From an uncultured Selenomonas sp. (GTDB taxonomy: Bacteria > Bacillota > Negativicutes > Selenomonadales > Selenomonadaceae): a stretch of 64,000 nt of DNA. How positions within the stretch are numbered: position 1 is the stretch's first letter; each line of letters starts with the position of its first letter. Shown one piece after another: positions 1 through 64,000 of the stretch. The translations under genes and the position numbers were made by a program. The notes below the pieces were generated by a model. The model made no database searches. It had not been told where the DNA came from and saw nothing but the letters and a program-made list of their open reading frames with translations. The stretch is taken from assembly GCF_963555475.1 (NCBI RefSeq), contig NZ_CAUVVR010000001.1, one strand, 5' to 3'.

Positions 1-1098
1 GGCGATCTCGGTCTCAACTCTGAGACAGCGGTCATGTTCAATCTCACGAGCCGCGAGCAGGTCATTATCAATACATGGTACGGCGGCGAGATGAAGAAGG
101 GTATGTTCTCCATGATGAACTACTACCTTCCGCTGAAGGGGATCGCTTCCATGCACTGCTCGGCAAACACGGACAAGCAGGGAGGGAACACGACTCTTTT
201 CTTTGGTCTCTCGGGTACGGGCAAGACGACGCTCTCAACCGACAATGCGCGGCTGCTCATCGGTGACGATGAGCACGGTTGGGATGACGAGGGCGTGTTT
301 AACTACGAGGGCGGCTGCTACGCGAAGGTCATCAACCTTGACCCTGATGCGGAGCCGGACATCTATCAGGCGATTCGCCGCAATGCGCTGCTTGAGAATG
401 TCACGGTCGACCTCGCCGGCCGCGTGGACTTTGCGGATAAGAGCGTGACGGAGAATACACGTGTCTCGTATCCGATCAACCACATCGAGAACATTGTGCT
501 CGGCCATGTCGCAGACAAGTCCGCCGGTCCGCACGCAAAGCACGTGATCTTCCTCTCGGCGGATGCGTTCGGCGTTCTGCCGCCGGTCTCGATCCTGACG
601 CCGGAGCAGACGAAGTACTACTTCCTCTCGGGCTTCACGTCGAAGCTCGCGGGTACGGAGCGCGGCATCACGGAGCCGACGCCGACGTTCTCGGCATGCT
701 TTGGACAGGCGTTTCTCGAGCTGCATCCGACGAAGTATGCGGAGGAACTCGTCCGCAAGATGGAGGAGCACGGCTCGCGTGCCTATCTTGTGAACACGGG
801 ATGGAACGGCACGGGCAAGCGCATCTCCATTCAGGATACGCGCGGCATCATCCACGCGATTCAGGACGGCTCGATCGACAGCGCACCGACGAAGAAGATC
901 CCGTATTTTGACTTCGAGGTTCCGACGGAACTGCCGGGGGTCGATCCGAAGATCCTCGACCCGCGCGACACTTACGCAAGCCGCTCGGAGTGGGATGAGA
1001 AGGCACGTGACCTCGCTGAGCGTTTTATCAAGAACTTCAAGAAGTACGAGGGCAACGAGGAGGGCAAGGCACTCGTTCCTGCGGGGCCGCAGCTCTAA
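1..1098 (+). CDS. pckA: Phosphoenolpyruvate carboxykinase (ATP), C-terminal ~365 aa; 5-prime end outside window
   Basis: Frame 1 is open from nt 1 ([15 protein letters not shown]...). Collinear with E. coli PckA as I remember it: [16 protein letters not shown], kinase-1a [32 protein letters not shown], ending AGPQL. Confidence 0.95.
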
Positions 1099-1116
1099 GG
1101 CGTATTTGTTCGATAG

Positions 1117-1148
1117 AAAAAGCTGCCGCAGATGCGGCAGCTTTTTTT
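1117..1148 (+). terminator. Rho-independent terminator after pckA
   Basis: Stem agctgccgc / gcggcagct (1121-1129 / 1134-1142) with a 4-nt loop, followed by a T7 run. Confidence 0.8.
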
Positions 1149-1168
1149 GATAACGGAAAGGAGATACG

Positions 1169-3235
1169 ATGCACCTCACGGACAGCATCAACAAGGTGCG
1201 TGGTGTCGGCGTGAAAAAGGCGGCGGCATTTGCGCGTCTCGGCATCGGAACGGTGTATGATCTCCTGACGTATTATCCGCGCATCTACGGAGATCAGAGC
1301 CGCGTGACACCCATCGCCGAGCTGCGCGTTGGAGAGCGTGCGACTGTCCTCGGCGTGATTCAGCAGGTGACGGAGCGTCCGACGCGGCGGCGCGGCTTTA
1401 CGGTGCTGACGGCACTTCTCGGCGATGGGACAGGCTATGCACAGGCGGTCTGGTTCAATCAGCGTTTCCTCAAATCGAAGCTGCGTGAGGGGCAGCGCAT
1501 CCTCCTCTCGGGCAAGGCGGACTATGCCTATCAGGGGGGCGGACAGCTTGCGCTCTCGCAAATCACGTCGTTTGAACTCCTCGGTGCACAGGATGCGGCG
1601 GATGAACACCTCGGCATCCTGCCCGTCTATGCGGCGACCGAGGGGCTGACGCAGAAGCAGCTGCGGCAGATGATGGAATATGCGCTTGCGCAGACGGTGG
1701 ATGAACTGGAAGAGAACCTGCCGCAGCGCATCCGTGAGGAGTATCGTCTCATCGGACGCAGGGCTGCCTTTCGGCGCATTCACTTCCCAAAGCAGGAGGA
1801 GGAACTGCGTGCGGCGCGGCGGCGGCTTGCGTTCGAGGAACTGTACCTCATCCAATGCGGGCTGCTCGCGCTCAAGAAGCGCACGGCAGAGGAGCAGAAG
1901 GGGATCGCACATGCAGCGAATGGGGATCTCGTCGCGCAGGTGCTTGCAGCACTGCCCTTTGCACTGACCGACGATCAGGAGAAGGTGTGGGCGGAAATCA
2001 CGCGCGACATGGAGTCGCCGCTGCCGATGCGCCGTCTCGTGCAGGGCGATGTCGGCTCGGGCAAGACGGCAATTGCACTGCTCGCACTCGTCAAGACGGT
2101 GGAGAACGGCTGTCAGGGGGCTCTGATGGCTCCGACGGAGATCCTTGCACATCAGCATTATGACTATTTGCACGCGCTTCTCACACCTCTTGGTGTGCGC
2201 GTGGGGTTCCTCACGGGGCATTTGACAAAGAAGGAGCGTACCGCAGCTGCGGCGGCACTTGCCGCACATGAGATTGACATCGCCGTCGGGACACACGCAC
2301 TGATTCAGGACAGTGTATCATTCGATTCGTTGGGACTTGTGGTGACGGACGAGCAGCACCGCTTTGGTGTGGCACAGCGGGCGGCACTGGAAAAAAAGAG
2401 CACCGTGACCCCCGATGTACTTGTTATGACGGCGACCCCGATTCCGCGCACAATGACACTCACGGTGTATGGTGATCTCGATGTTTCGCGCATTGAGCAC
2501 CTGCCGCCGGGACGGCAGCCCATTCGGACATTTCTGCGCGATGAGCGGGCGCGTGACAAGATCTATGCCTTTGTGCGCAAGGAAATTGAGGCGGGGCGGC
2601 AGGCATACGTTGTCTGTCCGCTCATCGAGGCGAGCGATGAGAGCAGTCTGCCCTCGGTGGAGGAGGTCTATGAGGAACTGTCCCACGGCATTTTTCGCGG
2701 GATTCCCTGTGGGCTGCTCCACGGTCGCATGAAGTCCGCGGAGAAGGAGGCGGTGATGGAGGGGTTCTACGCCGACCGCATCAAGCTGCTTGTCTCGACC
2801 ACGGTCATCGAGGTTGGCGTGAACGTGCCGAACGCGAGCATCCTCGTTGTCGAGCACGCGGAGCGGTTTGGACTCTCCCAACTGCACCAGCTGCGCGGGC
2901 GCGTCGGGCGCGGCTCCTACGCTTCCTACTGCATTCTCATCGCGGGGCGCAGTGCCGCTTCACAGGAGCGGCTTCAGGTCATCGAGCGGACGAGCGACGG
3001 CTTTCGTCTCGCCGAGGAGGATCTGCGCCTCAGAGGTCCCGGACAGTTCTTCGGTGCGATGCAGCACGGGCTCGGCGACCTCAAGATCGCGGATGTGCTC
3101 GCCGATATGGATCTCCTGCTGCTCGCCCGCCGCGCCGCTCTCGCAACGCTCGACGATCCCGCCGCGCTCTCCTTTGTCCTGCCGACACTCATGCGTCAGT
3201 ACCGCGAGCGTTTCGCGCATATGCGGGAGGTCTGA
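1169..3235 (+). CDS. recG: ATP-dependent DNA helicase RecG
   Basis: 688 aa. N-terminal wedge/OB region, Walker A GDVGSGKT, DEQH box VVTDEQHRFG, motif VI QLRGRVGRG. RBS aaaggaga upstream. Confidence 0.95.
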   Translation: MHLTDSINKVRGVGVKKAAAFARLGIGTVYDLLTYYPRIYGDQSRVTPIAELRVGERATVLGVIQQVTERPTRRRGFTVLTALLGDGTGYAQAVWFNQRFLKSKLREGQRILLSGKADYAYQGGGQLALSQITSFELLGAQDAADEHLGILPVYAATEGLTQKQLRQMMEYALAQTVDELEENLPQRIREEYRLIGRRAAFRRIHFPKQEEELRAARRRLAFEELYLIQCGLLALKKRTAEEQKGIAHAANGDLVAQVLAALPFALTDDQEKVWAEITRDMESPLPMRRLVQGDVGSGKTAIALLALVKTVENGCQGALMAPTEILAHQHYDYLHALLTPLGVRVGFLTGHLTKKERTAAAAALAAHEIDIAVGTHALIQDSVSFDSLGLVVTDEQHRFGVAQRAALEKKSTVTPDVLVMTATPIPRTMTLTVYGDLDVSRIEHLPPGRQPIRTFLRDERARDKIYAFVRKEIEAGRQAYVVCPLIEASDESSLPSVEEVYEELSHGIFRGIPCGLLHGRMKSAEKEAVMEGFYADRIKLLVSTTVIEVGVNVPNASILVVEHAERFGLSQLHQLRGRVGRGSYASYCILIAGRSAASQERLQVIERTSDGFRLAEEDLRLRGPGQFFGAMQHGLGDLKIADVLADMDLLLLARRAALATLDDPAALSFVLPTLMRQYRERFAHMREV

Positions 3236-3257
3236 GGGGGAAATACGCTTGTATTCC

Positions 3258-3287
3258 TTGACATACGGGGATTCTCTGGGCTAGAAT
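3258..3287 (+). promoter_or_regulatory. Candidate sigma-A promoter for dapB-asd
   Basis: TTGACA (3258-3263), 18-nt spacer, TAGAAT (3282-3287), about 30 nt upstream of the dapB start. Confidence 0.5.
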
Positions 3288-3317
3288 AGGTCATACTGTA
3301 TTTGGGAGGAGATTGCC

Positions 3318-4106
3318 TTGACAAAGGTTTTGGTAAATGGCGCGGCGGGTCGCATGGGACGTGCGGTGCTGAAGGCTGTGATCGACGATGCAGAGTTGGA
3401 ACTCGTCGGTGCGGTGGATATCACAGGCGGTGCGGACGCGGGAGAGCTTGCGGGGACGGCGAAGAACGGCGTGCTCGTGGAGACGGATCTTGCGGCGGCA
3501 CTCGAGCGGCTGCATCCCGACGTGATGATCGATTTCACGCGTCCCGATGTCGTCTATGGAAATGTCCTCACGGCACTCGCACACAAGGTCTCGCCTGTGG
3601 TCGGAACGACGGGATTGACCGAGGAGCAGAAGGCGGCGATTAAGGCGGCGGCGGACGAGAATGCTACGCCCGCATTCATCGCACCGAACTTTGCCATCGG
3701 TGCGGTGCTGATGATGCTGATGAGCCGCATGGCGGCAAAATATATGCCCGATGTGGAGATCATCGAGCTGCACCACGACAACAAGCTGGACGCCCCCTCG
3801 GGGACAGCGGTGCAGACGGCGGCGATGATTGCCGAGGTGCGCGAAGCACACGCGCAGGGGCATTCCGACGAGGAGGAGAAAATCGCGGGAGCACGCGGCG
3901 CAGAGTATGAGGGCATGCGTATCCACAGCGTTCGTCTGCCGGGCTATGTTGCGCATCAGGAAGTCATCTTCGGCGGACTTGGGCAGACGCTCACGATCCG
4001 TCACGATTCGCTGAACCGCGAGTCCTTTATGCCGGGAGTGGTGCTCGCGGCGAAGAAGGTGTGCGGACTCGCATCGCTCACGGTTGGACTGGACAAGCTG
4101 TTGTAA
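3318..4106 (+). CDS. dapB: 4-hydroxy-tetrahydrodipicolinate reductase
   Basis: 262 aa. NAD-binding VNGAAGRMGRAV and signature ELHHDNKLDAPSGTA. TTG start 6 nt after GGGAGGAG, so the start codon is somewhat uncertain. Confidence 0.92.
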   Translation: MTKVLVNGAAGRMGRAVLKAVIDDAELELVGAVDITGGADAGELAGTAKNGVLVETDLAAALERLHPDVMIDFTRPDVVYGNVLTALAHKVSPVVGTTGLTEEQKAAIKAAADENATPAFIAPNFAIGAVLMMLMSRMAAKYMPDVEIIELHHDNKLDAPSGTAVQTAAMIAEVREAHAQGHSDEEEKIAGARGAEYEGMRIHSVRLPGYVAHQEVIFGGLGQTLTIRHDSLNRESFMPGVVLAAKKVCGLASLTVGLDKLL

Positions 4107-4126
4107 GGGATAGTGGGGAGTACATT

Positions 4127-5158
4127 ATGAAGAAGTATCGTGTCGCCATCCTCGGCGCAACGGGTGCCGTCGGGCAGGAGTTTCTGAATCTCATCGAGGA
4201 GCGCAAGTTCCCGTTCTCGGAGCTGCGACTGCTCGCGTCCAGCCGCTCGGCGGGCAAGAAAATCGCCTTTATGGGCAAGGAGTATACCGTACAGGAGACG
4301 ACGGCCGATTCCTTTGAGGGGATCGACATTGCCCTCTTTGCGGGCGGCGCGGCAAGCAAGGAGTTTGCCCCCCATGCAGTTAAGGCGGGTGCGGTCGTCA
4401 TTGACAATTCAAGCGCGTTCCGCATGGATCCGGAGGTGCCGCTCGTCGTACCCGAGGTCAATCCCGAGGCAATCAAGAAGCATAAGGGCATCATTGCCAA
4501 TCCGAACTGCTCCACCATCATCATGGTGATGGGGCTCAAACCCCTCTATGATATCGCAAAAATTCGCCGCATCGTCGTCTCCACCTATCAGGCGGTCTCG
4601 GGTGCGGGCAAGGAGGGCATGGCGGAACTTGAGGAGCAGGTCGCGGCACTGTCCTCGGGCAAGGACGCACAGGCGAACATCCTGCCCGTCGGAAAGCTGC
4701 CGAAGCACTATCAGATTGCGTTCAACCTCATCCCACAGATCGATGTCTTCATGGACAACCTCTACACAAAAGAGGAGATGAAGATGATCGACGAGACGAA
4801 GAAAATCATGGAGGACGACAGCCTGCGCATCACGGCGACCACCGTGCGCGTGCCCGTCTACCGCAGCCATGCGGAGTCCGTCAACGTCGAGTTCGAGAGT
4901 GAGGTCTCGCTCGATGCGGCACGCAAGGCAATTGCGGCGTTCCCCGGCATCGTCCTGCGTGACAACCCGTCGGAGCAGGAGTATCCGATGCCACTCTTTA
5001 CCTCCGGCAAGACCGATGTCGAGATCGGCCGTCTGCGCCGCGATGAGTCGACCGACAACGCGCTGAACTTCTGGATCTGCGGCGACCAGATTCGCAAGGG
5101 CGCGGCACTCAACGCACTCCAGATCGCAGAGTACATGATCGCACACGAACTCGTTTGA
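4127..5158 (+). CDS. asd: Aspartate-semialdehyde dehydrogenase
   Basis: MKKYRVAILGATGAVGQEF Rossmann N-terminus and active-site NPNCSTI. ATG 4127 follows GGGGAG. The longer tracked ORF from 4061 overlaps the dapB end and is unlikely to be used. Confidence 0.93.
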   Translation: MKKYRVAILGATGAVGQEFLNLIEERKFPFSELRLLASSRSAGKKIAFMGKEYTVQETTADSFEGIDIALFAGGAASKEFAPHAVKAGAVVIDNSSAFRMDPEVPLVVPEVNPEAIKKHKGIIANPNCSTIIMVMGLKPLYDIAKIRRIVVSTYQAVSGAGKEGMAELEEQVAALSSGKDAQANILPVGKLPKHYQIAFNLIPQIDVFMDNLYTKEEMKMIDETKKIMEDDSLRITATTVRVPVYRSHAESVNVEFESEVSLDAARKAIAAFPGIVLRDNPSEQEYPMPLFTSGKTDVEIGRLRRDESTDNALNFWICGDQIRKGAALNALQIAEYMIAHELV

Positions 5159-5175
5159 GCAGTACACTTTAGTGG

Positions 5176-5221
5176 GGCTGTTGTGCGAAGGCAAAGTTGT
5201 CTTCGCACAACAGCCTTTTTT
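5176..5221 (+). terminator. Rho-independent terminator after asd
   Basis: Long perfect stem ggctgttgtgcgaag / cttcgcacaacagcc followed by a T-run. Confidence 0.85.
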
Positions 5222-5239
5222 GCCGGGCGTGAAAAAACG

Positions 5240-5268
5240 TTGACGCTGACATGGGAAGTATTTATAAT
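5240..5268 (+). promoter_or_regulatory. Near-consensus promoter for hicAB
   Basis: TTGACG (5240-5245), exactly 17-nt spacer, TATAAT (5263-5268). Confidence 0.7.
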
Positions 5269-5290
5269 TTGAAATGAGGGGGCGGTAGGA

Positions 5291-5482
5291 ATGCCGATGA
5301 CACCAAGACAAATGATACGCCTGTTGGAGAAGAATGGCTTTCGCAAAGCGGCATCAAGTTCCGGCTCTCATCAAAAAATGTGGAATCCGCTGACAAGAAC
5401 AACGACAGTTGTTCCGATTCATACTGGCACATTGGGGAAGGGCTTGGAACATAAGATTTTGAAACAAGCGGGTCTGATATAA
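5291..5482 (+). CDS. hicA: HicA-family mRNA interferase toxin
   Basis: 63 aa. MTPRQMIRLLEKNGF...SGSHQKM...VPIHTGTLGKGL is typical of the HicA dsRBD-like fold with a catalytic His. Confidence 0.85.
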   Translation: MPMTPRQMIRLLEKNGFRKAASSSGSHQKMWNPLTRTTTVVPIHTGTLGKGLEHKILKQAGLI

Positions 5483-5506
5483 TGGTGAATGTTGGAGGTG
5501 GTGGCA

Positions 5507-5821
5507 ATGAAGCATTATTATCCTGCGGTCTTCGAGACTGCCAAAGAGGGGGGCTACACGGTGACCGTTCCTGATATTGAGGGGTGCTTCACAGAGGGGC
5601 GAACGCTGGAGCAGGCCATGTGGATGGCACAGGATGCGATTGGTTGTATGTTGGAGGGCACGGATGAAAAGGACTACCCGTGCGCCCGCAGTGTAAAGAG
5701 TGTAGATACATCAGAATTTGCGGATTGTTTTGTGACACTCGTGGAGTTTGATCGGCAAATCTACGAGCAGCGGTGTCGGGATATATCGATTGCGCGTGAG
5801 CAGCTGGCGGCACTGGCATAA
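5507..5821 (+). CDS. hicB: HicB-family antitoxin
   Basis: MKHYYPAVFETAKEGGYTVTVPDIEGCFTEGRTLEQAMWMAQDAIG is a typical HicB N-terminal RNase-H-like fold. ATG 5507 follows GGAGGTGG, and the gene sits directly downstream of hicA. Confidence 0.8.
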   Translation: MKHYYPAVFETAKEGGYTVTVPDIEGCFTEGRTLEQAMWMAQDAIGCMLEGTDEKDYPCARSVKSVDTSEFADCFVTLVEFDRQIYEQRCRDISIAREQLAALA

Positions 5822-5852
5822 GAGCCGCATAAAAGTACCATATTGTGCGGAC

Positions 5853-5880
5853 AAGGGCATCTGGACAAGGTGCCTTTTTT
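5853..5880 (+). terminator. Weak candidate terminator after hicB
   Basis: 7-bp stem aagggca / tgccttt (one G-U pair), 11-nt loop, T6 run. Confidence 0.4.
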
Positions 5881-5915
5881 ATGTGCAAAGATCGTGAGAA
5901 AATCGTACGAAGAAT

Positions 5916-5937
5916 GTAGGAAGTAAGTCCTTTTTTG
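5916..5937 (+). repeat. attL core (22-bp direct repeat)
   Basis: Exact copy of 46505-46526. Flanking bases differ on both sides, which fixes the repeat length. Confidence 0.75.
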
Positions 5938-5992
5938 ACTGTGAAGCCCTTTCCATTGAAATGACGGGCTTTGCGCGAACATGCAGGGGTAT

Positions 5993-6027
5993 TTGTCTAC
6001 CGTTTGTCTACGGAATTACTTGTCTAC
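5993..6027 (+). repeat. Three direct TTGTCTAC repeats (candidate integrase arm-type sites, left arm)
   Basis: TTGTCTAC at 5993-6000, 6004-6011 and 6020-6027. The same octamer recurs in the same orientation at 46350-46368 near the other prophage end. Confidence 0.5.
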
Positions 6028-7221
6028 AATCTGCGCGAAGAGGGCGACGGTTGCACGCTGCATCTCTTCAGTATCATGCGCGTAGAGGTTCTGGGTAATG
6101 GAGACATCCGCATGACCGAGCCGGGCAGCAACATCGATAGGGTTTGCCCCCGCCTCGATGAGTTTGGTTGCGTGTGTATGGCGAAAGCTGTGTGAGTTCA
6201 GACCCAAGGAATGCAGCCGCCCATGCAGAGCCATATAGTAGATCGGTAGTCCGAACTTGTCCGTACAGACGAGCGGGCAAAGATGAAAATCTGTCGGCGG
6301 GGTTTCTATCTTCGGCGCGGTATAAAGACCGCGCTCGGCGGTTTCATAGACACGCTGGTAGGCGTTGCCAAAACGAAGCTCGTTCTCTGTTTGCACCCGC
6401 TTCCAATGGGCGAGCTCTGTCATCAGGATTTCGTCCATATAAATCTCGCGCGTGCTTGTTCGGGTCTTCGGATCGGCGAAATAACACTGACGCTTTGCGC
6501 CCACGGTTGCGAGCTGGCGATGGATGTAGATTCTTTGATTCTGCATATCGACATCGTCCCACATAAGCCCGAGTACTTCACCGATGCGTGCGCCCGTGTG
6601 ATATGCGAGAATCAATGGTATGTGGTACTTGTGTCCGCGTGGGAACTTTTCCATGAGCGCATGGAACTGTTCCCCCGTGATGATGGTACGTTCTACAATT
6701 TTCGCAGGTGCTGATCGGGGGACGCGGATATCGGTGCACGGGTTGCTGAGGATGAGCTCTGCCGGATAGACCGCGTATTTCAGTGCAAGGGATAAAATAG
6801 ACTTGGAAAGGGAAAGTGATCTTTTGGAAAGCCCGCGTTCGGCAAGCCGTTTCATCCAGGCATCGACATCGCGGGGGCGGATATCCTGCACGTGGAGATC
6901 GCCGAGGAGCGGGATGATCCGTACGCGGATCACAGAACTATAGTTGTGATAGGTTCCGCGTGTCACATTCGGGCGCATGACATTCTCCAGCCACGCAGCG
7001 AGATAGTCGCGCAGCTTGATCCGCTCGCTGGTGATGCCGATGTTGCCGGACTTCCAGTCTGCGTAGGCGGCGACACCTGCGTCATACGCCTCCTGCTCCG
7101 TCGCATAGCCGCCCTTTTCGATGGCACGACGTTTCCCTGTGGTCGGGTTCTTTCCCGCGTCAAAGGAGTAGGAGTAGGTGCTGCCGCGTCTCCTCGTGCG
7201 GATCGTTGCCTTCTTTGCCAT
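6016..7221 (-). CDS. int: Tyrosine recombinase / phage integrase
   Basis: MAKKATIRTRRRGSTYSYSFDAG... N-terminal arm-binding-type domain. C-terminal catalytic region ...TGARIGEVLGL...HSFRHTHATKLIEAG...LGHADVSITQNLYAH (R-H-R-Y). ATG 7221 is preceded by GGAGG. Confidence 0.93.
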   Translation of the reverse strand: MAKKATIRTRRRGSTYSYSFDAGKNPTTGKRRAIEKGGYATEQEAYDAGVAAYADWKSGNIGITSERIKLRDYLAAWLENVMRPNVTRGTYHNYSSVIRVRIIPLLGDLHVQDIRPRDVDAWMKRLAERGLSKRSLSLSKSILSLALKYAVYPAELILSNPCTDIRVPRSAPAKIVERTIITGEQFHALMEKFPRGHKYHIPLILAYHTGARIGEVLGLMWDDVDMQNQRIYIHRQLATVGAKRQCYFADPKTRTSTREIYMDEILMTELAHWKRVQTENELRFGNAYQRVYETAERGLYTAPKIETPPTDFHLCPLVCTDKFGLPIYYMALHGRLHSLGLNSHSFRHTHATKLIEAGANPIDVAARLGHADVSITQNLYAHDTEEMQRATVALFAQIVDK

Positions 7222-7370
7222 AATAAAACACCTCCGAAGATTCGTTGTGGAATAATCCCCGAAGGTGTGATATACTTTCGCTTGAGAGTGCGGGCATATC
7301 TCCTCGGGGATTGCTTGCTTCACCGTTCATCGTGTTGGTAGCACGGTGGGCGGTTTTTTTTTGTCAAAAG

Positions 7371-8105
7371 TTATTTTGTGCTTTTCCAATCAGGGCCCTG
7401 TTTCGTGTGCATCCCTTTTGTAATGTACTGGTCATAGAGCCATTTTGATCGGTTATCTTTATGTTGCACCTGTGCAACGGCAATCGCAATGTCGTATTCG
7501 TCGAATAAACTTCCGTAGCTATTGCCCGATGGGGCCGTGAAAGAACTATCGTGTGCCAACACATTAGATGAAAAGCGGCGAATCATGGTATCAGCTAGAT
7601 CAAGTGCTGCGCTTTTATCCGTTGTAGGATTTACGACCACAGTCATTGTGATAAGTTTTTTGTTATAGTCCACCTCAATGTAAGCGTCAACCACCATCGG
7701 GTGATAGCGTTTATCTTTCATTTCTTGAACGGTTTCAGGTATCGCCTTGTTGATGGAAGCTTCTTCTTTTGTAGCTTGTGCTTCTCTTTCCTTTTTCTCT
7801 GCTGCCTCTTGTTCTTTCTGAGCGGCCTCTTGAGCCTTACGTGCTTCCTTTTCGGCTCTCTCCTGCTCTTTCTGAGCTTGTTCAGTGATGCGCTTTTGCT
7901 CCATCTCTGCGCGTTGCTCAGGAGTCGACGAAGTTGATACACCTCCGATGACTGAAACAATCAGAACGCCGACGGCTATGCCCGCGCGAACGAGCCACTT
8001 CTTGTAGTTATCCTTTTGAAAAAAGAACATATACACAGAAATTGCAAGCAGTACAAGGATAGATACTGCCGAAGCAAAAAATATGATCGCGAAAAAAGTG
8101 CCCAT
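7371..8105 (-). CDS. Membrane-anchored protein of unknown function in the lysogeny module
   Basis: Two N-terminal hydrophobic helices (FFAIIFFASAVSILVLLAISVYMFFF; AGIAVGVLIVSVIGGV), a K/E/A/Q-rich coiled segment and a ~130-aa C-terminal domain. Located between the repressor and integrase on the same strand. The start may be TTG 8135 or ATG 8105. Confidence 0.6.
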   Translation of the reverse strand: MGTFFAIIFFASAVSILVLLAISVYMFFFQKDNYKKWLVRAGIAVGVLIVSVIGGVSTSSTPEQRAEMEQKRITEQAQKEQERAEKEARKAQEAAQKEQEAAEKKEREAQATKEEASINKAIPETVQEMKDKRYHPMVVDAYIEVDYNKKLITMTVVVNPTTDKSAALDLADTMIRRFSSNVLAHDSSFTAPSGNSYGSLFDEYDIAIAVAQVQHKDNRSKWLYDQYITKGMHTKQGPDWKSTK

Positions 8106-8142
8106 TGCAGCGCCTCTCTTTTTTTTCCTACCCAATATCCTC

Positions 8143-9108
8143 TTAGAGGGTCACGTTATACATAACGACCTTACCGATCAGGCGAAGATCATCGCAATTA
8201 TCATAACTAAATACAATATCCCGAAAGGAAGGATCGCTACTGTCCGGTCGAAAGACGTATTCTTCGTGTATCCTATCATTGAAAAAGCGTTTCACAGAGT
8301 ATTCTCCACAATTCTGGATGACAACAATATCACCGTCTGCTACAGAGGAAGAATCACTGTTTTTTAACACCGCAATGATTGCACCGTCCTCGATCACATT
8401 ATTCATGCTCTCGCCATTGACTGGCATGAGGATGATGTTCGGATTACGAGCATATCGTCCAAGCATCAGATCTGGGACGGAAACGCGGGGAAGTTCTTCT
8501 ATCGCCTCTACTTCTTCCAAAGCACCGGCGGAAACTCCATAAGGGACGTATTGATATAGGTAGGATTCCGTGTAGGGAGCACGGGAATTCTCTTGCATGG
8601 CATCTTCGTAGCGTGCCTCTTTGGACTCCTCATATTTATCGACGTCATCTCCAAATATTTCGGGAACTATATCGTCGTACATATCGTGGTCGTGGAGAAA
8701 TTGGGGGATTGACTTGCCATAAACATCACAGATTTCTTTTAGGAGAAATTCACTGATGGGGGATAGTCCTTCTTCGTACGCTTCAAGGAGACTCACAGGG
8801 ATTTTGGTTTCAGAAGAAAGTTCTTCAAGTGAAAAATTATAGCTTTCACGCTCATCTTTTAGTGCGTTTGAGTAAAAGCATCCAGTGCCAAAGTCATCCT
8901 CGTAGTAACAATCTTCCCCTACGAGATAATCAAGCGAGCAGTCAAGCACTTTGCTAATATCGCGAGCTTTTTGAACATCCAATTTTTTTCGCTTTCCGGT
9001 CATGATATCCGATAGCGTCGAAAAAGGAATGCCGGCTTTTACTGCTAAATCCTTCATTTGAAGCCCGCGTATATCTAAAGCGATTTTTATTCTATCAGAG
9101 ATGCTCAT
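8143..9108 (-). CDS. CI/LexA-type phage repressor (two XRE HTH domains plus S24 peptidase domain)
   Basis: N-terminus MSISDRIKIALDIRGLQMKDLAVKAGIPFSTLSDIMTGKRK (HTH_XRE), second HTH FSLEELSSETKIPVSLLEAYEEG. C-terminal S24 autoproteolysis motifs PVNGESMNN (Ser) and YSVKRFF (Lys). Confidence 0.88.
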   Translation of the reverse strand: MSISDRIKIALDIRGLQMKDLAVKAGIPFSTLSDIMTGKRKKLDVQKARDISKVLDCSLDYLVGEDCYYEDDFGTGCFYSNALKDERESYNFSLEELSSETKIPVSLLEAYEEGLSPISEFLLKEICDVYGKSIPQFLHDHDMYDDIVPEIFGDDVDKYEESKEARYEDAMQENSRAPYTESYLYQYVPYGVSAGALEEVEAIEELPRVSVPDLMLGRYARNPNIILMPVNGESMNNVIEDGAIIAVLKNSDSSSVADGDIVVIQNCGEYSVKRFFNDRIHEEYVFRPDSSDPSFRDIVFSYDNCDDLRLIGKVVMYNVTL

Positions 9109-9135
9109 AGCTGATCCCTCCTAAACTTTATATCT

Positions 9136-9164
9136 ATTATACTATATCTACGGGTTTAGGTAAA
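9136..9164 (-). promoter_or_regulatory. Candidate leftward (repressor maintenance) promoter
   Basis: On the minus strand: TTTACC (9164-9159), 17-nt spacer, TATAAT (9141-9136), ~28 nt upstream of the repressor ATG. Operator copy 1 starts 8 bp upstream of the -35. Confidence 0.45.
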
Positions 9165-9171
9165 TAAAAAA

Positions 9172-9258
9172 ATACGGTATTCCGAAACATTTTCAAATCC
9201 ATTGTTGACTATTTCGGAATACCGTATTATTATATAAACATGATACGGTATTCCGAAA
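9172..9258. promoter_or_regulatory. Three copies of a 16-bp operator ATACGGTATTCCGAAA in the divergent immunity region
   Basis: Exact copies at 9172-9187 (+), 9212-9227 (inverted) and 9243-9258 (+). Centre-to-centre spacings are ~40 and ~31 bp. The middle copy fills the spacer of the rightward promoter. Confidence 0.7.
9205..9233 (+). promoter_or_regulatory. Candidate rightward early promoter (PR-like)
   Basis: TTGACT (9205-9210), 17-nt spacer that is entirely operator copy 2, TATTAT (9228-9233). Confidence 0.6.
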
Positions 9259-9274
9259 TAAAGGGGGCGTTTGT

Positions 9275-9523
9275 TTGTTTCCAAACTGGAAAGCCGAAAT
9301 GTCGCGCTTAGGTGTGACCTGCGCGGATATAGGCAAAGTTCTCGGTAAATCTTCTGAGTGGGTTGAAAACAGATTACAGGGAAAGGCATCTCTTCCAATA
9401 TCAGCAGCGATGTTGATTCGTAACACTTTCTTTGGGACTTTGTCCTATGATTATCTGTTTTCAGATAAACCCGTCCTGCCAGTAGACAGCGGGGATCAAA
9501 TTAACAACCGCGAGAGGAGGTGA
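9275..9523 (+). CDS. Cro-like small HTH regulator
   Basis: 82 aa. LGVTCADIGKVLGKSSEWVENRLQGK helix-turn-helix. First gene of the rightward operon. TTG 9275 lies 8 nt after GGGGG; ATG 9299 is an alternative start. Confidence 0.6.
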   Translation: MFPNWKAEMSRLGVTCADIGKVLGKSSEWVENRLQGKASLPISAAMLIRNTFFGTLSYDYLFSDKPVLPVDSGDQINNRERR

Positions 9524-9527
9524 CGTA

Positions 9528-9869
9528 ATGACAAATGCTAATCCGTTCGATGCGCTGCGGGACGAGCTTTCGGAGATCATCCGCAGCATCGTCCGTGAGG
9601 AGCTGCAAAAGCTCAAAGCAGAGCAGTCCAAGGATGCGCAGCCCGCAGCACAAGAGGATGACAGACTTGTCGGACGCGAGGAGATCGCGCGACGGCTGGA
9701 CATCACGCCCGATGTTGTGACGGCGAAGATGGGGCGCGGCGAGCTGGTCTGGACGATCGACCCGATCAGCGGGCAGCGCAAAATGAAGAAGTCCTGGTTG
9801 GATGCACTTATTAGAGATATGCCCGCCTATCGCGGACTGCTGAGCGCAAGAAAGGAGGCGGTCGCATGA
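9528..9869 (+). CDS. HTH (excisionase/HTH_17-like) DNA-binding protein
   Basis: 113 aa. C-terminal LVGREEIARRLDITPDVVTAKMGRGELVWTIDPISGQRKMKKSWLDALI resembles MerR/excisionase-type winged HTH. Function not established. Confidence 0.5.
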   Translation: MTNANPFDALRDELSEIIRSIVREELQKLKAEQSKDAQPAAQEDDRLVGREEIARRLDITPDVVTAKMGRGELVWTIDPISGQRKMKKSWLDALIRDMPAYRGLLSARKEAVA

Positions 9870-10174
9870 CTGGGGAGAAGGCTGTCGCAGGCGCGGCAAT
9901 CGCACTTGCTGCAATCCTCTGTGCGGGGGCAGCAACACATGACGGCGGCAAGAACGCCGTCCTTGTCGAAGAGACATACGTCGTCAAGAGTGGCGATACG
10001 CTCTGGGACATCGCTGAAACGTACCTCGCCAAGAACACGGGGGCGCGACGTTACATCCTCGAGTATAAGGAAGGAATCTACGAAAATAACCCTTGGCTTG
10101 TGGAGCGCAAGGGACTAATCCAGCCCGGTGATCAGCTGGTCTTGACCTACTGGAAGAAAGGAGACAGTAAATGA
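9866..10174 (+). CDS. LysM-domain protein with N-terminal hydrophobic segment
   Basis: AVAGAAIALAAILCAGAA anchor/signal, then LysM YVVKSGDTLWDIAETYLAKN...GLIQPGDQLVLTY. Confidence 0.7.
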   Translation: MTGEKAVAGAAIALAAILCAGAATHDGGKNAVLVEETYVVKSGDTLWDIAETYLAKNTGARRYILEYKEGIYENNPWLVERKGLIQPGDQLVLTYWKKGDSK

Positions 10175-10350
10175 GCGAATGGAGAATCTCAAGTATGTAC
10201 CTTGGCGGCAAGAAGGTGTATCAGGTCTACCGCATCAAGGACATGCGCGTTGTCGATCACAGCGGCAACCGCGAATATGCGGGTGAACTGATGCACGATG
10301 AACGTGAGGCGATGGAACATGCGGAGAAGCTGAACCGTGAACAGGCATAA
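10171..10350 (+). CDS. Small hypothetical protein (59 aa, below ORF-track cutoff)
   Basis: ATG 10171 overlaps the upstream stop as ATGA. Translation MSEWRISSMYLGGKKVYQVYRIKDMRVVDHSGNREYAGELMHDEREAMEHAEKLNREQA, in the same orientation as the operon. It fills an otherwise empty 270-nt gap. Confidence 0.5.
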   Translation: MSEWRISSMYLGGKKVYQVYRIKDMRVVDHSGNREYAGELMHDEREAMEHAEKLNREQA

Positions 10351-10443
10351 GAAAAAAAAAGAACCCGCAGCAGCCGAAGCCAATGCGGGCGACAAGAAAG
10401 ACTTACAGACACAGTATAACACAACTCAAGGAGGATTTACAAC

Positions 10444-11001
10444 ATGACGATCAATATCAACTTGACAGGCATGGATCTCGCGGGGGCTCAGAAGGACGCC
10501 ATCGCTAATCTCATCTGCTCACTGCAGGCACTCAGCGCCTCCACGGGAATCAAGAGCGAGATCTCAGCGAGCTCGGAAATCGGCACGGAGATCGACCTCC
10601 CCGATGTACCGCACAAGACGAAGTCCTCGGAGACGGTCATCGTGCCCGACAAGGTCTACAAGGATGAGCCCATCCCCGCAAAACCCAAAGCAAAAACAAA
10701 GCCCGCACCTGCGCAGGCTCCCGAGCCCGAGACGAATAGTGCGGAGGAAGTCGCTGCAGAGGAAGAGACACCGCTGCTTGAAGAGGCAGCAGAGGACAGC
10801 ACCGCCGCCCCCGCTCCCAACGATGCAGAGACAGACTACAAGAAGCTCCGTGAGACAGTGAAAGCGGAGTGCGCCGCGATCGCACGCAGCGGCAAGTCCA
10901 AGGCGCTCAAGACACTCCTCGCAGACCGTGGCGTTGAGAAACTCAGCGAAATCTCGGACGCCGCGCTTGAGGACTTCCTTAAAGCGGCGCGGGCGCTCTG
11001 A
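10444..11001 (+). CDS. Hypothetical acidic/proline-rich early protein
   Basis: 185 aa. RBS aaggagg. Low-complexity PEPE/KPKAK middle and helical C-terminus. The stop overlaps the next start (TGATG). Confidence 0.55.
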   Translation: MTININLTGMDLAGAQKDAIANLICSLQALSASTGIKSEISASSEIGTEIDLPDVPHKTKSSETVIVPDKVYKDEPIPAKPKAKTKPAPAQAPEPETNSAEEVAAEEETPLLEEAAEDSTAAPAPNDAETDYKKLRETVKAECAAIARSGKSKALKTLLADRGVEKLSEISDAALEDFLKAARAL

Positions 11002-12149
11002 TGGCACACGCAGTTCTGAGCGCCTCGGGGAGTAAGCGTTGGCTCTCCTGCCCGCCGTCCGCCCGTCTCGAACGGAAATTCCCGGACAAGGCGGGCGAAG
11101 CTGCGCAGGAGGGAACGCTTGTCCACTCACTCGCAGAGGCGCGGATCCGGCACTGGCTCGGTGAGATATCCGAGAACGGCCTGGCACTCCGTATTGACAG
11201 CATCCGACATGACGCGCTCTACTCCCCCGAGATGGGTGAGTACGTCAGTGAGTACGTTGATCTCTGTATCGAGAAGATCAACGAGGCACAGGGCATCGCC
11301 CTCGTTGAGGAACGGCTGGACTTCAGTCGCTGGGTCAAAAATGGATTCGGCACAGGGGATATGGTCATCATCGGTGACGGCGTCCTTGAGATCGTTGATC
11401 TCAAGTATGGTAAGGGCGTCCCGGTCTCCGCTGAGAGCAACACACAGATGCAGCTCTACGCGCTCGGCGCGATCGAGCAGTACGGCTACATCTACGATTT
11501 TAACCACGTCCGCATGTCCATCTTCCAGCCGCGCAACGGCGGACTCTCAACGCAGCTCATGTCCGTTGCCGAGCTCCTTGCGTGGGGTGAGAGCATCAAG
11601 CCGATCGCAGAGCTCGCCTACGAGGGCAAAGGAGAGTTCAAGGCGGGTGATCACTGCAGGTTCTGCCGTGCAGCCGCACAGTGCAAGGCTCTGTCAGAGT
11701 ATAACATGGAGATCGCAAAACTCGAGTTCCGGGACGTCGATCTTCTCACGGATGACGAGGTGTCATCCGTGTTGGAACGTGTCGACGGGCTTGTGCGGTA
11801 TGCCGAGAAGATCAAGACATTTGCCCTTGAGGAAGCGCTCAAGGGGCAGCGATGGCCCGGCTTTAAGGTCGTTGAGGGACGCAGCAATCGGAAAATTACG
11901 GACGAGGCAAAGGCCGTCAAGCTCCTGCGCAAGGCAGGGTACGCCGATGATGTGATCTACAAGCCCCTAGAGATACAGACCATCACCGACCTCGAGAAAA
12001 CCATCACAAAGAAGAAATTCGGCGAGATCCTCGGGAGCGTCGTCGAGAAGCCGCCGGGTAAGCCAACGCTTGTGCCGGAGGATGATAAACGACCGGAATA
12101 TGATCCGGTGCAGTCAGAATTTGAAGTTATGGAGGAAGAAGATCAATGA
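11001..12149 (+). CDS. DUF2800-type PD-(D/E)XK (Cas4/RecB-like) nuclease
   Basis: N-terminus HAVLSASGSKRWLSCPPSARLE is typical of DUF2800. Nuclease core GTGDMVII...EIVDLKYGKG. C-terminal cysteine cluster CRFCRAAAQCKA. Confidence 0.8.
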   Translation: MAHAVLSASGSKRWLSCPPSARLERKFPDKAGEAAQEGTLVHSLAEARIRHWLGEISENGLALRIDSIRHDALYSPEMGEYVSEYVDLCIEKINEAQGIALVEERLDFSRWVKNGFGTGDMVIIGDGVLEIVDLKYGKGVPVSAESNTQMQLYALGAIEQYGYIYDFNHVRMSIFQPRNGGLSTQLMSVAELLAWGESIKPIAELAYEGKGEFKAGDHCRFCRAAAQCKALSEYNMEIAKLEFRDVDLLTDDEVSSVLERVDGLVRYAEKIKTFALEEALKGQRWPGFKVVEGRSNRKITDEAKAVKLLRKAGYADDVIYKPLEIQTITDLEKTITKKKFGEILGSVVEKPPGKPTLVPEDDKRPEYDPVQSEFEVMEEEDQ

Positions 12150-12706
12150 GCAGAATCGTTATCAAGAATGTCCGTCTCTCGTATGCGAATATCTGGGAGC
12201 CGAAGCGGATGCAGAATGACAAGGACGGAAAGATGCGCTACAGCGCATCGCTCCTCATCAGCAAGGACGACACCAAGACCATCAAGGCGATCAACAAAGC
12301 CATCGAGGAGGCGAAGGTCGAGGGCAAAGCGAAGCTCGCCAACAAGAACGGCGTCGTCCCGAAGAACCTCAAGCTCCCGCTGCGTGACGGCGATGAGGAT
12401 CGCCCGGACGATGATGCGTACGCAGGATGCTATTTTCTCAACGCCAATGCAAGCGCGGACCACCCGCCTAAGATCGTCGACCGCCGTGTTGAGCCAGTTA
12501 TGGATCGCTCGGAGGTGTACTCTGGGTGCTACGCCAACGTCAGCGTCACGTTCTTCGCGTTCAACACGCAGGGCAATGTCGGTATCGGATGCGGGCTCGG
12601 CAACATCCAGAAGGTGCGCGACGGCGATCACCTGACAGGCGAACGCTCTGCCGACGAGGACTTCGAGGATCTCGGCGGGGATGATGACGACGATTTTCTC
12701 AGCTGA
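12146..12706 (+). CDS. DUF2815-type putative single-stranded-DNA-binding protein
   Basis: NVRLSYANIWEPK N-terminus as in DUF2815. SSB-like acidic C-terminal tip GGDDDDDFLS. Confidence 0.75.
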   Translation: MSRIVIKNVRLSYANIWEPKRMQNDKDGKMRYSASLLISKDDTKTIKAINKAIEEAKVEGKAKLANKNGVVPKNLKLPLRDGDEDRPDDDAYAGCYFLNANASADHPPKIVDRRVEPVMDRSEVYSGCYANVSVTFFAFNTQGNVGIGCGLGNIQKVRDGDHLTGERSADEDFEDLGGDDDDDFLS

Positions 12707-12760
12707 TCGATAGAGCGGAGCCCGTGCGGAATATCCGTACGGGCTCTTAGAGGTATTCAG

Positions 12761-14734
12761 ATGATACTATCCATTGACATAGAGACTTACAGCGATCTCG
12801 ACATTAAGAAGGTCGGGGGGTACAAATACGCCGAGAACTGCGAGGTGCTGCTCTTCGCGTATGCGTGGGACGATGCACCCGTGCAGATCGTGGACTTCAC
12901 AGCGGGCGAAGAGCTCCCGGATGATGTTCTCTTTGCCCTTACCGACAATATGGTAACGAAATGCGCTTATAACGCGCAGTTCGAGCGCACGGTGCTCAGT
13001 CATTTCCTGCACCGCCGTAGCCCTGACGTGCCGTTTCAGTTCCTCGACCCCGCAGGATGGTCATGCACGATGGTACACGCTCTGACACTCGGGCTCCCCG
13101 GAAGCCTCGACATGGCGTCAAAGGCGCTGCGCCTCGCAGATGACAAGGCGAAGATGAGCGTCGGAAAACAGCTCATCACGTATTTTTGTAGGCCCTGCAA
13201 GCCGACGAAGGTCAACGGCGGCCGCGAAAGAAACCTGCCGGAGCACGCGCCGGAGAAATGGGCGACATTCAAGGAGTACTGCGTGCGCGACGTTGTGGCC
13301 GAGCGAGAGATCCGCCGGCGTCTCTCCAATTTCCCGGTACGGGTGGAGGAACAGCTGCTGTGGGAGCTCGATCAGTGCATCAACGATCGAGGCGTCAGCA
13401 TCGATGCGCAGCTCGTGTCTAAGGCGATTGGCTTTGACGCAGACTTCAAGGGACGCGTCATCGCACACGCCAAAGCACTTACGAGCTTACCAAATCCCGC
13501 GAGCGGCGAACAGCTCAAACGCTGGATCGAGCAAGAGGAGGGATTTTTCCCAGCATCGATCACGAAGGATAATTTACCGGAGCTCATGACGCAGGTGCAG
13601 AAGCCCGCGGTCAAGGAGATGCTGCGCCTCAAACAGCTTATGTCCAAGACCTCTGTCAAAAAGTATGAGGCGATGCAGCGGGCGCGCTGCGACGATAGCC
13701 GCGTACACGGACTGCTCCAATTTTACGGAGCGAATCGGACGGGTCGCTGGGCAGGGAGACTCGTGCAGGTACAAAACCTGCCGCGCAACTCTATGACCGA
13801 GCTTGACGATGCGCGGGAGCTCTTACGCAGAGGAGATACGGATGCCATCGAGATGATCTATGACCATCCGCTTGACGTTTTGTCACAGCTCATCCGTACC
13901 GCATTTGTACCGCGCGATGGGTACCGCTTTATAGTCGCTGACTTCTCAGCGATCGAGGCGCGTGTGATTGCCTGGCTCGCCGGAGAAAAGTGGCGCATGG
14001 ACGTTTTCGCCGACGGCGGGGACATCTACTGCGCATCAGCGTCCAAGATGTTCGGGGTGCCGGTCGAAAAGCACGGCATCAACAGTCATCTGCGGCAGAA
14101 AGGAAAGATTGCAGAGCTCGCCCTTGGGTATCAAGGCAGCATCGGCGCACTCAAAGCGATGGGCGCGGATAAGCTCGGGCTCAGTGACGAGGAGCTGCAG
14201 GAGATTGTCAATAGCTGGCGCAAGGCCAGCCCGCACATCAAACAGCTCTGGTACGACGTAGACGCAGCTGCTCTCGAGGCGGTTCGTGAGTGCAGGGCGG
14301 TGACACTGCACCACGGTGTCGCATTTTCGTACCGTAAAGGCATCCTGTTTCTCCGGCTTCCCTGGGGGCGCAAACTTGCATATGTACGTCCAAAGATCGA
14401 AGTCGAACCCGAATTTGACCGCGAAGGGCTGACCTATGAAGGCTCAGAGCAGACATCGGGCAAATGGACGCGTCTGCGCACCTACGGCGGCAAACTTGTC
14501 GAGAACATCGTCCAGGCAATCGCACGGGACTGTCTCGCCGCTGCCATGACACGCCTCGAGGCGGAAGGGTATCAAATTGTTATGCACATCCACGATGAGG
14601 TCGTGATCGAGTGCCCCGCCGATGCATGCGATCTGGACAATGTGTGTCGGATTATGGGGCAGCCGATTGACTGGGCGCCGGGGCTGATCCTGACCGCCGA
14701 CGGATACGTTACAGACTACTACAAGAAAGACTAG
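12761..14734 (+). CDS. Family A DNA polymerase with 3-prime-5-prime exonuclease domain
   Basis: Exo I SIDIETYS, motif B RQKGKIAELALGYQGS, motif C MHIHDEVVIE. 657 aa. Confidence 0.92.
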   Translation: MILSIDIETYSDLDIKKVGGYKYAENCEVLLFAYAWDDAPVQIVDFTAGEELPDDVLFALTDNMVTKCAYNAQFERTVLSHFLHRRSPDVPFQFLDPAGWSCTMVHALTLGLPGSLDMASKALRLADDKAKMSVGKQLITYFCRPCKPTKVNGGRERNLPEHAPEKWATFKEYCVRDVVAEREIRRRLSNFPVRVEEQLLWELDQCINDRGVSIDAQLVSKAIGFDADFKGRVIAHAKALTSLPNPASGEQLKRWIEQEEGFFPASITKDNLPELMTQVQKPAVKEMLRLKQLMSKTSVKKYEAMQRARCDDSRVHGLLQFYGANRTGRWAGRLVQVQNLPRNSMTELDDARELLRRGDTDAIEMIYDHPLDVLSQLIRTAFVPRDGYRFIVADFSAIEARVIAWLAGEKWRMDVFADGGDIYCASASKMFGVPVEKHGINSHLRQKGKIAELALGYQGSIGALKAMGADKLGLSDEELQEIVNSWRKASPHIKQLWYDVDAAALEAVRECRAVTLHHGVAFSYRKGILFLRLPWGRKLAYVRPKIEVEPEFDREGLTYEGSEQTSGKWTRLRTYGGKLVENIVQAIARDCLAAAMTRLEAEGYQIVMHIHDEVVIECPADACDLDNVCRIMGQPIDWAPGLILTADGYVTDYYKKD

Positions 14735-14746
14735 GAGGACTTACAA

Positions 14747-15097
14747 ATGATTAAATCACAGATGGATCGGCAGCTCGGTGTACTGAAGGAACTCGACGAT
14801 CTGCTCACACGGTCGGATGCAGAGGGGCAGACGGGTACGGCATCCGCCGAGGATGTGGATCACCTGCGCGGCTATGTTGCCGATATGCGGCGCGCATGCA
14901 ACGTCGCGATCGCACTTGAGACTGCGCTGACGCCTCCGAAAGCAGAGAAGAAAGCAGAGCCCGCAGCAGAAGAGAAACCTGCAAAACGGAAGTCTCGTGC
15001 AAAGAAGGCAGAGCCGAAAACGGAAGCCCTTCCCGTGGATGTCCCTATGCCAGAGACTGCCGAAGCTGAGGACGACGATCTCAGCTTCCTGGACTGA
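14747..15097 (+). CDS. Hypothetical protein with SSB-like acidic C-terminal tip
   Basis: 116 aa. Lys/Ala/Glu/Pro-rich linker, ending AEAEDDDLSFLD. Confidence 0.55.
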   Translation: MIKSQMDRQLGVLKELDDLLTRSDAEGQTGTASAEDVDHLRGYVADMRRACNVAIALETALTPPKAEKKAEPAAEEKPAKRKSRAKKAEPKTEALPVDVPMPETAEAEDDDLSFLD

Positions 15098-15109
15098 TGG
15101 GAGGCACTT

Positions 15110-16723
15110 ATGCAGATTGCACAAGTATCGATCCCGCGAATGTTTGAGTCGTACACAGCCTCCTCTGAGGACTACAACCCCGACGAGCTGATCTTCCGCT
15201 GTATGCACTGCGGTCACGACTTTAGGATCCTTGATCGACGTAACGGACAGTACTATCCCGTAACAGTATTTTGCCCGCAGTGCCGGATGCTTCTCCACTA
15301 CGACGCGCGAAACAGCGATAATGTCTGGGCGCACTACAACAAAGTTGTTCCGGTCACAATGTTTCTGTACCTCCACGAACACAAGGACTTCGTCAAACTG
15401 GCGGTGTATGGAAAAGGGCTGTCGCCCGCTCCGCGCGGCTCTCTGGAATATTGGCAGGAGTACTCATATAAAGAGGAGTTCCGCTTTGATGTGAAACGGC
15501 GCAGAACTATTTGGACGCAGCACGTCAAGGGGGAATCGCGGCAAATGGAACTCTGCGACCCAAAGGTGCTGATCGAGCTCGGACAGTCGTCGATGATTCG
15601 CTATCTCTACACGCATTTCAGCATTGCGAAGCATAAGTCCGAGGTGCTCAATCTCCTGCGTCTTCTCCGAGAGACCGTCCGGAGGAAACTGGAGCAGCGC
15701 GTCGGGCATAAAGTATCCTCATTCTTTTGTCCGGCGGGAAGCTCTGCCGGCTGGTTGCTTCTCCCGATCGGGAACATCGCCTATCGGGTGGTGTTCAAAG
15801 ATGCGTCGAACCTGCCTGCGAATCTGCGAAAGCTCAATACAATCGCGGGGAGAAACAATGTCGCGCAGCTGGGTCGTTTCCCGGAAAATACTGAACTCGA
15901 AGTCATCCGGCGTGCAAAAGATACCGTCACAGGAATGATCGCCGCCGCAGGTCTCCCGGATACGCGCTCTGTGCGCCGCGCGCTCACAAAGGATGCGTTC
16001 TGTCTGCAGCGTCTAGTGTTCCTGCACCAGCTCTTCGACCGTTCCGACCTTGCGATGCAGGCGTTTCCATTGTTCGGGAACTACGAGGGCGGTGAGCAGC
16101 GGGTCTATCCTCTTAATGACACACTGTTGCAGCTCAAGGAGTTTTACACGGGCGCGGAGATCCTGCGCTTCCTGCGCCGCAGTTCTGAGCACACTGTGCG
16201 GGACTCCCTGCAGATGCTTCGCTTTCTGGGGAATACGTCCTATGCGGAACTCCGACGTCGCCCGCCGAAAATTCGAAAACTGCATGATACGCTTGTCGCA
16301 CTGCATCATAAGGAGCGGTATCCGGACTACACCTTTGATAACGAGACCGCGCCGATTCGTCGGCGCCTTGCGATGCAGCAGGACCGCATACAATTCTTCC
16401 TGCCGGACTGCTCAAAGGTTCTCTATGACGCAGGAAAAACACTGCACAACTGCGTCGGGACGTACGCGCAGAGAGTTCGAAAGGGGGAAACACACATCGT
16501 CCTCATGTCGGATGATCGGGGCAAGCTAGTCGCGTGCATCGAGGTTACGGACGGTGCGATCAAACAAGCAAAGCTCGACTGCAATCAGCCGGTGCACAAA
16601 AAACCGGAGGTCAATGCCGAGATTATCGCGTGGGCTGCGCAGGTAGGCATTACATACGACCACTGCGCAGACATCGATGCACGGACTCGGATGACAGAGA
16701 CAGCGATCGCAATGACGGCATAG
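15110..16723 (+). CDS. PcfJ-like protein with N-terminal zinc ribbon
   Basis: CMHCGHDF...FCPQCRM near the N-terminus. C-terminal LHNCVGTYAQRVRKGETHIVLMSDDRGKLVACIEV...IKQAKLDCNQP resembles the PcfJ-like domain. Confidence 0.6.
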   Translation: MQIAQVSIPRMFESYTASSEDYNPDELIFRCMHCGHDFRILDRRNGQYYPVTVFCPQCRMLLHYDARNSDNVWAHYNKVVPVTMFLYLHEHKDFVKLAVYGKGLSPAPRGSLEYWQEYSYKEEFRFDVKRRRTIWTQHVKGESRQMELCDPKVLIELGQSSMIRYLYTHFSIAKHKSEVLNLLRLLRETVRRKLEQRVGHKVSSFFCPAGSSAGWLLLPIGNIAYRVVFKDASNLPANLRKLNTIAGRNNVAQLGRFPENTELEVIRRAKDTVTGMIAAAGLPDTRSVRRALTKDAFCLQRLVFLHQLFDRSDLAMQAFPLFGNYEGGEQRVYPLNDTLLQLKEFYTGAEILRFLRRSSEHTVRDSLQMLRFLGNTSYAELRRRPPKIRKLHDTLVALHHKERYPDYTFDNETAPIRRRLAMQQDRIQFFLPDCSKVLYDAGKTLHNCVGTYAQRVRKGETHIVLMSDDRGKLVACIEVTDGAIKQAKLDCNQPVHKKPEVNAEIIAWAAQVGITYDHCADIDARTRMTETAIAMTA

Positions 16724-16748
16724 GAGGGATCAGCATGGGTGGATCCTC

Positions 16749-19301
16749 ATGAGTAACAAGACAGATACCATCCCCGCGTTTTCGCACGACGCGCGCCTTA
16801 CGATTGCCGTAGGGCGCTCCCGGATGGATAAGCACTGGAAAAACCAAGAAATGACGTGGTCCAACTTCGTCCGCCGTCTCAGCGAGACACAGCGCACGAA
16901 CGAGACCATCGCCGAATACAAGAAACTCTCCAAGACCGAGCAGAGCCTCATCAAGGATGTGGGCGGCTTCGTCGGTGGGGTGCTGAAGGGCGGCCGACGC
17001 ACAGCAGAGTCTGTCGCAAGTCGGCAGCTCCTGACACTCGATGCGGACTTTGCGCAGCCGGACTTCTGGGATCTTGTGATGTTCACCATCGAGAGCCCGG
17101 CGGCCGTGATCTACAGCACGCATAAGCACACGCCCGAAAAGCCGCGCCTGCGTCTTGTCTTGCCGCTCAGTCGCCCGGTATCGCCGGACGAGTATCAGGC
17201 GATCGCACGACGTGTCGCGGCGGACATTGACATCGAGCAGTTCGACGACACGACCTATCAGCCGCATCGGATGATGTTCTATCCCTCTACGCCGATTGAC
17301 GGAGACTATGTCTTCGCGTACAACGATGACGCATTTCTCGATGCCGACGAAGTGCTTGCCCGTTACGAGGATTGGCGCGATCAGTCACAGTGGCCGGAGA
17401 GCTCACGCGTGCATGCCGAGATTCGCAGGTCCGCCGAGAAGCAAGAAGATCCACTGACCAAGAAAGGTATTGTCGGAGCGTTCTGCCGTACGTACAGCAT
17501 CACCGAGGCGATGGACACGTTCCTGCCGGGAGTGTATGAGCAGTGCACGGCAGATGATCGTTACACCTACACGGCGGGAACGTCTGCGGCGGGAGCCGTG
17601 GTCTACGATGACGGCAGGTTCCTTTTTAGCCATCATTCGACGGATCCGTGCTGCGGGCAGCTGGTCAACGCGTTTGACCTTGTACGCATTCACAAGTTTC
17701 GTGTTCGCGACGAGAACGCCGCACCGAAGACACCGCCCGGGCGTCTGCCGAGCTACAAGGCGATGCAGGAGCTCGCGGCGGCCGATGACCGCGTTAGGGT
17801 CACGATCGGTGAGGAGCGCCTTGCGGAGGTGCGGCAGGAGTTTGACGCAGTGCCGGACGGCGAGGAGACAGATAACAGCTGGCTCAAAGAGATGGATGTG
17901 ACCGTTATGGGCGGTTACGAGAGCACCGCGAAGAACGTCAAGCTTATTCTCGAACATGATCCGGGGCTGAAAGGCTCCGCTGCGATCGACGACTTCGCGC
18001 ACCGTATTGTCGTGCTGCGTGATCTGCCGTGGCGGCCGCGCGAGCGGTCAACGGCGTGGATGGATAGCGATGACTCTTCGCTGCGGAATTACCTCGAGGA
18101 GATTTACGGCATCCGCGGCAAAAGCACGATCGAGGATGCGCTCAGTGAGGTCACGACGCGCCATGCGTTCAACCCCCTCAAGGACTACCTGCTGGGGCTG
18201 ACATGGGACGGCATCCCGCGCCTAGATACGGTCTTCATCGACTATCTCGGGGCGGAGGACACGGAGTTCAATCGTGCGATCACACGCAAGACACTCGCGG
18301 CGGCCGTCGGCCGTGCGCTCGAGCCCGGCATCAAGTTCGACACGGTCTTGACGCTGATTGGCAGGCAGGGGCAGGGCAAGTCCACCCTTGTGCGCAAGCT
18401 CGCGCATGGCTGGCACTCCGAGAGCCTTGTGACCGTCCAGGGCAAGGATGCAATGGAGCACATTCAGGGATTTTGGCTGATCGAGCTGGGCGAACTCGCG
18501 GCGATCCGTAAGGCAGATTTTGAACTCGTGAAGCAATTCATCTCCAAGCAGGAGGACTCCTTCAGAGCCGCCTACGGGCGCCGTACAGAGCGGTATCCAC
18601 GTCAGTGCATCTTCATTGCGACAACCAATATCGCGGACTTTATCCGCGATCAGACGGGTGGCCGCCGCTGGTGGCCGATGCGTGTGGACAAGGAGCAGCA
18701 GAAGATGTCCCATTTTGAGCATCTTACGGAGGACGTTGTAGGGCAAATATGGGCGGAGGCCGTCGACGCCTTCAAGGGCGGTGAGCCCCTGCATCTGAGC
18801 CCCGCTATGGAAGCGATTGCGAAGGAGCTGCAAGAAGCACATACGGACGAGAGCCCCTTGGCAGGATTGATCTACGACTTCGTGGATCGGCCGCTTCCGA
18901 GCAACTGGGCAAAGTTTGACCTCGGAGAGCGTCGGGACTACATCCACGGTGACGGACTGGATATGCCCGAGGGGACGGTGCTGCGTGACCGCGTTTGCGC
19001 CTTGGAGGTCTGGGTCGAGCTTCTGAACGGCGATCCCAAAAAGCTAACTCGAACGCAATCAATAGAGATCAATGACATTTTGCGGAAGATGAAAGGCTGG
19101 GATCAGCCAAGCGGAGGCATCCGATTTCCACATTACGGGGCTCAAAAAGGCTTTGTTCGGAAGAATCCGCTGCAACTCTCTAAAGTTGCACGGAGGGGAG
19201 AAAGTTGCAGTCGTGAGAACAAGATTAGAGATATTGCAACTTTGCAACTTTGTGCAACTTTAGAAAGTTGCGGGCTAAACCCTAGAGAAACAAGGAGTTA
19301 G
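16749..19301 (+). CDS. Primase/helicase-type replication protein (VirE N-terminal plus VirE P-loop domains)
   Basis: 850 aa. N-terminal prim-pol-like region (LLTLDADF...VIYSTHKHTPEKPRLRLVLPL...TYQPHRMMFYPS) and Walker A GRQGQGKST with the VirE-type core. Standard partner of DUF2800/DUF2815/PolA modules. Confidence 0.85.
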   Translation: MSNKTDTIPAFSHDARLTIAVGRSRMDKHWKNQEMTWSNFVRRLSETQRTNETIAEYKKLSKTEQSLIKDVGGFVGGVLKGGRRTAESVASRQLLTLDADFAQPDFWDLVMFTIESPAAVIYSTHKHTPEKPRLRLVLPLSRPVSPDEYQAIARRVAADIDIEQFDDTTYQPHRMMFYPSTPIDGDYVFAYNDDAFLDADEVLARYEDWRDQSQWPESSRVHAEIRRSAEKQEDPLTKKGIVGAFCRTYSITEAMDTFLPGVYEQCTADDRYTYTAGTSAAGAVVYDDGRFLFSHHSTDPCCGQLVNAFDLVRIHKFRVRDENAAPKTPPGRLPSYKAMQELAAADDRVRVTIGEERLAEVRQEFDAVPDGEETDNSWLKEMDVTVMGGYESTAKNVKLILEHDPGLKGSAAIDDFAHRIVVLRDLPWRPRERSTAWMDSDDSSLRNYLEEIYGIRGKSTIEDALSEVTTRHAFNPLKDYLLGLTWDGIPRLDTVFIDYLGAEDTEFNRAITRKTLAAAVGRALEPGIKFDTVLTLIGRQGQGKSTLVRKLAHGWHSESLVTVQGKDAMEHIQGFWLIELGELAAIRKADFELVKQFISKQEDSFRAAYGRRTERYPRQCIFIATTNIADFIRDQTGGRRWWPMRVDKEQQKMSHFEHLTEDVVGQIWAEAVDAFKGGEPLHLSPAMEAIAKELQEAHTDESPLAGLIYDFVDRPLPSNWAKFDLGERRDYIHGDGLDMPEGTVLRDRVCALEVWVELLNGDPKKLTRTQSIEINDILRKMKGWDQPSGGIRFPHYGAQKGFVRKNPLQLSKVARRGESCSRENKIRDIATLQLCATLESCGLNPRETRS

Positions 19302-19324
19302 ACTATCTGCAACTTTGCAACTTT
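19171..19324. repeat. Cluster of nine TGCAACTTT iterons (direct and inverted), candidate replication origin
   Basis: Direct copies at 19171 (imperfect), 19235, 19243, 19253, 19308 and 19316. Inverted AAAGTTGCA at 19182, 19201 and 19264. Two pairs form palindromes. The cluster straddles the primase stop codon (19299-19301). Confidence 0.6.
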
Positions 19325-19473
19325 GTTTGTATAGAGATATTCTGAAATAAGGATAGAAATACGAACATAATGTTTAATTTTCTTAAATACGTAAACATGT
19401 CGCGCCCGCCTGCGCGGGTGCGCACGCGCGTAACACAAAACGATCTGCCTTGTCAAGAGGCGGAGGAGGAAAA

Positions 19474-19797
19474 ATGAAAAATATTTTTTCAGGGCTGTTT
19501 CGGCGCACCGAAACAATAACAGAAAAGCAAGTCGAACGGAATTTTGTGAAGGCGGTCAAAGAAGCCGGCGGGCTCGCTATGAAATTCGTTTCCCCGGGGC
19601 GCGTCGGCGTGCCCGATCGCATCGTGCTTCTTCCTAGAGGGCGCGCAGTCTTTGCAGAGATTAAGCGTCCCGGAGGGAAACTCCGGAAGTCGCAGGAAGC
19701 GGCACACAGAGAGATTCGCGCGAAGGGCTTCCCGGTCTGCGTGATCCGCTCGGATGCCGATATCCGCACGTTCTGTGAGTTTTTCTTCGATGCGTAG
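19474..19797 (+). CDS. VRR-NUC domain nuclease
   Basis: EKQVERNFVKAVKEAGG...GVPDRIVLLPRGRAVFAEIKRPGGKLRKSQ...IRAKGF matches the VRR-NUC D..(D/E)xK pattern. ATG 19474 follows GGAGGAGG. Confidence 0.8.
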   Translation: MKNIFSGLFRRTETITEKQVERNFVKAVKEAGGLAMKFVSPGRVGVPDRIVLLPRGRAVFAEIKRPGGKLRKSQEAAHREIRAKGFPVCVIRSDADIRTFCEFFFDA

Positions 19798-21157
19798 GGA
19801 GTTCGTACCGCGCCCTTATCAGCAATATGCGATTCAGCGGATCATCGACACCCCGGCTGTAGGCCTCCTGCTGGATATGGGTATGGGCAAGACGGTCTCA
19901 ACACTGACGGCGATCAACGAGTTGATGTATGACCGCTTTGAGGTGCGCCGTGTGCTGGTGATCGCACCGCTGCGCGTGGCTCTGAGCACATGGCGTGACG
20001 AGTGTGAGACATGGGCGCATACGCGGAATCTGCGTATCTCCATTGCTGTCGGCGATATGGCGACGCGGGAGGCGGCACTGCGGGCAGATGCGGACATCTA
20101 CATCATCAACCGCGATGTGGTTAAGTGGCTGGTCGGTTACTACCGTGACAAGTGGCCGTTTGACATGGTGGTGATTGACGAGTCGAGCAGTTTCAAAAAT
20201 CCTGCGTCACAGAGATTCAAGGCGCTGCGGAAGGTGCGTCCGCTGATACAGCGCGTCGTACTTTTGACCGGGACGCCCGCCCCCAACGGTCTGATGGATC
20301 TTTGGAGTCAGCTGTATCTCCTCGATCGCGGCGAACGGCTCGGCAGGACACTGACGGAGTACCGTGAGCGGTATTTTCGCCCCGGGCAGCAGAGCGGCTA
20401 TGTCGTATACAGTTACGACCTGCGCCCTGGTGCAGACAAAGAGATATACGGGCGCATCGGTGATATCTGCGTCAGCATGCGGAGCGAGGATTATCTGACA
20501 CTGCCTCCGCTGATGCAGAACGTTGTCAAGGTGCAGCTGCCGGATGAAGCGTTGGAGCGATACCGCGAGATGGAGAAAGAGCTTGTGCTGAACATCGGAG
20601 ATACGGACATCACTGCCGTATCTGCCGCCGCGCTGACAAACAAGCTGCTGCAGATGGCCAACGGGGCTGTCTATGACGCAGAGAAAGAAGTTGTGCAGAT
20701 CCACGGGGCAAAGCTTGAGGCGCTGGACGAGATTATCAGCTGCAACGAGGGCAAGAGTGTCATGGTGATCTACAGCTATCGACATGACCTTGACGCTCTG
20801 CGAAAGCGTTATCCAAAGGCGCGGGAACTCAAATCGGCGGATGATATCCGTGACTGGAACACCGGACACATACCGATTCTCTTGGTGCACCCGCAGAGCG
20901 CGGGGCACGGGCTGAATCTCCAGCACGGCGGGCATATTGCTATCTGGTACGGACTGACATGGAGCCTCGAGGCATATCAGCAGACGAATAAGCGCCTGCA
21001 TCGTCCGGGACAGACTGAATCTGTGGTGCTGCATCACCTTGTCGCAAAGGGAACGATCGATGAGGACGTAATGCGGGCACTGGAGGGCAAGGCCGCAGGG
21101 CAGGAGAGCATGCTGGATGCGGTCAAAGCAAGGATAGAGCGCTACAAGGCGCGATAA
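19790..21157 (+). CDS. SNF2-family helicase
   Basis: PRPYQQYAI, Walker A MGMGKT, DExx VVIDESSSFKN, LLTGTPAPNG, QSAGHGLNLQ, NKRLHRPGQ. ATG 19790 overlaps the VRR-NUC stop. Confidence 0.9.
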   Translation: MRREFVPRPYQQYAIQRIIDTPAVGLLLDMGMGKTVSTLTAINELMYDRFEVRRVLVIAPLRVALSTWRDECETWAHTRNLRISIAVGDMATREAALRADADIYIINRDVVKWLVGYYRDKWPFDMVVIDESSSFKNPASQRFKALRKVRPLIQRVVLLTGTPAPNGLMDLWSQLYLLDRGERLGRTLTEYRERYFRPGQQSGYVVYSYDLRPGADKEIYGRIGDICVSMRSEDYLTLPPLMQNVVKVQLPDEALERYREMEKELVLNIGDTDITAVSAAALTNKLLQMANGAVYDAEKEVVQIHGAKLEALDEIISCNEGKSVMVIYSYRHDLDALRKRYPKARELKSADDIRDWNTGHIPILLVHPQSAGHGLNLQHGGHIAIWYGLTWSLEAYQQTNKRLHRPGQTESVVLHHLVAKGTIDEDVMRALEGKAAGQESMLDAVKARIERYKAR

Positions 21158-21170
21158 GGAGGACTACGAA

Positions 21171-21827
21171 ATGCTGATTTTCATGAAGAATGCCAAGAAG
21201 ATTCTGGGCAAGGACGAGGCCTTGTCAGTGATTCGTTACCATGCAGGGCGGGCCTATGTGTCAAATCGGTACAGCTGTATTTGGGTGGAGGATGCTTCCG
21301 GCGGAGAGGGAACCTTTGATTTACAGAGCAACCTTATGTGCGAGAACGCTGCAATGCCGAATTATGACAAGCTGCTGCCGCCGATTATCGGCAGTGAGCC
21401 ATATACGATCGTCTGTGCAAATGAGTTTACGGAATTTCTTGCAGCAATGAAGCCGGTGAATGCGTGTACACCGAAAAAGCAGATCGCGACCTTGCTGCTG
21501 GTGTGGCGCATGGATGGGCTTACTGCGTATATGCGCAGTGCCAAAATGGACGTGAGATATCGGTTTTCAAGTATGTCAACGAATATTGAGAACGGGCAGA
21601 CCTTTTACGCAGCGTTCGACGCGCGTCGCCTCTCCGATCTCGTCGATTACTTCCGTCAGCGCACGGCTCCTGTGCGTTTTTACCCGCCCGTGCGTAAGTA
21701 CGTTCCCTTGCGGATGGAAGTGGACACGGAACTCATTTCTGCGGTACCTGCGGGAGGGTTGATTGCGCCGTTGACGAGATTCGAGGAGGAGCTCTTTGCA
21801 GATGTTATTCCGGACAAGGCTGAGTGA
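21171..21827 (+). CDS. Hypothetical protein; C-terminus faintly resembles the last domain of a beta sliding clamp
   Basis: 218 aa. AAFDARRLSDLVDYF...PVRFYPP...PLRMEVD...ISAVPAGGLIAPL recalls the clamp pattern fNarYLlDaL...v.l....P..i....y.iMPmr. This is a weak, by-eye resemblance. Confidence 0.5.
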   Translation: MLIFMKNAKKILGKDEALSVIRYHAGRAYVSNRYSCIWVEDASGGEGTFDLQSNLMCENAAMPNYDKLLPPIIGSEPYTIVCANEFTEFLAAMKPVNACTPKKQIATLLLVWRMDGLTAYMRSAKMDVRYRFSSMSTNIENGQTFYAAFDARRLSDLVDYFRQRTAPVRFYPPVRKYVPLRMEVDTELISAVPAGGLIAPLTRFEEELFADVIPDKAE

Positions 21828-21842
21828 TTGGAGGTCAGAGAA

Positions 21843-22220
21843 ATGGCAGATACAAAATATCCACAGGACGAGGAGAAAAATGAGTATCGCTACATTGATT
21901 TTGAGTGGCTGGATGAGGTCGCTACAGGTCTCACAGCAGGTGCGGAGAAGCATCCGGGCGAAACGTGGCGGGATATCCCTGCAGAGGAGCACGCTGCACG
22001 GGCGTTGCGCCATCTGGCTATGTGGCTCGCAGGTGATCGGAGTGACAGTCATATCATCAACGCGAGTATGCGCTGCATGATGGCGCGCGTAATGGAACGG
22101 GAGGAGGATCAGAATTGCGATCCTGAGGAAATTGATGCACTCAGGGAGGAGAATAAGGAGCTGTGGGCAGAATTGAACAAGTACCGGCTGCGTGACTTGG
22201 AGGAGATGCGAATTGACTGA
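21843..22220 (+). CDS. DUF5664 / dATP-dGTP diphosphohydrolase N-terminal-like domain protein
   Basis: YIDFEWLDEVATGLTAGAEKHPGETWRDIP...ARALRHLAMWLAGDRSDSHIINASMRCMM fits the remembered pattern of that domain (l..vA.vl..GaeKY....W...RHl..wl.Ge). Coiled-coil C-terminus. Confidence 0.55.
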   Translation: MADTKYPQDEEKNEYRYIDFEWLDEVATGLTAGAEKHPGETWRDIPAEEHAARALRHLAMWLAGDRSDSHIINASMRCMMARVMEREEDQNCDPEEIDALREENKELWAELNKYRLRDLEEMRID

Positions 22221-22653
22221 CATAAAACAAGTAAGGGCATACCTCTGGCGTGTCCGAGATGCAGAGCGGGAGCTGAAACTGCTTGAACAGGAGTACGAGC
22301 AGGCGAAAGCCGATATCTTGCATCTGAAAGCGATCCAGTATGACGCGGATAAGGTCAGCGGAGGCAAGATCGGTGATCTCTCTGATGCGATTGCGGTACT
22401 GGAGGGATACGCAGAGCGTGTGAATGCGCAGTGGGATCGGTTAATTATGCTGCGCAAGGAAGCCGGGGCACTGATTGAGCAGATTGCAGACGGTCGTTAT
22501 CGTGAGGTATTGACGCGGCGTTATTTGCGGGGGCAGACACTGGAAAGGATTGCGGTTGATCTTGGGTATAGTTACAGGCAGATCAAAAGGATTCACGGTG
22601 GGGCATTGTGCCGATTCAAAAAGATGTCCTTTAATGTCCCCTTCGACCTGTGA
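22213..22653 (+). CDS. Phage late-gene activator (sigma-70 region-4-like; DUF1492/RinA/ArpU class)
   Basis: C-terminal REVLTRRYLRGQTLERIAVDLGYSYRQIKRIHGGAL is a region-4-type HTH. Last gene before the packaging module. The start is uncertain: TTG 22213 after AGGAGA, or GTG 22192. Confidence 0.6.
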   Translation: MTDIKQVRAYLWRVRDAERELKLLEQEYEQAKADILHLKAIQYDADKVSGGKIGDLSDAIAVLEGYAERVNAQWDRLIMLRKEAGALIEQIADGRYREVLTRRYLRGQTLERIAVDLGYSYRQIKRIHGGALCRFKKMSFNVPFDL

Positions 22654-22677
22654 TATAGTATAAGCTGTGAATAGTGA

Positions 22678-22704
22678 GGGCACCGCGCAAGCGATGCCCT
22701 TTTT
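22678..22704 (+). terminator. Terminator between the regulatory and packaging modules
   Basis: gggcaccgc-GCAA-gcgatgccc stem (one mismatch) with a GNRA loop and a T5 run. Confidence 0.6.
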
Positions 22705-22739
22705 GCATGGGTGAATAAAGGCAGGTGGTGAGCATGTAG

Positions 22740-23189
22740 ATGGCGAACGAGCAGAATCTGATTCCGGCATCGAAACGAAGTAAGAGCGAAGCTAGAGAGA
22801 ATAGCAAAAAAGGCGGCATCGAGAGCGGAAAATCCCGTCGCCGCAAAAAGGCATTGCGGACAGCCCTCAAAGAAGCAGTTTCGCTCACATTGAAAGAGTT
22901 ACACCCCGATCTCAGAGATGGGATCATGAAGTCGGCAAAGCTCAGCGATGCGGAGCTTACTGTTGGTGATGCCGTACTTGGCAGCCTTATCCGCAGCGCG
23001 TGCGCAGGAAACTCACAGATGATGAAAGTGTTATTCGATACCATCGGCGAGAGTGCTGACATTCGGATTCGGGAGCACGAACTGCGGCTCAAGGAAAAGG
23101 CGCTTAATACCGGGCAGATGGATACCGCACTGAATGTCACGATCACAACGAAGGGGGAGCGGGACATTGAATATAGCGAAGGAGGTTAA
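22740..23189 (+). CDS. Putative terminase small subunit
   Basis: 149 aa immediately upstream of and overlapping TerL. Basic N-terminus [32 protein letters not shown] as seen in many Firmicutes phage TerS-position proteins. The call is based on position. Confidence 0.5.
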
Positions 23190-24450
23190 TCCGCATTTCG
23201 AATCTTTCCTGTTCGACTGGGAAAGTAAGATTTACTTCCTCGTCGGCGGATATGGATCGTCGAAGTCGTATCACGTCGCACTGAAAGTTATCCTGAAGCT
23301 CCTCAGCGAACGCAGGACGGCGCTTGTTGTGCGTGAGGTTTATGACACCATACGCGACAGCTGCTTTTCGCTCTTTCGGGAGATTGTGGAGGACATGGGG
23401 CTGGGCGCGATGATCGTGTTCAACGCCTCACCGATGCAGATGCGTTTCCCCAACGGCAGCAAGATCGTGTTCAAGGGGATGGATAAACCCGCAAAACTCA
23501 AGTCCATCAACAACATCAGCCTCATCTGGGTGGAGGAGTGCAGCGAACTCAAGTATGCGGGCTTTAAGGAGTTGCTCGGACGTCTGCGCCATCCGACGCT
23601 GCCACTGCACATCATCCTGACGACCAATCCCGTGGCGCGGTCAAACTGGACATACCAGCATTTCTTTGAGAGCCGTGGATTGGATGATAAAGAGTTCTAT
23701 GTGCGTCGCGTCATGTGCGAGGGAAACACATACTACCATCACTCCGTTGCCGACGACAACCTGTTTCTGCCGGTGGATTACATCGAGCAGCTCGATGAGA
23801 TGCAGGCGTACGACGCCGATCTTTATCGCATCGCCCGTCTTGGGCAGTTCGGCGTCAATGGTAGGCTTGTCCTGCCGCAGTTTGAAGTCATGCCGCATGA
23901 TGAGGTTATGGCAGCGGTCGAAGAAATCCCGCGTAAGTATTTGCGCGTCGGCATGGACTTTGGTTTTGAGGCATCGTACAACGCCGTCGTCCGCATGGCA
24001 ATCGACCATGAAAACAAGTGGCTCTATCTCTATTGGGAGTACTATCGCAACCACATGACTGATGACGAGACGGCAGATGCGCTTGAGGAGTTCGTGCGGA
24101 CGCGTGAGCGCATCAAGGCAGACTCAGCAGAGCCGAAAGCAATCCGCTACTACCAGAAACGCGGGTTTAACATGGTTGCGACACGCAAGAACAACGGCGG
24201 CAGCCGCCATTCGCGTCTTGACAACACACGCAAGCTGAAGCGTTTTCGCCGTATCATCTGTTCGGATGCGTGTGTGCACTGTATTGACGAACTCAAAGAG
24301 CTTACCTATGCAGTGGATCGGGACGATGAGATCATCCCGGACGAGTTCAATCGGGATGCGCACACGTTTTCCGCGATGTGGTACGGGCTGGATGATTATG
24401 ACGTGGTTGATATCAAGCATCGATTCACGAAGGAGGACTTTGGATTATGA
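23134..24450 (+). CDS. Terminase large subunit (PBSX/Terminase_3-like)
   Basis: VNPHFESF...[14 protein letters not shown] Walker A, IWVEECSE Walker B, C-terminal RNase-H-like nuclease region. The true start may be TTG 23167. Confidence 0.9.
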
Positions 24451-25817
24451 GGGTACACACTACAAAGGAGGTGCTCGACCCGCAGGACATTGCGGATATT
24501 CTGCAGCGACATGAGCGCGATTTCGTGTCTCATGTGCTGGAGCTCAAGGACTACTATGTCGGCAAACACAAAATACTCAATAAGGAGCAGCGTTCTGTCA
24601 GCGCACCCAACAACAAGATCGTCGCGAATTATTGCGAGTACATCACCAACATGAGCACGGGCTTTTTCATGGGTCAGCCGGTTGCATACTCCTCGGTGTC
24701 GGGAGATACGGACGCCGTGAGCGCGCTGCAGGACGTGTTCCGGTACAACGATGAGGCGGACGGCAATCTGCGTCTTGCGGCGGAGGCGAGTATCACAGGG
24801 GCGGCGTATGAGGTGCTTTACGTTGACGCAGAGGCAGAGATCCGCTTTTGTGCCGTTCCATCGGAAGAGGTTATTCTTGTTCTTGATGCGACGCTCGAGG
24901 AGAATCTGATCGCCGCCATCCGCCGCTACCGTGTTGTAAGTCTTGACGGGTCGACGTACAACGATTATGTGGATGTTTACGACGCACACAGCGTCACAAG
25001 CTACGACTACACCGCCGATAAACTCATCCAAAACAGCGCGCCCGTACCGCATTACTTTGACGGCGTGCCCGTGATCGAATACCCCAACAACGATGCCCGT
25101 CGCGGTGATTTCGAGGGCATTATGACGCTCGTGGACGCGTACAACAAGGCGCAGAGCCTCACGCTCGACGATATGGAGGATTTTACGGACGCTTATCTCG
25201 TGCTTAAGGGCATGGGCGGCATGAACGGGGAGGACGCAGCAGAGCTGCGGCGCAACAAGATGATGACGCTCGATGAGGGCGGCAGCGCGGAGTGGCTGAT
25301 CAAGAATCTCAACGATACATATATCGAGAACATCAAGACGCGGCTCCAGAACGATATCCACAAATTCAGCGCGATCCCCGACATGAGCGACGATGCTTTT
25401 GCCGGCAATACATCCGGTGTTGCCATCAAGTACAAGCTCATCGGGCTGGAGCAGGTGCGCAGCCGCAAGGAGCGTGGTTTCAAGAAGGGACTGCAGCGGC
25501 GCATTGAGTTGATTGCGGGGATGCTCAAAACTAAGAGCAAGGCGGACATTGATTTTCGAGATATCGAGATCACCTTTACGGCGAATATCCCCGCCAACAA
25601 TCAGGAACAGGCAGAGATCGTCAAGACACTCTACGGGCTTGTCTCGCAAAAGCGTCTGCTCTCGCTCCTGCCGTTTGTCACGGATCCAGCCGAGGAGCTG
25701 GAGGAGCTGAAAAAGGAGCAGGAGGAGAATGATTACGGAATAGGGGTGGGCGCACATGGCGAAGACGAAAGCGACACCGACGGAGAAGTACTGGAAAAAG
25801 CGGCAGGAAGAACTTGA
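24447..25817 (+). CDS. Portal protein (SPP1 gp6-like)
   Basis: 456 aa. ...[27 protein letters not shown]... and overall layout typical of SPP1-family portals. ATGA overlap with TerL. Confidence 0.9.
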
Positions 25818-27600
25818 AAAGAAGTGGGACAAGAAGAGCCGCGAGGAGATTGAGCGAGAGCTGCGCGCCTACTATGAACACTCCCTCGCCCATATCGAAA
25901 AGGACATCAGTGCACTTTATCAGCGGTTCGCGACCGACAACGGAATGGACATGGCGGCGGCGCAGCAGCTCCTCACGGGCAAGGAATATCGTGTATGGCG
26001 CATGGACATTGCCGAATACGTCAAGGAGATCAACGTAACAGGCAATCAGGAGCTTTTGCGTGAGCTGAACACCCTCGCCATGCGCAGCCGGATCACGCGT
26101 CTTGATGCACTCAGGGCGGGTACACTCAAAGAAATGGTGCTCCTCTCTGAGAAGTCCGAGAAGGCGATGAAAAAGTTCCTGAAATCGGGTTATGAGGATT
26201 TTTACTATCATGGGCTCTACGAGATCGGGAAGAAGCGCGGCCTTGAGGGGGCTGTGTCCCTCGTGGACGGAGAAAAGCTCGAGCGCGTCCTGCGTGTCCC
26301 GTGGAGCGGTAAGAATTACTCTAAGCGGATCTGGACGAATGGCGCGAAGCTTGCAAAGACCATCCAGCAGAACATCATCGCCGCCGCACATCGTGGCGTA
26401 TCCGTGCAGGAAATGACGCGCGTCATTCGTCAGAAAATGGGCGTCGGTACGAAAGAGGCGGTGCGGCTCGTCCGTACCGAACTCAACTACGTGCAGAATC
26501 AGGCGGCGCTTCACTCCATCAAGGATGCGGGGATGAAATACTACCGCTTCATTGCGACGCTTGACAAGCGCACCTCAAATCTCTGCCAGTCCCATGATGG
26601 TGATGTGTTCCCCGTGGAGGAGGCGATGCCGGGGAAGAATATGCCGCCCCTGCATCCGCATTGCCGCTCCGTCATTTCGGGTTGTCTCAAAGGTGAGTAT
26701 AGGCCGCAGAGCGGCACGCGCACCGCACGAGACGAGAACGGCAAGAATGTGCTTGTCCCTGCGAACATGAAATATGACGATTGGCGAGCCGTCTATTTGG
26801 ACAAGAAGCTGACACTCGATGAGTGGAAGGCGGGCAATGTCGCATCACAGGCGACAAATGCGACGGGAGGATTGAATGCGGGCGTGCAAAGTGGTACAAT
26901 AAAATCAAACTTATGGAGTACGCCAAGTGGGTGGCAAATGTCTAGCGGATACAAGTACATTATGGGTGCCGCTAGGGCGAGCGGGGTTGAATACAGGAGT
27001 GTCAGCACCTTTGCTAAGTTGCCGACCGACGCTGAAATCATATCGCGATTGGCAGGTGGAGATAAAACCAAGGGGTCTTGTGCGTCACTTGCACTTGCAT
27101 ACGCAGGAAATAAGGCGGGATTAGATGTAATCGATTTTAGGGGCGGGCAGAGTCAAGGCTTTTTCTCAAGGTATTACAATTTGAAGAACATAGCGCATTT
27201 TTCTGGCGTTGTGTCAAGGGAAATTACCCTCAAGAGATGCGCAACGGATTTGGCAAAATATCTCAAAGGAAATGAGATTGTTGACGGGAAAGAATATTGC
27301 TTAATTGCGGGGGCGCACGCATCAGTTATAAGACGGCTGAATGGAGTTCTTGAATATCTAGAATTACAATCACCAGAAACAACAGGACACGTAAAAAATG
27401 GATGGAATCGTTTTGATAGATATGGCAATGCTGCGACGTGTCTATATCGTCGGTTTGGGTGTAAAAAGACTGTTGCGAGCCGCGCAATACTTATCGAAAT
27501 AGATTCTTTCTTAAACAATCCGGAAATAAGGGGCATGCTTGGCTATATCAATACAGATGTGAACGCTCAGATGAAGGGGGTTACCGGAAATGTCAAGTGA
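25756..27600 (+). CDS. MuF / SPP1 gp7-like head morphogenesis protein fused to a ~230-aa C-terminal Cys/His domain of unknown family
   Basis: MuF core to ~aa 305 (KNYSKRIWTNG..., LDKRTSNLCQSHDGDVF, PPLHPHCRS). From ~aa 384 (nt ~26905) the sequence is unrelated, with GSCASLALAY (Cys442, nt 27079-27081) and AGAHASVIR (His521, nt 27316-27318). G+C drops over the same interval. Confidence 0.85.
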   Translation: MAKTKATPTEKYWKKRQEELEKKWDKKSREEIERELRAYYEHSLAHIEKDISALYQRFATDNGMDMAAAQQLLTGKEYRVWRMDIAEYVKEINVTGNQELLRELNTLAMRSRITRLDALRAGTLKEMVLLSEKSEKAMKKFLKSGYEDFYYHGLYEIGKKRGLEGAVSLVDGEKLERVLRVPWSGKNYSKRIWTNGAKLAKTIQQNIIAAAHRGVSVQEMTRVIRQKMGVGTKEAVRLVRTELNYVQNQAALHSIKDAGMKYYRFIATLDKRTSNLCQSHDGDVFPVEEAMPGKNMPPLHPHCRSVISGCLKGEYRPQSGTRTARDENGKNVLVPANMKYDDWRAVYLDKKLTLDEWKAGNVASQATNATGGLNAGVQSGTIKSNLWSTPSGWQMSSGYKYIMGAARASGVEYRSVSTFAKLPTDAEIISRLAGGDKTKGSCASLALAYAGNKAGLDVIDFRGGQSQGFFSRYYNLKNIAHFSGVVSREITLKRCATDLAKYLKGNEIVDGKEYCLIAGAHASVIRRLNGVLEYLELQSPETTGHVKNGWNRFDRYGNAATCLYRRFGCKKTVASRAILIEIDSFLNNPEIRGMLGYINTDVNAQMKGVTGNVK

Positions 27601-27784
27601 TACGCCTGTTTGGGAAAAAAGATACGAGGGTAGTAAGCTTTGGTGGAAGAATATTCCGGGGGTTATTGGCGAGGTCGTTTTTAGTTTTGACAAGAAAAGA
27701 GAGTACAATCTGTTTCAGGATTATGACAAGCTAACACCGGAACAGAGAAAACTCGTCGATGCGGAGAATCCTCTGATTCCTTGA
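27590..27784 (+). CDS. Small hypothetical protein overlapping the MuF-fusion stop (candidate cognate immunity/partner)
   Basis: 64 aa, MSSDTPVWEKRYEGSKLWWKNIPGVIGEVVFSFDKKREYNLFQDYDKLTPEQRKLVDAENPLIP. 11-nt overlap with the upstream ORF, same low-GC block, followed by a terminator. Confidence 0.5.
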   Translation: MSSDTPVWEKRYEGSKLWWKNIPGVIGEVVFSFDKKREYNLFQDYDKLTPEQRKLVDAENPLIP

Positions 27785-27797
27785 CAATCAAACACAC

Positions 27798-27830
27798 AAG
27801 CACTTACGAATTGTCGTGAGTGCTTTTCTT
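27798..27830 (+). terminator. Hairpin plus U-rich tract inside the late operon
   Basis: aagcacttacg / cgtgagtgctt (11 bp including one G-U), 6-nt loop, then ttctt. Confidence 0.55.
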
Positions 27831-27855
27831 ATGCCAATTTTGAGGAGGTGGGGCT

Positions 27856-28167
27856 ATGCCCGATAGTGTAATGATTGACGCCGTACGATATGCGATTCTG
27901 CGCGTCAAAGAGCCGCTGATTCTGGATGGGCGTGCTTGTAACGCCGTTGTTGAGTATAACACGGCACAGATCAAGATACTCGAGGGTGGGAACATCGGCG
28001 AGGGTAATGTGGCAAAGCTGCTCATGCACGAGATTGTCCATGCACTTCTTTTCGAACGAGGCATGACTGAGGCGGCAGCAGATGAGGAGCTTGTTTCGGA
28101 GCTTGCGGCGGGCTTTGTGAATCTTGTGCGGGCGAATCCGCAGCTTGTCGAGTTTTTGCAGAAATAG
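27856..28167 (+). CDS. Small HExxH-motif protein (putative zinc metallopeptidase-like)
   Basis: 103 aa. The only clear motif is AKLLMHEIVHALLFERG. Sits between MuF and the scaffold gene. Confidence 0.55.
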   Translation: MPDSVMIDAVRYAILRVKEPLILDGRACNAVVEYNTAQIKILEGGNIGEGNVAKLLMHEIVHALLFERGMTEAAADEELVSELAAGFVNLVRANPQLVEFLQK

Positions 28168-28250
28168 GAGGAATTGCTATGAACGGGATCCGAGCGCCGG
28201 CGCATATCCGTGTCGGTATAAAACTAGCACTCACACAGAGGAGGAATGAA

Positions 28251-28841
28251 ATGAGCGATAATCTGTTTGATTTCGACCTGCAGCGCTTCGGCGACGATGC
28301 AGGTGATTCCGCAGGAGCGGACAATGCGAGCGACGACAAGCCAAAGACTGATCCTGCCGATGATAAGCAGGACGACACGCAGGCGAAGATTGACGCTGCT
28401 GTCGCTGCCCGTCTTGCCGATGAAAAGGCGAAGTGGGAGAAGGCGTATCAGAAAAAGGCTGCGGCGGACAAAAAGGAGGCCGAGCGGTTGGCGAAGCTCT
28501 CCGAGGACGAGCGCCGTGCGGCGGAACTCGAGGCACGCAACAAGGAACTTGAGGAGAAAGATCAGGAGATCCGGCGCAAGGAACTCAAGCTTGAAACGGT
28601 GAAAGTGCTCGCCGATCGGAGCCTCCCCGTTGCGTTTGCGGACTATCTGATTGCCGAGGACAGTGAGTCCACACTCAAGCGCATCACTGCGTTTGAGAAG
28701 GAATACAAGAAGGCCGTAGAGGCAGGCGTCAACGAAAAGCTCAAGGGGAAAGCCCCTGCAGCGAGTGGCGGTGCAGGTGACTCTGCGGGCATTGAGAATG
28801 GTTTCTTCAAGGCCATTTATGACAATCAGGCAAAGAGGTAA
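28251..28841 (+). CDS. Capsid scaffolding protein (DUF4355-like)
   Basis: Starts MSDNLFDFDLQRFGDD after AGAGGAGG. Long charged coiled coil (KAKWEKAYQKKAAADKKEAERLAKLSEDERRAAELEARNKELEEKDQEIRRKELK). Directly upstream of the major capsid gene. Confidence 0.75.
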   Translation: MSDNLFDFDLQRFGDDAGDSAGADNASDDKPKTDPADDKQDDTQAKIDAAVAARLADEKAKWEKAYQKKAAADKKEAERLAKLSEDERRAAELEARNKELEEKDQEIRRKELKLETVKVLADRSLPVAFADYLIAEDSESTLKRITAFEKEYKKAVEAGVNEKLKGKAPAASGGAGDSAGIENGFFKAIYDNQAKR

Positions 28842-28847
28842 GAAAGG

Positions 28848-29777
28848 ATGACGACTATGAAGAATAAGATGAGCTTTGATCTCCAGCGTTTCTCGGACAC
28901 GGGGTACCTGAAGGACAATCTGCAGGGCTTCGTGCCGAAGCCGATCGCGGCGGACATCATCGCGGACATTGTGCGCGGCTCGTCCGTAATGCGGCTCTCG
29001 ACGGTGCAGGAGATGACCTCCGAAACACAGAAATTCCCCGTTATGACGGCGGGGCCCGGAGCATACTGGGTCGGCGAGACGGAGCGCATCAAGACATCGG
29101 TCGCTGAGTGGATTTTCCCCGAGCTTGTCGCAAAGAAGATCGCTGTCATCGTACCGTGCAGCCGTGAGAAGCTCGAGGATACGACAATCAACGTGTTCGG
29201 CGTTGTTCGCCCGTATATTGCGGAAGCGTTCTACAAGGCGATTGATTCGGCATGTCTCTTCGGCACGAACTCGCCCTTTGCGAAGAACATCTTCGGTGTT
29301 GCGAGTGCTGCGGGGAACGTGATCGCGGAGGAGACGAATCCGAAGCTTGACCTCGATATCTCCGATGTAATGGCACTTGTCGAGAATGGCGGGCTTGACG
29401 TGAACGGCTTCGTCGCAGGCTACGACCTCAAGAACAGCCTGCGCAAGCTCCGCGACGGGAACGGCAATCAGCTCTACGTTACTGGTGTCGACTCGAGTAC
29501 GCTCTATTCGCAGCCGATTGAGTTCTCGCGTAATGGTGCATGGGACAAGACGAAGGCGCGCGCAATTGCGGGCGATTGGAAGTATTCCATCATTGGCATC
29601 CGCGATCAGATTCAGTATGAGACGCTGCGCGAGGCAACGCTGCAGTCGGTTACAATGAGTGACGGCAAGCCCCTGAGCCTTGCTGAGAATGACATGGTGG
29701 CGATCAAGGTAACGATGCGCCTCGGGTTCCTGCCGGTCAAGGAGAACGCATTCGCTGCACTCAAACCGAAGGCGTAA
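28848..29777 (+). CDS. Major capsid protein (HK97 fold)
   Basis: 309 aa. Position after the scaffold gene. N-terminus MKNKMSFDLQRFSD followed by typical HK97-family segments (GFVPKPIAADII..., AYWVGETERIKTS). The start may be 28848 or 28857. Confidence 0.85.
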   Translation: MTTMKNKMSFDLQRFSDTGYLKDNLQGFVPKPIAADIIADIVRGSSVMRLSTVQEMTSETQKFPVMTAGPGAYWVGETERIKTSVAEWIFPELVAKKIAVIVPCSREKLEDTTINVFGVVRPYIAEAFYKAIDSACLFGTNSPFAKNIFGVASAAGNVIAEETNPKLDLDISDVMALVENGGLDVNGFVAGYDLKNSLRKLRDGNGNQLYVTGVDSSTLYSQPIEFSRNGAWDKTKARAIAGDWKYSIIGIRDQIQYETLREATLQSVTMSDGKPLSLAENDMVAIKVTMRLGFLPVKENAFAALKPKA

Positions 29778-29789
29778 GGAGGATACGGC

Positions 29790-30047
29790 ATGGATTTTCA
29801 GGAATACGAAAAAGATGGCGTGACCATCACGGCGACAGAAACCGCCTACGAGGTTATCTACAAGGCGCAGGGATTCCGTCCGAAGGAGGAGAAACCTCCC
29901 GAGCCCGTTCAAAACAACGACAAGAACGACGACAAGAACGACGCGGGGAAGGGCGGCACGAAGGGAGGCTCGCGAGGTGGAAAAGCAGGAAGCGATCCGG
30001 GTGATCACGGAGAAGGTGCGCCTGCTGGAGAGGCACAGGACTCTTGA
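29790..30047 (+). CDS. Hypothetical small head-region protein
   Basis: 85 aa. Structured first ~35 aa, then a low-complexity K/N/D/G tail. Its 3-prime 71 nt overlap the next gene in another frame, so the real extent is uncertain. Confidence 0.4.
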   Translation: MDFQEYEKDGVTITATETAYEVIYKAQGFRPKEEKPPEPVQNNDKNDDKNDAGKGGTKGGSRGGKAGSDPGDHGEGAPAGEAQDS

Positions 30048-30360
30048 TGCCGGGCTTCTCACGTTCTACGTCGAGAAGCTTGTTACGGACATTCTTGACT
30101 ACTGCCACCGCACAGATTTCCCCGAGCCGCTCGTTTATTCAGCGGTTGATCTTATCCGCAAACGCCTTGCGGATGAGGATACGGCGGGCAATGAACCCGG
30201 CGTGCCGACAAATGCGCCGCTATCGAGTGTCAAGATGGACGATACGGAGTTCAAATTTGCCGTGTCAAACATCGACCCGACGGGCTGTCTTGCCGATCTG
30301 GACTTTGCAACGCTGAGGCCGAAGCTCAACCGTTGGCGTAAGGTGGTGAGTCTGCCGTGA
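29977..30360 (+). CDS. Head-tail connector (gp6-like, Phage_connect_1-type)
   Basis: LTFYVEKLVTDILDYCHRTDFPEPLVYSAVDLIRKRL resembles gp6-like connector proteins. GTG start 8 nt after GGGAGG. Confidence 0.65.
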   Translation: MEKQEAIRVITEKVRLLERHRTLDAGLLTFYVEKLVTDILDYCHRTDFPEPLVYSAVDLIRKRLADEDTAGNEPGVPTNAPLSSVKMDDTEFKFAVSNIDPTGCLADLDFATLRPKLNRWRKVVSLP

Positions 30361-30728
30361 ATCTCAAGGGCATCCTGCGTCGCATGATGTACCATGACCG
30401 CGCGGACGTATACCGCCTCCGGCAGGTACAAGCGGCAGATGGCTCGGACGACTACGCCGAGGAGGAGACGCCTGTCTACGAGAAACTCCCCTGCAAGCTT
30501 TCACAGTATGGCAAAGACCTCACGACGAACAAGACAGAGCGCGCGGTGAGTGTGTTTGTCGATCTGCGGCTCTGTTGTGATCCTGCGTTTGATATTCGCG
30601 CGAATGATCGCGTTGTTGTACTGCGGCAGGGGAAACGTATGGAGTTTGTCGCAGGGATCAGTTTTCCATATCCGACGCATCAAGAGATTGCGCTCAGGCG
30701 CAGAGGGGAGGTCGGAAATGGGGGTTGA
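30357..30728 (+). CDS. Head closure / head-tail adaptor protein
   Basis: 123 aa. Position and size are typical. GTGA overlap upstream. No strong motif. Confidence 0.5.
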   Translation: MNLKGILRRMMYHDRADVYRLRQVQAADGSDDYAEEETPVYEKLPCKLSQYGKDLTTNKTERAVSVFVDLRLCCDPAFDIRANDRVVVLRQGKRMEFVAGISFPYPTHQEIALRRRGEVGNGG

Positions 30729-31107
30729 AATCAGCGGACTGGACGATTTTGAGAAAATGCTTGCGGATGCGGAGAAGCGTCAGCACGGGGTGGTCAACAC
30801 GTTTCTCAAGGTGGAAGCGGAGGAACTTCTCGGGGCAGCCCGCGATAAGACGCCCGTCGATACCGGTGCGCTGCGATTGAATTGGGTGCGTGGACAGCCC
30901 CAGGGCGGCACGGTGGAGGTCGGGAATGCTGCGGACTATGCCGCTCACGTTGAGTATGGGCATCGAATCGTCCGCATGGTCGGTGGAAAGAAAGAGTATA
31001 CGGGCAAGGTCAAGAAGGGCGTCCACATGCTCAAGACGTCTGTCAACGAACGGCGTGAGAACTTTCGTGAAAACGCGCAGGAGATTCTAAAGGAGATGTT
31101 CAAATGA
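30718..31107 (+). CDS. HK97 gp10-family tail-neck protein
   Basis: MGVEISGLDDFEKMLADAEK...TPVDTGALRLNW...GNAADYAAHVEYGHR is typical of the HK97 gp10 family. ATG 30718; the longer tracked ORF from 30550 is not credible. Confidence 0.75.
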   Translation: MGVEISGLDDFEKMLADAEKRQHGVVNTFLKVEAEELLGAARDKTPVDTGALRLNWVRGQPQGGTVEVGNAADYAAHVEYGHRIVRMVGGKKEYTGKVKKGVHMLKTSVNERRENFRENAQEILKEMFK

Positions 31108-31550
31108 TTCCTTCCCTTGACATCCGCAGCGCGCTTTCGGCTCTTTTGAAAAAGCACTTTCCACATGCCGTCTACTTCACGAACAATGCCGACTCTCAAA
31201 AGGGTTATTTCCACGTTGAGATCGCGCCGAAAAAGCGCACGGTTGACCGCGTGATCTATGAGCGCTCGCTTGACATCGAGCTTACCCTTGTCCTGCCGCC
31301 CGACGCACGCGGGCGCATTGACCGCACGAAGCTCTACGAGGCGGTCGATACGCTCGACGCTGCTCTCATGCCTGTGCTGACAATTGGCGACCGTCATATT
31401 ACTGTGCAGGAAACGAGCAGCCGCATCGTTGATGAGGTGCTGTACTACAGTTTTACGCTCGATTTTGCGGATGCTATGCCAGGCGAGGAATACGAGTTGA
31501 TGGAGGAGCTTGCTATCAACGGACAAAGAGAACATACAGAGGAGGAATGA
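31104..31550 (+). CDS. Tail completion / sheath-terminator-position protein (XkdJ-position)
   Basis: 148 aa directly upstream of the sheath gene with overlapping stops/starts. Assigned by synteny only. Confidence 0.45.
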   Translation: MIPSLDIRSALSALLKKHFPHAVYFTNNADSQKGYFHVEIAPKKRTVDRVIYERSLDIELTLVLPPDARGRIDRTKLYEAVDTLDAALMPVLTIGDRHITVQETSSRIVDEVLYYSFTLDFADAMPGEEYELMEELAINGQREHTEEE

Positions 31551-32743
31551 ATATGCCAAATGAGGCTGAAAAGTTTGGTTTGCCGCAGGTCATCATTGAC
31601 TTTCGTACAAAGTCGACAACGGCGATTGCTCGCAGTGCGCGCGGCATTGGCGTGATGATCCTGAACAACGAGTCGACGAACGTCTCGAAGTTCTACAAGA
31701 TTTCGGACAGCACAGATATTCCCGATGAGGGGCTGACGGCGAAGAACGTTGAGCTCATCAAAAAGGCGCTGCTCGGTATCCCCCTGCGCATCTTGGTCTA
31801 CACGCTGCCGATGGCGGACGTTACGCCGGGTGGCGGGGAGTCGCTGCTCAATCAGGCGGACGTACTCAAGAAGCTCCACAATATCAAGTGGAACTACATC
31901 TGCCATCCGACAGGCACGGCGCAGGATCAGGAAGATCTTGCTGTGTGGGTCAAGAAGGAGCGCAATATCAAGCGCAAGACGTTCAAGGCGGTCGTGGCGA
32001 ATTTCGACGCGGACGACAAGGGCGTTATCAATTTCACGACGGACAACATTCGTTGTGTGAATCCCGCCTACACAGATGCGCTGCAGGCGGCAGGCGGCGA
32101 CCGCAAGAAGGTGAGCAGCTCAATCGCCGAATACCTCACCTACACCTCGACGGAGTATACGGCGCGCATCATGGGCATTCTCGCGGGGCTTGCACTCGAC
32201 CGCTCGGCGACGTACTACGAGCTGAATGAGGTCTACGACTGTGAAACCTACGAGGACATCGACGACTGCATCAGCAAGGGGCAGCTCTGCCTCATCGACG
32301 AAATGGACGGCAACGGTGTCAAGATTGCGCGTGCGTGCAACTCGCTCCATACGTTCACAACGGATGTAGGGCAGGATTTCCGTTACATCAAGATCATTGA
32401 GGCGGTGGACATGATCACGGACGACATCCGTGACACGTTCAAAAATTCGTATGTGGGTAAGGTTATCAACGATTACAATCACAAGATGCTCTTCATCGCG
32501 GCGATTCTCGTCTATTTCCGCAATCTCAAGGGTAATGTGCTGGATGATTCGCCGACGGCGATCAATACGGTCGATATCGACGAGGCGGCACAGAAAGACT
32601 ATGCCATCCTGCACGGCGATGATGTGACCAAGATGACAGTGCAGCAGATTCGCGAGTACAACACAGGGACACAGGTGCTTCTCACGGGGCGCCTTACACC
32701 TGTCAACGCGATGGAAGACCTGCGCATCACGTTCACAATGTAA
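31547..32743 (+). CDS. Contractile tail sheath protein (XkdK-like)
   Basis: 398 aa. N-terminus GLPQVIIDFRTKSTTAIARSARGIGVMILNN is typical of PBSX-type sheath proteins. Followed by the tube gene. Confidence 0.8.
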   Translation: MNMPNEAEKFGLPQVIIDFRTKSTTAIARSARGIGVMILNNESTNVSKFYKISDSTDIPDEGLTAKNVELIKKALLGIPLRILVYTLPMADVTPGGGESLLNQADVLKKLHNIKWNYICHPTGTAQDQEDLAVWVKKERNIKRKTFKAVVANFDADDKGVINFTTDNIRCVNPAYTDALQAAGGDRKKVSSSIAEYLTYTSTEYTARIMGILAGLALDRSATYYELNEVYDCETYEDIDDCISKGQLCLIDEMDGNGVKIARACNSLHTFTTDVGQDFRYIKIIEAVDMITDDIRDTFKNSYVGKVINDYNHKMLFIAAILVYFRNLKGNVLDDSPTAINTVDIDEAAQKDYAILHGDDVTKMTVQQIREYNTGTQVLLTGRLTPVNAMEDLRITFTM

Positions 32744-32760
32744 GGAAGGAGGAATAGTAT

Positions 32761-33219
32761 ATGGCAAGAGCTGCAGAAGATGTGAAGTATCGTGGCCGCC
32801 GCCGCTGGAACGGTTCGCACGGACGCGTCTGGTGGGAGGGACTGCTGATTTTTGAAATCTCGAAGTATGAGGCGAAGGTGACAGCTGATCGTGAGGATGT
32901 GCTGATCGGCAACTCCAAGGACAGCAAGGTAGTCTCCCTCACAGGAAAAGGCTCGATGACGGTCAAGTGTGTCATCAACCGTAATATCAGTCGATTCCTT
33001 GAGGCGTGGAAAGCAGGCAAGGATCCGCGTACGACGATTGTCAGCTTGGTTGATGACCCGGATGCAGTTGACGGACAAAAAGAACGCTGCTCGATCGATA
33101 ACGTCTGGCTTGACGAAATCACGCTGATGGCCTTTGAGAAGGGACAAGTTGTCGAAAAAGAATATCCCTTCGGATTTACGCCTGAGGATGCTTCTTTCGT
33201 CGAAACAATCGATGCTTAA
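32761..33219 (+). CDS. Tail tube protein (XkdM-like)
   Basis: 152 aa. GRVWWEGLLIFEISKYEAKVTADREDV...GKGSMTVKCV pattern of XkdM-family tubes. Confidence 0.8.
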   Translation: MARAAEDVKYRGRRRWNGSHGRVWWEGLLIFEISKYEAKVTADREDVLIGNSKDSKVVSLTGKGSMTVKCVINRNISRFLEAWKAGKDPRTTIVSLVDDPDAVDGQKERCSIDNVWLDEITLMAFEKGQVVEKEYPFGFTPEDASFVETIDA

Positions 33220-33275
33220 GAAAATGGTTTTGCCCCGCAGCAGCTCTGCGGGGCATTCTTATAGGAGGAATACAA

Positions 33276-33635
33276 ATGGCAGTATCAATCAAAGATCTTA
33301 TCGCAAAGAAAGAGGCGCTCACGCAGCGTAAGAAGCAGAAGTATGACATCGAGACCTCGGCTGGCGTTCTGACGGTGAAGATGCCGTCACGCGCGCACGT
33401 CGCCGAACTTCTCAAACTTGAGGATTCGGACGCGCATCTCATCATTGGCTATGTCGTCGAGCCGAATCTGTGCGATCCGCAGCTCCTTGAGGCGTACGGC
33501 TGTCTTGAACCGACGGATATTGTAGAGAAGATTTTTGACCCCGGCGAGATTCCCGCTGTCGGGCGTAAGATCATGGAGCTGGCGGGCTACGGCAAGAACA
33601 TCCGTGCCGATCTGCACGAAGACGTAAAAAACTGA
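33276..33635 (+). CDS. Tail assembly chaperone (XkdN-like), short form
   Basis: 119 aa. ...SAGVLTVKMPSRAHVAELLKLED...EPTDIVEKIFDPGEI... Precedes the tape measure gene. Confidence 0.75.
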   Translation: MAVSIKDLIAKKEALTQRKKQKYDIETSAGVLTVKMPSRAHVAELLKLEDSDAHLIIGYVVEPNLCDPQLLEAYGCLEPTDIVEKIFDPGEIPAVGRKIMELAGYGKNIRADLHEDVKN

Positions 33636-33820
33636 TCGAGGAGGACTGGGAGGCGCGCACCGTCGCCTTCCTTGTCCTCAGAGGTCACACACTGGACTAT
33701 TTTTATACGCTCTCCGAAGTGGAGAAGATATTTTGCTATGAAGCGATGGCACGCGAAGAGCGACAGCATATCGAGGAGCTGAAGCTGCTTGCGGCCGGAA
33801 GGGGGTTAAATCTGCGATGA
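33276..33820 (+). CDS. Tail assembly chaperone, long form by programmed -1 frameshift
   Basis: Slippery heptamer A_AAA_AAC (33626-33632) lies immediately before the 0-frame stop. The -1 frame is open from 33569 and reads ...KKLIEEDWEARTVAFLVLRGHTLDYFYTLSEVEKIF...GLNLR, stopping at 33818-33820, which overlaps the tape-measure ATG. Confidence 0.6.
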
Positions 33821-36800
33821 GCGATTATGTCATATCTGCGATCCTGCGTGTCAAGGATGAGTTGTCGGGCAAGACCAAGAAGGCAAAGGACAGTCTCAGC
33901 GGGGTCAAGAGTGCCGCCGAAGGCGCATCTGCAGGGCTTGACCATACCGAGAGCGCAATGAAAAAGGCTGCCATGTCTGCCGTCGCACTTGCCGCGAAGG
34001 CAGATAAGGCGAAGACAGAACTCAGTGGCTTGCGCGGCACTTATGCTCCTACGCTCAGCATCAAGGACAAGGCGACCGAGAAAATCACGGGCATCAAGGG
34101 TATGCTCGGCTCTCTATCGGGCAAAGCCTACACGGCGACGGTCAACGTCCGTCAGCATCTCAGCGGCGCGGCAGGTGTAGCGTCGGGACTCGCTGGAAAA
34201 GCGGGCGGTGCGCTCTCCGGTATGACGGGCGGCATGATGATGAACACGTCCATGCAAATGGCGGGTGCAGCGGGCATCGGCATGGGTATCTACGATACTG
34301 TCAAGACGTACATGGACTTTGAAGCCCAAATGAAGAAGGTGCAGGCGATCTCCGGCGCGTCGGGGGCAGACTTTGACGCACTCACGGCAAAGGCGAAGGA
34401 GATGGGCGCAGCGACGCAGTTCTCCGCGACTGAATCCGCGCAAGCACTTGAATACATGGCGATGGCGGGCTGGAAAACGGATGATATGCTCGGTGGTATC
34501 TCCGGTATCATGGATCTCGCTGCGGCATCGGGTGAAGACCTCGGGCGCGTTTCGGACATCGTGACGGACGCGCTCACCGCGTTTGGGCTGCAGGCGTCAG
34601 ACTCCGCTCATTTCGCCGACGTGCTCGCGCAGGCGTCCTCGAACTCCAACGCCAATGTCAGCATGATGGGCATGACGTTCAAATACGTCGCCCCAATTGC
34701 GGGTGCGCTGAAATACTCCATTGAGGATGTTGGCACAGCGGTCGGCCTCATGGCGAACGCTGGCATCAAAGGCGAGCAGGCAGGTACATCGCTCCGTGCG
34801 ATGATGACGCGCCTCGTTGACCCGCCGAAAGAGGCAGGGTCTGCAATGGATAGGCTCGGTATCACCGTCAAAAATGCTGATGGGACGATGAAGCCCTTCC
34901 GGCAGACAATGAAGGACTTGAGGAGCACGTTTGCAGGATTGACGGACGCTGAGAAGGCAGAAGCTGCGTCAGCGATTGCAGGGCAGGAAGCTATGTCTGG
35001 GTTCCTTGCGATTGTCAACGCCTCGGAAGCGGATTTTGACAAGCTTACCGCCTCGATCGACAACGCCGAGGGCGCTGCCGGCAATATGGCGAAGACCGTC
35101 AACGACAATCTCAAGGGCGACCTCAAGTCCCTCTCCTCCGTGTGGGAGTCCGTGCAGCTCGAATTTATGAGCGGTAAAGGTGCGGATGGCTTGCGGGAGT
35201 TCGTGCAGGGCGTCAAGGATGATGTTGCGAAGTTCAAGGGCTACATCGAGGACGGTTTCGACATCTCGGACATCGGCAGGAGTGCGATGGACGTGCTTGT
35301 GCAGCTCAAGAACAAATTCATTGAGTTGGACGGTGTCGGCTCTCTGCTCGCGGGCGGTGCGCTTGCGGCGGGGCTTTATAAGATCGTCAGCCTCTCGAAA
35401 AAGGCGGTTGACGGCATCAAGGGGCTTGGCGGTGCAGGAAAGCCCGTACCGGGGGGCAATTTCCCGACGGGCGTTGGCGAGATGGTCGTCCATGCGGGTA
35501 CGGTGATTGTCAACGGCAAAGGTGTCGCCGGTGGCGAAGGTGTACCCGGAGCACCGGGAACCCCGACAAAGACGACAGGGAAGACCGGGACTTCTGTGTC
35601 AACCGCCTCCCGTACAATGCTCAAAGGTGCAGCGTTTGGCGGCGGTGTCGCCGCCCTCTTCGCCGCAGGTGATGTATATGAAACGACGCAGCGCAACAAT
35701 CAGCTTTTGAAAGAGGCTGCCTACGGCATTGATTCTGCGACCGAGAATTTGAATGATCTTGTTGCGCGTGGAGCGTCAGAGGATGAGATCAACATCGCAC
35801 AACAGAATCTCGATGAGATGAAAGCCTATCAAGCCGCTGTCGAGAAGGACAACTCTGCACGCATGGCTGAATCCATTGGCGGCGGTGCGGGTTCTGTCAT
35901 CGGCGCGGCGATTGGCACGGCGATTGCGGGACCGCTTGGCATGGCGATTGGCGGTGTGGTCGGCGAAGTCCTCGGCGAGAAAATCGGAAATCATTTCAAT
36001 GATATGGCGAACAGTAAGCCCGAAGACTATGGAGCGGTTGTTGCCGTCGAAACAAAGTACGACGACTATGACAGTGCATTCTTTGAGGAAGAGCCTGAGA
36101 TGCAGGTGCATCTTACTGCGCCGTCTCCCGAGGATATTCAGCAGGTTGTCGCAGATACACAGGCGGGGATCCTTACGCAAAGTCTGACTGACTTGGATGG
36201 TAATGCGGGGCTCGGGTGGAGCTTTCTGACCCAGGGTGCGGAGGAGGCGAGCGCGTCAGTGTCCGCGTCCTTTGCGGAATCGAATGACGCAATCAAAGCC
36301 GAATGGGCTTCGACACCAGGATATTTTGAGAGCTCTGTATACGAGCCGACGATTCTCGGTAGTGAGGAGGCGGGTGTTGAGCTCGCAGCGGGTATCAATG
36401 CGGGTGCACCTGCGGTTAAAAGTGAATGGGGCGGTGTAAGGGCATTTTTCTCTGGACTTTTCTCGTATGTTGCGGAGGGGGCGTCAAGCCTTTTTTCCTC
36501 GGCGCGCGAGATTATCGGTCTCCAATCTGGGGGCTCGGGGGGCGGGCACTTTGCCTCCGGCACAAGTTTTGCTCCTGGCGGTTGGACAGAGGTCAACGAA
36601 AACGGCGGTGAGATCATCGACTTGCCTCAGGGCTCGCGTGTCTATCCGCACGCAACGACGATGAAGATGCTGCGTGACAGCATGGGAGGGAGCGGCAGCT
36701 CGCCTATTCCTGCCGCAGCGCCTGTTACTATCACGGGGAACACCTTCCATGTGCGCGAGGAGGCAGACCTCGACCGCATCGCCTATAAGCTCTATCAGCT

Positions 36801-36846
36801 CATGGCAAAGAGCCACGTCAATATGAATGGGGGAATAATGGCATGA
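33817..36846 (+). CDS. Tail tape measure protein
   Basis: 1009 aa. TP901-type core ATQFSATESAQALEYMAMAGWKTDDMLGGISGIMDLAAASGEDLGRVSDIVTDALTAFGL. Gly/Ala-rich repeats. Confidence 0.92.
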   Translation: MSDYVISAILRVKDELSGKTKKAKDSLSGVKSAAEGASAGLDHTESAMKKAAMSAVALAAKADKAKTELSGLRGTYAPTLSIKDKATEKITGIKGMLGSLSGKAYTATVNVRQHLSGAAGVASGLAGKAGGALSGMTGGMMMNTSMQMAGAAGIGMGIYDTVKTYMDFEAQMKKVQAISGASGADFDALTAKAKEMGAATQFSATESAQALEYMAMAGWKTDDMLGGISGIMDLAAASGEDLGRVSDIVTDALTAFGLQASDSAHFADVLAQASSNSNANVSMMGMTFKYVAPIAGALKYSIEDVGTAVGLMANAGIKGEQAGTSLRAMMTRLVDPPKEAGSAMDRLGITVKNADGTMKPFRQTMKDLRSTFAGLTDAEKAEAASAIAGQEAMSGFLAIVNASEADFDKLTASIDNAEGAAGNMAKTVNDNLKGDLKSLSSVWESVQLEFMSGKGADGLREFVQGVKDDVAKFKGYIEDGFDISDIGRSAMDVLVQLKNKFIELDGVGSLLAGGALAAGLYKIVSLSKKAVDGIKGLGGAGKPVPGGNFPTGVGEMVVHAGTVIVNGKGVAGGEGVPGAPGTPTKTTGKTGTSVSTASRTMLKGAAFGGGVAALFAAGDVYETTQRNNQLLKEAAYGIDSATENLNDLVARGASEDEINIAQQNLDEMKAYQAAVEKDNSARMAESIGGGAGSVIGAAIGTAIAGPLGMAIGGVVGEVLGEKIGNHFNDMANSKPEDYGAVVAVETKYDDYDSAFFEEEPEMQVHLTAPSPEDIQQVVADTQAGILTQSLTDLDGNAGLGWSFLTQGAEEASASVSASFAESNDAIKAEWASTPGYFESSVYEPTILGSEEAGVELAAGINAGAPAVKSEWGGVRAFFSGLFSYVAEGASSLFSSAREIIGLQSGGSGGGHFASGTSFAPGGWTEVNENGGEIIDLPQGSRVYPHATTMKMLRDSMGGSGSSPIPAAAPVTITGNTFHVREEADLDRIAYKLYQLMAKSHVNMNGGIMA

Positions 36847-37550
36847 GCCTCATGAGCCTGTGGAATCAGGTCAACAACATCGGCGGCTTCCTCCTCGGCG
36901 TTGGAGGGGCAAAGCGGCAGGTGATCTTATCTGTAGAGGATGAGAAATTCACGCTGCCCGTTACGCCGCGCGTTTACAAAGTGCAGACGGAGCAGAACAA
37001 CCGCATTGTTGACATCATCGACTTTGGCGAAGCGCAGCTCTTCGGCAATCCAAAGCTCAAGAAGCTGTCTCTTTCCTCGTTTTTCCCGCATCCGAAGCAC
37101 GAATATCCCTTTGTGGTCGGTGACTCTGCAGAGCCGTCGGAGTGCGTTGCGAAGATCGAGAAGTGGAAGGAAGCAAAAAAGCCCGTCCGTATCATTATCA
37201 CGGACAGCCCCGTCAATCTGATGGTCGCAATCAAGTCGTTTGACTACAAGGAGCAGGACGGCTCACGTGACATCTACTTTGAACTCGATCTTGTGGAGTG
37301 GAAAAACCTCAATACTCCGATGGCAAACAACGACAAACAGGTGGACGAAAAGACGGGACTGAAAGATCGTCCCGTGGAGCGTACGCCGCCGCGTCCGAAA
37401 GCCATCGAGCGCGTGCAGGACTTCCTCGATGCGAGCAAAAAGGCGTATGGCGACTATCAGCATTGGCGCGGTATGGCAAACGCGAACGGCATCAAGAACC
37501 TTGCGATGAAGGAGCTGCGCGGCGTACTCGGGAAACTCAAGCTGAAATAG
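36843..37550 (+). CDS. Baseplate-proximal tail protein (XkdP-position)
   Basis: 235 aa after the tape measure gene. Assigned by synteny with PBSX-like tails. Only a degenerate LysM-like C-terminus is visible. Confidence 0.5.
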   Translation: MSLMSLWNQVNNIGGFLLGVGGAKRQVILSVEDEKFTLPVTPRVYKVQTEQNNRIVDIIDFGEAQLFGNPKLKKLSLSSFFPHPKHEYPFVVGDSAEPSECVAKIEKWKEAKKPVRIIITDSPVNLMVAIKSFDYKEQDGSRDIYFELDLVEWKNLNTPMANNDKQVDEKTGLKDRPVERTPPRPKAIERVQDFLDASKKAYGDYQHWRGMANANGIKNLAMKELRGVLGKLKLK

Positions 37551-37558
37551 GAGGGCGT

Positions 37559-38608
37559 ATGAAGGTCAAGATTATGCAGACGGATATTTCTCATCTGCTC
37601 ACATCCTGCACATGGTCAGGATCGCGGCTGAACGTCGCGCGTAAGCTTGAGTTTTCCTTTGTGCAGGACGACCGCGATCCGAATGTCCCCGTGATTGACG
37701 TGGACAACGGCTACACCTGCTATGGCTACGATGACGCGGGAAATCTCGTCTTCGAGGGGAACATCTACGCGCTCGAGCGTGACCGCGCAAAGGCGACGGT
37801 GCGTGTCACGGCATTTGATCATCTCATCGTCCATGCGCGGAGTAAGACCACGCGCAAATTCACGAACATCACCGCCGAGGACATCACGCGGCAGCTCTGC
37901 GCAGAACTCGGCGTCCTCATCGGCGACATTGCAGAGACAGGCGTGCCGGTGTCCTTTATTGCGAATGCCAAGACGGGCTATCAGACGATCATGGGCGCAT
38001 ATACCGAAGCGGCGAAGGTGACGGGCAAGAAGTATCACCCTGTCATGAACGGCGCAAAACTTGACATCGTGGAGAAGGGAACGCTCATCGAGGGCTACAC
38101 CGCAGATTCCGCGCGTAATATGGAAGAGAGTACCTACAAAGAGAGTATCGAACAGCTCGTCGATCAGGTGCTTGTGGTGGACGAAGAGGGCAACCATGCT
38201 GACTACGTAAAGAACGAGGAGCACATCAAGAAATACTCCATGTTTCAGGAAGTCTATAAGACTGACCCGAACAAGGATACGCAGACGGAGGCGAAAGCCC
38301 TACTCACAAAGCCGGAGCGGTCAGGATATATCACGGCACTTGGCGACTACCGCGTAAAGTCGTCCTACTCCATCATCGTGAAGGACAGCCTTTTCAAAGG
38401 GCAGTTCTGGGTCAAGTCCGACATGCACACCTTTGTGGACGGCAAACATGAGATGAAGCTTGAACTCGAGTTTGAAAACGTCATGAATGAAGAAGAGACC
38501 GAGAAGGAGAAGAAAAAGAAAGAACCGGAGGGAGGGAAGAAACGCCGTGGCAGAGGTCATTCCAAGCGCGGAGAACTCCGTGAGCAAGATGCTGGAGATC
38601 CAGCATGA
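37559..38608 (+). CDS. Baseplate hub / late-control-D-like protein (XkdQ-like)
   Basis: ATG 37559 after GGAGGG. MKVKIMQTDISHLLTSCTWSGSRLNVARKLEFSF... as in XkdQ/YqbQ proteins. The K/E/R-rich last ~35 aa overlap the next gene and may not all be genuine. Confidence 0.7.
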   Translation: MKVKIMQTDISHLLTSCTWSGSRLNVARKLEFSFVQDDRDPNVPVIDVDNGYTCYGYDDAGNLVFEGNIYALERDRAKATVRVTAFDHLIVHARSKTTRKFTNITAEDITRQLCAELGVLIGDIAETGVPVSFIANAKTGYQTIMGAYTEAAKVTGKKYHPVMNGAKLDIVEKGTLIEGYTADSARNMEESTYKESIEQLVDQVLVVDEEGNHADYVKNEEHIKKYSMFQEVYKTDPNKDTQTEAKALLTKPERSGYITALGDYRVKSSYSIIVKDSLFKGQFWVKSDMHTFVDGKHEMKLELEFENVMNEEETEKEKKKKEPEGGKKRRGRGHSKRGELREQDAGDPA

Positions 38609-38939
38609 TATCGCAGAGGAGCATACGCCTCTCCTCCCAAGCACGGGCAAGGTGCTGACGCCGCCGCCTGCACTTTCCGTCGAATGGAACGGCATTATAC
38701 TCACGCCCGACAAGCTATATCTAAATGAGTATTGGCTGCCGGGGCATACGCGTCATATTGTCGGCGAGACGAGTTTTCGCGGCGGTGGCGGCGGTCTTGC
38801 CATGTACGAATCGCACAACCATCCCATCGACAACGATGAGACGTGGACAGATACGCTGAAGCCTGGCGATATCGTGAGTGTCTATCCGCAGAAGGGCGGG
38901 CAGCTCTTTATCATCGAGAGTAAGTTGGTGAAATTATGA
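38547..38939 (+). CDS. DUF2577 (XkdR-like) baseplate protein
   Basis: ...GKVLTPPPALSVEWNGIILTPDKLYLNEYW... fits XkdR-type proteins. The start is uncertain: GTG 38547 after GGAGGGAGGG, or ATG 38589. Confidence 0.6.
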   Translation: MAEVIPSAENSVSKMLEIQHDIAEEHTPLLPSTGKVLTPPPALSVEWNGIILTPDKLYLNEYWLPGHTRHIVGETSFRGGGGGLAMYESHNHPIDNDETWTDTLKPGDIVSVYPQKGGQLFIIESKLVKL

Positions 38940-39364
38940 GCAGTGAATTTCCTTTTATCGGGGCGATGCGTGATGCTGCGATGGCTGATCTGCCGCTCTT
39001 TCAGGAATATGCGTGGGACTTCGAGCGTGACCGCTTCCTCTATGATGTGAATGGGCGGCACATTCTTTTGTCGGGGAATCCAGCGCTCGAGGTGTGGATT
39101 TACAAGGCACTCAAGACGGAGCGATTTGAATATCTCGCGTATTCATGGCGGTACGGCATCGAGCTGAAGCCTTTTATTGGCAAGGTCATGGGCGTACAGG
39201 AACGATATTCGGAGTTGCAGCGTGTGATTACAGAGTGTCTGATGGTGAATCCGTACATCCGGAGCATCGACAGTTTTTCCATCACGCAGGAAAACCGTGC
39301 GGAGCTGGTACGGGTGCACATTACTCTGACAACAGTGTACGGGGAGGTGAAGATCAATGTATAG
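38936..39364 (+). CDS. DUF2634 (XkdS-like) baseplate protein
   Basis: LPLFQEYAWDFERDRFLYDVNGRHILLSGNPALEVWIYKALKTERFEYLAYSWRYG is typical of this family. Confidence 0.75.
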   Translation: MSSEFPFIGAMRDAAMADLPLFQEYAWDFERDRFLYDVNGRHILLSGNPALEVWIYKALKTERFEYLAYSWRYGIELKPFIGKVMGVQERYSELQRVITECLMVNPYIRSIDSFSITQENRAELVRVHITLTTVYGEVKINV

Positions 39365-40391
39365 GGCACGGGAGCAAGCAAACATCCTGCGTGATCTGCA
39401 AGAGCGCAGCAAGACACCTGCAAGCAAGATCGAGGGGACGTTTGAGTATGATGTGCTGGCGTCTAACTCGATCGAGTTTGGCAAAGTGGAAGTGGAGCTT
39501 GAAGAGGCGTATCGAGCCGTCTTTGCTGAAAGTAGCTGGGGCGAATATCTCACGATGCGTACTGCTGAGCATGGCGTTCTTCGGAAAACAGCAACCAAGG
39601 CACGCGGTGTTGTGACGGTGACAGGGAACGGGCGTGTGCCTGCGGGCAGCATTTTCCAGTCAGAGACGGGTGCCCGCTATCAGGCACTCAAATCAACTGA
39701 GGTTGTAAAGTCCGCTGCTGTTGAGGTTGAGGCGCTTACCGCAGGGAGTGCGGGCAATGTCGGGAAGCGAGTGATCAACAAGATCCCAATGAATATTCCA
39801 GGCATCTCCGGTGTAAGTAACGAGGAAGAGGTGCGCGGCGGCTACGACGAGGAAAGCGACGACGAACTCAAGATGAGATATCTCCTCTATGTCCGCACGC
39901 CGTCTACGAGCGGAAACAAGCACCACTATTACAACTGGGCAATGAGCGTCCCTGGGGTCGGCGCATGTATGGTTGTCCCGCTCTGGCAGGGTGCAGGGAC
40001 GGTAAAGGTGCTCATTCTGGATGCGCAGCGAAAGACTGCACCGTCAGAACTGATCGAAAAGGTGCGTACCTATATCGAGGAGGTACGTCCGATCGGCGCA
40101 ACCGTGACGGTCACAAGCCCCGCACCGAAAACTGTGCGGATTACGGGCAGCATAGTCGGACACTGTGACACACCCCGATTTATTGCTGACCTGAACGACT
40201 ATTTGATGAAGCGTGAATTAGCTATAAAATCACTTTCTGTTGCACAGGTCGGCGACATTCTGATGAATCAGCAGGGGGTAACAGATTATGAGGATTTGCT
40301 GCTCAATGGGGCGAGTAAAGTGCTCGTAAGCAATGATGAAATTCTAGCCGTCGGAGAGGTGACACTGCATGAACTTCCAGTTTCTCCGTGA
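39357..40391 (+). CDS. Baseplate J-like protein (XkdT-like)
   Basis: 344 aa. ...EGTFEYDVLASNSIEFGKVEVELEEAYRAVFAESSWGEYLTMRTAEHGVLRK.ATKARGVVTVTG... is Baseplate_J architecture. Confidence 0.88.
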   Translation: MYRAREQANILRDLQERSKTPASKIEGTFEYDVLASNSIEFGKVEVELEEAYRAVFAESSWGEYLTMRTAEHGVLRKTATKARGVVTVTGNGRVPAGSIFQSETGARYQALKSTEVVKSAAVEVEALTAGSAGNVGKRVINKIPMNIPGISGVSNEEEVRGGYDEESDDELKMRYLLYVRTPSTSGNKHHYYNWAMSVPGVGACMVVPLWQGAGTVKVLILDAQRKTAPSELIEKVRTYIEEVRPIGATVTVTSPAPKTVRITGSIVGHCDTPRFIADLNDYLMKRELAIKSLSVAQVGDILMNQQGVTDYEDLLLNGASKVLVSNDEILAVGEVTLHELPVSP

Positions 40392-41004
40392 GAATCCGGT
40401 GCACCTTGCACGATACCTTCCGCAATTCCTTCAAGCAGACCCCACATTTCGGGATGCGCTCGAAAACTGCAGCACCGAGCATGAACTGCTTCGGCTTGTG
40501 TTACAGGATATTGCCCGTCAGATTTTTGTAGAGAAGGCGACATGGGGGCTTACCTCGTGGGAGCGCGAACTCGGACTTACCCCTCGTCCTAATGCGAGCT
40601 ATGAGGATCGGCGCAAAAATATCCTGCTGAAGATACAGAGCCGGCAGACCTCGACCGTCGTTTTTATGGAACGGCTGGCATCGTATTTCTTCCCAGATGG
40701 AACAAAGGTAGAGATCGAGGAGCGGAACGAGCAAAATGCGTTTCGTGTGATTTGCGATGCACTCAGCTCGGATTATGCAGGGCTGCTTGAGACAATCGAG
40801 GAGTACAAGCCCGCGCATCTGACCTTTGCCCTTGACTATTTGATGGAGCGCGAGGCGAAGGTGTACGCTGCAGGGTATGTTTCGGAATATGAGATTGTCG
40901 ACATACCTTGCAGCACCGAGGTCTCCTATCAGGTCGATGGACTGCCCTTGTATGTAGGCGGACGCGTGGATGGTTTTGAAATCGTTGATATAAGGAGTAC
41001 ATAG
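40369..41004 (+). CDS. DUF2313 (XkdU/YmfQ-like) tail protein
   Basis: YLPQFLQADPTFRDALENCSTEHELL...ATWGLTSWERELGL is typical of DUF2313. Confidence 0.75.
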   Translation: MNFQFLRENPVHLARYLPQFLQADPTFRDALENCSTEHELLRLVLQDIARQIFVEKATWGLTSWERELGLTPRPNASYEDRRKNILLKIQSRQTSTVVFMERLASYFFPDGTKVEIEERNEQNAFRVICDALSSDYAGLLETIEEYKPAHLTFALDYLMEREAKVYAAGYVSEYEIVDIPCSTEVSYQVDGLPLYVGGRVDGFEIVDIRST

Positions 41005-41005
41005 T

Positions 41006-42529
41006 ATGGCGCATTTTTCAAAAATCCAAACAACTCAGCAGGGGAAAAATATTATCCTCGCGGGTCAAAACAAGCAGAGTGTCGTTTTTACAAAGGTCGA
41101 ACTCGGTGATGGACTTCTGGACGAGGGACAATCTGTTGACGACATGACAGCACTTGTACACAGCGTGATGAGTCTCCCGTTGCAGAACTTTGTGAATAAT
41201 GGCGACGGGACGGCACGGCTGCGCTTTGTCCTTGACAATAACAACCTGTCTAAGGGGTTCTTTAACCGCGAGATCGGGGTGTTCGCCAAGGTCGGAGATG
41301 GAACGGAACAGCTCTTTGCGTATACCAACGCAGGCAATCTTGCAGATTATATTCCAGGCAAGGAAAGCCCAATCTCAAGCAAGATCATCAATCTGCATAT
41401 CATCGTTGGGAATGCGGCGAATCTGACAATCGTTGCCGAAAATAGCGCGTATGTCACAAAATTGGATATGGATGGGCATAAAACACAGGAGGTACTCGAC
41501 CATCCGGATGGGAGTGTGACGACACCGAAACTCCGAGACGAAGCTGTGACGGGGACAAAAATCGCGCAGGCATCCATCGAAAAGAAACACCTCAAAAAAG
41601 GGGGGATTTCGGCGGAGGATGTAGGCGCGTACTCAAAGAGAGAGACGGACGAGAAAATCACCGCCCTTGTGAACTCTGCACCAGGAGCTCTTGACACATT
41701 GCAGGAGCTCGCTGCAGCACTCGGCAATGATGCGAACTTTGCAACGACCGTGACAAACGCTCTCGCGGGTAAACTCGGGAAGAATGAGACCGCCACCCGT
41801 GCTGCTGAATTGGTCGGTTGGTCTCTTGAGCGAAATCGCGCTTACTCCGTCGGGGATGTTGCATATCATAGATCCTTGCCTTCGTGGGCACGGCTTGAGT
41901 GTGTCAAGGCGGGAACGACCGCAGGAAGTATGCCGAATCTCGCAGCAGTAAGCCAATGCGGTGTAGTGCTTACCGACGGTTCCGTTGTGTGGATCGTTGA
42001 TGACCTGCGCGACGGCACACCCGTCGGCGTGGTGCGCGGTAGCTTGTATGTCCCTGCGGGTTACGTCAAAGCCAACGGCGCAACCGTGCAGCGCGCGGAC
42101 TATCCGCGCCTTGTAGCTCTTGCCGATCGGTATAGTCTCTGGACGAGCAATGTGCCACGTGATCCAGGTCTTTTCGGGCGTGCAGATGAGAGTACAACAA
42201 TGATCTTGCCAAATTGGATTGACCGTATGGTGCAACTCTCGGAATGCAACAACGGCACAGAATATGGATGGGCTGTGGCGGCAGGATTACCGAATATTAC
42301 AGGCGCACTCAACAATCCGGGAGGACATTCTCTTTTCGATGTCGTCTTACAGGCTTCTGGAGCGTTATTCGCAAAAGATGCACGCAGGTTAGGCGTACCG
42401 GGAAGCATCACCACAGATAACTGGTCGGATTCTATTGACTTTGATGCTTCGCGGTCTAATCCCATCTATGGGCGTAGCAATACAGTCCAACCCGCCGCGA
42501 TCCAGCTCATACCGATTATCAAATACTAG
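41006..42529 (+). CDS. Tail fibre protein
   Basis: N-terminal DUF3751-like tail-collar fibre domain (KIQTTQQGKNII...VFTKVELGDG...FNREIGVFAK). Fibre motif ALDTLQELAAALGNDANFATTV. C-terminal receptor-binding-type region. Confidence 0.8.
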   Translation: MAHFSKIQTTQQGKNIILAGQNKQSVVFTKVELGDGLLDEGQSVDDMTALVHSVMSLPLQNFVNNGDGTARLRFVLDNNNLSKGFFNREIGVFAKVGDGTEQLFAYTNAGNLADYIPGKESPISSKIINLHIIVGNAANLTIVAENSAYVTKLDMDGHKTQEVLDHPDGSVTTPKLRDEAVTGTKIAQASIEKKHLKKGGISAEDVGAYSKRETDEKITALVNSAPGALDTLQELAAALGNDANFATTVTNALAGKLGKNETATRAAELVGWSLERNRAYSVGDVAYHRSLPSWARLECVKAGTTAGSMPNLAAVSQCGVVLTDGSVVWIVDDLRDGTPVGVVRGSLYVPAGYVKANGATVQRADYPRLVALADRYSLWTSNVPRDPGLFGRADESTTMILPNWIDRMVQLSECNNGTEYGWAVAAGLPNITGALNNPGGHSLFDVVLQASGALFAKDARRLGVPGSITTDNWSDSIDFDASRSNPIYGRSNTVQPAAIQLIPIIKY

Positions 42530-42541
42530 AGGAGGGACAAC

Positions 42542-42928
42542 ATGCAAACAAAAACCGTCTATGCCTACGGTGCCGAGAATGGTGCATACCTCGGTGAGCG
42601 CACCCTTGACGACACCGACAGATCGCCGATCAGCGGCGTATGGCAAATCCCCGGCAACATGACGGAGGTGCAGCCACCTGCCGTAAAAGAGGACTATGAC
42701 CTCTACTATCGTTCAAGCCAGTGGGAACAAGTAGAGCGTCCGAAGCCGGAGCCGCCACCTGACATCCCCACCATACCGGATGAACCCGCAGAGCCCCCAG
42801 TCGACGAGGAACGCCTTGCCGCATTTGAGGCAATGGCAGCGCAGGAAGCCCGCCTCGTCGCACAGGGGGAGCGCATCGCAGCACTGGAAGCTGAACTTTC
42901 TGCACTGAAGGGAGGTGAAGGAAAATGA
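42542..42928 (+). CDS. Putative tail fibre assembly/accessory protein
   Basis: 128 aa directly after the fibre gene. Proline-rich middle and C-terminal coiled coil. Assigned by position only. Confidence 0.4.
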   Translation: MQTKTVYAYGAENGAYLGERTLDDTDRSPISGVWQIPGNMTEVQPPAVKEDYDLYYRSSQWEQVERPKPEPPPDIPTIPDEPAEPPVDEERLAAFEAMAAQEARLVAQGERIAALEAELSALKGGEGK

Positions 42929-43083
42929 AGAAGTGGCCATATATGATTCCCGTCTATGCTTATCTCGTACGTCGCGGAACGTGGGCAATTTCCGAGGAGG
43001 ATAAGAAGGACGATCAGAAGGTCGTCCCCGAGGTCTACCGCGAGGACGTAGCCGCATACCTCGTCAAGCACACAACAGGATGA
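42925..43083 (+). CDS. Small hypothetical protein (52 aa, below ORF-track cutoff; XkdX-position)
   Basis: ATGA overlap with the upstream stop. MKKWPYMIPVYAYLVRRGTWAISEEDKKDDQKVVPEVYREDVAAYLVKHTTG. Lies between the fibre accessory gene and the holin, where PBSX-like phages carry small XkdX-type ORFs. Confidence 0.45.
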   Translation: MKKWPYMIPVYAYLVRRGTWAISEEDKKDDQKVVPEVYREDVAAYLVKHTTG

Positions 43084-43149
43084 ACATGAGCGCAGAACAG
43101 CCGTCATAACGTATGGCGGCTTTTTCTGTGCACGGAAAGGAGATTGCTT

Positions 43150-43665
43150 ATGGATTTTATGCCGGTTATTCAGCGTCTTACGGAGGGATGGGGGGCAAAG
43201 GTGGGACTGTCTGTTGCTCTTACCATCGCCTACGAAGATCATGCACAGATCTTCGCGGCATTTGTTGCACTGGTCTGTCTTGACCTTGTGACAAAGTGGC
43301 TTTCGCTCTCACGCCAGCACCTCGTTGATACGGGGGTAGATCAGCCGTCTCTTTGGCAGGCGTTTCGGAACGTGAAGAGAGCCCGTCGTGCGGGCTACAT
43401 CAAGAGCGACATTATGCGCAAGCGTTTTGTGCCGAAAATCCTCACCTACATCGGCGTCGTCTCGGCGGCGTTGATGCTTGACTTTATTCTGGTGAAGGCA
43501 CACGCACCTGCATTTGCCGCAACGCTCGTGATCGGATATCTCTCACTCACAGAATTTATCTCAATCCTCGAGAACATGCAGCACTCAGGGATTGAGGAAG
43601 CGGGGGCACTTGTTGATATGGCGCGCCGTAAAGGCGGCATTGGAAAAGGAGGGGATGACAAATGA
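43150..43665 (+). CDS. Holin (phage_holin_4 / toxin-secretion holin type)
   Basis: Three hydrophobic segments with conserved LDLVTKW...KKR...EFISILENMQHSG. ATG 43150 lies 7 nt after AAAGGAGA. Confidence 0.8.
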   Translation: MDFMPVIQRLTEGWGAKVGLSVALTIAYEDHAQIFAAFVALVCLDLVTKWLSLSRQHLVDTGVDQPSLWQAFRNVKRARRAGYIKSDIMRKRFVPKILTYIGVVSAALMLDFILVKAHAPAFAATLVIGYLSLTEFISILENMQHSGIEEAGALVDMARRKGGIGKGGDDK

Positions 43666-44213
43666 AAGTATTTTTGAATCCCGGGCATGACCTTGTGCAT
43701 GACAGCGGTGCAGTGAGCCCCATCACAGGACTGCGTGAGTGCGACGTAGCGGCGGCGGTCGGGGAACTCGTAAAAGGCTACCTCGAAGCCGTCGGTTATG
43801 AAGTGCGCATGTGGCAGAGCGACAATCTCAACTGGGATAGTGGCTATGCCGATCGGCAGGACTGTTCCGTGTGCGACTGTGCCAATCAGTGGCCAGCGGA
43901 TATCTTTGTGTCCATCCACTGCAACAGCGCGGGCAATACGAGCGCACAGGGCACGGAGACGCTCGTGCACAACATGGGCGGGCGCGCCGAACGTCTTGCT
44001 GACTGCATCCAGCGGCAGATCGTTGACAGCCTCGACACCGTAGATCGCGGCCTGAAAGAGCGTCCCGAGCTTACCGTCCTGCGTGCAACGGATATGCCCG
44101 CCGTATTGGTGGAGCTTGCCTTTATCAGTAATGGGGAGGACGAAGCGCTACTGAGAGACAGACAGGATGATTTCGCACGCGCCATTGCACGCGGGGTGAC
44201 CGATTACGCATAA
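43662..44213 (+). CDS. N-acetylmuramoyl-L-alanine amidase endolysin (Amidase_3)
   Basis: MKVFLNPGHD...DSGAV, VSIHCNS, TETLV, MPAVLVELAFISN. No separate wall-binding domain. Confidence 0.9.
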   Translation: MKVFLNPGHDLVHDSGAVSPITGLRECDVAAAVGELVKGYLEAVGYEVRMWQSDNLNWDSGYADRQDCSVCDCANQWPADIFVSIHCNSAGNTSAQGTETLVHNMGGRAERLADCIQRQIVDSLDTVDRGLKERPELTVLRATDMPAVLVELAFISNGEDEALLRDRQDDFARAIARGVTDYA

Positions 44214-44234
44214 CACGGAGGGGAGGTGTAAACC

Positions 44235-44855
44235 ATGCTTGAACGGGTCAAACAGACGGTGAGAGAGCACAAAACAGCCCTGCTGGTGATCCTGTGTCTC
44301 CTGCTTGTCGGCATTGCCTACGCCGTCGGTCGGTACTCCGCACCCGAGCAGACAGCGGCGGAAAAACCTGCCGTCTTGACGCAGAAGGAGACGCAAGAGG
44401 CGCGGGAACTGAAAGACCGACTAGACATATCCACGGCGAACGCCAACGCGCTAGAAAAGCGTATTACGGCGATACAGGCGGGGCAGCGTGCGCCGACAAC
44501 AACATACTACGTCACCGCTCCAACGGTGGAGCGAGCGGCTACAGTGGTAGAGCGGCAGATACGCACGGACGATGTGGCACTACCTATGGCGGCGCGGGAG
44601 AAGAGTGACCGCACCGTCGTCACGCCGATAATTAAGGATAAGGACGGAAAAGACCTGCCGCCCGATCAACAAAAGGTTGACGTGTATAAGATCAACCTGC
44701 GCAAAGACCACCGCATCAAGGCGGGGGCAACGATGATTGACGGCAAGGCACTCATGACTGTAGGATATGAGCAGGGACGCTTTGAGGCTCTTGCTCACTT
44801 CGATGGCTCGCACTACAAGGGCGCGACCGTCACATACAATATCATAGAGTGGTAA
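44235..44855 (+). CDS. N-terminally membrane-anchored protein after the endolysin (lysis-accessory / spanin-position)
   Basis: TM helix ALLVILCLLLVGIAYAV, helical segment, then beta-rich C-terminus ending ...GATVTYNIIEW. Last gene of the lysis operon before the terminator. Confidence 0.55.
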   Translation: MLERVKQTVREHKTALLVILCLLLVGIAYAVGRYSAPEQTAAEKPAVLTQKETQEARELKDRLDISTANANALEKRITAIQAGQRAPTTTYYVTAPTVERAATVVERQIRTDDVALPMAAREKSDRTVVTPIIKDKDGKDLPPDQQKVDVYKINLRKDHRIKAGATMIDGKALMTVGYEQGRFEALAHFDGSHYKGATVTYNIIEW

Positions 44856-44860
44856 TCACC

Positions 44861-44892
44861 GCCCCGGGGCTTCGGCTCTGGGGCTTATTTTT
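44861..44892 (+). terminator. Terminator of the late/lysis operon
   Basis: gccccggggc-ttcg-gctctggggc (10 bp with two G-U pairs), then ttattttt. Confidence 0.7.
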
Positions 44893-44942
44893 GTGCCCCT
44901 AAGCATATAACTATAAAAATAAAAATATATGTATATAAACTA

Positions 44943-44971
44943 TTGACAAACATGTATATAGATGCTATAAT
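44943..44971 (+). promoter_or_regulatory. Perfect consensus sigma-A promoter for the attR-proximal cassette
   Basis: TTGACA (44943-44948), exactly 17 nt, TATAAT (44966-44971), in an AT-rich 130-bp intergenic region. Flanked by the 11-bp inverted repeat tttgtgcccct / aggggcacaaa (44890-44900 / 44990-45000). Confidence 0.7.
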
Positions 44972-45024
44972 ATAATCAAGATAAAGGACAGGGGCACAAA
45001 GCCCAAAAAGAGGAGGAAATCAAA

Positions 45025-45312
45025 ATGGAAATGTACAAGAGCAACGACGGAAAGAAGTTCATCACGCTGCAGGATCCGTACCTCACGGGAGCGGGGCGCG
45101 GATATTACGCCGCATCAGCATTCTGCCCGGACGACACTCCAGACGAGGACGGGTACATCCCCGTCTACGAGCTTCGCTGGGAGATTCTTCCCGAAGAGGA
45201 ATATGACCCCGAAGATAGAGACGAGAGCTGCGCGTGTGACTGGGATGACATCGCAGACTACTCCGTTGTCGGCGACATGTCGGCAGAAGAAAAGGCTGAG
45301 TACGTAGCGTAA
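45025..45312 (+). CDS. Highly acidic 95-aa protein of unknown function
   Basis: RBS AGGAGGA. About 26 Asp/Glu against 7 Lys/Arg by my count (…PDDTPDEDGYIPVYELRWEILPEEEYDPEDRDESCACDWDDIADY…). Confidence 0.6.
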   Translation: MEMYKSNDGKKFITLQDPYLTGAGRGYYAASAFCPDDTPDEDGYIPVYELRWEILPEEEYDPEDRDESCACDWDDIADYSVVGDMSAEEKAEYVA

Positions 45313-45367
45313 CGGCAGAGAGAGAGAGGGGCGAAAGCCCCTCTTGTATCAAAAGGAGGAGATCAAA

Positions 45368-45712
45368 ATGGCAAAAACAAAACAGGTGTATATGAACCCT
45401 GCACTTGCAGGGCTCGAAGCGGACGTGAAGGAGAGCGGCGGGAGTTTCTCCGCGCGACTCGGTGAGATTGTCGAGCGGTATGGTATTCTGCTCGACCTTG
45501 AGGAGCTGCCGGACTTCTCGGAGGCCGAGACGGAGATCCTCAGTGAGGTAATCTGCGGGGCAGGCGTCGACCGCCGCAAGGTGAGAGGACTGCACCTTGA
45601 CGTTCTCGATGCGGCGACGGGGACGATAGCGGAGCGTGAGGAACTCAACCGCAAGGTGGAGGAGATGGGTGCAGGTGCAAGACTCGCTCTCATCGAGCGG
45701 CTCGGACAATGA
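45368..45712 (+). CDS. Hypothetical 114-aa protein
   Basis: ATG 45368 after AGGAGGAGATCAAA, the same RBS context as the preceding gene. The stop overlaps the next start (ATGA). Confidence 0.55.
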   Translation: MAKTKQVYMNPALAGLEADVKESGGSFSARLGEIVERYGILLDLEELPDFSEAETEILSEVICGAGVDRRKVRGLHLDVLDAATGTIAEREELNRKVEEMGAGARLALIERLGQ

Positions 45713-46314
45713 AAAAAGGAACATCGACCATAGCACCCCGCACCTGCCGAGAGTGCGGGGCTACTTTTGAGGGCGGGCCACGCGCGTGGTACTGCCCCGA
45801 CTGCCGTGAGATAAGAAAGAAATTGCAGAAAGCTCGGTATAACGAGCGACGCAAACGGGGCTTGTCCCTCTCGTTGGGAGAGAGCATTGGCCGCTGCGAG
45901 GTGTGCGGCCGTGAATTTGTCTACGTAGCCGCGCGGCAAAGGTACTGCTCTGATTGCGCCCAGGAGGCGTGGAAAGCCTCTGATCGAAGGCAAGGATTAT
46001 TGTGGTATTACGCAAACGATACCGAAGAAAGGAGAAAAGCCAAAGGACAAAGACAAAAAGAGCGACGTAAGGGGCGCAAGGGAAAACAAAGAGATTCCGA
46101 TTTGTTGGGGGAGTGGAAATCTCTAACGAAAAAATGGGCGGTAAAGGACTGCGTGGTATGTGGTAAAGAAATCTCAAATAGAAGACGGCATTATTGCTCT
46201 GAAAAATGCCATATGATTGGGTCTGCGTATGCCACGGCATTGTCGCACTATCTCGCAGGAGATATTAGATCATGCCCCACGTGGGAAGAGTGGGTAGAAC
46301 AACATAAGAAATAG
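45709..46314 (+). CDS. Triple zinc-ribbon protein with basic linker
   Basis: Three CxxC...CxxC modules: CRECGATFEGGPRAWYCPDC, CEVCGREFVYVAARQRYCSDC and CVVCGKEISNRRRHYCSEKC. A K/R-rich stretch RRKAKGQRQKERRKGRKGKQR lies between modules 2 and 3. Confidence 0.6.
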   Translation: MKKGTSTIAPRTCRECGATFEGGPRAWYCPDCREIRKKLQKARYNERRKRGLSLSLGESIGRCEVCGREFVYVAARQRYCSDCAQEAWKASDRRQGLLWYYANDTEERRKAKGQRQKERRKGRKGKQRDSDLLGEWKSLTKKWAVKDCVVCGKEISNRRRHYCSEKCHMIGSAYATALSHYLAGDIRSCPTWEEWVEQHKK

Positions 46315-46351
46315 AGGGGACAGCGTATCAATCGCCGTCCCCTCTGTTTTT
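46313..46351 (+). terminator. Terminator after the cassette
   Basis: agaggggacagcg / cgccgtcccctct (13 bp, one mismatch), 7-nt loop, gttttt. Confidence 0.7.
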
Positions 46352-46377
46352 GTCTACAATTTGTCTACCATGCCTAC
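46350..46377 (+). repeat. TTGTCTAC direct repeats (candidate integrase arm-type sites, right arm)
   Basis: TTGTCTAC at 46350-46357 and 46361-46368, plus a degenerate TGCCTAC at 46371-46377. Same octamer and orientation as 5993-6027. Confidence 0.5.
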
Positions 46378-46504
46378 AAAAACCACTGAAAAATACTCAG
46401 ATATTCTTTGTTGGCGAATCTCGTTGAAAATTCTGCAATCCTGCGCCGTAATTGGGCGCGTCAATGTTTTCTGTAATTGAATCACCACACCTATCTAATA
46501 CCTA

Positions 46505-46526
46505 GTAGGAAGTAAGTCCTTTTTTG
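46505..46526 (+). repeat. attR core (22-bp direct repeat)
   Basis: Identical to 5916-5937. Confidence 0.75.
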
Positions 46527-46627
46527 TGCTTTTAAACAAGGGCGAGTGTTCCGCGTACATCCTTTTATGGCGCGGAGCGCGGGGGATTTTATAGATTGTA
46601 TGCAAGAAAAAAGGAATGCTTGTTTTC

Positions 46628-46656
46628 TTGAAAAAATGGGGAGATTTTGCTATAAC
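46628..46656 (+). promoter_or_regulatory. Candidate dcw promoter (Pmra)
   Basis: TTGAAA (46628-46633), 17-nt spacer, TGcTATAAC extended -10 (46648-46656), ~75 nt upstream of the mraZ ATG. Confidence 0.6.
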
Positions 46657-46667
46657 TGTTAGTAAAA

Positions 46668-46707
46668 GTGGTGGATTGTGGTGGAATGTGCCACACAGTG
46701 GCGATGG
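46668..46707 (+). promoter_or_regulatory. Four tandem 10-bp GTG(G/C)-initiated units, candidate MraZ boxes
   Basis: GTGGTGGATT GTGGTGGAAT GTGCCACACA GTGGCGATGG. Exact 10-bp phasing just downstream of the -10 element. Confidence 0.55.
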
Positions 46708-46731
46708 AGAATCGAAGGGTGGTGCGGCAGG

Positions 46732-47175
46732 ATGTTCATGGGGGAATACACCCACAGCATTGATGCCAAGGGCCGCGTCATTCTGCCCGCCGATTTCCGG
46801 CAGGAGCTCGGTGTCTCCTTCATCATCACGAAGGGGCTGGACGGCAGTCTCTTCCTTTTCCCACAGGCGGCATGGGACGAGTTCGCGGCGAAGCTGCGGA
46901 CGCTCTCGATCGCCGACCCGAATGCGCGTGCGTTTGCCCGGTTCTTCATTGCTGGTGCACGCACGCTCGAATGCGACAAGCAGGGGCGTTTTCTGGTTCC
47001 CGCGAATCTGCGTGCCTACGCGAATATCGGTCTCAAGCAGGATGTCATCCTCACGGGTGCAGATGCACGCATCGAGGTCTGGGACAAGGAGAAGTGGCTG
47101 CGCTATGCGGGTGAGGTCGATCCGAACATCACGGAGATCTCGACGCAGCTCGCGGGCTACGGGATTACGATATGA
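46732..47175 (+). CDS. mraZ: Transcriptional regulator MraZ
   Basis: MFMGEYTHSIDAKGRVILPADFRQELG and second repeat DKQGRFLVPANLR (duplicated SpoVT/AbrB-like domains). ATG 46732. Confidence 0.93.
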   Translation: MFMGEYTHSIDAKGRVILPADFRQELGVSFIITKGLDGSLFLFPQAAWDEFAAKLRTLSIADPNARAFARFFIAGARTLECDKQGRFLVPANLRAYANIGLKQDVILTGADARIEVWDKEKWLRYAGEVDPNITEISTQLAGYGITI

Positions 47176-48107
47176 GCGACTTTCATCACATCAGTGTTCT
47201 GCCTGAGGAAACGATTGAAGCACTCGCGGTGCGTCCTGACGGCATCTATGTGGACTGCACCCTCGGCGGGGCAGGGCACGCGGGGCGGATTGCACGGCAG
47301 CTTTCTGCGAAAGGCCGTCTCATCGGCATCGATCAGGATGAAATTGCGATTGCGGCAGCGGAGGAGCGTCTCGCGGATGCAGCGTGTCAGGTGACGCTTG
47401 TACGAGATAACTTCCGCAACCTCGCGGCGATTCTCGCCCGCGAAGGTGTGGATGAGGTGGACGGTATCCTCTTCGATCTTGGCATCTCGTCGCCGCAGAT
47501 TGACACGGCGGAACGCGGCTTTTCCTATATGCAGGATGCACCGCTCGATATGCGTATGGATCGTCGTGCTGCGTGCAGTGCCTATACTGTTGTCAACGAA
47601 TACAGCGCAGAGGACCTTACGGAGATCTTTTACACGTACGGTGAGGAACGATGGGCAAAGCGCATTGCCGCATTTATTGAGGAGTCTCGAAAATCCCGTC
47701 CCATTGAGACAACGGGCGAGCTCGTCGCAGTCATCGATCGTGCCGTGCCGAAGGCGGTGCGCGCAAAGGGCGGGCATCCCGCGAAGCGGGTCTTTCAGGC
47801 GATTCGCATCGAGGTCAATGAGGAGTTGACGATTCTTGCAGATGCACTCAGAGATGCGGTACACGCTCTCCGTACAGGCGGGCGGCTCGCTGTTATCACG
47901 TTTCACTCGCTTGAGGATCGCATTGTCAAAAGGACGATGCAGGAAGCGGCACGCGGCTGTATCTGTCCGCCGCACACGCCCGTCTGTATCTGCGGCCATG
48001 CGCCTGAGGTGCGCCTGATTGGCAAGGCGCGTGCGGCAAGTGCTGCTGAATGTGCGGAAAACTCACGGGCGCGGAGTGCAAAGCTGCGCGTCGCAGAGAA
48101 AATATAA
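47172..48107 (+). CDS. rsmH: 16S rRNA (cytosine1402-N4)-methyltransferase
   Basis: HISVLPEETIEAL...YVDCTLGGAGH...FDLGISSPQID...ITFHSLEDRIVK. Confidence 0.95.
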   Translation: MSDFHHISVLPEETIEALAVRPDGIYVDCTLGGAGHAGRIARQLSAKGRLIGIDQDEIAIAAAEERLADAACQVTLVRDNFRNLAAILAREGVDEVDGILFDLGISSPQIDTAERGFSYMQDAPLDMRMDRRAACSAYTVVNEYSAEDLTEIFYTYGEERWAKRIAAFIEESRKSRPIETTGELVAVIDRAVPKAVRAKGGHPAKRVFQAIRIEVNEELTILADALRDAVHALRTGGRLAVITFHSLEDRIVKRTMQEAARGCICPPHTPVCICGHAPEVRLIGKARAASAAECAENSRARSAKLRVAEKI

Positions 48108-48137
48108 GGAAGCAGAGACCAAAGGAGGTGAGGGCGT

Positions 48138-48512
48138 ATGCCGGCACATAAAGTGTATACTTACGAGTATGCGTATGAGGAGGAGATGCGACCCGCACCA
48201 CAGCCGGAGCCTTCCAAGGAGCCGTTGATCCGACGGGAGGTTAATACGAATCTCAGGAACTGTCTGCGTGCCATCTTCTTTCTGATTGCATTTGGCGCAA
48301 TGGTGGTGACGCTGCTCGGCGGCATCAGTGCGAACAACGGATATACCCTGCTCGAAACGCAGCAGAATGCCGACCAGCTGGAGCAGGAAAACGAGCGTCT
48401 GAAGATCGAGATTGCTCAGCTGAAATCACCCGCACGGATTGAGGCGATTGCGGTGGAGCAGCTGCATATGCAGGTGCCGCAGAATATGTATTTTTCACAT
48501 GAAGGGGAATGA
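48138..48512 (+). CDS. ftsL: Cell division protein FtsL
   Basis: 124 aa. Single TM (AIFFLIAFGAMVVTLLGGI) followed by coiled coil LEQENERLKIEIAQLKSPARIE. Canonical position after rsmH. Confidence 0.8.
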   Translation: MPAHKVYTYEYAYEEEMRPAPQPEPSKEPLIRREVNTNLRNCLRAIFFLIAFGAMVVTLLGGISANNGYTLLETQQNADQLEQENERLKIEIAQLKSPARIEAIAVEQLHMQVPQNMYFSHEGE

Positions 48513-48518
48513 TGGCGC

Positions 48519-50003
48519 ATGATGAAGCGGTTGTCAGAGCTTGCCGCGCTCCTGAAGGATGCACGGATTTCGGGCGGCGATGCCGAGATTACGAGCATTG
48601 AGCGGGACTCGCGCCGCGTGCAGGAGGGGGCGCTCTTTGCCTGCATCAGCGGTGCTCATGTGGATGCACACAGCTTTATACCGAATGCGGCGCGGGCGGG
48701 AGCTCGCGCCATTTTGACGGAGCGGGAGACGGTGGATGTCCCCGAAGGCATCACCGTTCTCCATGTGGCGGATCTCCAAGAGGCTCTGGATGTCATTGTG
48801 CCGTATTTCTACGACTATCCAGCGCGCGCAATGCGCGTCATTGGGATTACGGGGACGAACGGAAAGACGACGACGAGCTATCTCGTGCGTGCAATCCTGC
48901 GCCATGCAGGGAAACGCGTGGGGCTCATCGGGACGATACAGGTCATGATGGAGGACGAGGTGTTCCCGACGGCGAACACGACCCCCGATGTCATTGTCAT
49001 GCAGCAGCTGCTGTCCGAAATGCGTGCACGCGGGATGGATGCGGTCGTGATGGAGGTATCCTCACACGCACTCGACCAGGGGCGCGTCGCGGGCATTGAG
49101 TTCGACACGGCGGTGTTCACGAACCTGACGCAGGATCACCTCGACTATCACAAGACGATGGAGAACTATGCGCGGGCAAAGGCACGGCTTTTTGAGTATG
49201 TGTCTGCGCAGGGGGCAAAGACGGGCAAGACTGCGGTGCTCAACGCAGACGACGCGGCAAGTGAAACGATGTGTGCACACACGCACTGCCCTGTTATTTC
49301 CTACGGTGTGGAACACGATGCGGATCTGATGGCAAAGGGCGTTCATTTGGCGCAGGACGGCATGGAGCTGACGCTCATGTATGATTGGGCACAGCTCGCA
49401 CATCTCCACATCGGGCTCACGGGTCTGTTCAACGTGTCCAATGTGCTTGCGGCGACGGGGGCGGCAGTTGCCGAGCATGTGTCTGCGGCGGATATTGCGG
49501 CAGCACTCACCGTGTTCGCGGGCGTACCGGGACGCTTTGAGCTTGTGCGCGAAGGGCAGCCGTTCTCGGTCATCGTGGACTATGCACATACGCCGGACGG
49601 CATGGAGAATGTCCTGCGCACGGCGCGTGCCGTCACGGCGGGGCGCATCATCGCCGTGTTTGGATGCGGCGGCGACCGTGATCGAACGAAGCGTCCCATC
49701 ATGGGGCGCATGGCGGCGGAGCTGGCAGACATCGCCATTCTGACCTCGGACAATCCGCGCACAGAGGATCCGGCGGCGATTTTGGATGAGGTGGAGACGG
49801 GCGTTCTTCCCGTGATCGGTGCAAAGCCGTATGAAAAGCTGGTGGATCGCCGTACGGCGATTTTTCACGCAGTCGGGATGGCACAGGCAGGGGATACGGT
49901 CGTCATCCTCGGCAAAGGGCATGAGAACTACCAGATTCTGAAGGACAAGACGATTCATTTCGACGACCGCGAGACGGCACGCGAAGCAATCAGGGGGCTG
50001 TGA
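48519..50003 (+). CDS. murE: UDP-MurNAc-L-Ala-D-Glu:meso-diaminopimelate ligase
   Basis: GITGTNGKTTT, Mur ligase middle and C-terminal domains, DAP-specific DNPR (LTSDNPRTEDP). Confidence 0.95.
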   Translation: MMKRLSELAALLKDARISGGDAEITSIERDSRRVQEGALFACISGAHVDAHSFIPNAARAGARAILTERETVDVPEGITVLHVADLQEALDVIVPYFYDYPARAMRVIGITGTNGKTTTSYLVRAILRHAGKRVGLIGTIQVMMEDEVFPTANTTPDVIVMQQLLSEMRARGMDAVVMEVSSHALDQGRVAGIEFDTAVFTNLTQDHLDYHKTMENYARAKARLFEYVSAQGAKTGKTAVLNADDAASETMCAHTHCPVISYGVEHDADLMAKGVHLAQDGMELTLMYDWAQLAHLHIGLTGLFNVSNVLAATGAAVAEHVSAADIAAALTVFAGVPGRFELVREGQPFSVIVDYAHTPDGMENVLRTARAVTAGRIIAVFGCGGDRDRTKRPIMGRMAAELADIAILTSDNPRTEDPAAILDEVETGVLPVIGAKPYEKLVDRRTAIFHAVGMAQAGDTVVILGKGHENYQILKDKTIHFDDRETAREAIRGL

Positions 50004-50004
50004 T

Positions 50005-51411
50005 ATGGAACTGACATGGAACGAGGTGCTGGCAGCGACCAATGCCAAGGAGCACAGCGGGAAGCTGCGCGGCAATGATGCCATCCCCAAGATCACGACG
50101 GATACGCGGAAAATTGAGAAGGGAGATCTCTTTATCGCACTGCGTGGGGAGAACTTCGACGGTGCGGAGTTTGCGGCGGACGCGCTCCAAAAGGGAGCGT
50201 CGGCGGTTCTGGTCGGTGCGCCGCTTTCCAAGTCGGTGGAAAAGGCCCTGAAGAATGCAAAGGGCGCAGTCCTTACCGTGTCCGATACCCTCGCCGCGTA
50301 TCAGGCAATCGCGCACGCATGGCGCATGAAATTCGGCGTTCCCGTCGTTGCAATCACGGGATCGAACGGCAAGACGACAACGAAGGATCTGACGGCGGCG
50401 GTGCTCTCGGCACGCGGTACGGTCTGCCGTACGGCGGCGAACTACAACAATGAGGTCGGGCTGCCGCTGACCCTGCTCGGCATGACGGGCGGGGATATTG
50501 CCGCCGTTGTGGAAATCGGTATGCGCGGGCTGGGGCAGATCGCCGCACTCGCACCCGTTGCCGCTCCCTCAATCGGCATCGTGACGAATGTGTGCGAGGT
50601 GCACATGGAGCTGCTCGGCTCGATCGAAAACATTGCAAAGGCAAAGGCGGAGCTCGTGCAGGCGATTCCTGCGGGTGGGACGGTCATCCTCAACGCGGAC
50701 GACGCACGCGTTGCCGCGATGCGCTCCCTTGTGGCGGATGGTGTGCGCGTCCTGACCTACGGCATCGGCGCAGATGCCGACGTGCGTGCCGAGGCACTGC
50801 GTCTGACATCGGACGGTTCACAGTTCATGGTGACGTGGAACAATGAGCGGCACGACTACAGCATTTCGCTTGCGGGACGGCACAATGTCAGCAATGCGCT
50901 CGCGGCACTCGCGGTGGGCTTCGTCCTCGGCTACACGCCGCAGGAGATGCAGACGGGGCTGCAGCGGCTCGCGGTGACGAAGATGCGCTACGAGGTGCAT
51001 GAGGTCGGCGCATGGACATTCATCAACGATGCCTACAATGCGAGCCCGTCGTCGATGGCGGCGGCACTTGAGACGACGGCAAATCTCTATGAGGGGCGCA
51101 AAATCGCCGTGCTCGGTGATATGTTGGAGCTCGGCGATGCCGCCGAGGAGGCGCATCGCAGGATTGGCTGCCGCGTGGCGGAGCTCGGCTTTGCGGCACT
51201 CGTGACCTATGGACCGCAGTCCCGATGGATGAATGCGGCGGCAGAGGCGGCGGGTTGTCCCATCTGCCGTCACACCGAGACGCATGAGGCGGCGGCGGAG
51301 CATCTGCGCTCACTTCTCAGAGAGGGGGACACGGTTCTTTTCAAGGGATCGCGCGGCATGAAAATGGAAGCGGTCATTGCCCTCCTGACGGGTGAGGAAG
51401 CGGGGCACTGA
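50005..51411 (+). CDS. murF: UDP-MurNAc-tripeptide:D-Ala-D-Ala ligase
   Basis: AITGSNGKTTT; ...NDAYNASPSSM...GDMLELG... is typical MurF. Confidence 0.93.
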   Translation: MELTWNEVLAATNAKEHSGKLRGNDAIPKITTDTRKIEKGDLFIALRGENFDGAEFAADALQKGASAVLVGAPLSKSVEKALKNAKGAVLTVSDTLAAYQAIAHAWRMKFGVPVVAITGSNGKTTTKDLTAAVLSARGTVCRTAANYNNEVGLPLTLLGMTGGDIAAVVEIGMRGLGQIAALAPVAAPSIGIVTNVCEVHMELLGSIENIAKAKAELVQAIPAGGTVILNADDARVAAMRSLVADGVRVLTYGIGADADVRAEALRLTSDGSQFMVTWNNERHDYSISLAGRHNVSNALAALAVGFVLGYTPQEMQTGLQRLAVTKMRYEVHEVGAWTFINDAYNASPSSMAAALETTANLYEGRKIAVLGDMLELGDAAEEAHRRIGCRVAELGFAALVTYGPQSRWMNAAAEAAGCPICRHTETHEAAAEHLRSLLREGDTVLFKGSRGMKMEAVIALLTGEEAGH

Positions 51412-52397
51412 TGGAACATCTCTTGGATCTTTTATCTCCACAGCTGCGCATTCTGCTGACCATGGTGACAGCCCTTGCGATCGTTCTGTTCAGCGGGGTC
51501 TACTTTCTCCCCATGCTGCACCGGCTGAAATATGGGCAGAGCATCCGTGAGGAGGGGCCCGCGAGCCACCAGGCAAAGAGCGGAACGCCGACGATGGGCG
51601 GTGTGATGATCGTGCTCGCCGTGACCGCGGCGACGCTGCTCTTTGCGTCGCTCACGGTGACGACGCTGCTCGCGCTCTTCATCTTCCTCGGGCATTTCCT
51701 GCTCGGCTTTGCGGACGACTACATCAAGGTGGTCAAGAAGCGCAACCTTGGACTGCGTGCCTACCAGAAGCTGCTCGGGCAGCTCATCATCGCCTTCGTT
51801 ACGATCTTCATCGGGAGCACCCTGCTTGCACACGATACGAGTGTATGGGTGCCGCTTATGGGAGAGCGGATCGACATCGGTATCCTCTACTATGTGCTTG
51901 TCATCTTTGTGCTTGTCGGCACATCCAACGCGGTCAATCTGACCGATGGGCTCGACGGGCTCGCCTCAGGTACGGTCGCGGTGGCGGCACTCTTCTATGC
52001 AGTGCTCATGTACGGCGTAGATGGCGGGCTGATGGCGTTTTCGACGGCGATAATTGGTGCATGTATCGGTTTTTTGTGGTATAATCATCATCCGGCACGC
52101 ATCTTTATGGGCGACACGGGTTCGCTCGCACTCGGCGGCGCACTCGCGGGTGTGGCGATTCTCTCGCACACGGAGCTGCTGCTGCCCATCGTGGGATTCG
52201 TATTCTTCTGCGAGGCACTGTCCGTGATTTTGCAGGTCGCCTCGTTCCAGACGCGCGGCAAGCGCATCTTCCGCATGAGTCCGATTCATCACCACTTCGA
52301 GCTTGGCGGATGGAGCGAGACGCGTGTGGTCTATACGTTCTGGGCAGTCGGCGCGGCGGGGGCTCTTCTCGCATGGATTGTGGTGCTGCTTTCGTGA
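51411..52397 (+). CDS. mraY: Phospho-N-acetylmuramoyl-pentapeptide transferase
   Basis: Ten-TM-type profile, KSGTPTMGG, NAVNLTDGLDGLA, PARIFMGDTGS, HHHFE. Confidence 0.95.
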   Translation: MEHLLDLLSPQLRILLTMVTALAIVLFSGVYFLPMLHRLKYGQSIREEGPASHQAKSGTPTMGGVMIVLAVTAATLLFASLTVTTLLALFIFLGHFLLGFADDYIKVVKKRNLGLRAYQKLLGQLIIAFVTIFIGSTLLAHDTSVWVPLMGERIDIGILYYVLVIFVLVGTSNAVNLTDGLDGLASGTVAVAALFYAVLMYGVDGGLMAFSTAIIGACIGFLWYNHHPARIFMGDTGSLALGGALAGVAILSHTELLLPIVGFVFFCEALSVILQVASFQTRGKRIFRMSPIHHHFELGGWSETRVVYTFWAVGAAGALLAWIVVLLS

Positions 52398-52451
52398 AAG
52401 AATACACCTGCATACTCCACGCAAACACCTCGTTACACAAGCGATCGTGTG

Positions 52452-52690
52452 CTTATTCGCCTAAATACCTGCGGACTTCTTAAACGCGCTGCGCTTGAAC
52501 GAAAGAAATCCGCAGGGGGCGAAACGCACGAGCGGTCAACGTCATCCAATCACACTTCGCTTATGCTTGTGTTCTTGGGACGTTTTCCCATACGACCTGT
52601 TCCCCAATTAGCTTCGTCCTACGGACTTGCTTCTTGGACAGGTCAGTATTTACTCGCTTGCTCCACTAGGGTTTGCTTTGGAGTATCACA
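52452..52690 (+). repeat. Intergenic repeat element, long copy (A), between mraY and murD
   Basis: First ~78 nt align with 62904-62980 at roughly 80% identity, with exact blocks gcctaaatacctgcgga, cgcttgaacgaa and aaatccgcagggggc. The tail block cgcttgctYcactagggttYgct is also shared. Hairpin cctgcgga / tccgcagg at 52468-52475 / 52509-52516. Confidence 0.6.
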
Positions 52691-52737
52691 TGATATCCAT
52701 TTTTCATACATCACATATATAAGGAGGACACAGGGAA

Positions 52738-54120
52738 TTGTCCTATCACAATCAGTCTGCGCTCGTCATCGGGGCGGGAATCAGCGGCTTCGCGGCGGCA
52801 AAATACCTTGCGGCGGCGGGCGCACGCGTGACGCTCTCGGATGCGAAGGATGAGGCGGATGCGGAAAAAGATGCGGTAACGCAGCAGCATATCGAGGCTT
52901 TACGGGCGCAGGGAATCTCCTGCGTCTTTGGTGCACAAAGGGAAGAACTTCTGGACGGGACGGATCTTATCGTCCTTTCGCCCGCCGTGCCCGAGCGCAT
53001 TCCGCTTGTGCAGGCGGCACGCGCGCACGGCATCCGCGTCACGACAGAGGTAGAGCTTGCGGGAGAGATTGCGTCTGCGCCCATCTATGCCATCACGGGG
53101 ACGAACGGCAAGACGACCACGACGACCCTGCTCGGAGAACTCCTGCGTGCGCATTTCCCTGCAGTCGGTGTCGGCGGCAATATTGGCGTTCCACTGATCG
53201 ACGTGGCTCAGGAAACTCCTGCGGACGGCGCAATCGCGGCGGAGATCTCAAGCTACCAGATGGAAGCGACCACGCATTTTTACGCGCATATCGTCGCGGA
53301 GCTGAACGTAACCCCCGATCACATCGTCCGTCACGGCTCGATGGAGGTCTATCAGGCGATGAAGGAAAAGCTCTTCGCTGCGCAGACGGCGGACGACTTC
53401 CTCGTGCTGAACTATGACGACCCGCATACGCGCGGCATGGCAGAGCGTGCAAAGGGGAAGGTATGCTTCTTCAGCCGTCGCGAGGAACTGACGGAGGGGG
53501 CAACCGTGCGTGCAGACGGCATGATCGTTATCCGCTGGGACGGTGCGGAGCATATTCTTATTCGGACGGATGAACTCGGCATCCCGGGCGGACACAACAT
53601 CGAGAATGCGCTCGCGGCGGCGGCGATGGCTTTCCTCGCGGGCGTGACACCCGCCGAGATGCGTCCCGTTCTGTATTCGTTCAAGGGCGTGGAGCACCGT
53701 ATCGAGTTTGTGCGCACGCTGAACGACATCAACTACTACAACGATTCCAAGGCGACGAATACGGATTCGGCGATCAAGGCACTGGAGGCGTTCGATGGCC
53801 ATATCATCCTGATTGCAGGTGGCGATGACAAACTGACGGATCTTACGGAGTTTATGGCACTCGTGCACGCGCGTGTTGATGAACTCATCCTTGTCGGGGA
53901 TGCGACGGAGCGGTTCGCTGCGGCGGCAGTGGCCGCAGGGATTACGGCGGAACATATCCACCGTGCGGGCTATCACATGGAAGAGGCGGTGCGGATCGCG
54001 CATGAACTCGCCGCGCCGCCGCAGACTGTTCTGCTCTCCCCCGCGTGTGCGAGTTTTGATATGTACGGCGGCTATGAGGAGCGCGGGCGTGACTTCAAGA
54101 GGATCGTGAACGAGCTATGA
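52738..54120 (+). CDS. murD: UDP-MurNAc-L-alanine:D-glutamate ligase
   Basis: TTG start after AAGGAGGA. VIGAGISGFAAAKYL Rossmann N-terminus, AITGTNGKTTTT, typical MurD C-terminus SPACASFDMY. Confidence 0.93.
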   Translation: MSYHNQSALVIGAGISGFAAAKYLAAAGARVTLSDAKDEADAEKDAVTQQHIEALRAQGISCVFGAQREELLDGTDLIVLSPAVPERIPLVQAARAHGIRVTTEVELAGEIASAPIYAITGTNGKTTTTTLLGELLRAHFPAVGVGGNIGVPLIDVAQETPADGAIAAEISSYQMEATTHFYAHIVAELNVTPDHIVRHGSMEVYQAMKEKLFAAQTADDFLVLNYDDPHTRGMAERAKGKVCFFSRREELTEGATVRADGMIVIRWDGAEHILIRTDELGIPGGHNIENALAAAAMAFLAGVTPAEMRPVLYSFKGVEHRIEFVRTLNDINYYNDSKATNTDSAIKALEAFDGHIILIAGGDDKLTDLTEFMALVHARVDELILVGDATERFAAAAVAAGITAEHIHRAGYHMEEAVRIAHELAAPPQTVLLSPACASFDMYGGYEERGRDFKRIVNEL

Positions 54121-55229
54121 ACATCATCGTATCCGGCGGCGGGACGGGCGGACACATCTATCCCGCGCTCACGATCATCCGTGCCATTCAGCGGCGCGAG
54201 CCGTCCGCACGCATCCTCTACGTCGGCGGACGCAATGGGCTTGAGGCGGACATCGTCCCGCGCGAGGGCATTGACTTCATCGCAATGGATCTTGCGGGCT
54301 TTCAGCGTACTATTTCCATCGAGAACATCAGCCGCGCATGGCGTGCTTTGCGTGCGGTTGCGCGTGCACGCGGCATTGTGCACGGATTTCGTCCCGATGT
54401 CGCCATTGGGACGGGCGGCTACGTCGCGGGACCGATCCTGCTTGCGGCGAGTCTGGCGGGCGTGCCGACCCTCGTGCAGGAGCAGAATGTCTTCGCGGGC
54501 GTGACGAATCGCATTCTCGCAAAGTTTGCGACGGCAATCGCCGTCGGCATGGAGGACGCACAGCGTGTATTTCCAAAGGAAAAGACCTATGTGACGGGCA
54601 ATCCGATCCGCCCCGAAGTGCTGACAGCGACGCGTGCGGAGGGAGCGAGGGCGTTCGGGTTCGACCCCGTGAAAAAGACCGTACTCGTCTCGGGCGGCAG
54701 CCGTGGGGCGCGTTCGATCAACCGTGCAATGGTCGAGGTCATCGTGCACGCGGCAGAGCAGCGTGAGGTGCAGTACCTCCATGTGACGGGTGCAGACGAG
54801 CATGGAGACACGCTTGCCCGCATTCGCAGTGCGGGTGTGCGGCTTGAGGAGCATCCGCATCTGCGCGTTCTGCCGTATCTCTACAATATGCCGGAGGCCA
54901 TGGCGATGGCGGATGTCGCCGTCTTTCGTGCGGGCGCAACGGGGCTTGCGGAACTCGCGGCACGGGGGGTGCCCGCGATCCTCATCCCATATCCGTACGC
55001 AGCGGAGAACCATCAGGAGAAGAATGCGCGTGCGATGGAGGCGGTGGGCGCGGCAGAGGTCATCCTCAACCGCGACCTGAGCGGAGATGTGCTCAGAGAG
55101 GCACTACGGAGGATGCTTGCGGACGATGCACGCCGCGCGGATATGGCAGCGGCGATGAAGCGTCTCGGAAAGCCCGAGGCGGCAGAGGAAATTGCGGCAC
55201 TTGCGCTGCGGATTTGTAAAGAAGGGTGA
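54117..55229 (+). CDS. murG: Lipid I N-acetylglucosamine transferase MurG
   Basis: GGGTGGHIYPAL, ...GGSRGARSIN..., ...RAGATGLAEL...PYPYAAENHQEKNA. Confidence 0.93.
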   Translation: MNIIVSGGGTGGHIYPALTIIRAIQRREPSARILYVGGRNGLEADIVPREGIDFIAMDLAGFQRTISIENISRAWRALRAVARARGIVHGFRPDVAIGTGGYVAGPILLAASLAGVPTLVQEQNVFAGVTNRILAKFATAIAVGMEDAQRVFPKEKTYVTGNPIRPEVLTATRAEGARAFGFDPVKKTVLVSGGSRGARSINRAMVEVIVHAAEQREVQYLHVTGADEHGDTLARIRSAGVRLEEHPHLRVLPYLYNMPEAMAMADVAVFRAGATGLAELAARGVPAILIPYPYAAENHQEKNARAMEAVGAAEVILNRDLSGDVLREALRRMLADDARRADMAAAMKRLGKPEAAEEIAALALRICKEG

Positions 55230-57565
55230 GAGCGTTGCTCAAGGACTTGAAGGGGATTCACAACATACATTTTGTCGGCATCGGCGGTGCAGGGATGAGT
55301 CCGCTCGCAAAAATTCTCCTCCTGCTCGGCTACAACGTCTCCGGCTCCGATCAGGGCACATCGCCCATCATCGAGGAGCTGGTGCGTCTTGGCGCGCGTG
55401 TGTGGACGGACGGACAGCGTGCGGAGAATGTGCGCGGCGCGGATGCGATCGTCGTCTCCACGGCGATTCCCTATGACAACCCCGAGGTGATTGCGGCGTG
55501 GGATCTGCGCATCCCGAAGCTGCACCGTTCGGACATCAATGCTGCACTCGTCAACGAGTATGATGGCATTGCGGTCGCGGGCTCGCACGGCAAGACAACG
55601 ACCACCTCCATGATCGGGGTGACGCTCGACCGCGTGGGCGTGTCCCCGACGATCATCGTCGGCGGTGAGGTGCCCGACCTCGGCACGAACGCGAAGCTTG
55701 GCACGAGCCGCTACCTTGTCTCCGAGGCGGACGAGAGCGACGGCTCCTTCCTCAAGCTGCGTCCGCATGTCGCCGTCGTGACGAATGTCGAAGACGATCA
55801 CATGGATCACTACGGCACGATGGAGAAGATCATCGCCGCGTTCCGCACTTTCATCGACCAGGTGGACGAGGACGGGACGGCAATTCTCTGCTTTGAAAAT
55901 GAAATTCTGCGAAATCTCGCGGCAGAGACGAAACGCCGCGTGATTTCCTATGCCATCGATCAGGAGGCGGACTACCGTGCGGCGGATATCGAGACGCACG
56001 GTGCAATCATCTCCTTCACCGTGTTCGAGCGTGGTGCGGAGCTGGGGCGTATTTCCCTCAACATCCCGGGGCGGCACAACGTTCTCAATGCGCTCGCCTG
56101 CGTCGCCGTTGCACGGCTTGCAGAAGTTTCATTTGCACAAATCCAAGATGCGCTCGCGGGATTCCACGGGGCAAAACGCCGCTTCCAGACGAAGGGAAAG
56201 GAACGTGGTGTCTGGGTCGTGGACGACTATGCACATCACCCGACGGAGATCGCTGTGACGCTCACGGCGGCGCGTGCGACGAACCCAACGCGGCTTATCT
56301 GTGTCTTCCAACCGCACCGCTACTCACGTACGAATCTCCTGCGCGCGGAGTTCGGTACGTGCTTTGCCGCCGCCGACCTGCTCCTCCTCACCGATGTCTA
56401 CGCGGCGGGCGAGGCACCGATCCCCGGTGTCAGCGGCGAGACGCTGATGGAGGAGGTCGCAAAGCAGACGGGACAGGATGCGGTCTATCTGCCGGAGCGT
56501 GCCGACCTTGAGCGGTATCTTGCACAGCACGTCCGTGCGGGTGATCTCGTCATCACGATGGGGGCGGGCAACATCCTGGAGGTCGGAGAGACGCTTGTGG
56601 AGCAGCTGAAAAATGGAACGGCGGGCACGGGGGAACGTCCGATCGTCGTCGTTATGGGAGGCCCCTCCACCGAGGCTGAGGTGTCGCGCCGCTCGGGCAC
56701 AGCGATCCTCGATGCCCTGCGGAAAAAGGGCTACCCCGCCCTTGGCATGGAACTCGTACCAACGACATTTGCCGAGGAGATTCAAAAACTGAACCCCGCA
56801 ATCGTTTTCAATGCGCTGCATGGGAAATACGGTGAGGACGGCATCCTGCAGGGGACGCTTGATATGCTCGGGATTCCCTATACGGGTTCAGGTGTGCGTG
56901 CTGCCGCGCTCACGATGGATAAGCTGACGGCGAAGCGGATCTTTTGTGCGGAGGGGATTGCAACCCCTCGTTTCCGCTGCATATCCAAGGCGGAGCGGGA
57001 TGTATATACGGCGGAGCTCATCCGCACGGAGTTTGGGCTGCCCGTTGTCGTCAAAGCCCCCGAGCAGGGATCGAGCATCGGGGTCTACATCGTGACACGA
57101 GAGGAAGATTTGCAGAGCGCAATCGACGAGGCTTTCACCTATGGCAATGAGGTGCTCGTCGAGGAATTTATCGAGGGGCGCGAGCTGACTGTCGCCGTCT
57201 GGGGAACCCCCGCAGATGCACAGGCACTGCCCGTCATCGAGATTACGACGACCTCGGGTCGCTACGACTACGCGAGCAAGTATACGCCGGGGGCTTCGGC
57301 ACACATCGTACCGGCGGAGCTTTCGCCGGAGTGCACGGCAACTGTGCAGGATCTCGCCGTTCGTGCTTTCCATGCGTGTGGCTGCGCCGGGGTGGCGCGT
57401 CTGGATGTTATGCTGAGCGAGGGGGGCGAGCCGTATGCGATCGAGGTCAATGCCGTGCCGGGCATGACGGCGACCTCGCTTGTACCTGATGCCGCACGTG
57501 CGATTGGGATCGAGTTCCCTGAACTCTGCGAGAAGATCCTTGCGATGGCGGGATATCGGCAATGA
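55226..57565 (+). CDS. murC-ddl: Fused UDP-MurNAc:L-alanine ligase / D-alanine:D-alanine ligase (MurC-Ddl)
   Basis: One 779-aa ORF. MurC part: HFVGIGGAGMSPLA, AVAGSHGKTTTT, DDYAHHPTE, to ~aa 460. After a short linker from ~aa 470 (nt ~56633), Ddl part: IVVVMGGPSTEAEVSRRSG..., EQGSSIGV, EVNAVPGMT. No stop or frame change at the junction. Confidence 0.9.
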   Translation: MRALLKDLKGIHNIHFVGIGGAGMSPLAKILLLLGYNVSGSDQGTSPIIEELVRLGARVWTDGQRAENVRGADAIVVSTAIPYDNPEVIAAWDLRIPKLHRSDINAALVNEYDGIAVAGSHGKTTTTSMIGVTLDRVGVSPTIIVGGEVPDLGTNAKLGTSRYLVSEADESDGSFLKLRPHVAVVTNVEDDHMDHYGTMEKIIAAFRTFIDQVDEDGTAILCFENEILRNLAAETKRRVISYAIDQEADYRAADIETHGAIISFTVFERGAELGRISLNIPGRHNVLNALACVAVARLAEVSFAQIQDALAGFHGAKRRFQTKGKERGVWVVDDYAHHPTEIAVTLTAARATNPTRLICVFQPHRYSRTNLLRAEFGTCFAAADLLLLTDVYAAGEAPIPGVSGETLMEEVAKQTGQDAVYLPERADLERYLAQHVRAGDLVITMGAGNILEVGETLVEQLKNGTAGTGERPIVVVMGGPSTEAEVSRRSGTAILDALRKKGYPALGMELVPTTFAEEIQKLNPAIVFNALHGKYGEDGILQGTLDMLGIPYTGSGVRAAALTMDKLTAKRIFCAEGIATPRFRCISKAERDVYTAELIRTEFGLPVVVKAPEQGSSIGVYIVTREEDLQSAIDEAFTYGNEVLVEEFIEGRELTVAVWGTPADAQALPVIEITTTSGRYDYASKYTPGASAHIVPAELSPECTATVQDLAVRAFHACGCAGVARLDVMLSEGGEPYAIEVNAVPGMTATSLVPDAARAIGIEFPELCEKILAMAGYRQ

Positions 57566-58290
57566 GTTCACGCCGCGTTTTAAAGGGAACGTTCTACCTC
57601 CTCAGTGCCGCTGCAATCATCGCCGTCCTCGTCTATTCACCGCTCTTTACCTTTCAGCAGCTCATCGTGCATGGCAACGTGCATTTGGATGAGACGGAGC
57701 TCTGCGAGATCGCGCGCATCCATTACGGGGAACGGCTATTTGAGGTCAAGACGGATGCCATCACAACAAACCTGCTGCACGATCTGCGCATCGAGTCCGC
57801 CGTTGTGCGGCGACAGTTGCCCAACAGGATTGAGATGGAGATTGTGGAGCGCATTCCTGTTGCCACTGTTGCATGTGATTATGGTTATTTGGATTTTGAT
57901 CGGCAGGGCAAGGTCATCGCCAGCTACCGTTCGCTCAAGGGGGCGGACATCCCCATCATCACGGGCGTAAAGCTGCGCGATCTCTACATCGGGGACGACA
58001 ACGACAATGCGCAGGTCGCGCAGGTTATCACTTTCCTCAGCAGGATTGATCCTGCCGACATCGGGCAGATCTCCGAGGTCAATATCACCGTGCCAACCGC
58101 CGTTGTTGCCTATACAAAGACCGCTCTGCCGATTCGTCTCGGACAGCTCGAGGGCATTCCGGGCAAGGCGGGGCTTACACAGGATTTTTTACAGGATCAA
58201 AAGACCACGCGCCATACGGTCGAGTACGTCGACTTTAGCTATGACGCGCCATTCATCAAACTTGCGGATAAAGTTACAGAGGGAAAGTAA
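57562..58290 (+). CDS. ftsQ: Cell division protein FtsQ/DivIB
   Basis: N-terminal TM (FYLLSAAAIIAVLVY), POTRA-like segment (IVHGNVHLDETELCEIA...) and FtsQ-type C-terminal domain. Confidence 0.85.
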   Translation: MSSRRVLKGTFYLLSAAAIIAVLVYSPLFTFQQLIVHGNVHLDETELCEIARIHYGERLFEVKTDAITTNLLHDLRIESAVVRRQLPNRIEMEIVERIPVATVACDYGYLDFDRQGKVIASYRSLKGADIPIITGVKLRDLYIGDDNDNAQVAQVITFLSRIDPADIGQISEVNITVPTAVVAYTKTALPIRLGQLEGIPGKAGLTQDFLQDQKTTRHTVEYVDFSYDAPFIKLADKVTEGK

Positions 58291-58992
58291 ATGAAACAAT
58301 TCTGGCAGGGCGGGTGGCTCATTGCCCTCGTCTGCGTCCTGATCGGATTTATGATTGCCGTGCAGTTTCGTACGGCACAGGACGGGAAAGGGAGTCTTTC
58401 GCAGCAGCGCATCGAGGAAATCTCTGACCGTCTGCTTCAGACGGAGCACGAGCGTGACGAGCTCGGCGAGGAGCTGCGTAAGATGCAGGCGGCAGCCGCC
58501 AACACGGAGAATCAGCAGGATCGGGAAATGCTGCGCTACCGCGCTGCACTTGTCCCCCTTGAGGGGGAGGGGGTCATCGTACGCATGGATGACAGCACAA
58601 AGCCTGTAAAGAGTGGAGAAAATCCGAACCTCTACGTCATCCATGATGACGACCTCCTGCGTGTCATCAACGAACTGCGTGCGGCGGGAGCGGAGGCAAT
58701 CTCCGTCAATGGACAGCGGCTTACGGGTATTTCCGAGATCCGCTGCGCGGGACCGACGCTCTCGGTCAACAACGTGCGCTCGTCTGCTCCGTTTGAGATC
58801 CGAGCAATCGGGGATAAAAAGTCGCTTGAGAACTCGCTGCGTATGCGCGGAGGTGTGGTCGAGACATTGAGCGTCTGGGGCATCCAGCTCGACATCAAGG
58901 TGAGCGATGATGTCTACATTCCGCCCTATCGCGGGAGTATCCGTCAGAGCTACGCACGCGAGACCAAGGAGCGCGAGGAGGGAAGCAAATGA
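58291..58992 (+). CDS. DUF881 (YlxW/YlxX-like) division-cluster protein
   Basis: N-terminal TM, coiled coil, then GEGVIVRMDDS...IHDDDLLRVINELRAAGAEAISVNGQRL...GPTLSVN, typical of DUF881. Confidence 0.8.
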   Translation: MKQFWQGGWLIALVCVLIGFMIAVQFRTAQDGKGSLSQQRIEEISDRLLQTEHERDELGEELRKMQAAAANTENQQDREMLRYRAALVPLEGEGVIVRMDDSTKPVKSGENPNLYVIHDDDLLRVINELRAAGAEAISVNGQRLTGISEIRCAGPTLSVNNVRSSAPFEIRAIGDKKSLENSLRMRGGVVETLSVWGIQLDIKVSDDVYIPPYRGSIRQSYARETKEREEGSK

Positions 58993-59339
58993 TCTACATC
59001 GTTATTGTGAGCCTCGTGATCGGTCTCCTCATCGGCTATAACAGTCCGATTGTCATTCCGCTTGCCTACACAAAACTCTTTTCCGTCGCGCTTGTCGCTG
59101 CGTTGGATGCGGCATTCGGCGGTCTTCGGGCGGCGGTGGCGGAGCGCTTTGACAAGCACGTTTTTGTCACGGGGTTCTTTTCAAATACCCTGCTTGCGGC
59201 GGCACTCGTCTTTATCGGTGACCGCCTCGGCATCGACCTCTACTACGTCGCGCTGCTTGCGTTCGGCTTCCGCATCTTCAAGAACCTCGCGATCCTGCGC
59301 CGCTATCTGCTCAAGGACTATCGTGACGGTGCACAGTGA
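58989..59339 (+). CDS. sbp: Small basic protein Sbp (DUF1290)
   Basis: 116 aa. Multi-TM, LDAAFGGLRA...FVTGFFSN...IDLYYVALLAFGFRIFKNLAILRR. Canonical position upstream of ftsZ in Firmicutes. Confidence 0.8.
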   Translation: MIYIVIVSLVIGLLIGYNSPIVIPLAYTKLFSVALVAALDAAFGGLRAAVAERFDKHVFVTGFFSNTLLAAALVFIGDRLGIDLYYVALLAFGFRIFKNLAILRRYLLKDYRDGAQ

Positions 59340-59506
59340 CCGCCTTTGCTATGGACTCCATTTCTTTTCTTAGTAGGAAAATCGTATCCGTTTTATCGGT
59401 GGTTCTCTAAAATTTTTTCTCTGCTATGGAAATATATTGATTTTCATGGTAAAATATGCGAGGACAATTATTATTTATTGATAGAGAAGCTTGATGTAAA
59501 TACGAT

Positions 59507-60763
59507 ATGGAGGCTGAAGCTGTGTTCGAAATGGATGATAACTTTGAGGAACTCGCAAAGATCATCGTTGTCGGTGTGGGCGGTGGCGGCGGCAACGCGG
59601 TAAATAATATGATCGACTCCGGCCTGCAGGGCGTTGAATTTGTTGCGATCAATACGGATGCACAGGCCCTCCTGAAGGCAAAGGCGGCAGTGCGCATTCA
59701 GATCGGCGGGAAGAGCACGCGCGGGCTTGGAGCAGGGGCACGCCCCGAGATTGGCGAGAAGGCGGCAATGGAGAGCCGCGATCAGATTGTCGAGGCTCTG
59801 CGGGGCGCAGATATGGTCTTTATCACCGCCGGTATGGGCGGCGGCACGGGCACGGGTGCTGCTCCGGTTGTTGCCGAGTGTGCACGTGAGCTCGGTGCAC
59901 TCACTGTTGCTGTTGTCACGCGGCCCTTCTCCTACGAAGGAATGACGCGTGCACATAATGCCGATTTGGGCATTACAAACCTGCAGCAGCACGTCGACAC
60001 CATTATCACGATTCCGAACGACCGTCTCATGAAAATCATCGACAAAAGTACGCCCGTGACCGAGGCGTTCAGCAAGGTCGACAATGTGCTCTGGCAGGGT
60101 GTTAAGGGGATTACCGATCTCATCACGAATCAGGGCGTTGTCAACCTCGACTTCGCAGACGTTCAGACAACGATGGCAAACGGCGGCGCAGCGATCATGG
60201 GGATCGGCGAAGCACGCGGCGAGGGCGCATCCGTTGCGGCGGCAAAGGCGGCGATTGAGTCGCCGCTCCTTGAGACCAGCATCGAGGGAGCGACATCCGT
60301 CATCATGAACTTCACCGGCTCGAAGAACCTCAGTATGTTCGAGGTCAACGAGGCATCCGAGTGGCTGAACAGCGTCATCATGAATGCGACGAACGGGCGT
60401 CAGGCAAACATCATTTGGGGCATCGGCGTGGATGAGAACCTCGAGGACAGTGTGCGCGTCACCGTTGTTGCTACAGGCTTTGGTCTTACGGACAGCAGTG
60501 TTGGCGGTACGAGTGAACCTGATCTTGGACTCGGTGCAGACTGGATCTCTATGCCGGGGCTCGGCGGTGCGTCCGTAGCACCAAAGACTCCTCCAACCGC
60601 TCAGCCTGCACAGCCGCAGGCACAGGCACGTCCCGCTGCAGCAATCGTTCCCCCGAATCTTGGCACTGCGGCAAACAATCGCCGTATGAATGTTGTAGAG
60701 ACAGATGCAGGCGTAACAGACGAGGGCGTTATAAACATCCCGCCATGGATGCGTCGTCGCTAA
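59507..60763 (+). CDS. ftsZ: Cell division GTPase FtsZ
   Basis: [37 protein letters not shown], disordered Pro/Ala/Gln linker and C-terminal peptide [10 protein letters not shown]. The start may be ATG 59507 or GTG 59522 (8 nt after GGAGG). Confidence 0.95.
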
Positions 60764-60831
60764 GGAATCGACTGGTAAAATGAAGTCGTCAAGATGGCGG
60801 TGCTGAAGTTATCAGTGCTTCCTTAAATACT

Positions 60832-60861
60832 AAAAAAACACCGCCATGCGGTGTTTTTTTG
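60832..60861. terminator. Bidirectional terminator between ftsZ and aroH
   Basis: A7-acaccgc-cat-gcggtgt-T8. Symmetric A/T runs let it serve both convergent transcripts. Confidence 0.8.
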
Positions 60862-60867
60862 TGCAGG

Positions 60868-61224
60868 TTATTCAAGGTCGGGACGAAGTTTTGCCGCTGC
60901 ACGCAGATAGACATGGTGAATGTCTTTCTGAGCTGCATCCGTGTTGACGAGGAGGAGAACCCGGATGCAGTGTGGGAGGCTGTCGTCGATGGCACATTGA
61001 CGCGCGTCAAAGAGTGGAACGAGGTCAAATCCTGCAATATGGCGCACGGCCGTTGTCGGGAATGCCGCTGTCAGATCCTCGGTGACACTGAAAATTGCTG
61101 CGCCAATGTCAGCAGGAGAAACATCATTGGTACGCAGAAGCTCCGTCATTAGTTCCTGTGCCGCCTGCCAGATCTCTTCTTTGTCATTGCGCCCGACGGT
61201 GATGGCGCCGCGTATACCGCGCAT
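60868..61224 (-). CDS. aroH: Chorismate mutase, AroH type
   Basis: MRGIRGAITV...SVTEDLTAAFPTTAVR...CIRVLLLVNTD...HVYLRAAAKLRPDL is collinear with B. subtilis AroH as I recall it. Confidence 0.85.
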   Translation of the reverse strand: MRGIRGAITVGRNDKEEIWQAAQELMTELLRTNDVSPADIGAAIFSVTEDLTAAFPTTAVRHIAGFDLVPLFDARQCAIDDSLPHCIRVLLLVNTDAAQKDIHHVYLRAAAKLRPDLE

Positions 61225-61227
61225 ACT

Positions 61228-62823
61228 CTACACCCCCTTGTGAATGTTCCAAATCAGCCGAATACTCAGGATGAATGCAATAAGATAGCCAAGGATGCCG
61301 AGGATGGGAATGCCGCCGAGCTGTGGCTTCATGTCCGTTGTACATAGTGTACTTGAGGCAATGAGGAGCGCAGCGCACAGGAGGGCGATGATGAGCTTGT
61401 TCATCATCTTGTCGAGGCGTTGGACGGGTTCCTCCGAGCCCGTGAGGTCGATGTTGAGCTTTGCCTGTCCACTCATCGTCATCTTGAGCAGGTCGGCGAG
61501 CTGCTCGGGGATCTGGACAGACTTGCGCAGGAGCATGATGCCCTCCTGCTTCGCCTTTGCCATGCCCTCACGCCACGTCATCCCCTGTACAATACCGAGC
61601 GAAAGACTGCGTGCAAAGATCTCAAGGAAGCTGACCTCGGGTGCACAGCGCCGCATGACGATCTCGACGGTCATGACCCCCCGTGCAAACATGGCGAGCC
61701 CACTCGGACAGCCGATGTGATGCATACGCAGGATGCCAAGGATCTGATTCGTCAGCACACCCATGTGTACGTCGGTGAAATCAAGTGAACCGTACTGCTC
61801 CATCATCACGTCGATGTCCTGATAGAGCTGCGCGTGGTTGATGCGCCCCTTGACAATGCCGAGCGCGAGCAGCGCTGCCTTCATCTCAAATGTGTCGTGG
61901 GTTGCAAGTGCGAGGATTGCGCGGCGCAGAGCTGTGCGGTCACGGTTGCTGAGACGGCCCATCATGCCGAGATCGAGCCAGACAATCGTCCCGCCGCGCA
62001 CGCGAATGTTGCCGGGATGCGGATCACCGTGGAAAAATCCGTCCTCGATAATCTGCTTTGCGTAGTTCTCGCCAAGCCGCCGCCCGATCTGCGTGATATT
62101 GACACCCGCTGCGTGCAGGGTATCGGTCTGATCGAGCGGGATACCGTCGATGTACTCCATGACGAGGATGTGCTGGGTGGAGAGGTCGCGGAGGACGTGC
62201 GGGCAGGAGATAAAGGGATTGTCGCGGTTGAGATGGGCAAACTCCTCGATATGTCCCGCCTCGATGAGAAAATCCATCTCCTGCTTTGCGATGTTCCACA
62301 TTTCGTCCATGAGGGTGCGAAAATCTACCACATTGTCGCGGTTGACGAGGCGGATGATGGTCGCAGCACGTTTCATGAGCGTGAGATCCATGCGCATGAT
62401 CTCGTGAATGCCGGGACGCTGCACCTTGATGACGACCTCCTCACCCGAGGAAAGGGTCGCGCGGTGTGCCTGTGCAATGCTCGCAGAGCCGAGCGGCGTG
62501 CTGTCAATGGTGCGGAACACCTTGTTCCAGTCCCGCTCGTACTCCTGCTCCACGATGGAGAGGATAACGGGGAAGGGGAGGGGGCGTGCGCCCGTCTGGA
62601 GCTTCATGAGCTCGTCACAGTACTCGGTCGGGAGAAAGTCGGGGCGCATACTCATGATCTGCCCGAACTTCACAAAGGTGGGGCCGAGATCCTCGAAGAT
62701 GGCGCGCAGCTTCGCAGGGGTCAGACCATGCACAATGTCGTGGCGGCGCAGAACGGTCACCATCTCGCGCAGGCGCAGGGCGGCATTCTTGTTCTCCGTA
62801 CCCTGTAAGAGTGTGCCAAGCAT
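61228..62823 (-). CDS. UbiB/ABC1/AarF-family atypical kinase with C-terminal TM helices
   Basis: LGPTFVKFGQIMSMRPDFLP, ...ASIAQAHRA...VIKVQRPG..., HGDPHPGN, two C-terminal hydrophobic helices. ATG 62823 is preceded by GGAGGTGAG. The tracked longer start 62904 lies inside the repeat element. Confidence 0.88.
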   Translation of the reverse strand: MLGTLLQGTENKNAALRLREMVTVLRRHDIVHGLTPAKLRAIFEDLGPTFVKFGQIMSMRPDFLPTEYCDELMKLQTGARPLPFPVILSIVEQEYERDWNKVFRTIDSTPLGSASIAQAHRATLSSGEEVVIKVQRPGIHEIMRMDLTLMKRAATIIRLVNRDNVVDFRTLMDEMWNIAKQEMDFLIEAGHIEEFAHLNRDNPFISCPHVLRDLSTQHILVMEYIDGIPLDQTDTLHAAGVNITQIGRRLGENYAKQIIEDGFFHGDPHPGNIRVRGGTIVWLDLGMMGRLSNRDRTALRRAILALATHDTFEMKAALLALGIVKGRINHAQLYQDIDVMMEQYGSLDFTDVHMGVLTNQILGILRMHHIGCPSGLAMFARGVMTVEIVMRRCAPEVSFLEIFARSLSLGIVQGMTWREGMAKAKQEGIMLLRKSVQIPEQLADLLKMTMSGQAKLNIDLTGSEEPVQRLDKMMNKLIIALLCAALLIASSTLCTTDMKPQLGGIPILGILGYLIAFILSIRLIWNIHKGV

Positions 62824-62903
62824 GATCTCACCTCCTGCATTACCGCCGTATTGGTTGTGATGCCGTCCCTCGCAAACGCTTAGTTTACGCAAGCGGTCGG
62901 GCA

Positions 62904-63030
62904 CTTATCTGCCTAAATACCTGCGGATTCCAAACGCGCTTCGCTTGAACGAATAAAATCCGCAGGGGGCAGAACGTGCCCTTGTTTCCGCTTGCTTCAC
63001 TAGGGTTCGCTACGGGACTGGCATCATGCA
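62904..63030 (+). repeat. Intergenic repeat element, short copy (B)
   Basis: Aligns with the head (52452-52530) and tail (~52655-52690) of copy A but lacks the ~125 nt in between. 10-bp hairpin cctgcggatt / aatccgcagg at 62920-62929 / 62957-62966. Confidence 0.6.
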
Positions 63031-63048
63031 CATCTACGCAATTTACAC

Positions 63049-64000
63049 TTATTCCGCCGCTTTATACTTCTCTGCAAGTTGCTGCTTCACGGTTTCGTTG
63101 CTGAGGAATTCGTCATAGGTCGAGATGCGGTCGACAACGCCGACGGGTGTGATCTCGATGACACGGTTCGCAACGGTCTGCGTGAACTCGTGGTCACGCG
63201 AGGCGAAGAGGATTGTGCCGCCGAAGGACATCAGTCCGTTGTTGAGTGCAGTGATGGATTCGAGGTCGAGGTGGTCGGTCGGCTCGTCAAAGAGCAGAAC
63301 GTTTGCACCCGAGAGCATCATGCGTGAGAGCATACAGCGCACGCGCTCGCCGCCCGAGAGCACCTCGGCGCGCTTCTGGCTCTCCTCACCTGAAAAGAGC
63401 ATACGCCCGAGGAAGCCACGCACGAATGTCTCGTCCGGATCTTTCGAGTACTGGCGCAGCCAGTCGACGAGGTTCAGTTTGATACCATCAAAATAGGAGC
63501 TGTTGTCCGAGGGAAGGTAGGTCTGCGTCGTCGTAACGCCCCACTTGAATGTGCCCTCGTCCGCTTCCTCTTCGCCCATAAGAATTTTGAACAGCATGGT
63601 CTTTGCCGCGCCGTTGGGACCGACGAAGGCAACCTTGTCACCCTTCTTGAGCGTAAAGCTGACATTCTTGAAGAGCTGACGGCCGTCGATCTCCTTCGAG
63701 AGCCCCTCCACGGTGAGCAGCTGATCGCCCGCCTCGCGATCGGGCGTAAAAGCGATGTAGGGATAGCGGCGCGTGGACGGTTTGATATCGTCAAGCGTGA
63801 TGCGGTCGAGCAGCTTCTTGCGCGAGGTCGCCTGACGTGATTTCGATGCATTCGCAGAGAATCGCTGAATGAAGGTTTGGAGCTCCTTGATCTTCTCCTC
63901 TTTCTTCTTGTTTGCATCCTTTGCCATCTGGAGGGCAAGCTGACTGGACTGATACCAGAAGTCGTAGTTGCCGGCGAAGAGCGAGATTTTGCCAAAGTCG
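63049..64000 (-). CDS. ABC-F family ATPase, C-terminal part (5-prime end outside window)
   Basis: The reading frame stays open to nt 64000 (…DFGKISLFAGNYDFWYQSSQLALQMAKDANKKKEEKIKELQ…), that is, the inter-domain linker. Second ABC domain with GPNGAAKTMLF, LSGGERVRCML, LLFDEPTDHLD. Confidence 0.9.
   Translation of the reverse strand, partial: DFGKISLFAGNYDFWYQSSQLALQMAKDANKKKEEKIKELQTFIQRFSANASKSRQATSRKKLLDRITLDDIKPSTRRYPYIAFTPDREAGDQLLTVEGLSKEIDGRQLFKNVSFTLKKGDKVAFVGPNGAAKTMLFKILMGEEEADEGTFKWGVTTTQTYLPSDNSSYFDGIKLNLVDWLRQYSKDPDETFVRGFLGRMLFSGEESQKRAEVLSGGERVRCMLSRMMLSGANVLLFDEPTDHLDLESITALNNGLMSFGGTILFASRDHEFTQTVANRVIEITPVGVVDRISTYDEFLSNETVKQQLAEKYKAAE

Follow-up and report, generated by a model that had tools for sequence, protein, structure and literature searches.

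A MuF-linked papain-fold domain and its DUF7675 partner: a probable polymorphic toxin (or effector) and immunity pair organised as a mobile cassette

In the 64,000-nucleotide stretch of Selenomonas DNA analysed here (the window), a phage head gene of the MuF type continues into a C-terminal domain without a Pfam or NCBIfam match and is followed by a small gene of the DUF7675 family. Together the two probably form a mobile cassette that encodes a polymorphic toxin (or effector) of the MuF family and the immunity protein specific to it. Such an effector and immunity pair was suggested earlier from the letters of the window alone (the original prediction), and this interpretation is now supported by the exchange of the cassette among phages, a papain-type model of the domain, a shift in G+C, the complete linkage of the domain to DUF7675, its presence on non-phage carriers and the existence of orphan DUF7675 genes. 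From their sequences we read the tail and DUF7675 as a new toxin/immunity family, with predicted roles, inside the known class of MuF polymorphic toxins.

The fusion gene (25756..27600, 614 aa; like all features of the cassette given below, on the plus strand) lies directly 3' of the portal gene (24447..25817), in a head module where TerL (23134..24450) is followed by portal, MuF, scaffold and capsid genes. The window also carries an integrase (6016..7323) and a repressor-like gene (8143..9108), both temperate-phage genes, and it gave no matches in Rfam and tRNA scans. The predicted SPP1 gp7/Mu F core at the N-terminus of this ORF is borne out by PF04233 on aa 201-307 (E 6.7e-18; 65.9 bits, cut-off 29.6), by TIGR01641 on the N-terminal part (E 3.9e-26) and by phrog_115 on aa 2-352 (E 2e-106), and aa 1-360 (25756..26835) are taken here as the MuF / SPP1-gp7-like core, the presumed capsid-targeting carrier. 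All five features of the MuF polymorphic toxin family (Jamet 2017) that can be checked from sequence are present at this locus, namely a MuF domain, the position after the portal gene, a polymorphic extension, a toxin domain that also occurs on other carriers, and a small downstream ORF.

From about aa 384 onward the protein no longer resembles the head-morphogenesis core. In agreement with the claim that this tail belongs to no assignable head-morphogenesis family, it has no match in Pfam (E <= 1), NCBIfam, PADLOC or PDB sequences, and phrog_7104, which matches aa 409-612 (E 7e-29), is itself of 'unknown function'. Searching the PDB with phmmer and with a profile of 114 tail sequences gave nothing meaningful; its sole 'hit', an aldehyde dehydrogenase, was rejected as a chance match to LGYINT. 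The domain itself (~210 aa; aa ~405-614, 26968..27597) is always C-terminal, and 17 of its residues are invariant in alignments of 121 and 114 sequences: T438, G440, S441, C442, S444, G455, D460, S466, H521, YLELQ 534-538, R566, F567 and N599. Cys442 (codon 27079..27081), in GSCASLALAY, and His521 (27316..27318), in AGAHASVIR, stand 79 residues apart exactly as originally predicted, and neither changes in any of the 121 homologues.

The AF2 model of the domain (pLDDT 91.7, pTM 0.91) gives these residues a place. In model numbering C59 (Cys442, the predicted nucleophile) starts helix 58-70, H138 (His521, the predicted general base) starts strand 138-145, and E153 and Q155 (Glu536, codon 27361-27363, and Gln538, codon 27367-27369) are found at the end of strand 148-153, the strand after that of His521. 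This is the layout of the papain fold: the Cys begins a helix, the His is on a strand and Glu/Gln are on the next one, all of them conserved. The top Foldseek matches in the PDB are nearly all papain-fold enzymes, including lymphostatin, UfSP, AvrPphB, staphopain, PaTox, phytochelatin synthase, Josephin, M48 and OspI, with a best E of only 3e-3 and TM <= 0.38. The structure check returned a papain-type fold and not a decoration or scaffold fold, and from the model we confidently predict a thiol enzyme domain of the papain fold, not modelled before, whose Cys442 / His521 / Glu536-x-Gln538 constellation is invariant. As its similarity to solved papain-fold enzymes is weak, the tail may be a peptidase, a deamidase or a transferase.

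The Cys-then-His order and the size of the domain also resemble those of CHAP and NlpC/P60-type amidases, enzymes often present in phage particles, where a virion-associated cell-wall hydrolase would aid DNA entry. We regard this identity as very improbable and rejected it, since at E <= 0.1 the Pfam models of CHAP, NLPC_P60 and the other papain-fold families match not one of the 114 members, and since CHAP and NlpC/P60, folds abundant in the PDB, are missing from the best 50 Foldseek matches. Wall hydrolases, moreover, are normally carried on tail proteins and not on MuF, and the partner DUF7675 has neither signal peptide nor membrane segment in its sequence, which implies a cytoplasmic site of action.

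The tail differs from its carrier in base composition as well. In sliding windows G+C falls from 0.57 at 26600-26899 to 0.41 at 27100-27399 and reaches 0.51-0.54 beyond 27800, so that the drop first noticed in hand counts at the start of the tail survives proper analysis. By segment, the core has a G+C of 0.555 and the scaffold gene 0.558, against 0.44 for the cassette of tail domain, DUF7675 and hairpin (26904..27848), whilst GC3 is 0.70 in both core and portal gene, 0.42 in the tail and 0.45 in DUF7675. The cassette region is the second-lowest 600-nt G+C window of the 64 kb (z = -3.3).

Comparison with related loci (numbered with the prefix L) shows that this segment moves. L003 has a core only 37% identical to that of the window, a tail 94% identical and a DUF7675 gene, and its nucleotide identity of ~91% runs across the cassette block between otherwise unrelated cores. 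L086 and L088, on the other hand, have cores 94-95% identical to that of the window and the same scaffold gene start, with tails of the HExxH type and no DUF7675, whilst L087 joins a 90% identical core to an ADPrib_exo_Tox tail (E 8e-16), loci of the L106 type end in a Toxin-deaminase tail, and four relatives at ~53% core identity (L099, L102-104) are tail-less. Over the range of 30-95% core identity the tails are HExxH, ADPrib_exo_Tox, Toxin-deaminase, DUF4258 or none. In another case L234 equals L013 at the core end and again from ~20 nt upstream of DUF7675 onward, and between these points an HExxH tail and another small ORF stand in place of the toxin, DUF7675 being left behind. The suspected swapping on a conserved MuF core is therefore real, and the domain is neither universal nor collinear in the phage lineage, as L086, L088, L087 and L003 illustrate. 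As one unit low in G+C, tail, DUF7675 and hairpin travel from one MuF core to another that is unrelated, and also to carriers outside phages.

These relatives also bear on whether the Cys/His domain could be a morphogenetic or self-processing protease, maturing the head by cutting scaffold, capsid or MuF itself, with DUF7675 as a regulator of assembly. The profile phrog_595, labelled 'head maturation protease', aligns to aa 11-603, the BFVD gives a weak match to the 'capsid maturation protease' of Arthrobacter phage Vibaki (E 2.5e-3), and the stretch from the portal to the capsid gene shows no canonical prohead protease; Zhang et al. 2012 (PMC3482391) also proposed that MuF-borne Tox-PL1 may serve protein processing while particles are assembled or released. 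However, the domain is absent from L086 and L088 and the tail from L099 and L102-104, and since these relatives do without it, it is dispensable for this head type. Its base composition is foreign, it occurs on non-phage carriers and in isolated chromosomal pairs, and a maturation protease does not need a dedicated partner that survives as an orphan. Prohead or capsid maturation protease was accordingly rejected as an identity, the domain not being conserved in close relatives and, the phrog_595 label excepted, no S78/U35, ClpP-like or S49 match being found in Pfam, NCBIfam or PHROG. We judge a role in head maturation quite improbable.

The breakpoints of the cassette are a conserved junction peptide at one side and a conserved terminator-like hairpin at the other. 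The 5' recombination boundary is the pre-toxin linker NVASQATNATGGLNAGVQSGT (aa 361-383; 26836..26904), shared at the DNA level among the window, L003, L086 and L088, and the likeness of L086 and L088 to the window breaks off at about nt 26903, the point of the G+C drop. The junction peptide is found in 10 loci, common to three core lineages, and continues into at least four unrelated tails; its motif, NVASQATN..LNAGxQSG, was seen only in one group of related phages. Inside the junction lies a promoter-like site of uncertain role, TTGAAT-17-TGgTACAAT (26872..26900), whose sequence is conserved in L003, L086 and L088; the consensus scan finds such sites in the region at their chance number, and a single one hence gives weak support.

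At the 3' side, the cassettes share a hairpin with a U-tract (AAGCACTT...AGTGCTTTTCTTATG; 27798..27833), of which the part originally placed at 27798..27830 was recovered by the terminator scan. A stem of 12 bp (5 G-C pairs) with a loop of 4 occupies 27798..27825 and is followed by TTTTCTTAT; its folding energy is -19.4 kcal/mol (z = -2.45), its sequence pattern occurs nowhere else in the window and in 0/100 shuffles, and by sequence the element qualifies as a predicted Rho-independent terminator. The same element closes the cassettes of L003 (in two copies), L058, L061, L086 and L088, where outer stem and U-tract are invariant and the inner stem is variable yet still pairing. A fixed-spacing pattern came out blank, and a variable gap was needed to find it.

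The small ORF (27590..27784, 64 aa), the predicted cognate immunity or inhibitor protein, overlaps the stop of the fusion gene by 11 nt, as the ORF list confirms. It had been described as unassigned, which no longer holds for its family, Pfam PF24723 DUF7675 (61.9 bits, cut-off 27) and phrog_6473, and still holds for its function, as neither family has a known one. The match to PF24723 places aa 8-62 on positions 1-56 of 65, the last ~10 model positions being missing. The C-terminal W..FF.DR motif, with at least 90% conservation in the rest of the family, is missing from the window protein; in Pfam this protein matches PF24723 only, and not Imm35. The literature search returned no paper mentioning DUF7675 and none tying it to a toxin. 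As a single sequence it retrieved only 5 homologues, and a profile was required. Domain and DUF7675 are adjacent in 80/80 viral and 81/81 genomic loci, including 11 genomic ones at first thought to be without the gene, which was then found on the opposite strand, convergent to the domain. DUF7675 is thus the obligatory genomic partner of the tail domain. The reverse is not the case, as about 10/76 viral DUF7675 genes are orphans without the domain, sitting in small-ORF arrays behind other MuF tails or tail-less MuF.

Between the window and L003 the dN/dS values of the two genes are 0.08 and 0.11 (the latter for DUF7675) at a dS of 0.36, and by this comparison of sequences both are under purifying selection. 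The mirror-tree correlation is only moderately stronger for domain and DUF7675 (r 0.45) than for domain and carrier (r 0.28), and is modestly informative. DUF7675 proteins are about 65-70 aa long, with 3-4 short strands and one helix, and the fold search of the PDB found no known immunity or inhibitor fold resembling them (best E 1.3). This lack of likeness to known immunity folds would also suit a chaperone or packaging adaptor for the domain, and complete linkage with start/stop overlap is equally expected of an obligate co-factor. Such a role is nevertheless rather improbable given the orphans in about 13% of viral loci, with a clean toxin replacement among them, and the convergent orientation in 11 genome loci, where DUF7675 must be transcribed separately from the toxin gene. 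The position directly 3' of the toxin is the canonical one for immunity, and the same partner serves phage-head and FtsK/SpoIIIE-linked carriers, which would require different adaptors.

The family reaches far beyond phage heads. In L083, representative of 15 loci found, a 330-aa protein carries the domain, and the protein next to it has a related N-terminal domain (36% identity, E 3e-21) and ends in a WHH/colicin-DNase nuclease, both adjoining an FtsK/SpoIIIE ATPase. The tail domain is thus common to other polymorphic-toxin carriers, whose proteins (328-404 aa) have helical, WXG100-like N-termini (23.9 bits, below the Pfam cut-off of 27.3) and large FtsK/SpoIIIE ATPases alongside. These loci also hold PP2C, kinase and vWA genes, with no recognisable EsaA, EssA or EssB, and further domain/DUF7675 pairs stand isolated on chromosomes. 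Overall, the tail domain forms 921 representative clusters at 50% identity and is present on at least 541 viral contigs, DUF7675 forms 4,664 clusters at 90% identity, and their range takes in Bacillota, Bacteroidota, Actinomycetota, Fusobacteriota, Fibrobacterota, spirochaetes, Pasteurellaceae and Saccharibacteria.

If the pair is a MuF toxin (or effector) with its immunity protein, both would be co-produced late in infection, possibly by translational coupling, as the 11-nt overlap suggests, and DUF7675 would bind the domain in the producing cell and block its active site, by analogy with the non-enzymatic immunity proteins of Apk2 and Bxa and with staphostatins acting on staphopains. Docking on the portal, the MuF core would bring the fusion into the procapsid in a few copies, as is established for SPP1 gp7. 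On infection the fusion would be ejected together with the DNA, and the thiol enzyme, as a peptidase or a glutamine deamidase, could then attack an amide bond of a cytoplasmic target, whilst matching DUF7675 would protect cells, including lysogens with an orphan copy only. It is biologically awkward for a phage to deliver a lethal toxin to the very host that it is entering, and the true role may be host manipulation and not killing.

The same anatomy (model, exchange and linkage) would indeed suit a non-lethal effector for host takeover or anti-defence, a capsid-delivered thiol enzyme that modifies or cleaves a specific host protein, e.g., a defence or stress factor, in favour of the incoming phage, DUF7675 doing no more than silence it in the producing cell before packaging. 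Iyer et al. 2017 (PMC5512222) argued that enzymes fused to MuF are effectors injected with the DNA against host systems, a killer injected into the phage's own host is counter-productive, and the large number of polar positions near the Cys that do not vary (T438, S441, S444, D460, R462, S466, R566, N599) suggests a defined substrate more than broad proteolysis. We consider this unlikely even so, because the domain occupies the slot of bona fide killing toxins (the WHH nuclease of the L083 sibling, the ART and deaminase tails on related MuF cores), because orphan DUF7675 genes in small-ORF arrays fit protection from incoming toxins better than an assembly-time inhibitor, and because the FtsK/SpoIIIE-linked, WXG100-like carriers are unrelated to phage entry. 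One could speculate, with a similarly small chance of being right, that the domain is a non-killer thiol enzyme delivered by capsids and by secretion, cleaving or deamidating a defined cytoplasmic substrate (e.g., a defence, translation or stress-response protein), that DUF7675 is a miniature tight-binding inhibitor of a new class, and that promoter-like site, gene pair and terminator make up an autonomous 'moron' expressing the inhibitor in lysogens as resistance to related incoming phages. Gut phages would then use the toxin/antidote pair as a currency of superinfection exclusion.

MuF toxins are abundant in gut prophages, and only two of their activities have been studied experimentally, those of the (p)ppApp synthetase Apk2 and the ADP-ribosyltransferase Bxa. 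Beside these, the tail/DUF7675 pair would define a third, large MuF toxin family (predicted), and DUF7675, a Pfam domain without known function, gains a testable one. The cassette offers unusually clean examples of exchange, with a conserved junction peptide, a terminator hairpin common to the cassettes and a toxin displaced whilst its immunity gene stayed, and the occurrence of one pair on phage heads and on FtsK/SpoIIIE-linked WXG100-like proteins links the phage-borne and secretion-system toxin pools. The target of the enzyme, if identified, might expose a weak point of gut anaerobes that is new, or a novel strategy against defence.

Amongst known systems, the closest in organisation are the MuF polymorphic toxins (Jamet et al. 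2017, PMC5576092), which share with the window an N-terminal MuF domain encoded next after the portal in a temperate phage, an enzymatic extension at the C-terminus that varies, a small ORF immediately 3', different toxin domains on homologous cores, and toxin domains found also on other secretion-linked carriers. Both Apk2 and Bxa have a toxicity that small immunity proteins encoded next to them neutralise (PMC12226406, PMC11699363), but the window tail, which has no Pfam family, is neither a (p)ppApp synthetase nor an ADP-ribosyltransferase. The papain-fold Tox-PL1 ('Papain fold toxin 1, glutamine deamidase') was described on MuF already in 2012 (PMC3482391), so a MuF toxin class with a papain fold is not new; like the window family, Tox-PL1 is C-terminal on MuF and on WXG-type type VII substrates. 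Its catalytic signature, NC-H-DxQ, is analogous and not identical to the SC-H-ExQ of the window family (S441 and E536 invariant, His-to-acid spacing 15), and by structure the tail weakly matches a 'Papain fold toxin 1' protein from a virus (E 9e-3) as well as OspI (E 0.4). At E <= 0.1, however, the Tox-PL1 Pfam model matches not one of the 114 members, and the partner of Tox-PL1 is Imm35 instead of DUF7675. The predicted MuF 'glutamine deaminase' with a small ORF in Bacteroides (PMC11699363) is possibly a further comparable system.

Outside phages, the pair recalls staphopain and staphostatin, a papain-fold thiol enzyme with a small dedicated protein immediately 3'. Staphostatin is a co-operonic inhibitor that protects the producer's cytoplasm from staphopain, and their complex (1pxv) is among the Foldseek matches of the tail, though similarity is weak (E 0.036, TM 0.30). 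Staphostatin is, however, an 8-stranded barrel, which DUF7675 is not, and the delivery route differs too. CDI/Rhs cassettes also bound their variable toxins by a pre-toxin motif (e.g., VENN), comparable to the junction peptide, and keep orphan immunity genes 3' when toxins are displaced by recombination, as in L234 versus L013; here, by contrast, the carrier is a phage head protein and the 3' boundary a shared terminator-like hairpin. Type VII WXG/LXG toxins, finally, resemble the subset of 328-404 aa in their WXG100-like N-termini, FtsK/SpoIIIE ATPases and sibling toxins such as the WHH nuclease, this subset being only a tentative candidate for canonical T7SSb given the WXG100 scores below cut-off, the PP2C, kinase and vWA genes and the lack of recognised EsaA/EssA/EssB, whilst the copy in the window, on its MuF carrier, is not of the WXG/LXG type.

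The window contains an integrated siphovirus-like prophage (integrase at 6016..7323 on the minus strand, TerL at 23134..24450, portal at 24447..25817, scaffold at 28179..28841 and major capsid protein at 28848..29777, as well as DNA polymerase, primase-helicase, tape measure and tail fibre genes), in which the portal gene is followed by that of a 614-aa MuF-tail fusion (25756..27600, plus strand). The N-terminal part of the fusion is, as first proposed, a MuF/SPP1 gp7 core, matching PF04233 (aa 201-307, E 6.7e-18), TIGR01641 (E 3.9e-26) and phrog_115 (aa 2-352). Its last ~230 aa, which the original prediction could not place in any head-morphogenesis family, have no match in Pfam, NCBIfam, PADLOC or the PDB sequences, and the sole match is phrog_7104, of ‘unknown function’. 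The 64-aa ORF overlapping the fusion's stop codon by 11 nt (27590..27784) and, directly past it, the 12-bp hairpin with a U-tract (27798..27833) are both present as described. The impression that tail and small partner were both unassigned, however, holds for the tail, which has no Pfam model, and not wholly for the 64-aa ORF, which is already in Pfam as a DUF7675 member (PF24723; 61.9 bits).

The suspected fall in G+C at the start of the tail is sharp and real, from 0.555 in the core to 0.44 over 26904-27848 (tail, DUF7675 gene and hairpin; hereafter the cassette), with 0.53-0.56 beyond it. GC3 is 0.70 in core and portal and 0.42-0.45 in tail and small ORF, and this block is the second-lowest 600-nt G+C window of the 64 kb. 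The same low-G+C island is found in another, high-G+C phage, L003 (0.586, 0.437 and 0.58 before, within and after it). The lowest G+C of the window (0.38 at 8651-9250) falls in a region beside the integrase (7371-9108, minus strand) encoding a 254-aa lysine/glutamate-rich membrane protein and a 321-aa repressor-like protein, the latter with an N-terminal helix-turn-helix and a C-terminal LexA/CI-type region as judged from sequence only; this is probably a lysogeny module plus moron. A second low-G+C patch lies at 46101-46700.

That tail and small ORF are exchanged as a cassette is borne out by viral contigs searched with the MuF core alone, the tails of the matches then being classified. Two phages (L086 and L088) have cores 94-95% identical to that of the window over aa 1-383, followed by unrelated tails of 249 and 263 aa with the motifs HEFGH and HEIGH and by no DUF7675, whilst L003 shows the reverse, with a tail 94% and a DUF7675 91% identical to the window's on a core only 37% identical. 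A further core (L087, 90% identical) carries an ADP-ribosyltransferase exotoxin tail (PF03496, E 8e-16), those of L089-L094 (~69%) carry other HExxH tails, more distant ones a DUF4258 tail or a BURPS668_1122-type toxin deaminase, and four relatives are tail-less. At the DNA level, the window, L003, L086 and L088 have in common the junction NVASQATNA.G.LNAG.QSGT (window nt 26836-26904), right past which, at the point of the G+C drop, L086 and L088 part from the window; across three core lineages, this peptide precedes four or more unrelated tails. On the 3′ side, the similarity between the window and L003 extends past DUF7675 and the hairpin to ~27848, and hairpins of the same family, with invariant outer stem and U-tract and an inner stem that varies whilst keeping its pairing, also close the variable regions of L086, L088, L058 and L061. 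Because two copies in L003 (6893-6928 and 7659-7694) flank an insert of ~730 nt with a 116-aa ORF (7309..7659), the hairpin seems to mark off modules inserted one after another in the space from the MuF to the scaffold gene. Comparison of the window with L003 shows strong purifying selection on both cassette genes (dN/dS 0.08 and 0.11, dS 0.36). That the tail is a head-maturation protease is unlikely, since near-identical phages lack the domain, its base composition is foreign and it also occurs outside phages.

Two other observations concern the surroundings of the cassette. A promoter-like site (26872-26900, plus strand; TTGAAT, 17 nt, extended -10 TGgTACAAT) falls within the conserved junction and is kept in L003, L086 and L088, such sites being no more numerous in the region than expected by chance; together with the hairpin it would allow the cassette to be transcribed on its own, in the manner of a moron. 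A 103-aa ORF (27856-28167, plus strand) with a HEIVH (HExxH) motif, located between hairpin and scaffold gene, has a match to phrog_1233 (unknown function, E 5e-17) and only a weak one to Peptidase_M91. The module is optional, with copies 86-88% identical in L089, L092 and L094, none in L086 and L088, and distant hypothetical-protein relatives in Lactobacillus phages.

The tail belongs to a large family. A word-indexed search returned at least 128 homologues at 36-47% identity, and an exhaustive one over 1.84 billion representatives gave 921 clusters, 832 of them with E <= 1e-10; among the matches listed, the domain forms the protein's C-terminus in 150 of 150. Seventeen positions are invariant in 114-121 sequences, namely T438, G440, S441, C442, S444, G455, D460, S466, H521, Y534-L-E-L-Q538, R566, F567 and N599. 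The Cys-then-His order that had suggested a papain-like enzyme agrees with the AlphaFold2 model built on the homologue alignment (pLDDT 91.7, pTM 0.91), in which Cys442 sits at a helix N-terminus, His521 begins a beta-strand and Glu536 and Gln538 end the next strand, a predicted layout of papain type. Foldseek scores against the PDB are weak (best E 3e-3, TM <= 0.38), with almost all of the structures returned being papain-fold thiol enzymes (among them lymphostatin, UfSP1/2, AvrPphB, staphopain, PaTox, phytochelatin synthase, Josephin, herpesvirus M48 deubiquitinase, OspI and MINDY), and a protein labelled ‘Papain fold toxin 1, glutamine deamidase’ is one of the weak matches among viral models. 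Since none of 114 members matches the papain-fold Pfam models at E <= 0.1, the tail is a distinct family without a Pfam model. Its SC-H-ExQ signature and His-to-acid spacing of 15 resemble the NC-H-DxQ of Tox-PL1 and OspI, which makes glutamine deamidation as plausible as peptide cleavage. A cell-wall amidase, on the other hand, is improbable, given that similarity to CHAP or NlpC/P60 is absent and that the DUF7675 partner is predicted to be cytoplasmic.

The association with DUF7675 is strict. In viral contigs it is the next ORF past the domain in all 80 loci with downstream sequence (worst E 2.5e-22), usually overlapping the domain gene's stop by 4-20 nt, Butyrivibrio virus Ceridwen and Streptococcus phage IPP68 included. 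In one-genome-per-species contigs it lies on the same strand in 70 of 81 evaluable loci, and in the other 11, mostly from Bacteroidota and Fibrobacter, directly past the toxin gene, convergent with it on the other strand (for instance L140, L149, L168, L183, L185, L191/L192, L201 and L202); the linkage is therefore 81/81, in two orientations, and convergent copies must have transcription of their own, separate from the phage late operon. Conversely, a search for DUF7675 turned up at least 508 of its genes in viral contigs, and of 79 such loci fetched 66 have the domain and about 10 are true orphans, located in small-ORF arrays behind MuF proteins with other tails (L204, L234, L241, L256, L257) or behind one that has no tail (L222), or in other places. 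Orphans and convergent copies alike contradict the notion that DUF7675 is a chaperone of the tail. The clearest case is L234 (1750-3460), which is nearly the same as L013 (5000-6300) where the core ends and then, starting ~20 nt ahead of DUF7675, up to and including the hairpin; in between, a HExxH tail and a 109-aa ORF stand in place of the Cys/His tail of L013, a clean displacement of the toxin with the immunity gene retained, as is also known from CDI and Rhs loci.

Relatives of this 109-aa ORF (76-109 aa, ending ...IPNFYD..EL.PK.G.WD) follow HExxH tails in L204, L220 and L224 and are candidate immunity proteins for them. Another candidate immunity family (66-90 aa, ‘...GY..L.F.G.W.GYQ...ILVKD.EIRL.T..E’; L241:2488-2953, L256:2482-2953, L185:8967-9191) recurs in those arrays that separate MuF tails from orphan DUF7675 genes. 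At 90% identity DUF7675 itself falls into 4,664 clusters, almost all of them stand-alone ‘hypothetical proteins’ of ~70 aa; two members of 135-136 aa (P0126, P0127) with about double the bit score are apparently tandem duplications in one polypeptide. The model predicted for DUF7675 (pLDDT 84) combines a C-terminal helix with three or four short strands, and resembles none of the solved structures (best E 1.3). A C-terminal W..FF.DR motif is present in at least 90% of other DUF7675 and absent from the window and L003 copies.

The domain is not confined to phage heads, since MuF is missing from complete homologues of 320-404 aa. In L083, a 1,112-aa FtsK/SpoIIIE ATPase is followed by a 318-aa protein and then by the domain-bearing protein; the 318-aa protein has its first ~125 residues in common with the domain-bearing protein (36% identity, E 3e-21) and a WHH/colicin-DNase nuclease at its C-terminal end, making this a textbook polymorphic toxin pair, in which a single trafficking domain goes with two different toxin domains. 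L085 resembles L083, and L084 is an isolated chromosomal pair. Among 74 complete proteins surveyed in species-representative genomes, 23 have PF04233 (MuF), five PF06152 (Phage_min_cap2), two VG15 and four a WXG100-like carrier (sub-threshold, 23.9 bits against 27.3), and an FtsK/SpoIIIE ATPase is encoded no more than a few kb away from 15 short-carrier loci. The non-phage loci L083 (1-15000) and L085 (1-15200), where short toxins accompany one or two large FtsK/SpoIIIE or HerA-like ATPases, also encode PP2C phosphatase, Ser/Thr kinase, vWA, TerY_C, AIM24, transglutaminase and ATP-grasp proteins, and may, instead of a canonical type VII system, represent an uncharacterised one for export or conflict that depends on FtsK. 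MuF proteins of 795-799 aa in Candidatus Saccharibacteria TM7-H1 (L181:6213-8597) and in L184, L194 and L195 begin with a CdiA_C-like segment (24.2 bits, just below the cut-off), continue with MuF and end in the Cys/His domain, an arrangement that would make them ‘polyvalent’ MuF proteins with two effectors in an episymbiont lineage. The hosts of the tail family span Bacillota, Negativicutes, Actinomycetota, Fusobacterium, Bacteroidota, Fibrobacter, spirochaetes, Pasteurellaceae and Saccharibacteria.

Going by these comparisons, the Cys/His domain fills the toxin slot of two unrelated delivery architectures, trades places there with toxin domains already established as such (ART, deaminase, WHH nuclease) and has a dedicated small partner, always adjacent and sometimes surviving alone. 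Packaging through the MuF core and ejection with DNA have an established basis in SPP1 gp7, and the fusion could reach its target in the same way. Taken together, slot, interchangeability and partner are what defines polymorphic toxin domains and the immunity proteins paired with them (Zhang et al. 2012, PMC3482391; Jamet et al. 2017, PMC5576092). A non-lethal, host-manipulating effector is a serious alternative, if a rather unlikely one, and differs from the toxin reading solely in the consequence for the target cell. As for how the toxin would be held in check, expression of Apk2 and Bxa, the two characterised MuF toxins, is toxic and is neutralised by adjacent small proteins that occlude the active site (PMC12226406, PMC11699363); by analogy, DUF7675 would most likely be a tight-binding inhibitor of the thiol active site.

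In conclusion, this work offers a solid, testable functional prediction for two widespread uncharacterised families, one that would not surprise the specialist. MuF polymorphic toxins are already known as a class, and a papain-fold toxin on MuF, Tox-PL1, was described in 2012 (PMC3482391); what is new beside them is a large tail-domain family without a Pfam model, the predicted immunity role of DUF7675, and a well resolved anatomy of exchange, with its junction peptide, hairpin boundary and displaced toxin.

Follow-up and report, generated by a model that had tools for sequence, protein, structure and literature searches.

A three-gene unit separates the lysis genes from attR

In the window, by which we mean the whole 64-kb stretch of DNA that was analyzed, three genes on the plus strand form the final element before the attP arm of a temperate Selenomonas phage, 3′ of its lysis genes. 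The late/lysis operon ends in an intrinsic terminator (44861..44889, +; 10-pair stem at 44861-44884 followed by a T run, -21.5 kcal/mol) that is conserved in related loci. Downstream lies a sigma-70 consensus promoter (44943..44971, +) with TTGACA at 44943-44948, TATAAT at 44966-44971, 17 nt between them, and a TG extended -10. The first-pass annotation had called this the only perfect consensus promoter in the window, and the 12/12 match is indeed the sole exact one in 64 kb. When up to one mismatch was allowed, two matches were found across the whole window, compared with 0.09 expected by chance. Both hexamers are kept in related phage loci. The promoter is followed by a small 5′-UTR hairpin, GGGC-ACAAA-GCCC (44992..45004, +; -7.2 kcal/mol, z = -2.4), whose position is kept among relatives while its loop and sequence vary.

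Gene 1 (45025..45312, +) encodes a 95-aa acidic protein (pI 4.05) containing exactly the 26 D/E and 7 K/R residues previously estimated. Gene 2 (45368..45712, +) encodes a 114-aa protein (pI 4.7) with an RHH-like N-terminal segment and a helical C-terminal domain. The same ribosome-binding context, AGGAGGAnATCAAAATGG, precedes both genes, as the annotation had noted. Between them is a hairpin, AGAGGGGC-GAAA-GCCCCTCT (45324..45345, +; -20 kcal/mol, z = -4.1), with no proper T run behind it, which could possibly serve as an attenuator or mRNA stabilizer. Gene 3 (45709..46314, +) encodes a 201-aa basic protein (pI 9.7) composed of three zinc-ribbon-plus-helix units. It is coupled to gene 2 through an ATGA overlap at 45709-45712, again as first described, and this overlap is conserved in relatives. 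The unit is closed by its own bidirectional intrinsic terminator (46313..46351, +), with a 13-pair stem at 46313-46345 and a T run (-28.7 kcal/mol, z = -8.9).

Two TTGTCTAC repeats (46350..46368, +), the first starting at 46350 right behind the terminator, are probable integrase arm-type sites at the start of the attP arm. This repeat occurs in 6 copies in the window compared with 0.92 expected, three of which adjoin the integrase gene (5993-6027), and the integrase of the prophage carries an arm-DNA-binding domain. The attR core (46505-46526, +) is a 22-bp direct repeat with 5916-5937 and has the sequence GTAGGAAGTAAGTCCTTTTTTG, which places the unit between the lysis genes and attR as had been proposed. 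A similar post-lysis placement is repeated in Selenomonas, Paenibacillus, Streptococcus, and Clostridia phages.

In the circular form of the phage the unit adjoins attP and int. Because it abuts integrase arm-type sites and the products of genes 2 and 3 both probably bind DNA, the unit could be a life-cycle control module, with the RHH and zinc-ribbon proteins acting as accessories in recombination directionality or in the lysis-lysogeny decision. We regard this as very improbable. The candidate regulatory boxes described below sit in the cassette promoter rather than in the att arms, and homologous modules adjoin tyrosine as well as serine integrases or, in phage Cormatin, replication and partition genes. 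In addition, conjugative plasmids carry homologs of gene 2 that are known to act against CRISPR there.

The first gene occupies an exchangeable cargo slot

A profile search of genome contigs with the gene 2 alignment gave a single locus, in Selenomonas infelix; co-occurrence of the cassette genes was therefore judged on IMG/VR and metagenome contigs. The three genes had been regarded as a trio that might co-occur in other genomes, which is not what these contigs show: gene 1 is found in the absence of the other two, the pair of genes 2 and 3 in the absence of gene 1, and gene 2 in the absence of gene 3. Homologs of gene 1 are few and all of Selenomonas type. Where related loci share the promoter and gene 2, the slot is variously filled by at least five small proteins that are unrelated to one another and mostly acidic. 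These are members of the gene 1 family or a 90-aa, 125-aa, 76-aa, or 65-aa protein, with two together at times. Overall, the cargo proteins span 65-141 aa, are mostly acidic, and are without an enzymatic domain. The gene 1 family is also found in two loci (L040 and L043) behind a different promoter spacer, where it is followed by a lone, unrelated 61-aa RHH gene with neither gene 2 nor gene 3 present. One cargo gene is thus found with different regulators, which is a trait of acr-aca operons. L040 also carries an extra promoter-plus-terminator unit, for which an Rfam scan returned no credible family.

Gene 1 had no match in Pfam, PHROGs, PADLOC, or NCBIfam, nor in a profile search of the PDB. 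The alternative cargo proteins likewise matched nothing in these five collections. Neither they nor gene 1 had detectable similarity to known inhibitors, and PDB sequence searches with the 90-aa protein and with a 141-aa cargo protein from Paenibacillus were empty. A comparison of gene 1 with DNA mimics had been suggested on account of its acidity. With the anti-restriction proteins Ocr and ArdA, it has in common only the acidic composition; Pfam, PHROG, and PDB sequence searches gave no match. Neither PADLOC nor NCBIfam was informative on the three cassette proteins or on the 206-aa gene upstream. The gene 1 product, as the occupant of the cargo slot, is a candidate inhibitor of host defense. 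A toxin-antitoxin pair in reverse order, in which gene 1 would encode the toxin and gene 2 the antitoxin, was also considered. It was rejected in view of the extreme acidity of gene 1 and of the five or more unrelated proteins that precede the same gene 2.

The second gene encodes a homolog of AcrIE10

None of the three proteins had been recognized from sequence at first. That has changed for gene 2, which belongs to phrog_14350 and matches the anti-CRISPR protein and regulator AcrIE10. A PDB profile search aligned residues 15-113 to AcrIE10 with E = 7e-6, and hhalign gave 90.9% and E = 1.2e-6 over 107 columns at 27% identity. An exhaustive search with a profile built solely from Selenomonas gene 2 sequences retrieved proteins 42-60% identical to AcrIE10, and four intermediates (P0241, P0265, P0300, and P0315) link the two ends of the family. 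In a Foldseek search with the AF2 model of gene 2 (pLDDT 57, used for ranking only), three AcrIE10 structures came out at the top of 350k chains. By alignment, gene 2 is a full-length homolog of AcrIE10 (114 vs 116 aa).

The RHH lies within the aligned region, as do its N-P anchor and the S/T that opens helix 2. The AF2 monomer, which is poor (pLDDT 57), has helices at 11-22 and 27-38 and no strand. Pfam RHH models missed gene 2, and they missed AcrIE10 itself as well. From the alignment, the N-terminal segment is predicted to have an RHH fold. The C-terminal helical domain is highly conserved.

Experiments have shown that AcrIE10, an RHH protein, represses its own acrIE9.2-acrIE10 promoter and also binds Cas7. 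Its C-terminal domain binds Cas7, which lifts repression, such that occupancy of this domain tunes DNA binding; E78 is critical for Cas7 binding, with Q56, N63, S65, E68, Y74, and D83 also involved (PMC13530269, PMC11317147). In gene 2, G64 is kept and two of these acidic positions are substituted conservatively (E78 to D78 and E68 to D68), while Q56, N63, S65, and Y74 are replaced by E, C, A, and G, respectively. Since only some of the Cas7-contact residues are kept, a CRISPR target is not established for gene 2. The window itself contains no CRISPR array, and a type I-F1 Cascade from Selenomonas has been described in the literature. The cassette had been proposed to act in defense, anti-defense, or lysogenic conversion, and of these options anti-defense is now genuinely supported, by the homology of gene 2 to AcrIE10.

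Promoter boxes are candidate operators for gene 2

Two copies of ATGTATATA are found at the promoter, one 5′ of the -35 (box 1, 44929..44937, +) and one within the -35/-10 spacer (box 2, 44952..44960, +). They form an exact 9-nt direct repeat, 23 bp apart, and are candidate operator halves for the gene 2 protein. A box pair of the form ATGTA(T/C)AT is present in all loci with this type of gene 2 and in none of those that lack gene 2. In a Selenomonas noxia prophage (L037), there are instead three TACGTAAA boxes spaced exactly 22 bp apart, the last within the spacer. In this locus, the identity of gene 2 is 28% in residues 1-25, compared with 69-82% in the remainder. As judged from these loci, the box sequence (ATGTATATA vs TACGTAAA) and the predicted DNA-reading N-terminal segment of gene 2 change in concert. 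In Paenibacillus phages, the homologous loci have three to four tandem 12-bp repeats across the -35.

The first-pass annotation had drawn attention to an 11-bp perfect inverted repeat bracketing the promoter, TTTGTGCCCCT at 44890-44900 and AGGGGCACAAA at 44990-45000. The repeat is real, but it is not maintained in most related loci, where it is imperfect or absent without compensating changes, and it was rejected as an operator. The left arm coincides with the T tail of the late-operon terminator, and the right arm belongs to the small 5′-UTR hairpin (GGGC-loop-GCCC). The inverted repeat is probably incidental, and the conserved ATGTATATA boxes appear to be the better candidate operators.

If gene 2 autorepresses in the manner of AcrIE10, simple constitutive expression in the lysogen is unlikely, and the expected course would be a burst when the DNA enters, after which expression settles at a low, steady level. 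A moron expressed from the lysogen had been the original proposal in general terms. Spelled out, the cassette would be transcribed constitutively from the prophage and would serve the host through superinfection exclusion, defense against other phages, or lysogenic conversion. The architecture on which that proposal was built is present: an autonomous unit with its own promoter and terminator adjoining att, with no virion or lysis role. Its contents also differ among related phages. In Paenibacillus phages, the homologous pair lies downstream of a CI-like repressor gene in the same orientation, which would also fit expression in the lysogen. We nevertheless consider the proposal unlikely. The cargo proteins (65-141 aa, mostly acidic, non-enzymatic) have the size and composition of inhibitors, unlike defense enzymes, PADLOC gave no matches, and the sole characterized relative, AcrIE10, is an anti-defense protein as well as an autorepressor.

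The third gene encodes a zinc-ribbon protein that accompanies small regulators

Three zinc ribbons had been described in gene 3. All three are present, but the third is CxxC-x11-CxxxC and does not have the CxxC...CxxC spacing attributed to it. The units consist of CxxC...(Y/F)CxxC knuckles followed by a helix, and the AF2 model has a pLDDT of 84. In Pfam, only sub-threshold matches to DZR_2, DUF2116, and YacG were found, below all curated cutoffs, while the non-nuclease part of phrog_1271 was matched with E = 1e-10. Foldseek with the model gave no fold match in the PDB (best E = 0.6), and in BFVD it returned only uncharacterized phage homologs and zinc modules of HNH endonucleases. The near-invariant motif RTCRECGxxFxGGPRAWYCPxCR sets gene 3 and its relatives apart as a separate family.

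Across several lineages of Firmicute phages, members of this family sit 3′ of a small RHH or HTH regulator, including in post-lysis operons. Gene 3-like genes also pair with unrelated HTH proteins; a PDB search with one such partner gave a generic match only. Other relatives combine the conserved double-ribbon module with an HTH, AP2, or sigma-region-4 domain in a single protein. A gene 2 with 76-79% identity can be followed, in place of gene 3, by a divergent zinc-ribbon protein with 25% identity. The gene 3 product probably binds DNA and may serve as a co-regulator or, alternatively, as a conserved effector. Searching the literature for zinc-ribbon proteins at acr-aca loci gave no result, and known acr operons are not described as having a counterpart of gene 3.

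The arrangement of genes 2 and 3 also resembles a type II toxin-antitoxin or abortive-infection pair. On this view, gene 2 would encode an acidic antitoxin of the RHH type with autoregulation of the promoter, the basic zinc-ribbon protein of gene 3 would be a toxin that binds nucleic acids, and gene 1 would be unrelated cargo. Like classical RHH antitoxin/toxin modules, genes 2 and 3 have this order, overlap at a conserved ATGA, and encode products of complementary charge (pI 4.7 vs 9.7), and AcrIE10 is itself antitoxin-like, with an RHH and a partner-binding C-terminal domain that tunes DNA binding. However, gene 3 matched no toxin family and no PADLOC model in searches of Pfam, PHROGs, PADLOC, and NCBIfam, with zinc ribbons as its only matches. 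The fusions of its double-ribbon module and its likeness to the DNA-binding modules of homing endonucleases are both atypical of toxins. The two genes are also not an obligate pair, since Streptococcus prophage 315.1 and Klebsiella plasmids carry gene 2 but not gene 3, gene 3-like genes have HTH partners or are fusions, and gene 3 is replaceable behind a closely related gene 2. We therefore consider a toxin-antitoxin pair decidedly unlikely.

A proposed role as an autorepressed anti-defense operon

The cassette, the last unit of the phage, is probably an autorepressed anti-defense operon of the acr-aca type, an explanation we favor with some confidence. It has the architecture of such operons, in which a strong promoter is followed by variable small ORFs and then by the gene for a conserved DNA-binding regulator. 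Upon entry of phage DNA into a cell, the consensus host-type promoter would be able to fire, producing a cassette transcript delimited by its own terminator. Gene 1, the exchangeable cargo (95 aa, pI 4), would inhibit some host defense, and gene 2, as a member of the AcrIE10 family, would switch the operon off after the first burst. The C-terminal domain of gene 2 may have a host protein as its partner, which it would sense or inhibit, or it may bind gene 3. The translationally coupled gene 3, with its basic, multi-zinc-ribbon product, would contribute a probably DNA-binding co-regulator or a conserved effector.

A broader reading, which we put forward tentatively and which is less likely than not to hold in both of its parts, is that this is a new class of post-lysis anti-defense operon with the zinc-ribbon protein as a new operon component. 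According to its first part, an AcrIE10-like RHH gene together with a RTCRECG...PRAWYCPxCR gene would mark a widespread and hitherto undescribed operon class in phages of Negativicutes, Bacilli, and Clostridia. Its cargo, at least eight unrelated families (gene 1 and proteins of 90, 125/141, 76, 65, 83, 87, and 91 aa), would be new inhibitors of bacterial immunity. According to the second part, the zinc-ribbon protein would work as a co-repressor alongside RHH or HTH regulators, or it would be a widely conserved protein that inhibits some core function of the host.

To our knowledge, few anti-defense proteins are known from phages of oral and gut Firmicutes, and HTH-based "guilt by association" misses them. 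If the broader reading is true, an AcrIE10-type RHH gene next to a zinc-ribbon gene would be a search anchor for such proteins in these phages, and a conserved zinc-ribbon family would be newly placed in operons of this kind. The AcrIE10 family would then extend beyond enterobacterial plasmids into temperate phages that infect diderm Firmicutes, and the ATGTATATA and TACGTAAA loci would be a natural case of an operator and RHH specificity shifting together.

Comparison with known systems

The closest known system is acrIE9.2-acrIE10 on IncF plasmids of Klebsiella pneumoniae (PDB 8ji9, 9m71, and 9m7t), whose second gene is homologous to gene 2 over its full length. The order of promoter, small upstream gene, and RHH regulator is the same, and in both cases repeats overlap the -35/-10 region. 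The two differ in host context, a Negativicutes prophage here and the leading region of an enterobacterial plasmid there. Gene 1 is unrelated to AcrIE9.2, and most of the Cas7-contact residues of AcrIE10 are not conserved in gene 2. The candidate operator consists of direct 9-bp boxes 23 bp apart rather than an inverted repeat with a 2-bp spacer, and the 3′ position is taken by the coupled zinc-ribbon gene, whereas in Klebsiella it is taken by an unrelated 105-aa ORF.

The zinc-ribbon and treble-clef modules of YacG, DUF2116, DZR_2, and the HNH proteins of phrog_1271 have knuckle-plus-helix units like those of gene 3, but gene 3 is without the HNH nuclease domain of phage homing endonucleases. 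RHH-antitoxin type II systems such as ParD/ParE and RelB/RelE share with the cassette an acidic RHH-type gene followed by a basic gene with a stop/start overlap, and autoregulation is expected of both. They differ in that gene 3 belongs to no toxin family, contains no catalytic motif, and has DNA-binding fusions elsewhere, in that genes 2 and 3 are separable, and in the variable cargo upstream in the same operon.

Classical acr-aca operons, which PMC13530269 also discusses, are regulated by the HTH repressors Aca1 and Aca2, and the AcrIIA1 locus lies downstream of the lysin in Listeria prophages. As in the Selenomonas cassette, a strong promoter precedes variable small genes, often acidic, and then a conserved DNA-binding gene. 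In the classical operons that gene acts as a negative-feedback regulator, and the cargo is shuffled among loci with different regulators. The Selenomonas cassette differs from them in having an RHH regulator in place of an HTH protein and in carrying an additional conserved gene for a zinc-ribbon protein.

Prophage setting and anatomy of the cassette

The cassette lies at the right end of a prophage of about 40.6 kb, bounded by a 22-bp direct repeat GTAGGAAGTAAGTCCTTTTTTG (5916-5937 and 46505-46526). The left end carries a tyrosine integrase (6016-7323, minus strand), which has an arm-binding domain, as well as a LexA-like CI repressor, and the right end a holin (43144-43665), an amidase (43662-44213) and, 3' of the amidase, a conserved 206-aa gene (44235-44855) that matches phrog_10797, of unknown function (E = 4e-67). 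This gene is kept in all related Selenomonas-type phages and weakly matches an Rz-like spanin (E = 0.08); it may be a spanin-type lysis component needed by a phage of a diderm Firmicute. The right host flank is mraZ-rsmH-ftsL-murE, the nearest proteins bear Selenomonas names, and related prophages occur in S. infelix and S. noxia. This setting makes the cassette the last phage unit, and its terminator (46313-46351) leads straight into two TTGTCTAC repeats (46350-46368). Six copies of TTGTCTAC are present in the window (0.92 expected), three of them beside the integrase gene (5993-6027). The repeats are probably arm-type sites of this arm-domain integrase, and the sixth copy, inside gene 3 (45917), is probably there by chance.

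The cassette promoter, TTGACA-17-TATAAT with a TG extended -10 (44943-44971), is the sole 12/12 match in the window, as the first-pass annotation had proposed; two matches with at most one mismatch were found against 0.09 expected. The other near-consensus promoter, TTGACG-17-TATAAT (5240-5268), is 5' of a hicA/hicB toxin-antitoxin pair just outside attL (5240-5821; HicA_toxin E = 7e-17, HicB-like E = 1e-16). Also confirmed were the two terminators, the ribosome-binding context common to genes 1 and 2, the ATGA overlap, and the amino-acid composition of the gene 1 protein (45025-45312; 26 D/E, 7 K/R, pI 4.05). The 11-bp inverted repeat around the promoter is likewise real in the window, but related loci do not conserve it. 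The left arm is formed by the tail of the terminator upstream, and the right arm by a small hairpin in the 5' UTR, which relatives retain with other sequences.

Gene 2 is a member of the AcrIE10 family

We read the cassette as a candidate anti-defence operon of the acr-aca type. Gene 2 (45368-45712), which encodes 114 aa, is an AcrIE10-family protein. Its homologue profile matched the AcrIE10 entries in the PDB over essentially the full length (E = 7e-6), and hhalign aligned the two with 90.9% probability over 107 columns (27% identity). An exhaustive HMM search seeded with Selenomonas sequences only gave 89 representative clusters, among them proteins 42-60% identical to AcrIE10 and intermediates strongly matching both sides, such as P0241 (E = 5.5e-24 to the gene 2 profile, 7e-11 to AcrIE10). 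With a low-confidence AF2 model (pLDDT 57), three AcrIE10 structures ranked first among 350,542 PDB chains (TM 0.50, probability 0.93-0.99).

AcrIE10 was discovered on Klebsiella plasmids as a Cas7-binding anti-CRISPR (PMC11317147) and is a bifunctional Acr-Aca (PMC13530269). The ribbon-helix-helix (RHH) domain at its N-terminus binds a repeat that overlaps both the -35 and the -10 of the acrIE9.2-acrIE10 promoter, its knockout derepresses the operon about 80-fold, and binding of Cas7 to its C-terminal domain relieves repression (PMC13530269). The Klebsiella locus is arranged like the cassette, with a promoter, a 90-aa acr gene and acrIE10 in that order, but there an unrelated 105-aa ORF follows. 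The Cas7-contact set is only partly kept in gene 2 (E78 aligns with D78, E68 with D68). The C-terminal domain of gene 2 is highly conserved and probably binds a protein partner. The candidates are gene 3 and, by analogy with AcrIE10, a subunit of a host defence.

Promoter boxes vary together with gene 2

At the promoter are two exact copies of the box ATGTATATA, at a distance of 23 bp: the first (44929-44937) is just upstream of the -35, the second (44952-44960) within the -35/-10 spacer. Both are found in every locus with a gene 2 of the window type, and both are absent where gene 1 pairs with another RHH gene, despite the same sequences flanking the spacer. In the S. noxia prophage (L037), three TACGTAAA boxes are spaced exactly 22 bp apart, the last inside the spacer, and these are the only copies in 10.9 kb. 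Gene 2 of this prophage is 28% identical to that of the window in residues 1-25, the predicted strand and first helix, where KQVYMN becomes KTISMG; over the rest of the protein, identity is 82% in one segment and 69% in the other. In Paenibacillus larvae phages, whose homologues read KQIWMN, three or four 12-bp ATAAGT(G/A)TTG repeats in tandem extend across the -35. At the sequence level, all boxes and the putative DNA-reading end of gene 2 change in concert, as an operator-repressor pair predicts.

A variable cargo slot precedes gene 2

The related loci compared, twenty-odd in number, came from metagenomes, IMG/VR and two Selenomonas genomes. They share the 206-aa gene, about 170 bp of nearly identical promoter sequence, gene 2 and, with the ATGA overlap retained, a gene for a zinc-ribbon protein. 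Between promoter and gene 2 they carry a member of the gene 1 family (95-121 aa) or a 90-, 125-, 76- or 65-aa protein, sometimes two. Most of these cargo proteins are strongly acidic, and none matches Pfam, PHROGs or the PDB. Each cargo gene begins at the same GGAGGAAATCAAAATG junction, and a hairpin followed by GGAGGAAATCAAAATG marks the start of all the unrelated ones (45011-45027 and 45354-45370 in the window, and in related loci), which suggests that cargo is replaced by recombination at short conserved boundaries. In two loci (L008, 2842-3498; L011, 2799-3455), an additional gene, of 218 aa, separates the 206-aa gene from the cassette promoter. It shows a weak helix-hairpin-helix signal, and a search for a family match found none.

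The three genes are accordingly not the single fixed cassette first described, since this slot varies and gene 1 occurs without the other two. Gene 1 homologues of 62-82% identity are found in other Selenomonas-type phages lacking genes 2 and 3, behind a promoter with the same flanks and a different spacer. Downstream of them lie a single RHH gene of 61 aa, which in Pfam is TacA1-like (25.1 bits; cut-off 21) and also matches Arc and RHH_1, and a serine integrase. Gene 1 is thus a mobile cargo gene, seen with two different putative RHH regulators. In such gene 2-less relatives (L040, 2195-2385; also L042 and L043), the gene 1 promoter has another perfect promoter, TTGACAAAATAGACACATCTGATTATAAT, just upstream of it, driving ~150 nt of non-coding sequence closed by a terminator of its own; no Rfam family was matched, and the stretch may be a small RNA of the phage.

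The cassette could also be a moron that benefits the host and is expressed from the lysogen, or could act in recombination or lysogeny control, but neither reading explains the cargo pattern or the relationship to AcrIE10.

Gene 3 encodes an exchangeable zinc-ribbon partner

Gene 3 (45709-46314) encodes a basic 201-aa protein. Its three zinc ribbons are present as annotated, except that the third is CxxC-x11-CxxxC. A good AF2 model (pLDDT 84) has three units, each a zinc knuckle with a beta-hairpin, then a long Arg/Lys-rich helix. The model gave no fold match in the PDB (best E = 0.6), and in BFVD its matches were limited to uncharacterised homologues from phages and to the zinc modules found in HNH homing endonucleases, in agreement with a phrog_1271 match to the non-nuclease part of that family. 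The N-terminal double ribbon has a near-invariant motif, RTCRECGxxFxGGPRAWYCPxCR, shared from Negativicutes to Bacilli and Clostridia, and the C-terminal part ranges from two to four ribbons.

In each distinct context examined except Blautia phage Montmirail, the gene 3-like gene is directly 3' of a small gene for a DNA-binding protein, and the stop of the one often overlaps the start of the other. The DNA-binding gene is itself preceded by short unknown ORFs, and lysis genes usually lie next to the group. In Selenomonas and Paenibacillus phages and IMG/VR loci L023-L026, the partner is gene 2, a predicted RHH gene; it is an HTH_3 protein in L030-L036 and Flavonifractor phage Cormatin. The double ribbon is also fused to an XRE-type HTH (P0057, P0069), to AP2 and sigma-region-4 domains (P0042, P0046) and, in Montmirail, to an AP2-like region read by eye. 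These associations fit a DNA-binding co-regulator and an effector sometimes joined to its regulator equally well; several Acr-Aca fusions are on record (PMC13530269). In L011, L014 and L015 (4342-5064), the position of gene 3 is occupied by a 240-aa zinc-ribbon protein that is only 25% identical to it; the gene 2 ahead of it is 76-79% identical, and the ATGA overlap is retained.

The downstream partner is thus exchanged as a module behind a conserved gene 2, and gene 2 occurs without it on Klebsiella plasmids and in Streptococcus prophage 315.1. In the latter (L007, 1500-2288), SpyM3_0732 is the gene 2 homologue. It is located 3' of the lysin and close to attR, and is preceded by an extended -10 promoter, hairpins in the UTR and an ORF of 79 aa (SpyM3_0733); a zinc-ribbon gene is absent. 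A well-studied pathogen has the same architecture, and it is easily tested there. The most serious rival to an anti-defence operon, a type II toxin-antitoxin pair of genes 2 and 3, would account for the coupled translation and for the pairing of an acidic, putative RHH protein with a basic one. However, this separability, the fusions to DNA-binding domains, the lack of toxin features in gene 3 and the variable cargo upstream all argue against it.

Proposed mechanism and comparison with known systems

The sequences establish the anatomy of the unit, its conservation, the exchange of cargo, the homology of gene 2 and the co-variation of box and protein. For the anti-defence operon, we infer repression, timing, targets and any anti-defence activity as follows. 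On DNA entry, the consensus promoter would fire in a burst, producing the cargo protein (here that of gene 1) with those of genes 2 and 3. Between genes 1 and 2, a strong hairpin (-20 kcal/mol, z = -4.1) may reduce read-through or stabilise the cargo message. Dimers of gene 2 would then fill the boxes and shut the promoter down, leaving low, self-limited expression in the lysogen.

Both AcrIE10 and RHH-based acr regulation are already published, so gene 2 is a new member of a known family, whose occurrence in Firmicutes and prophages was noted in 2024 (PMC11317147). What appears to be new is the operon variant, which combines a Negativicute prophage, direct-repeat boxes and a conserved zinc-ribbon partner, together with the set of unrelated cargo families and the clear joint change of box and protein.
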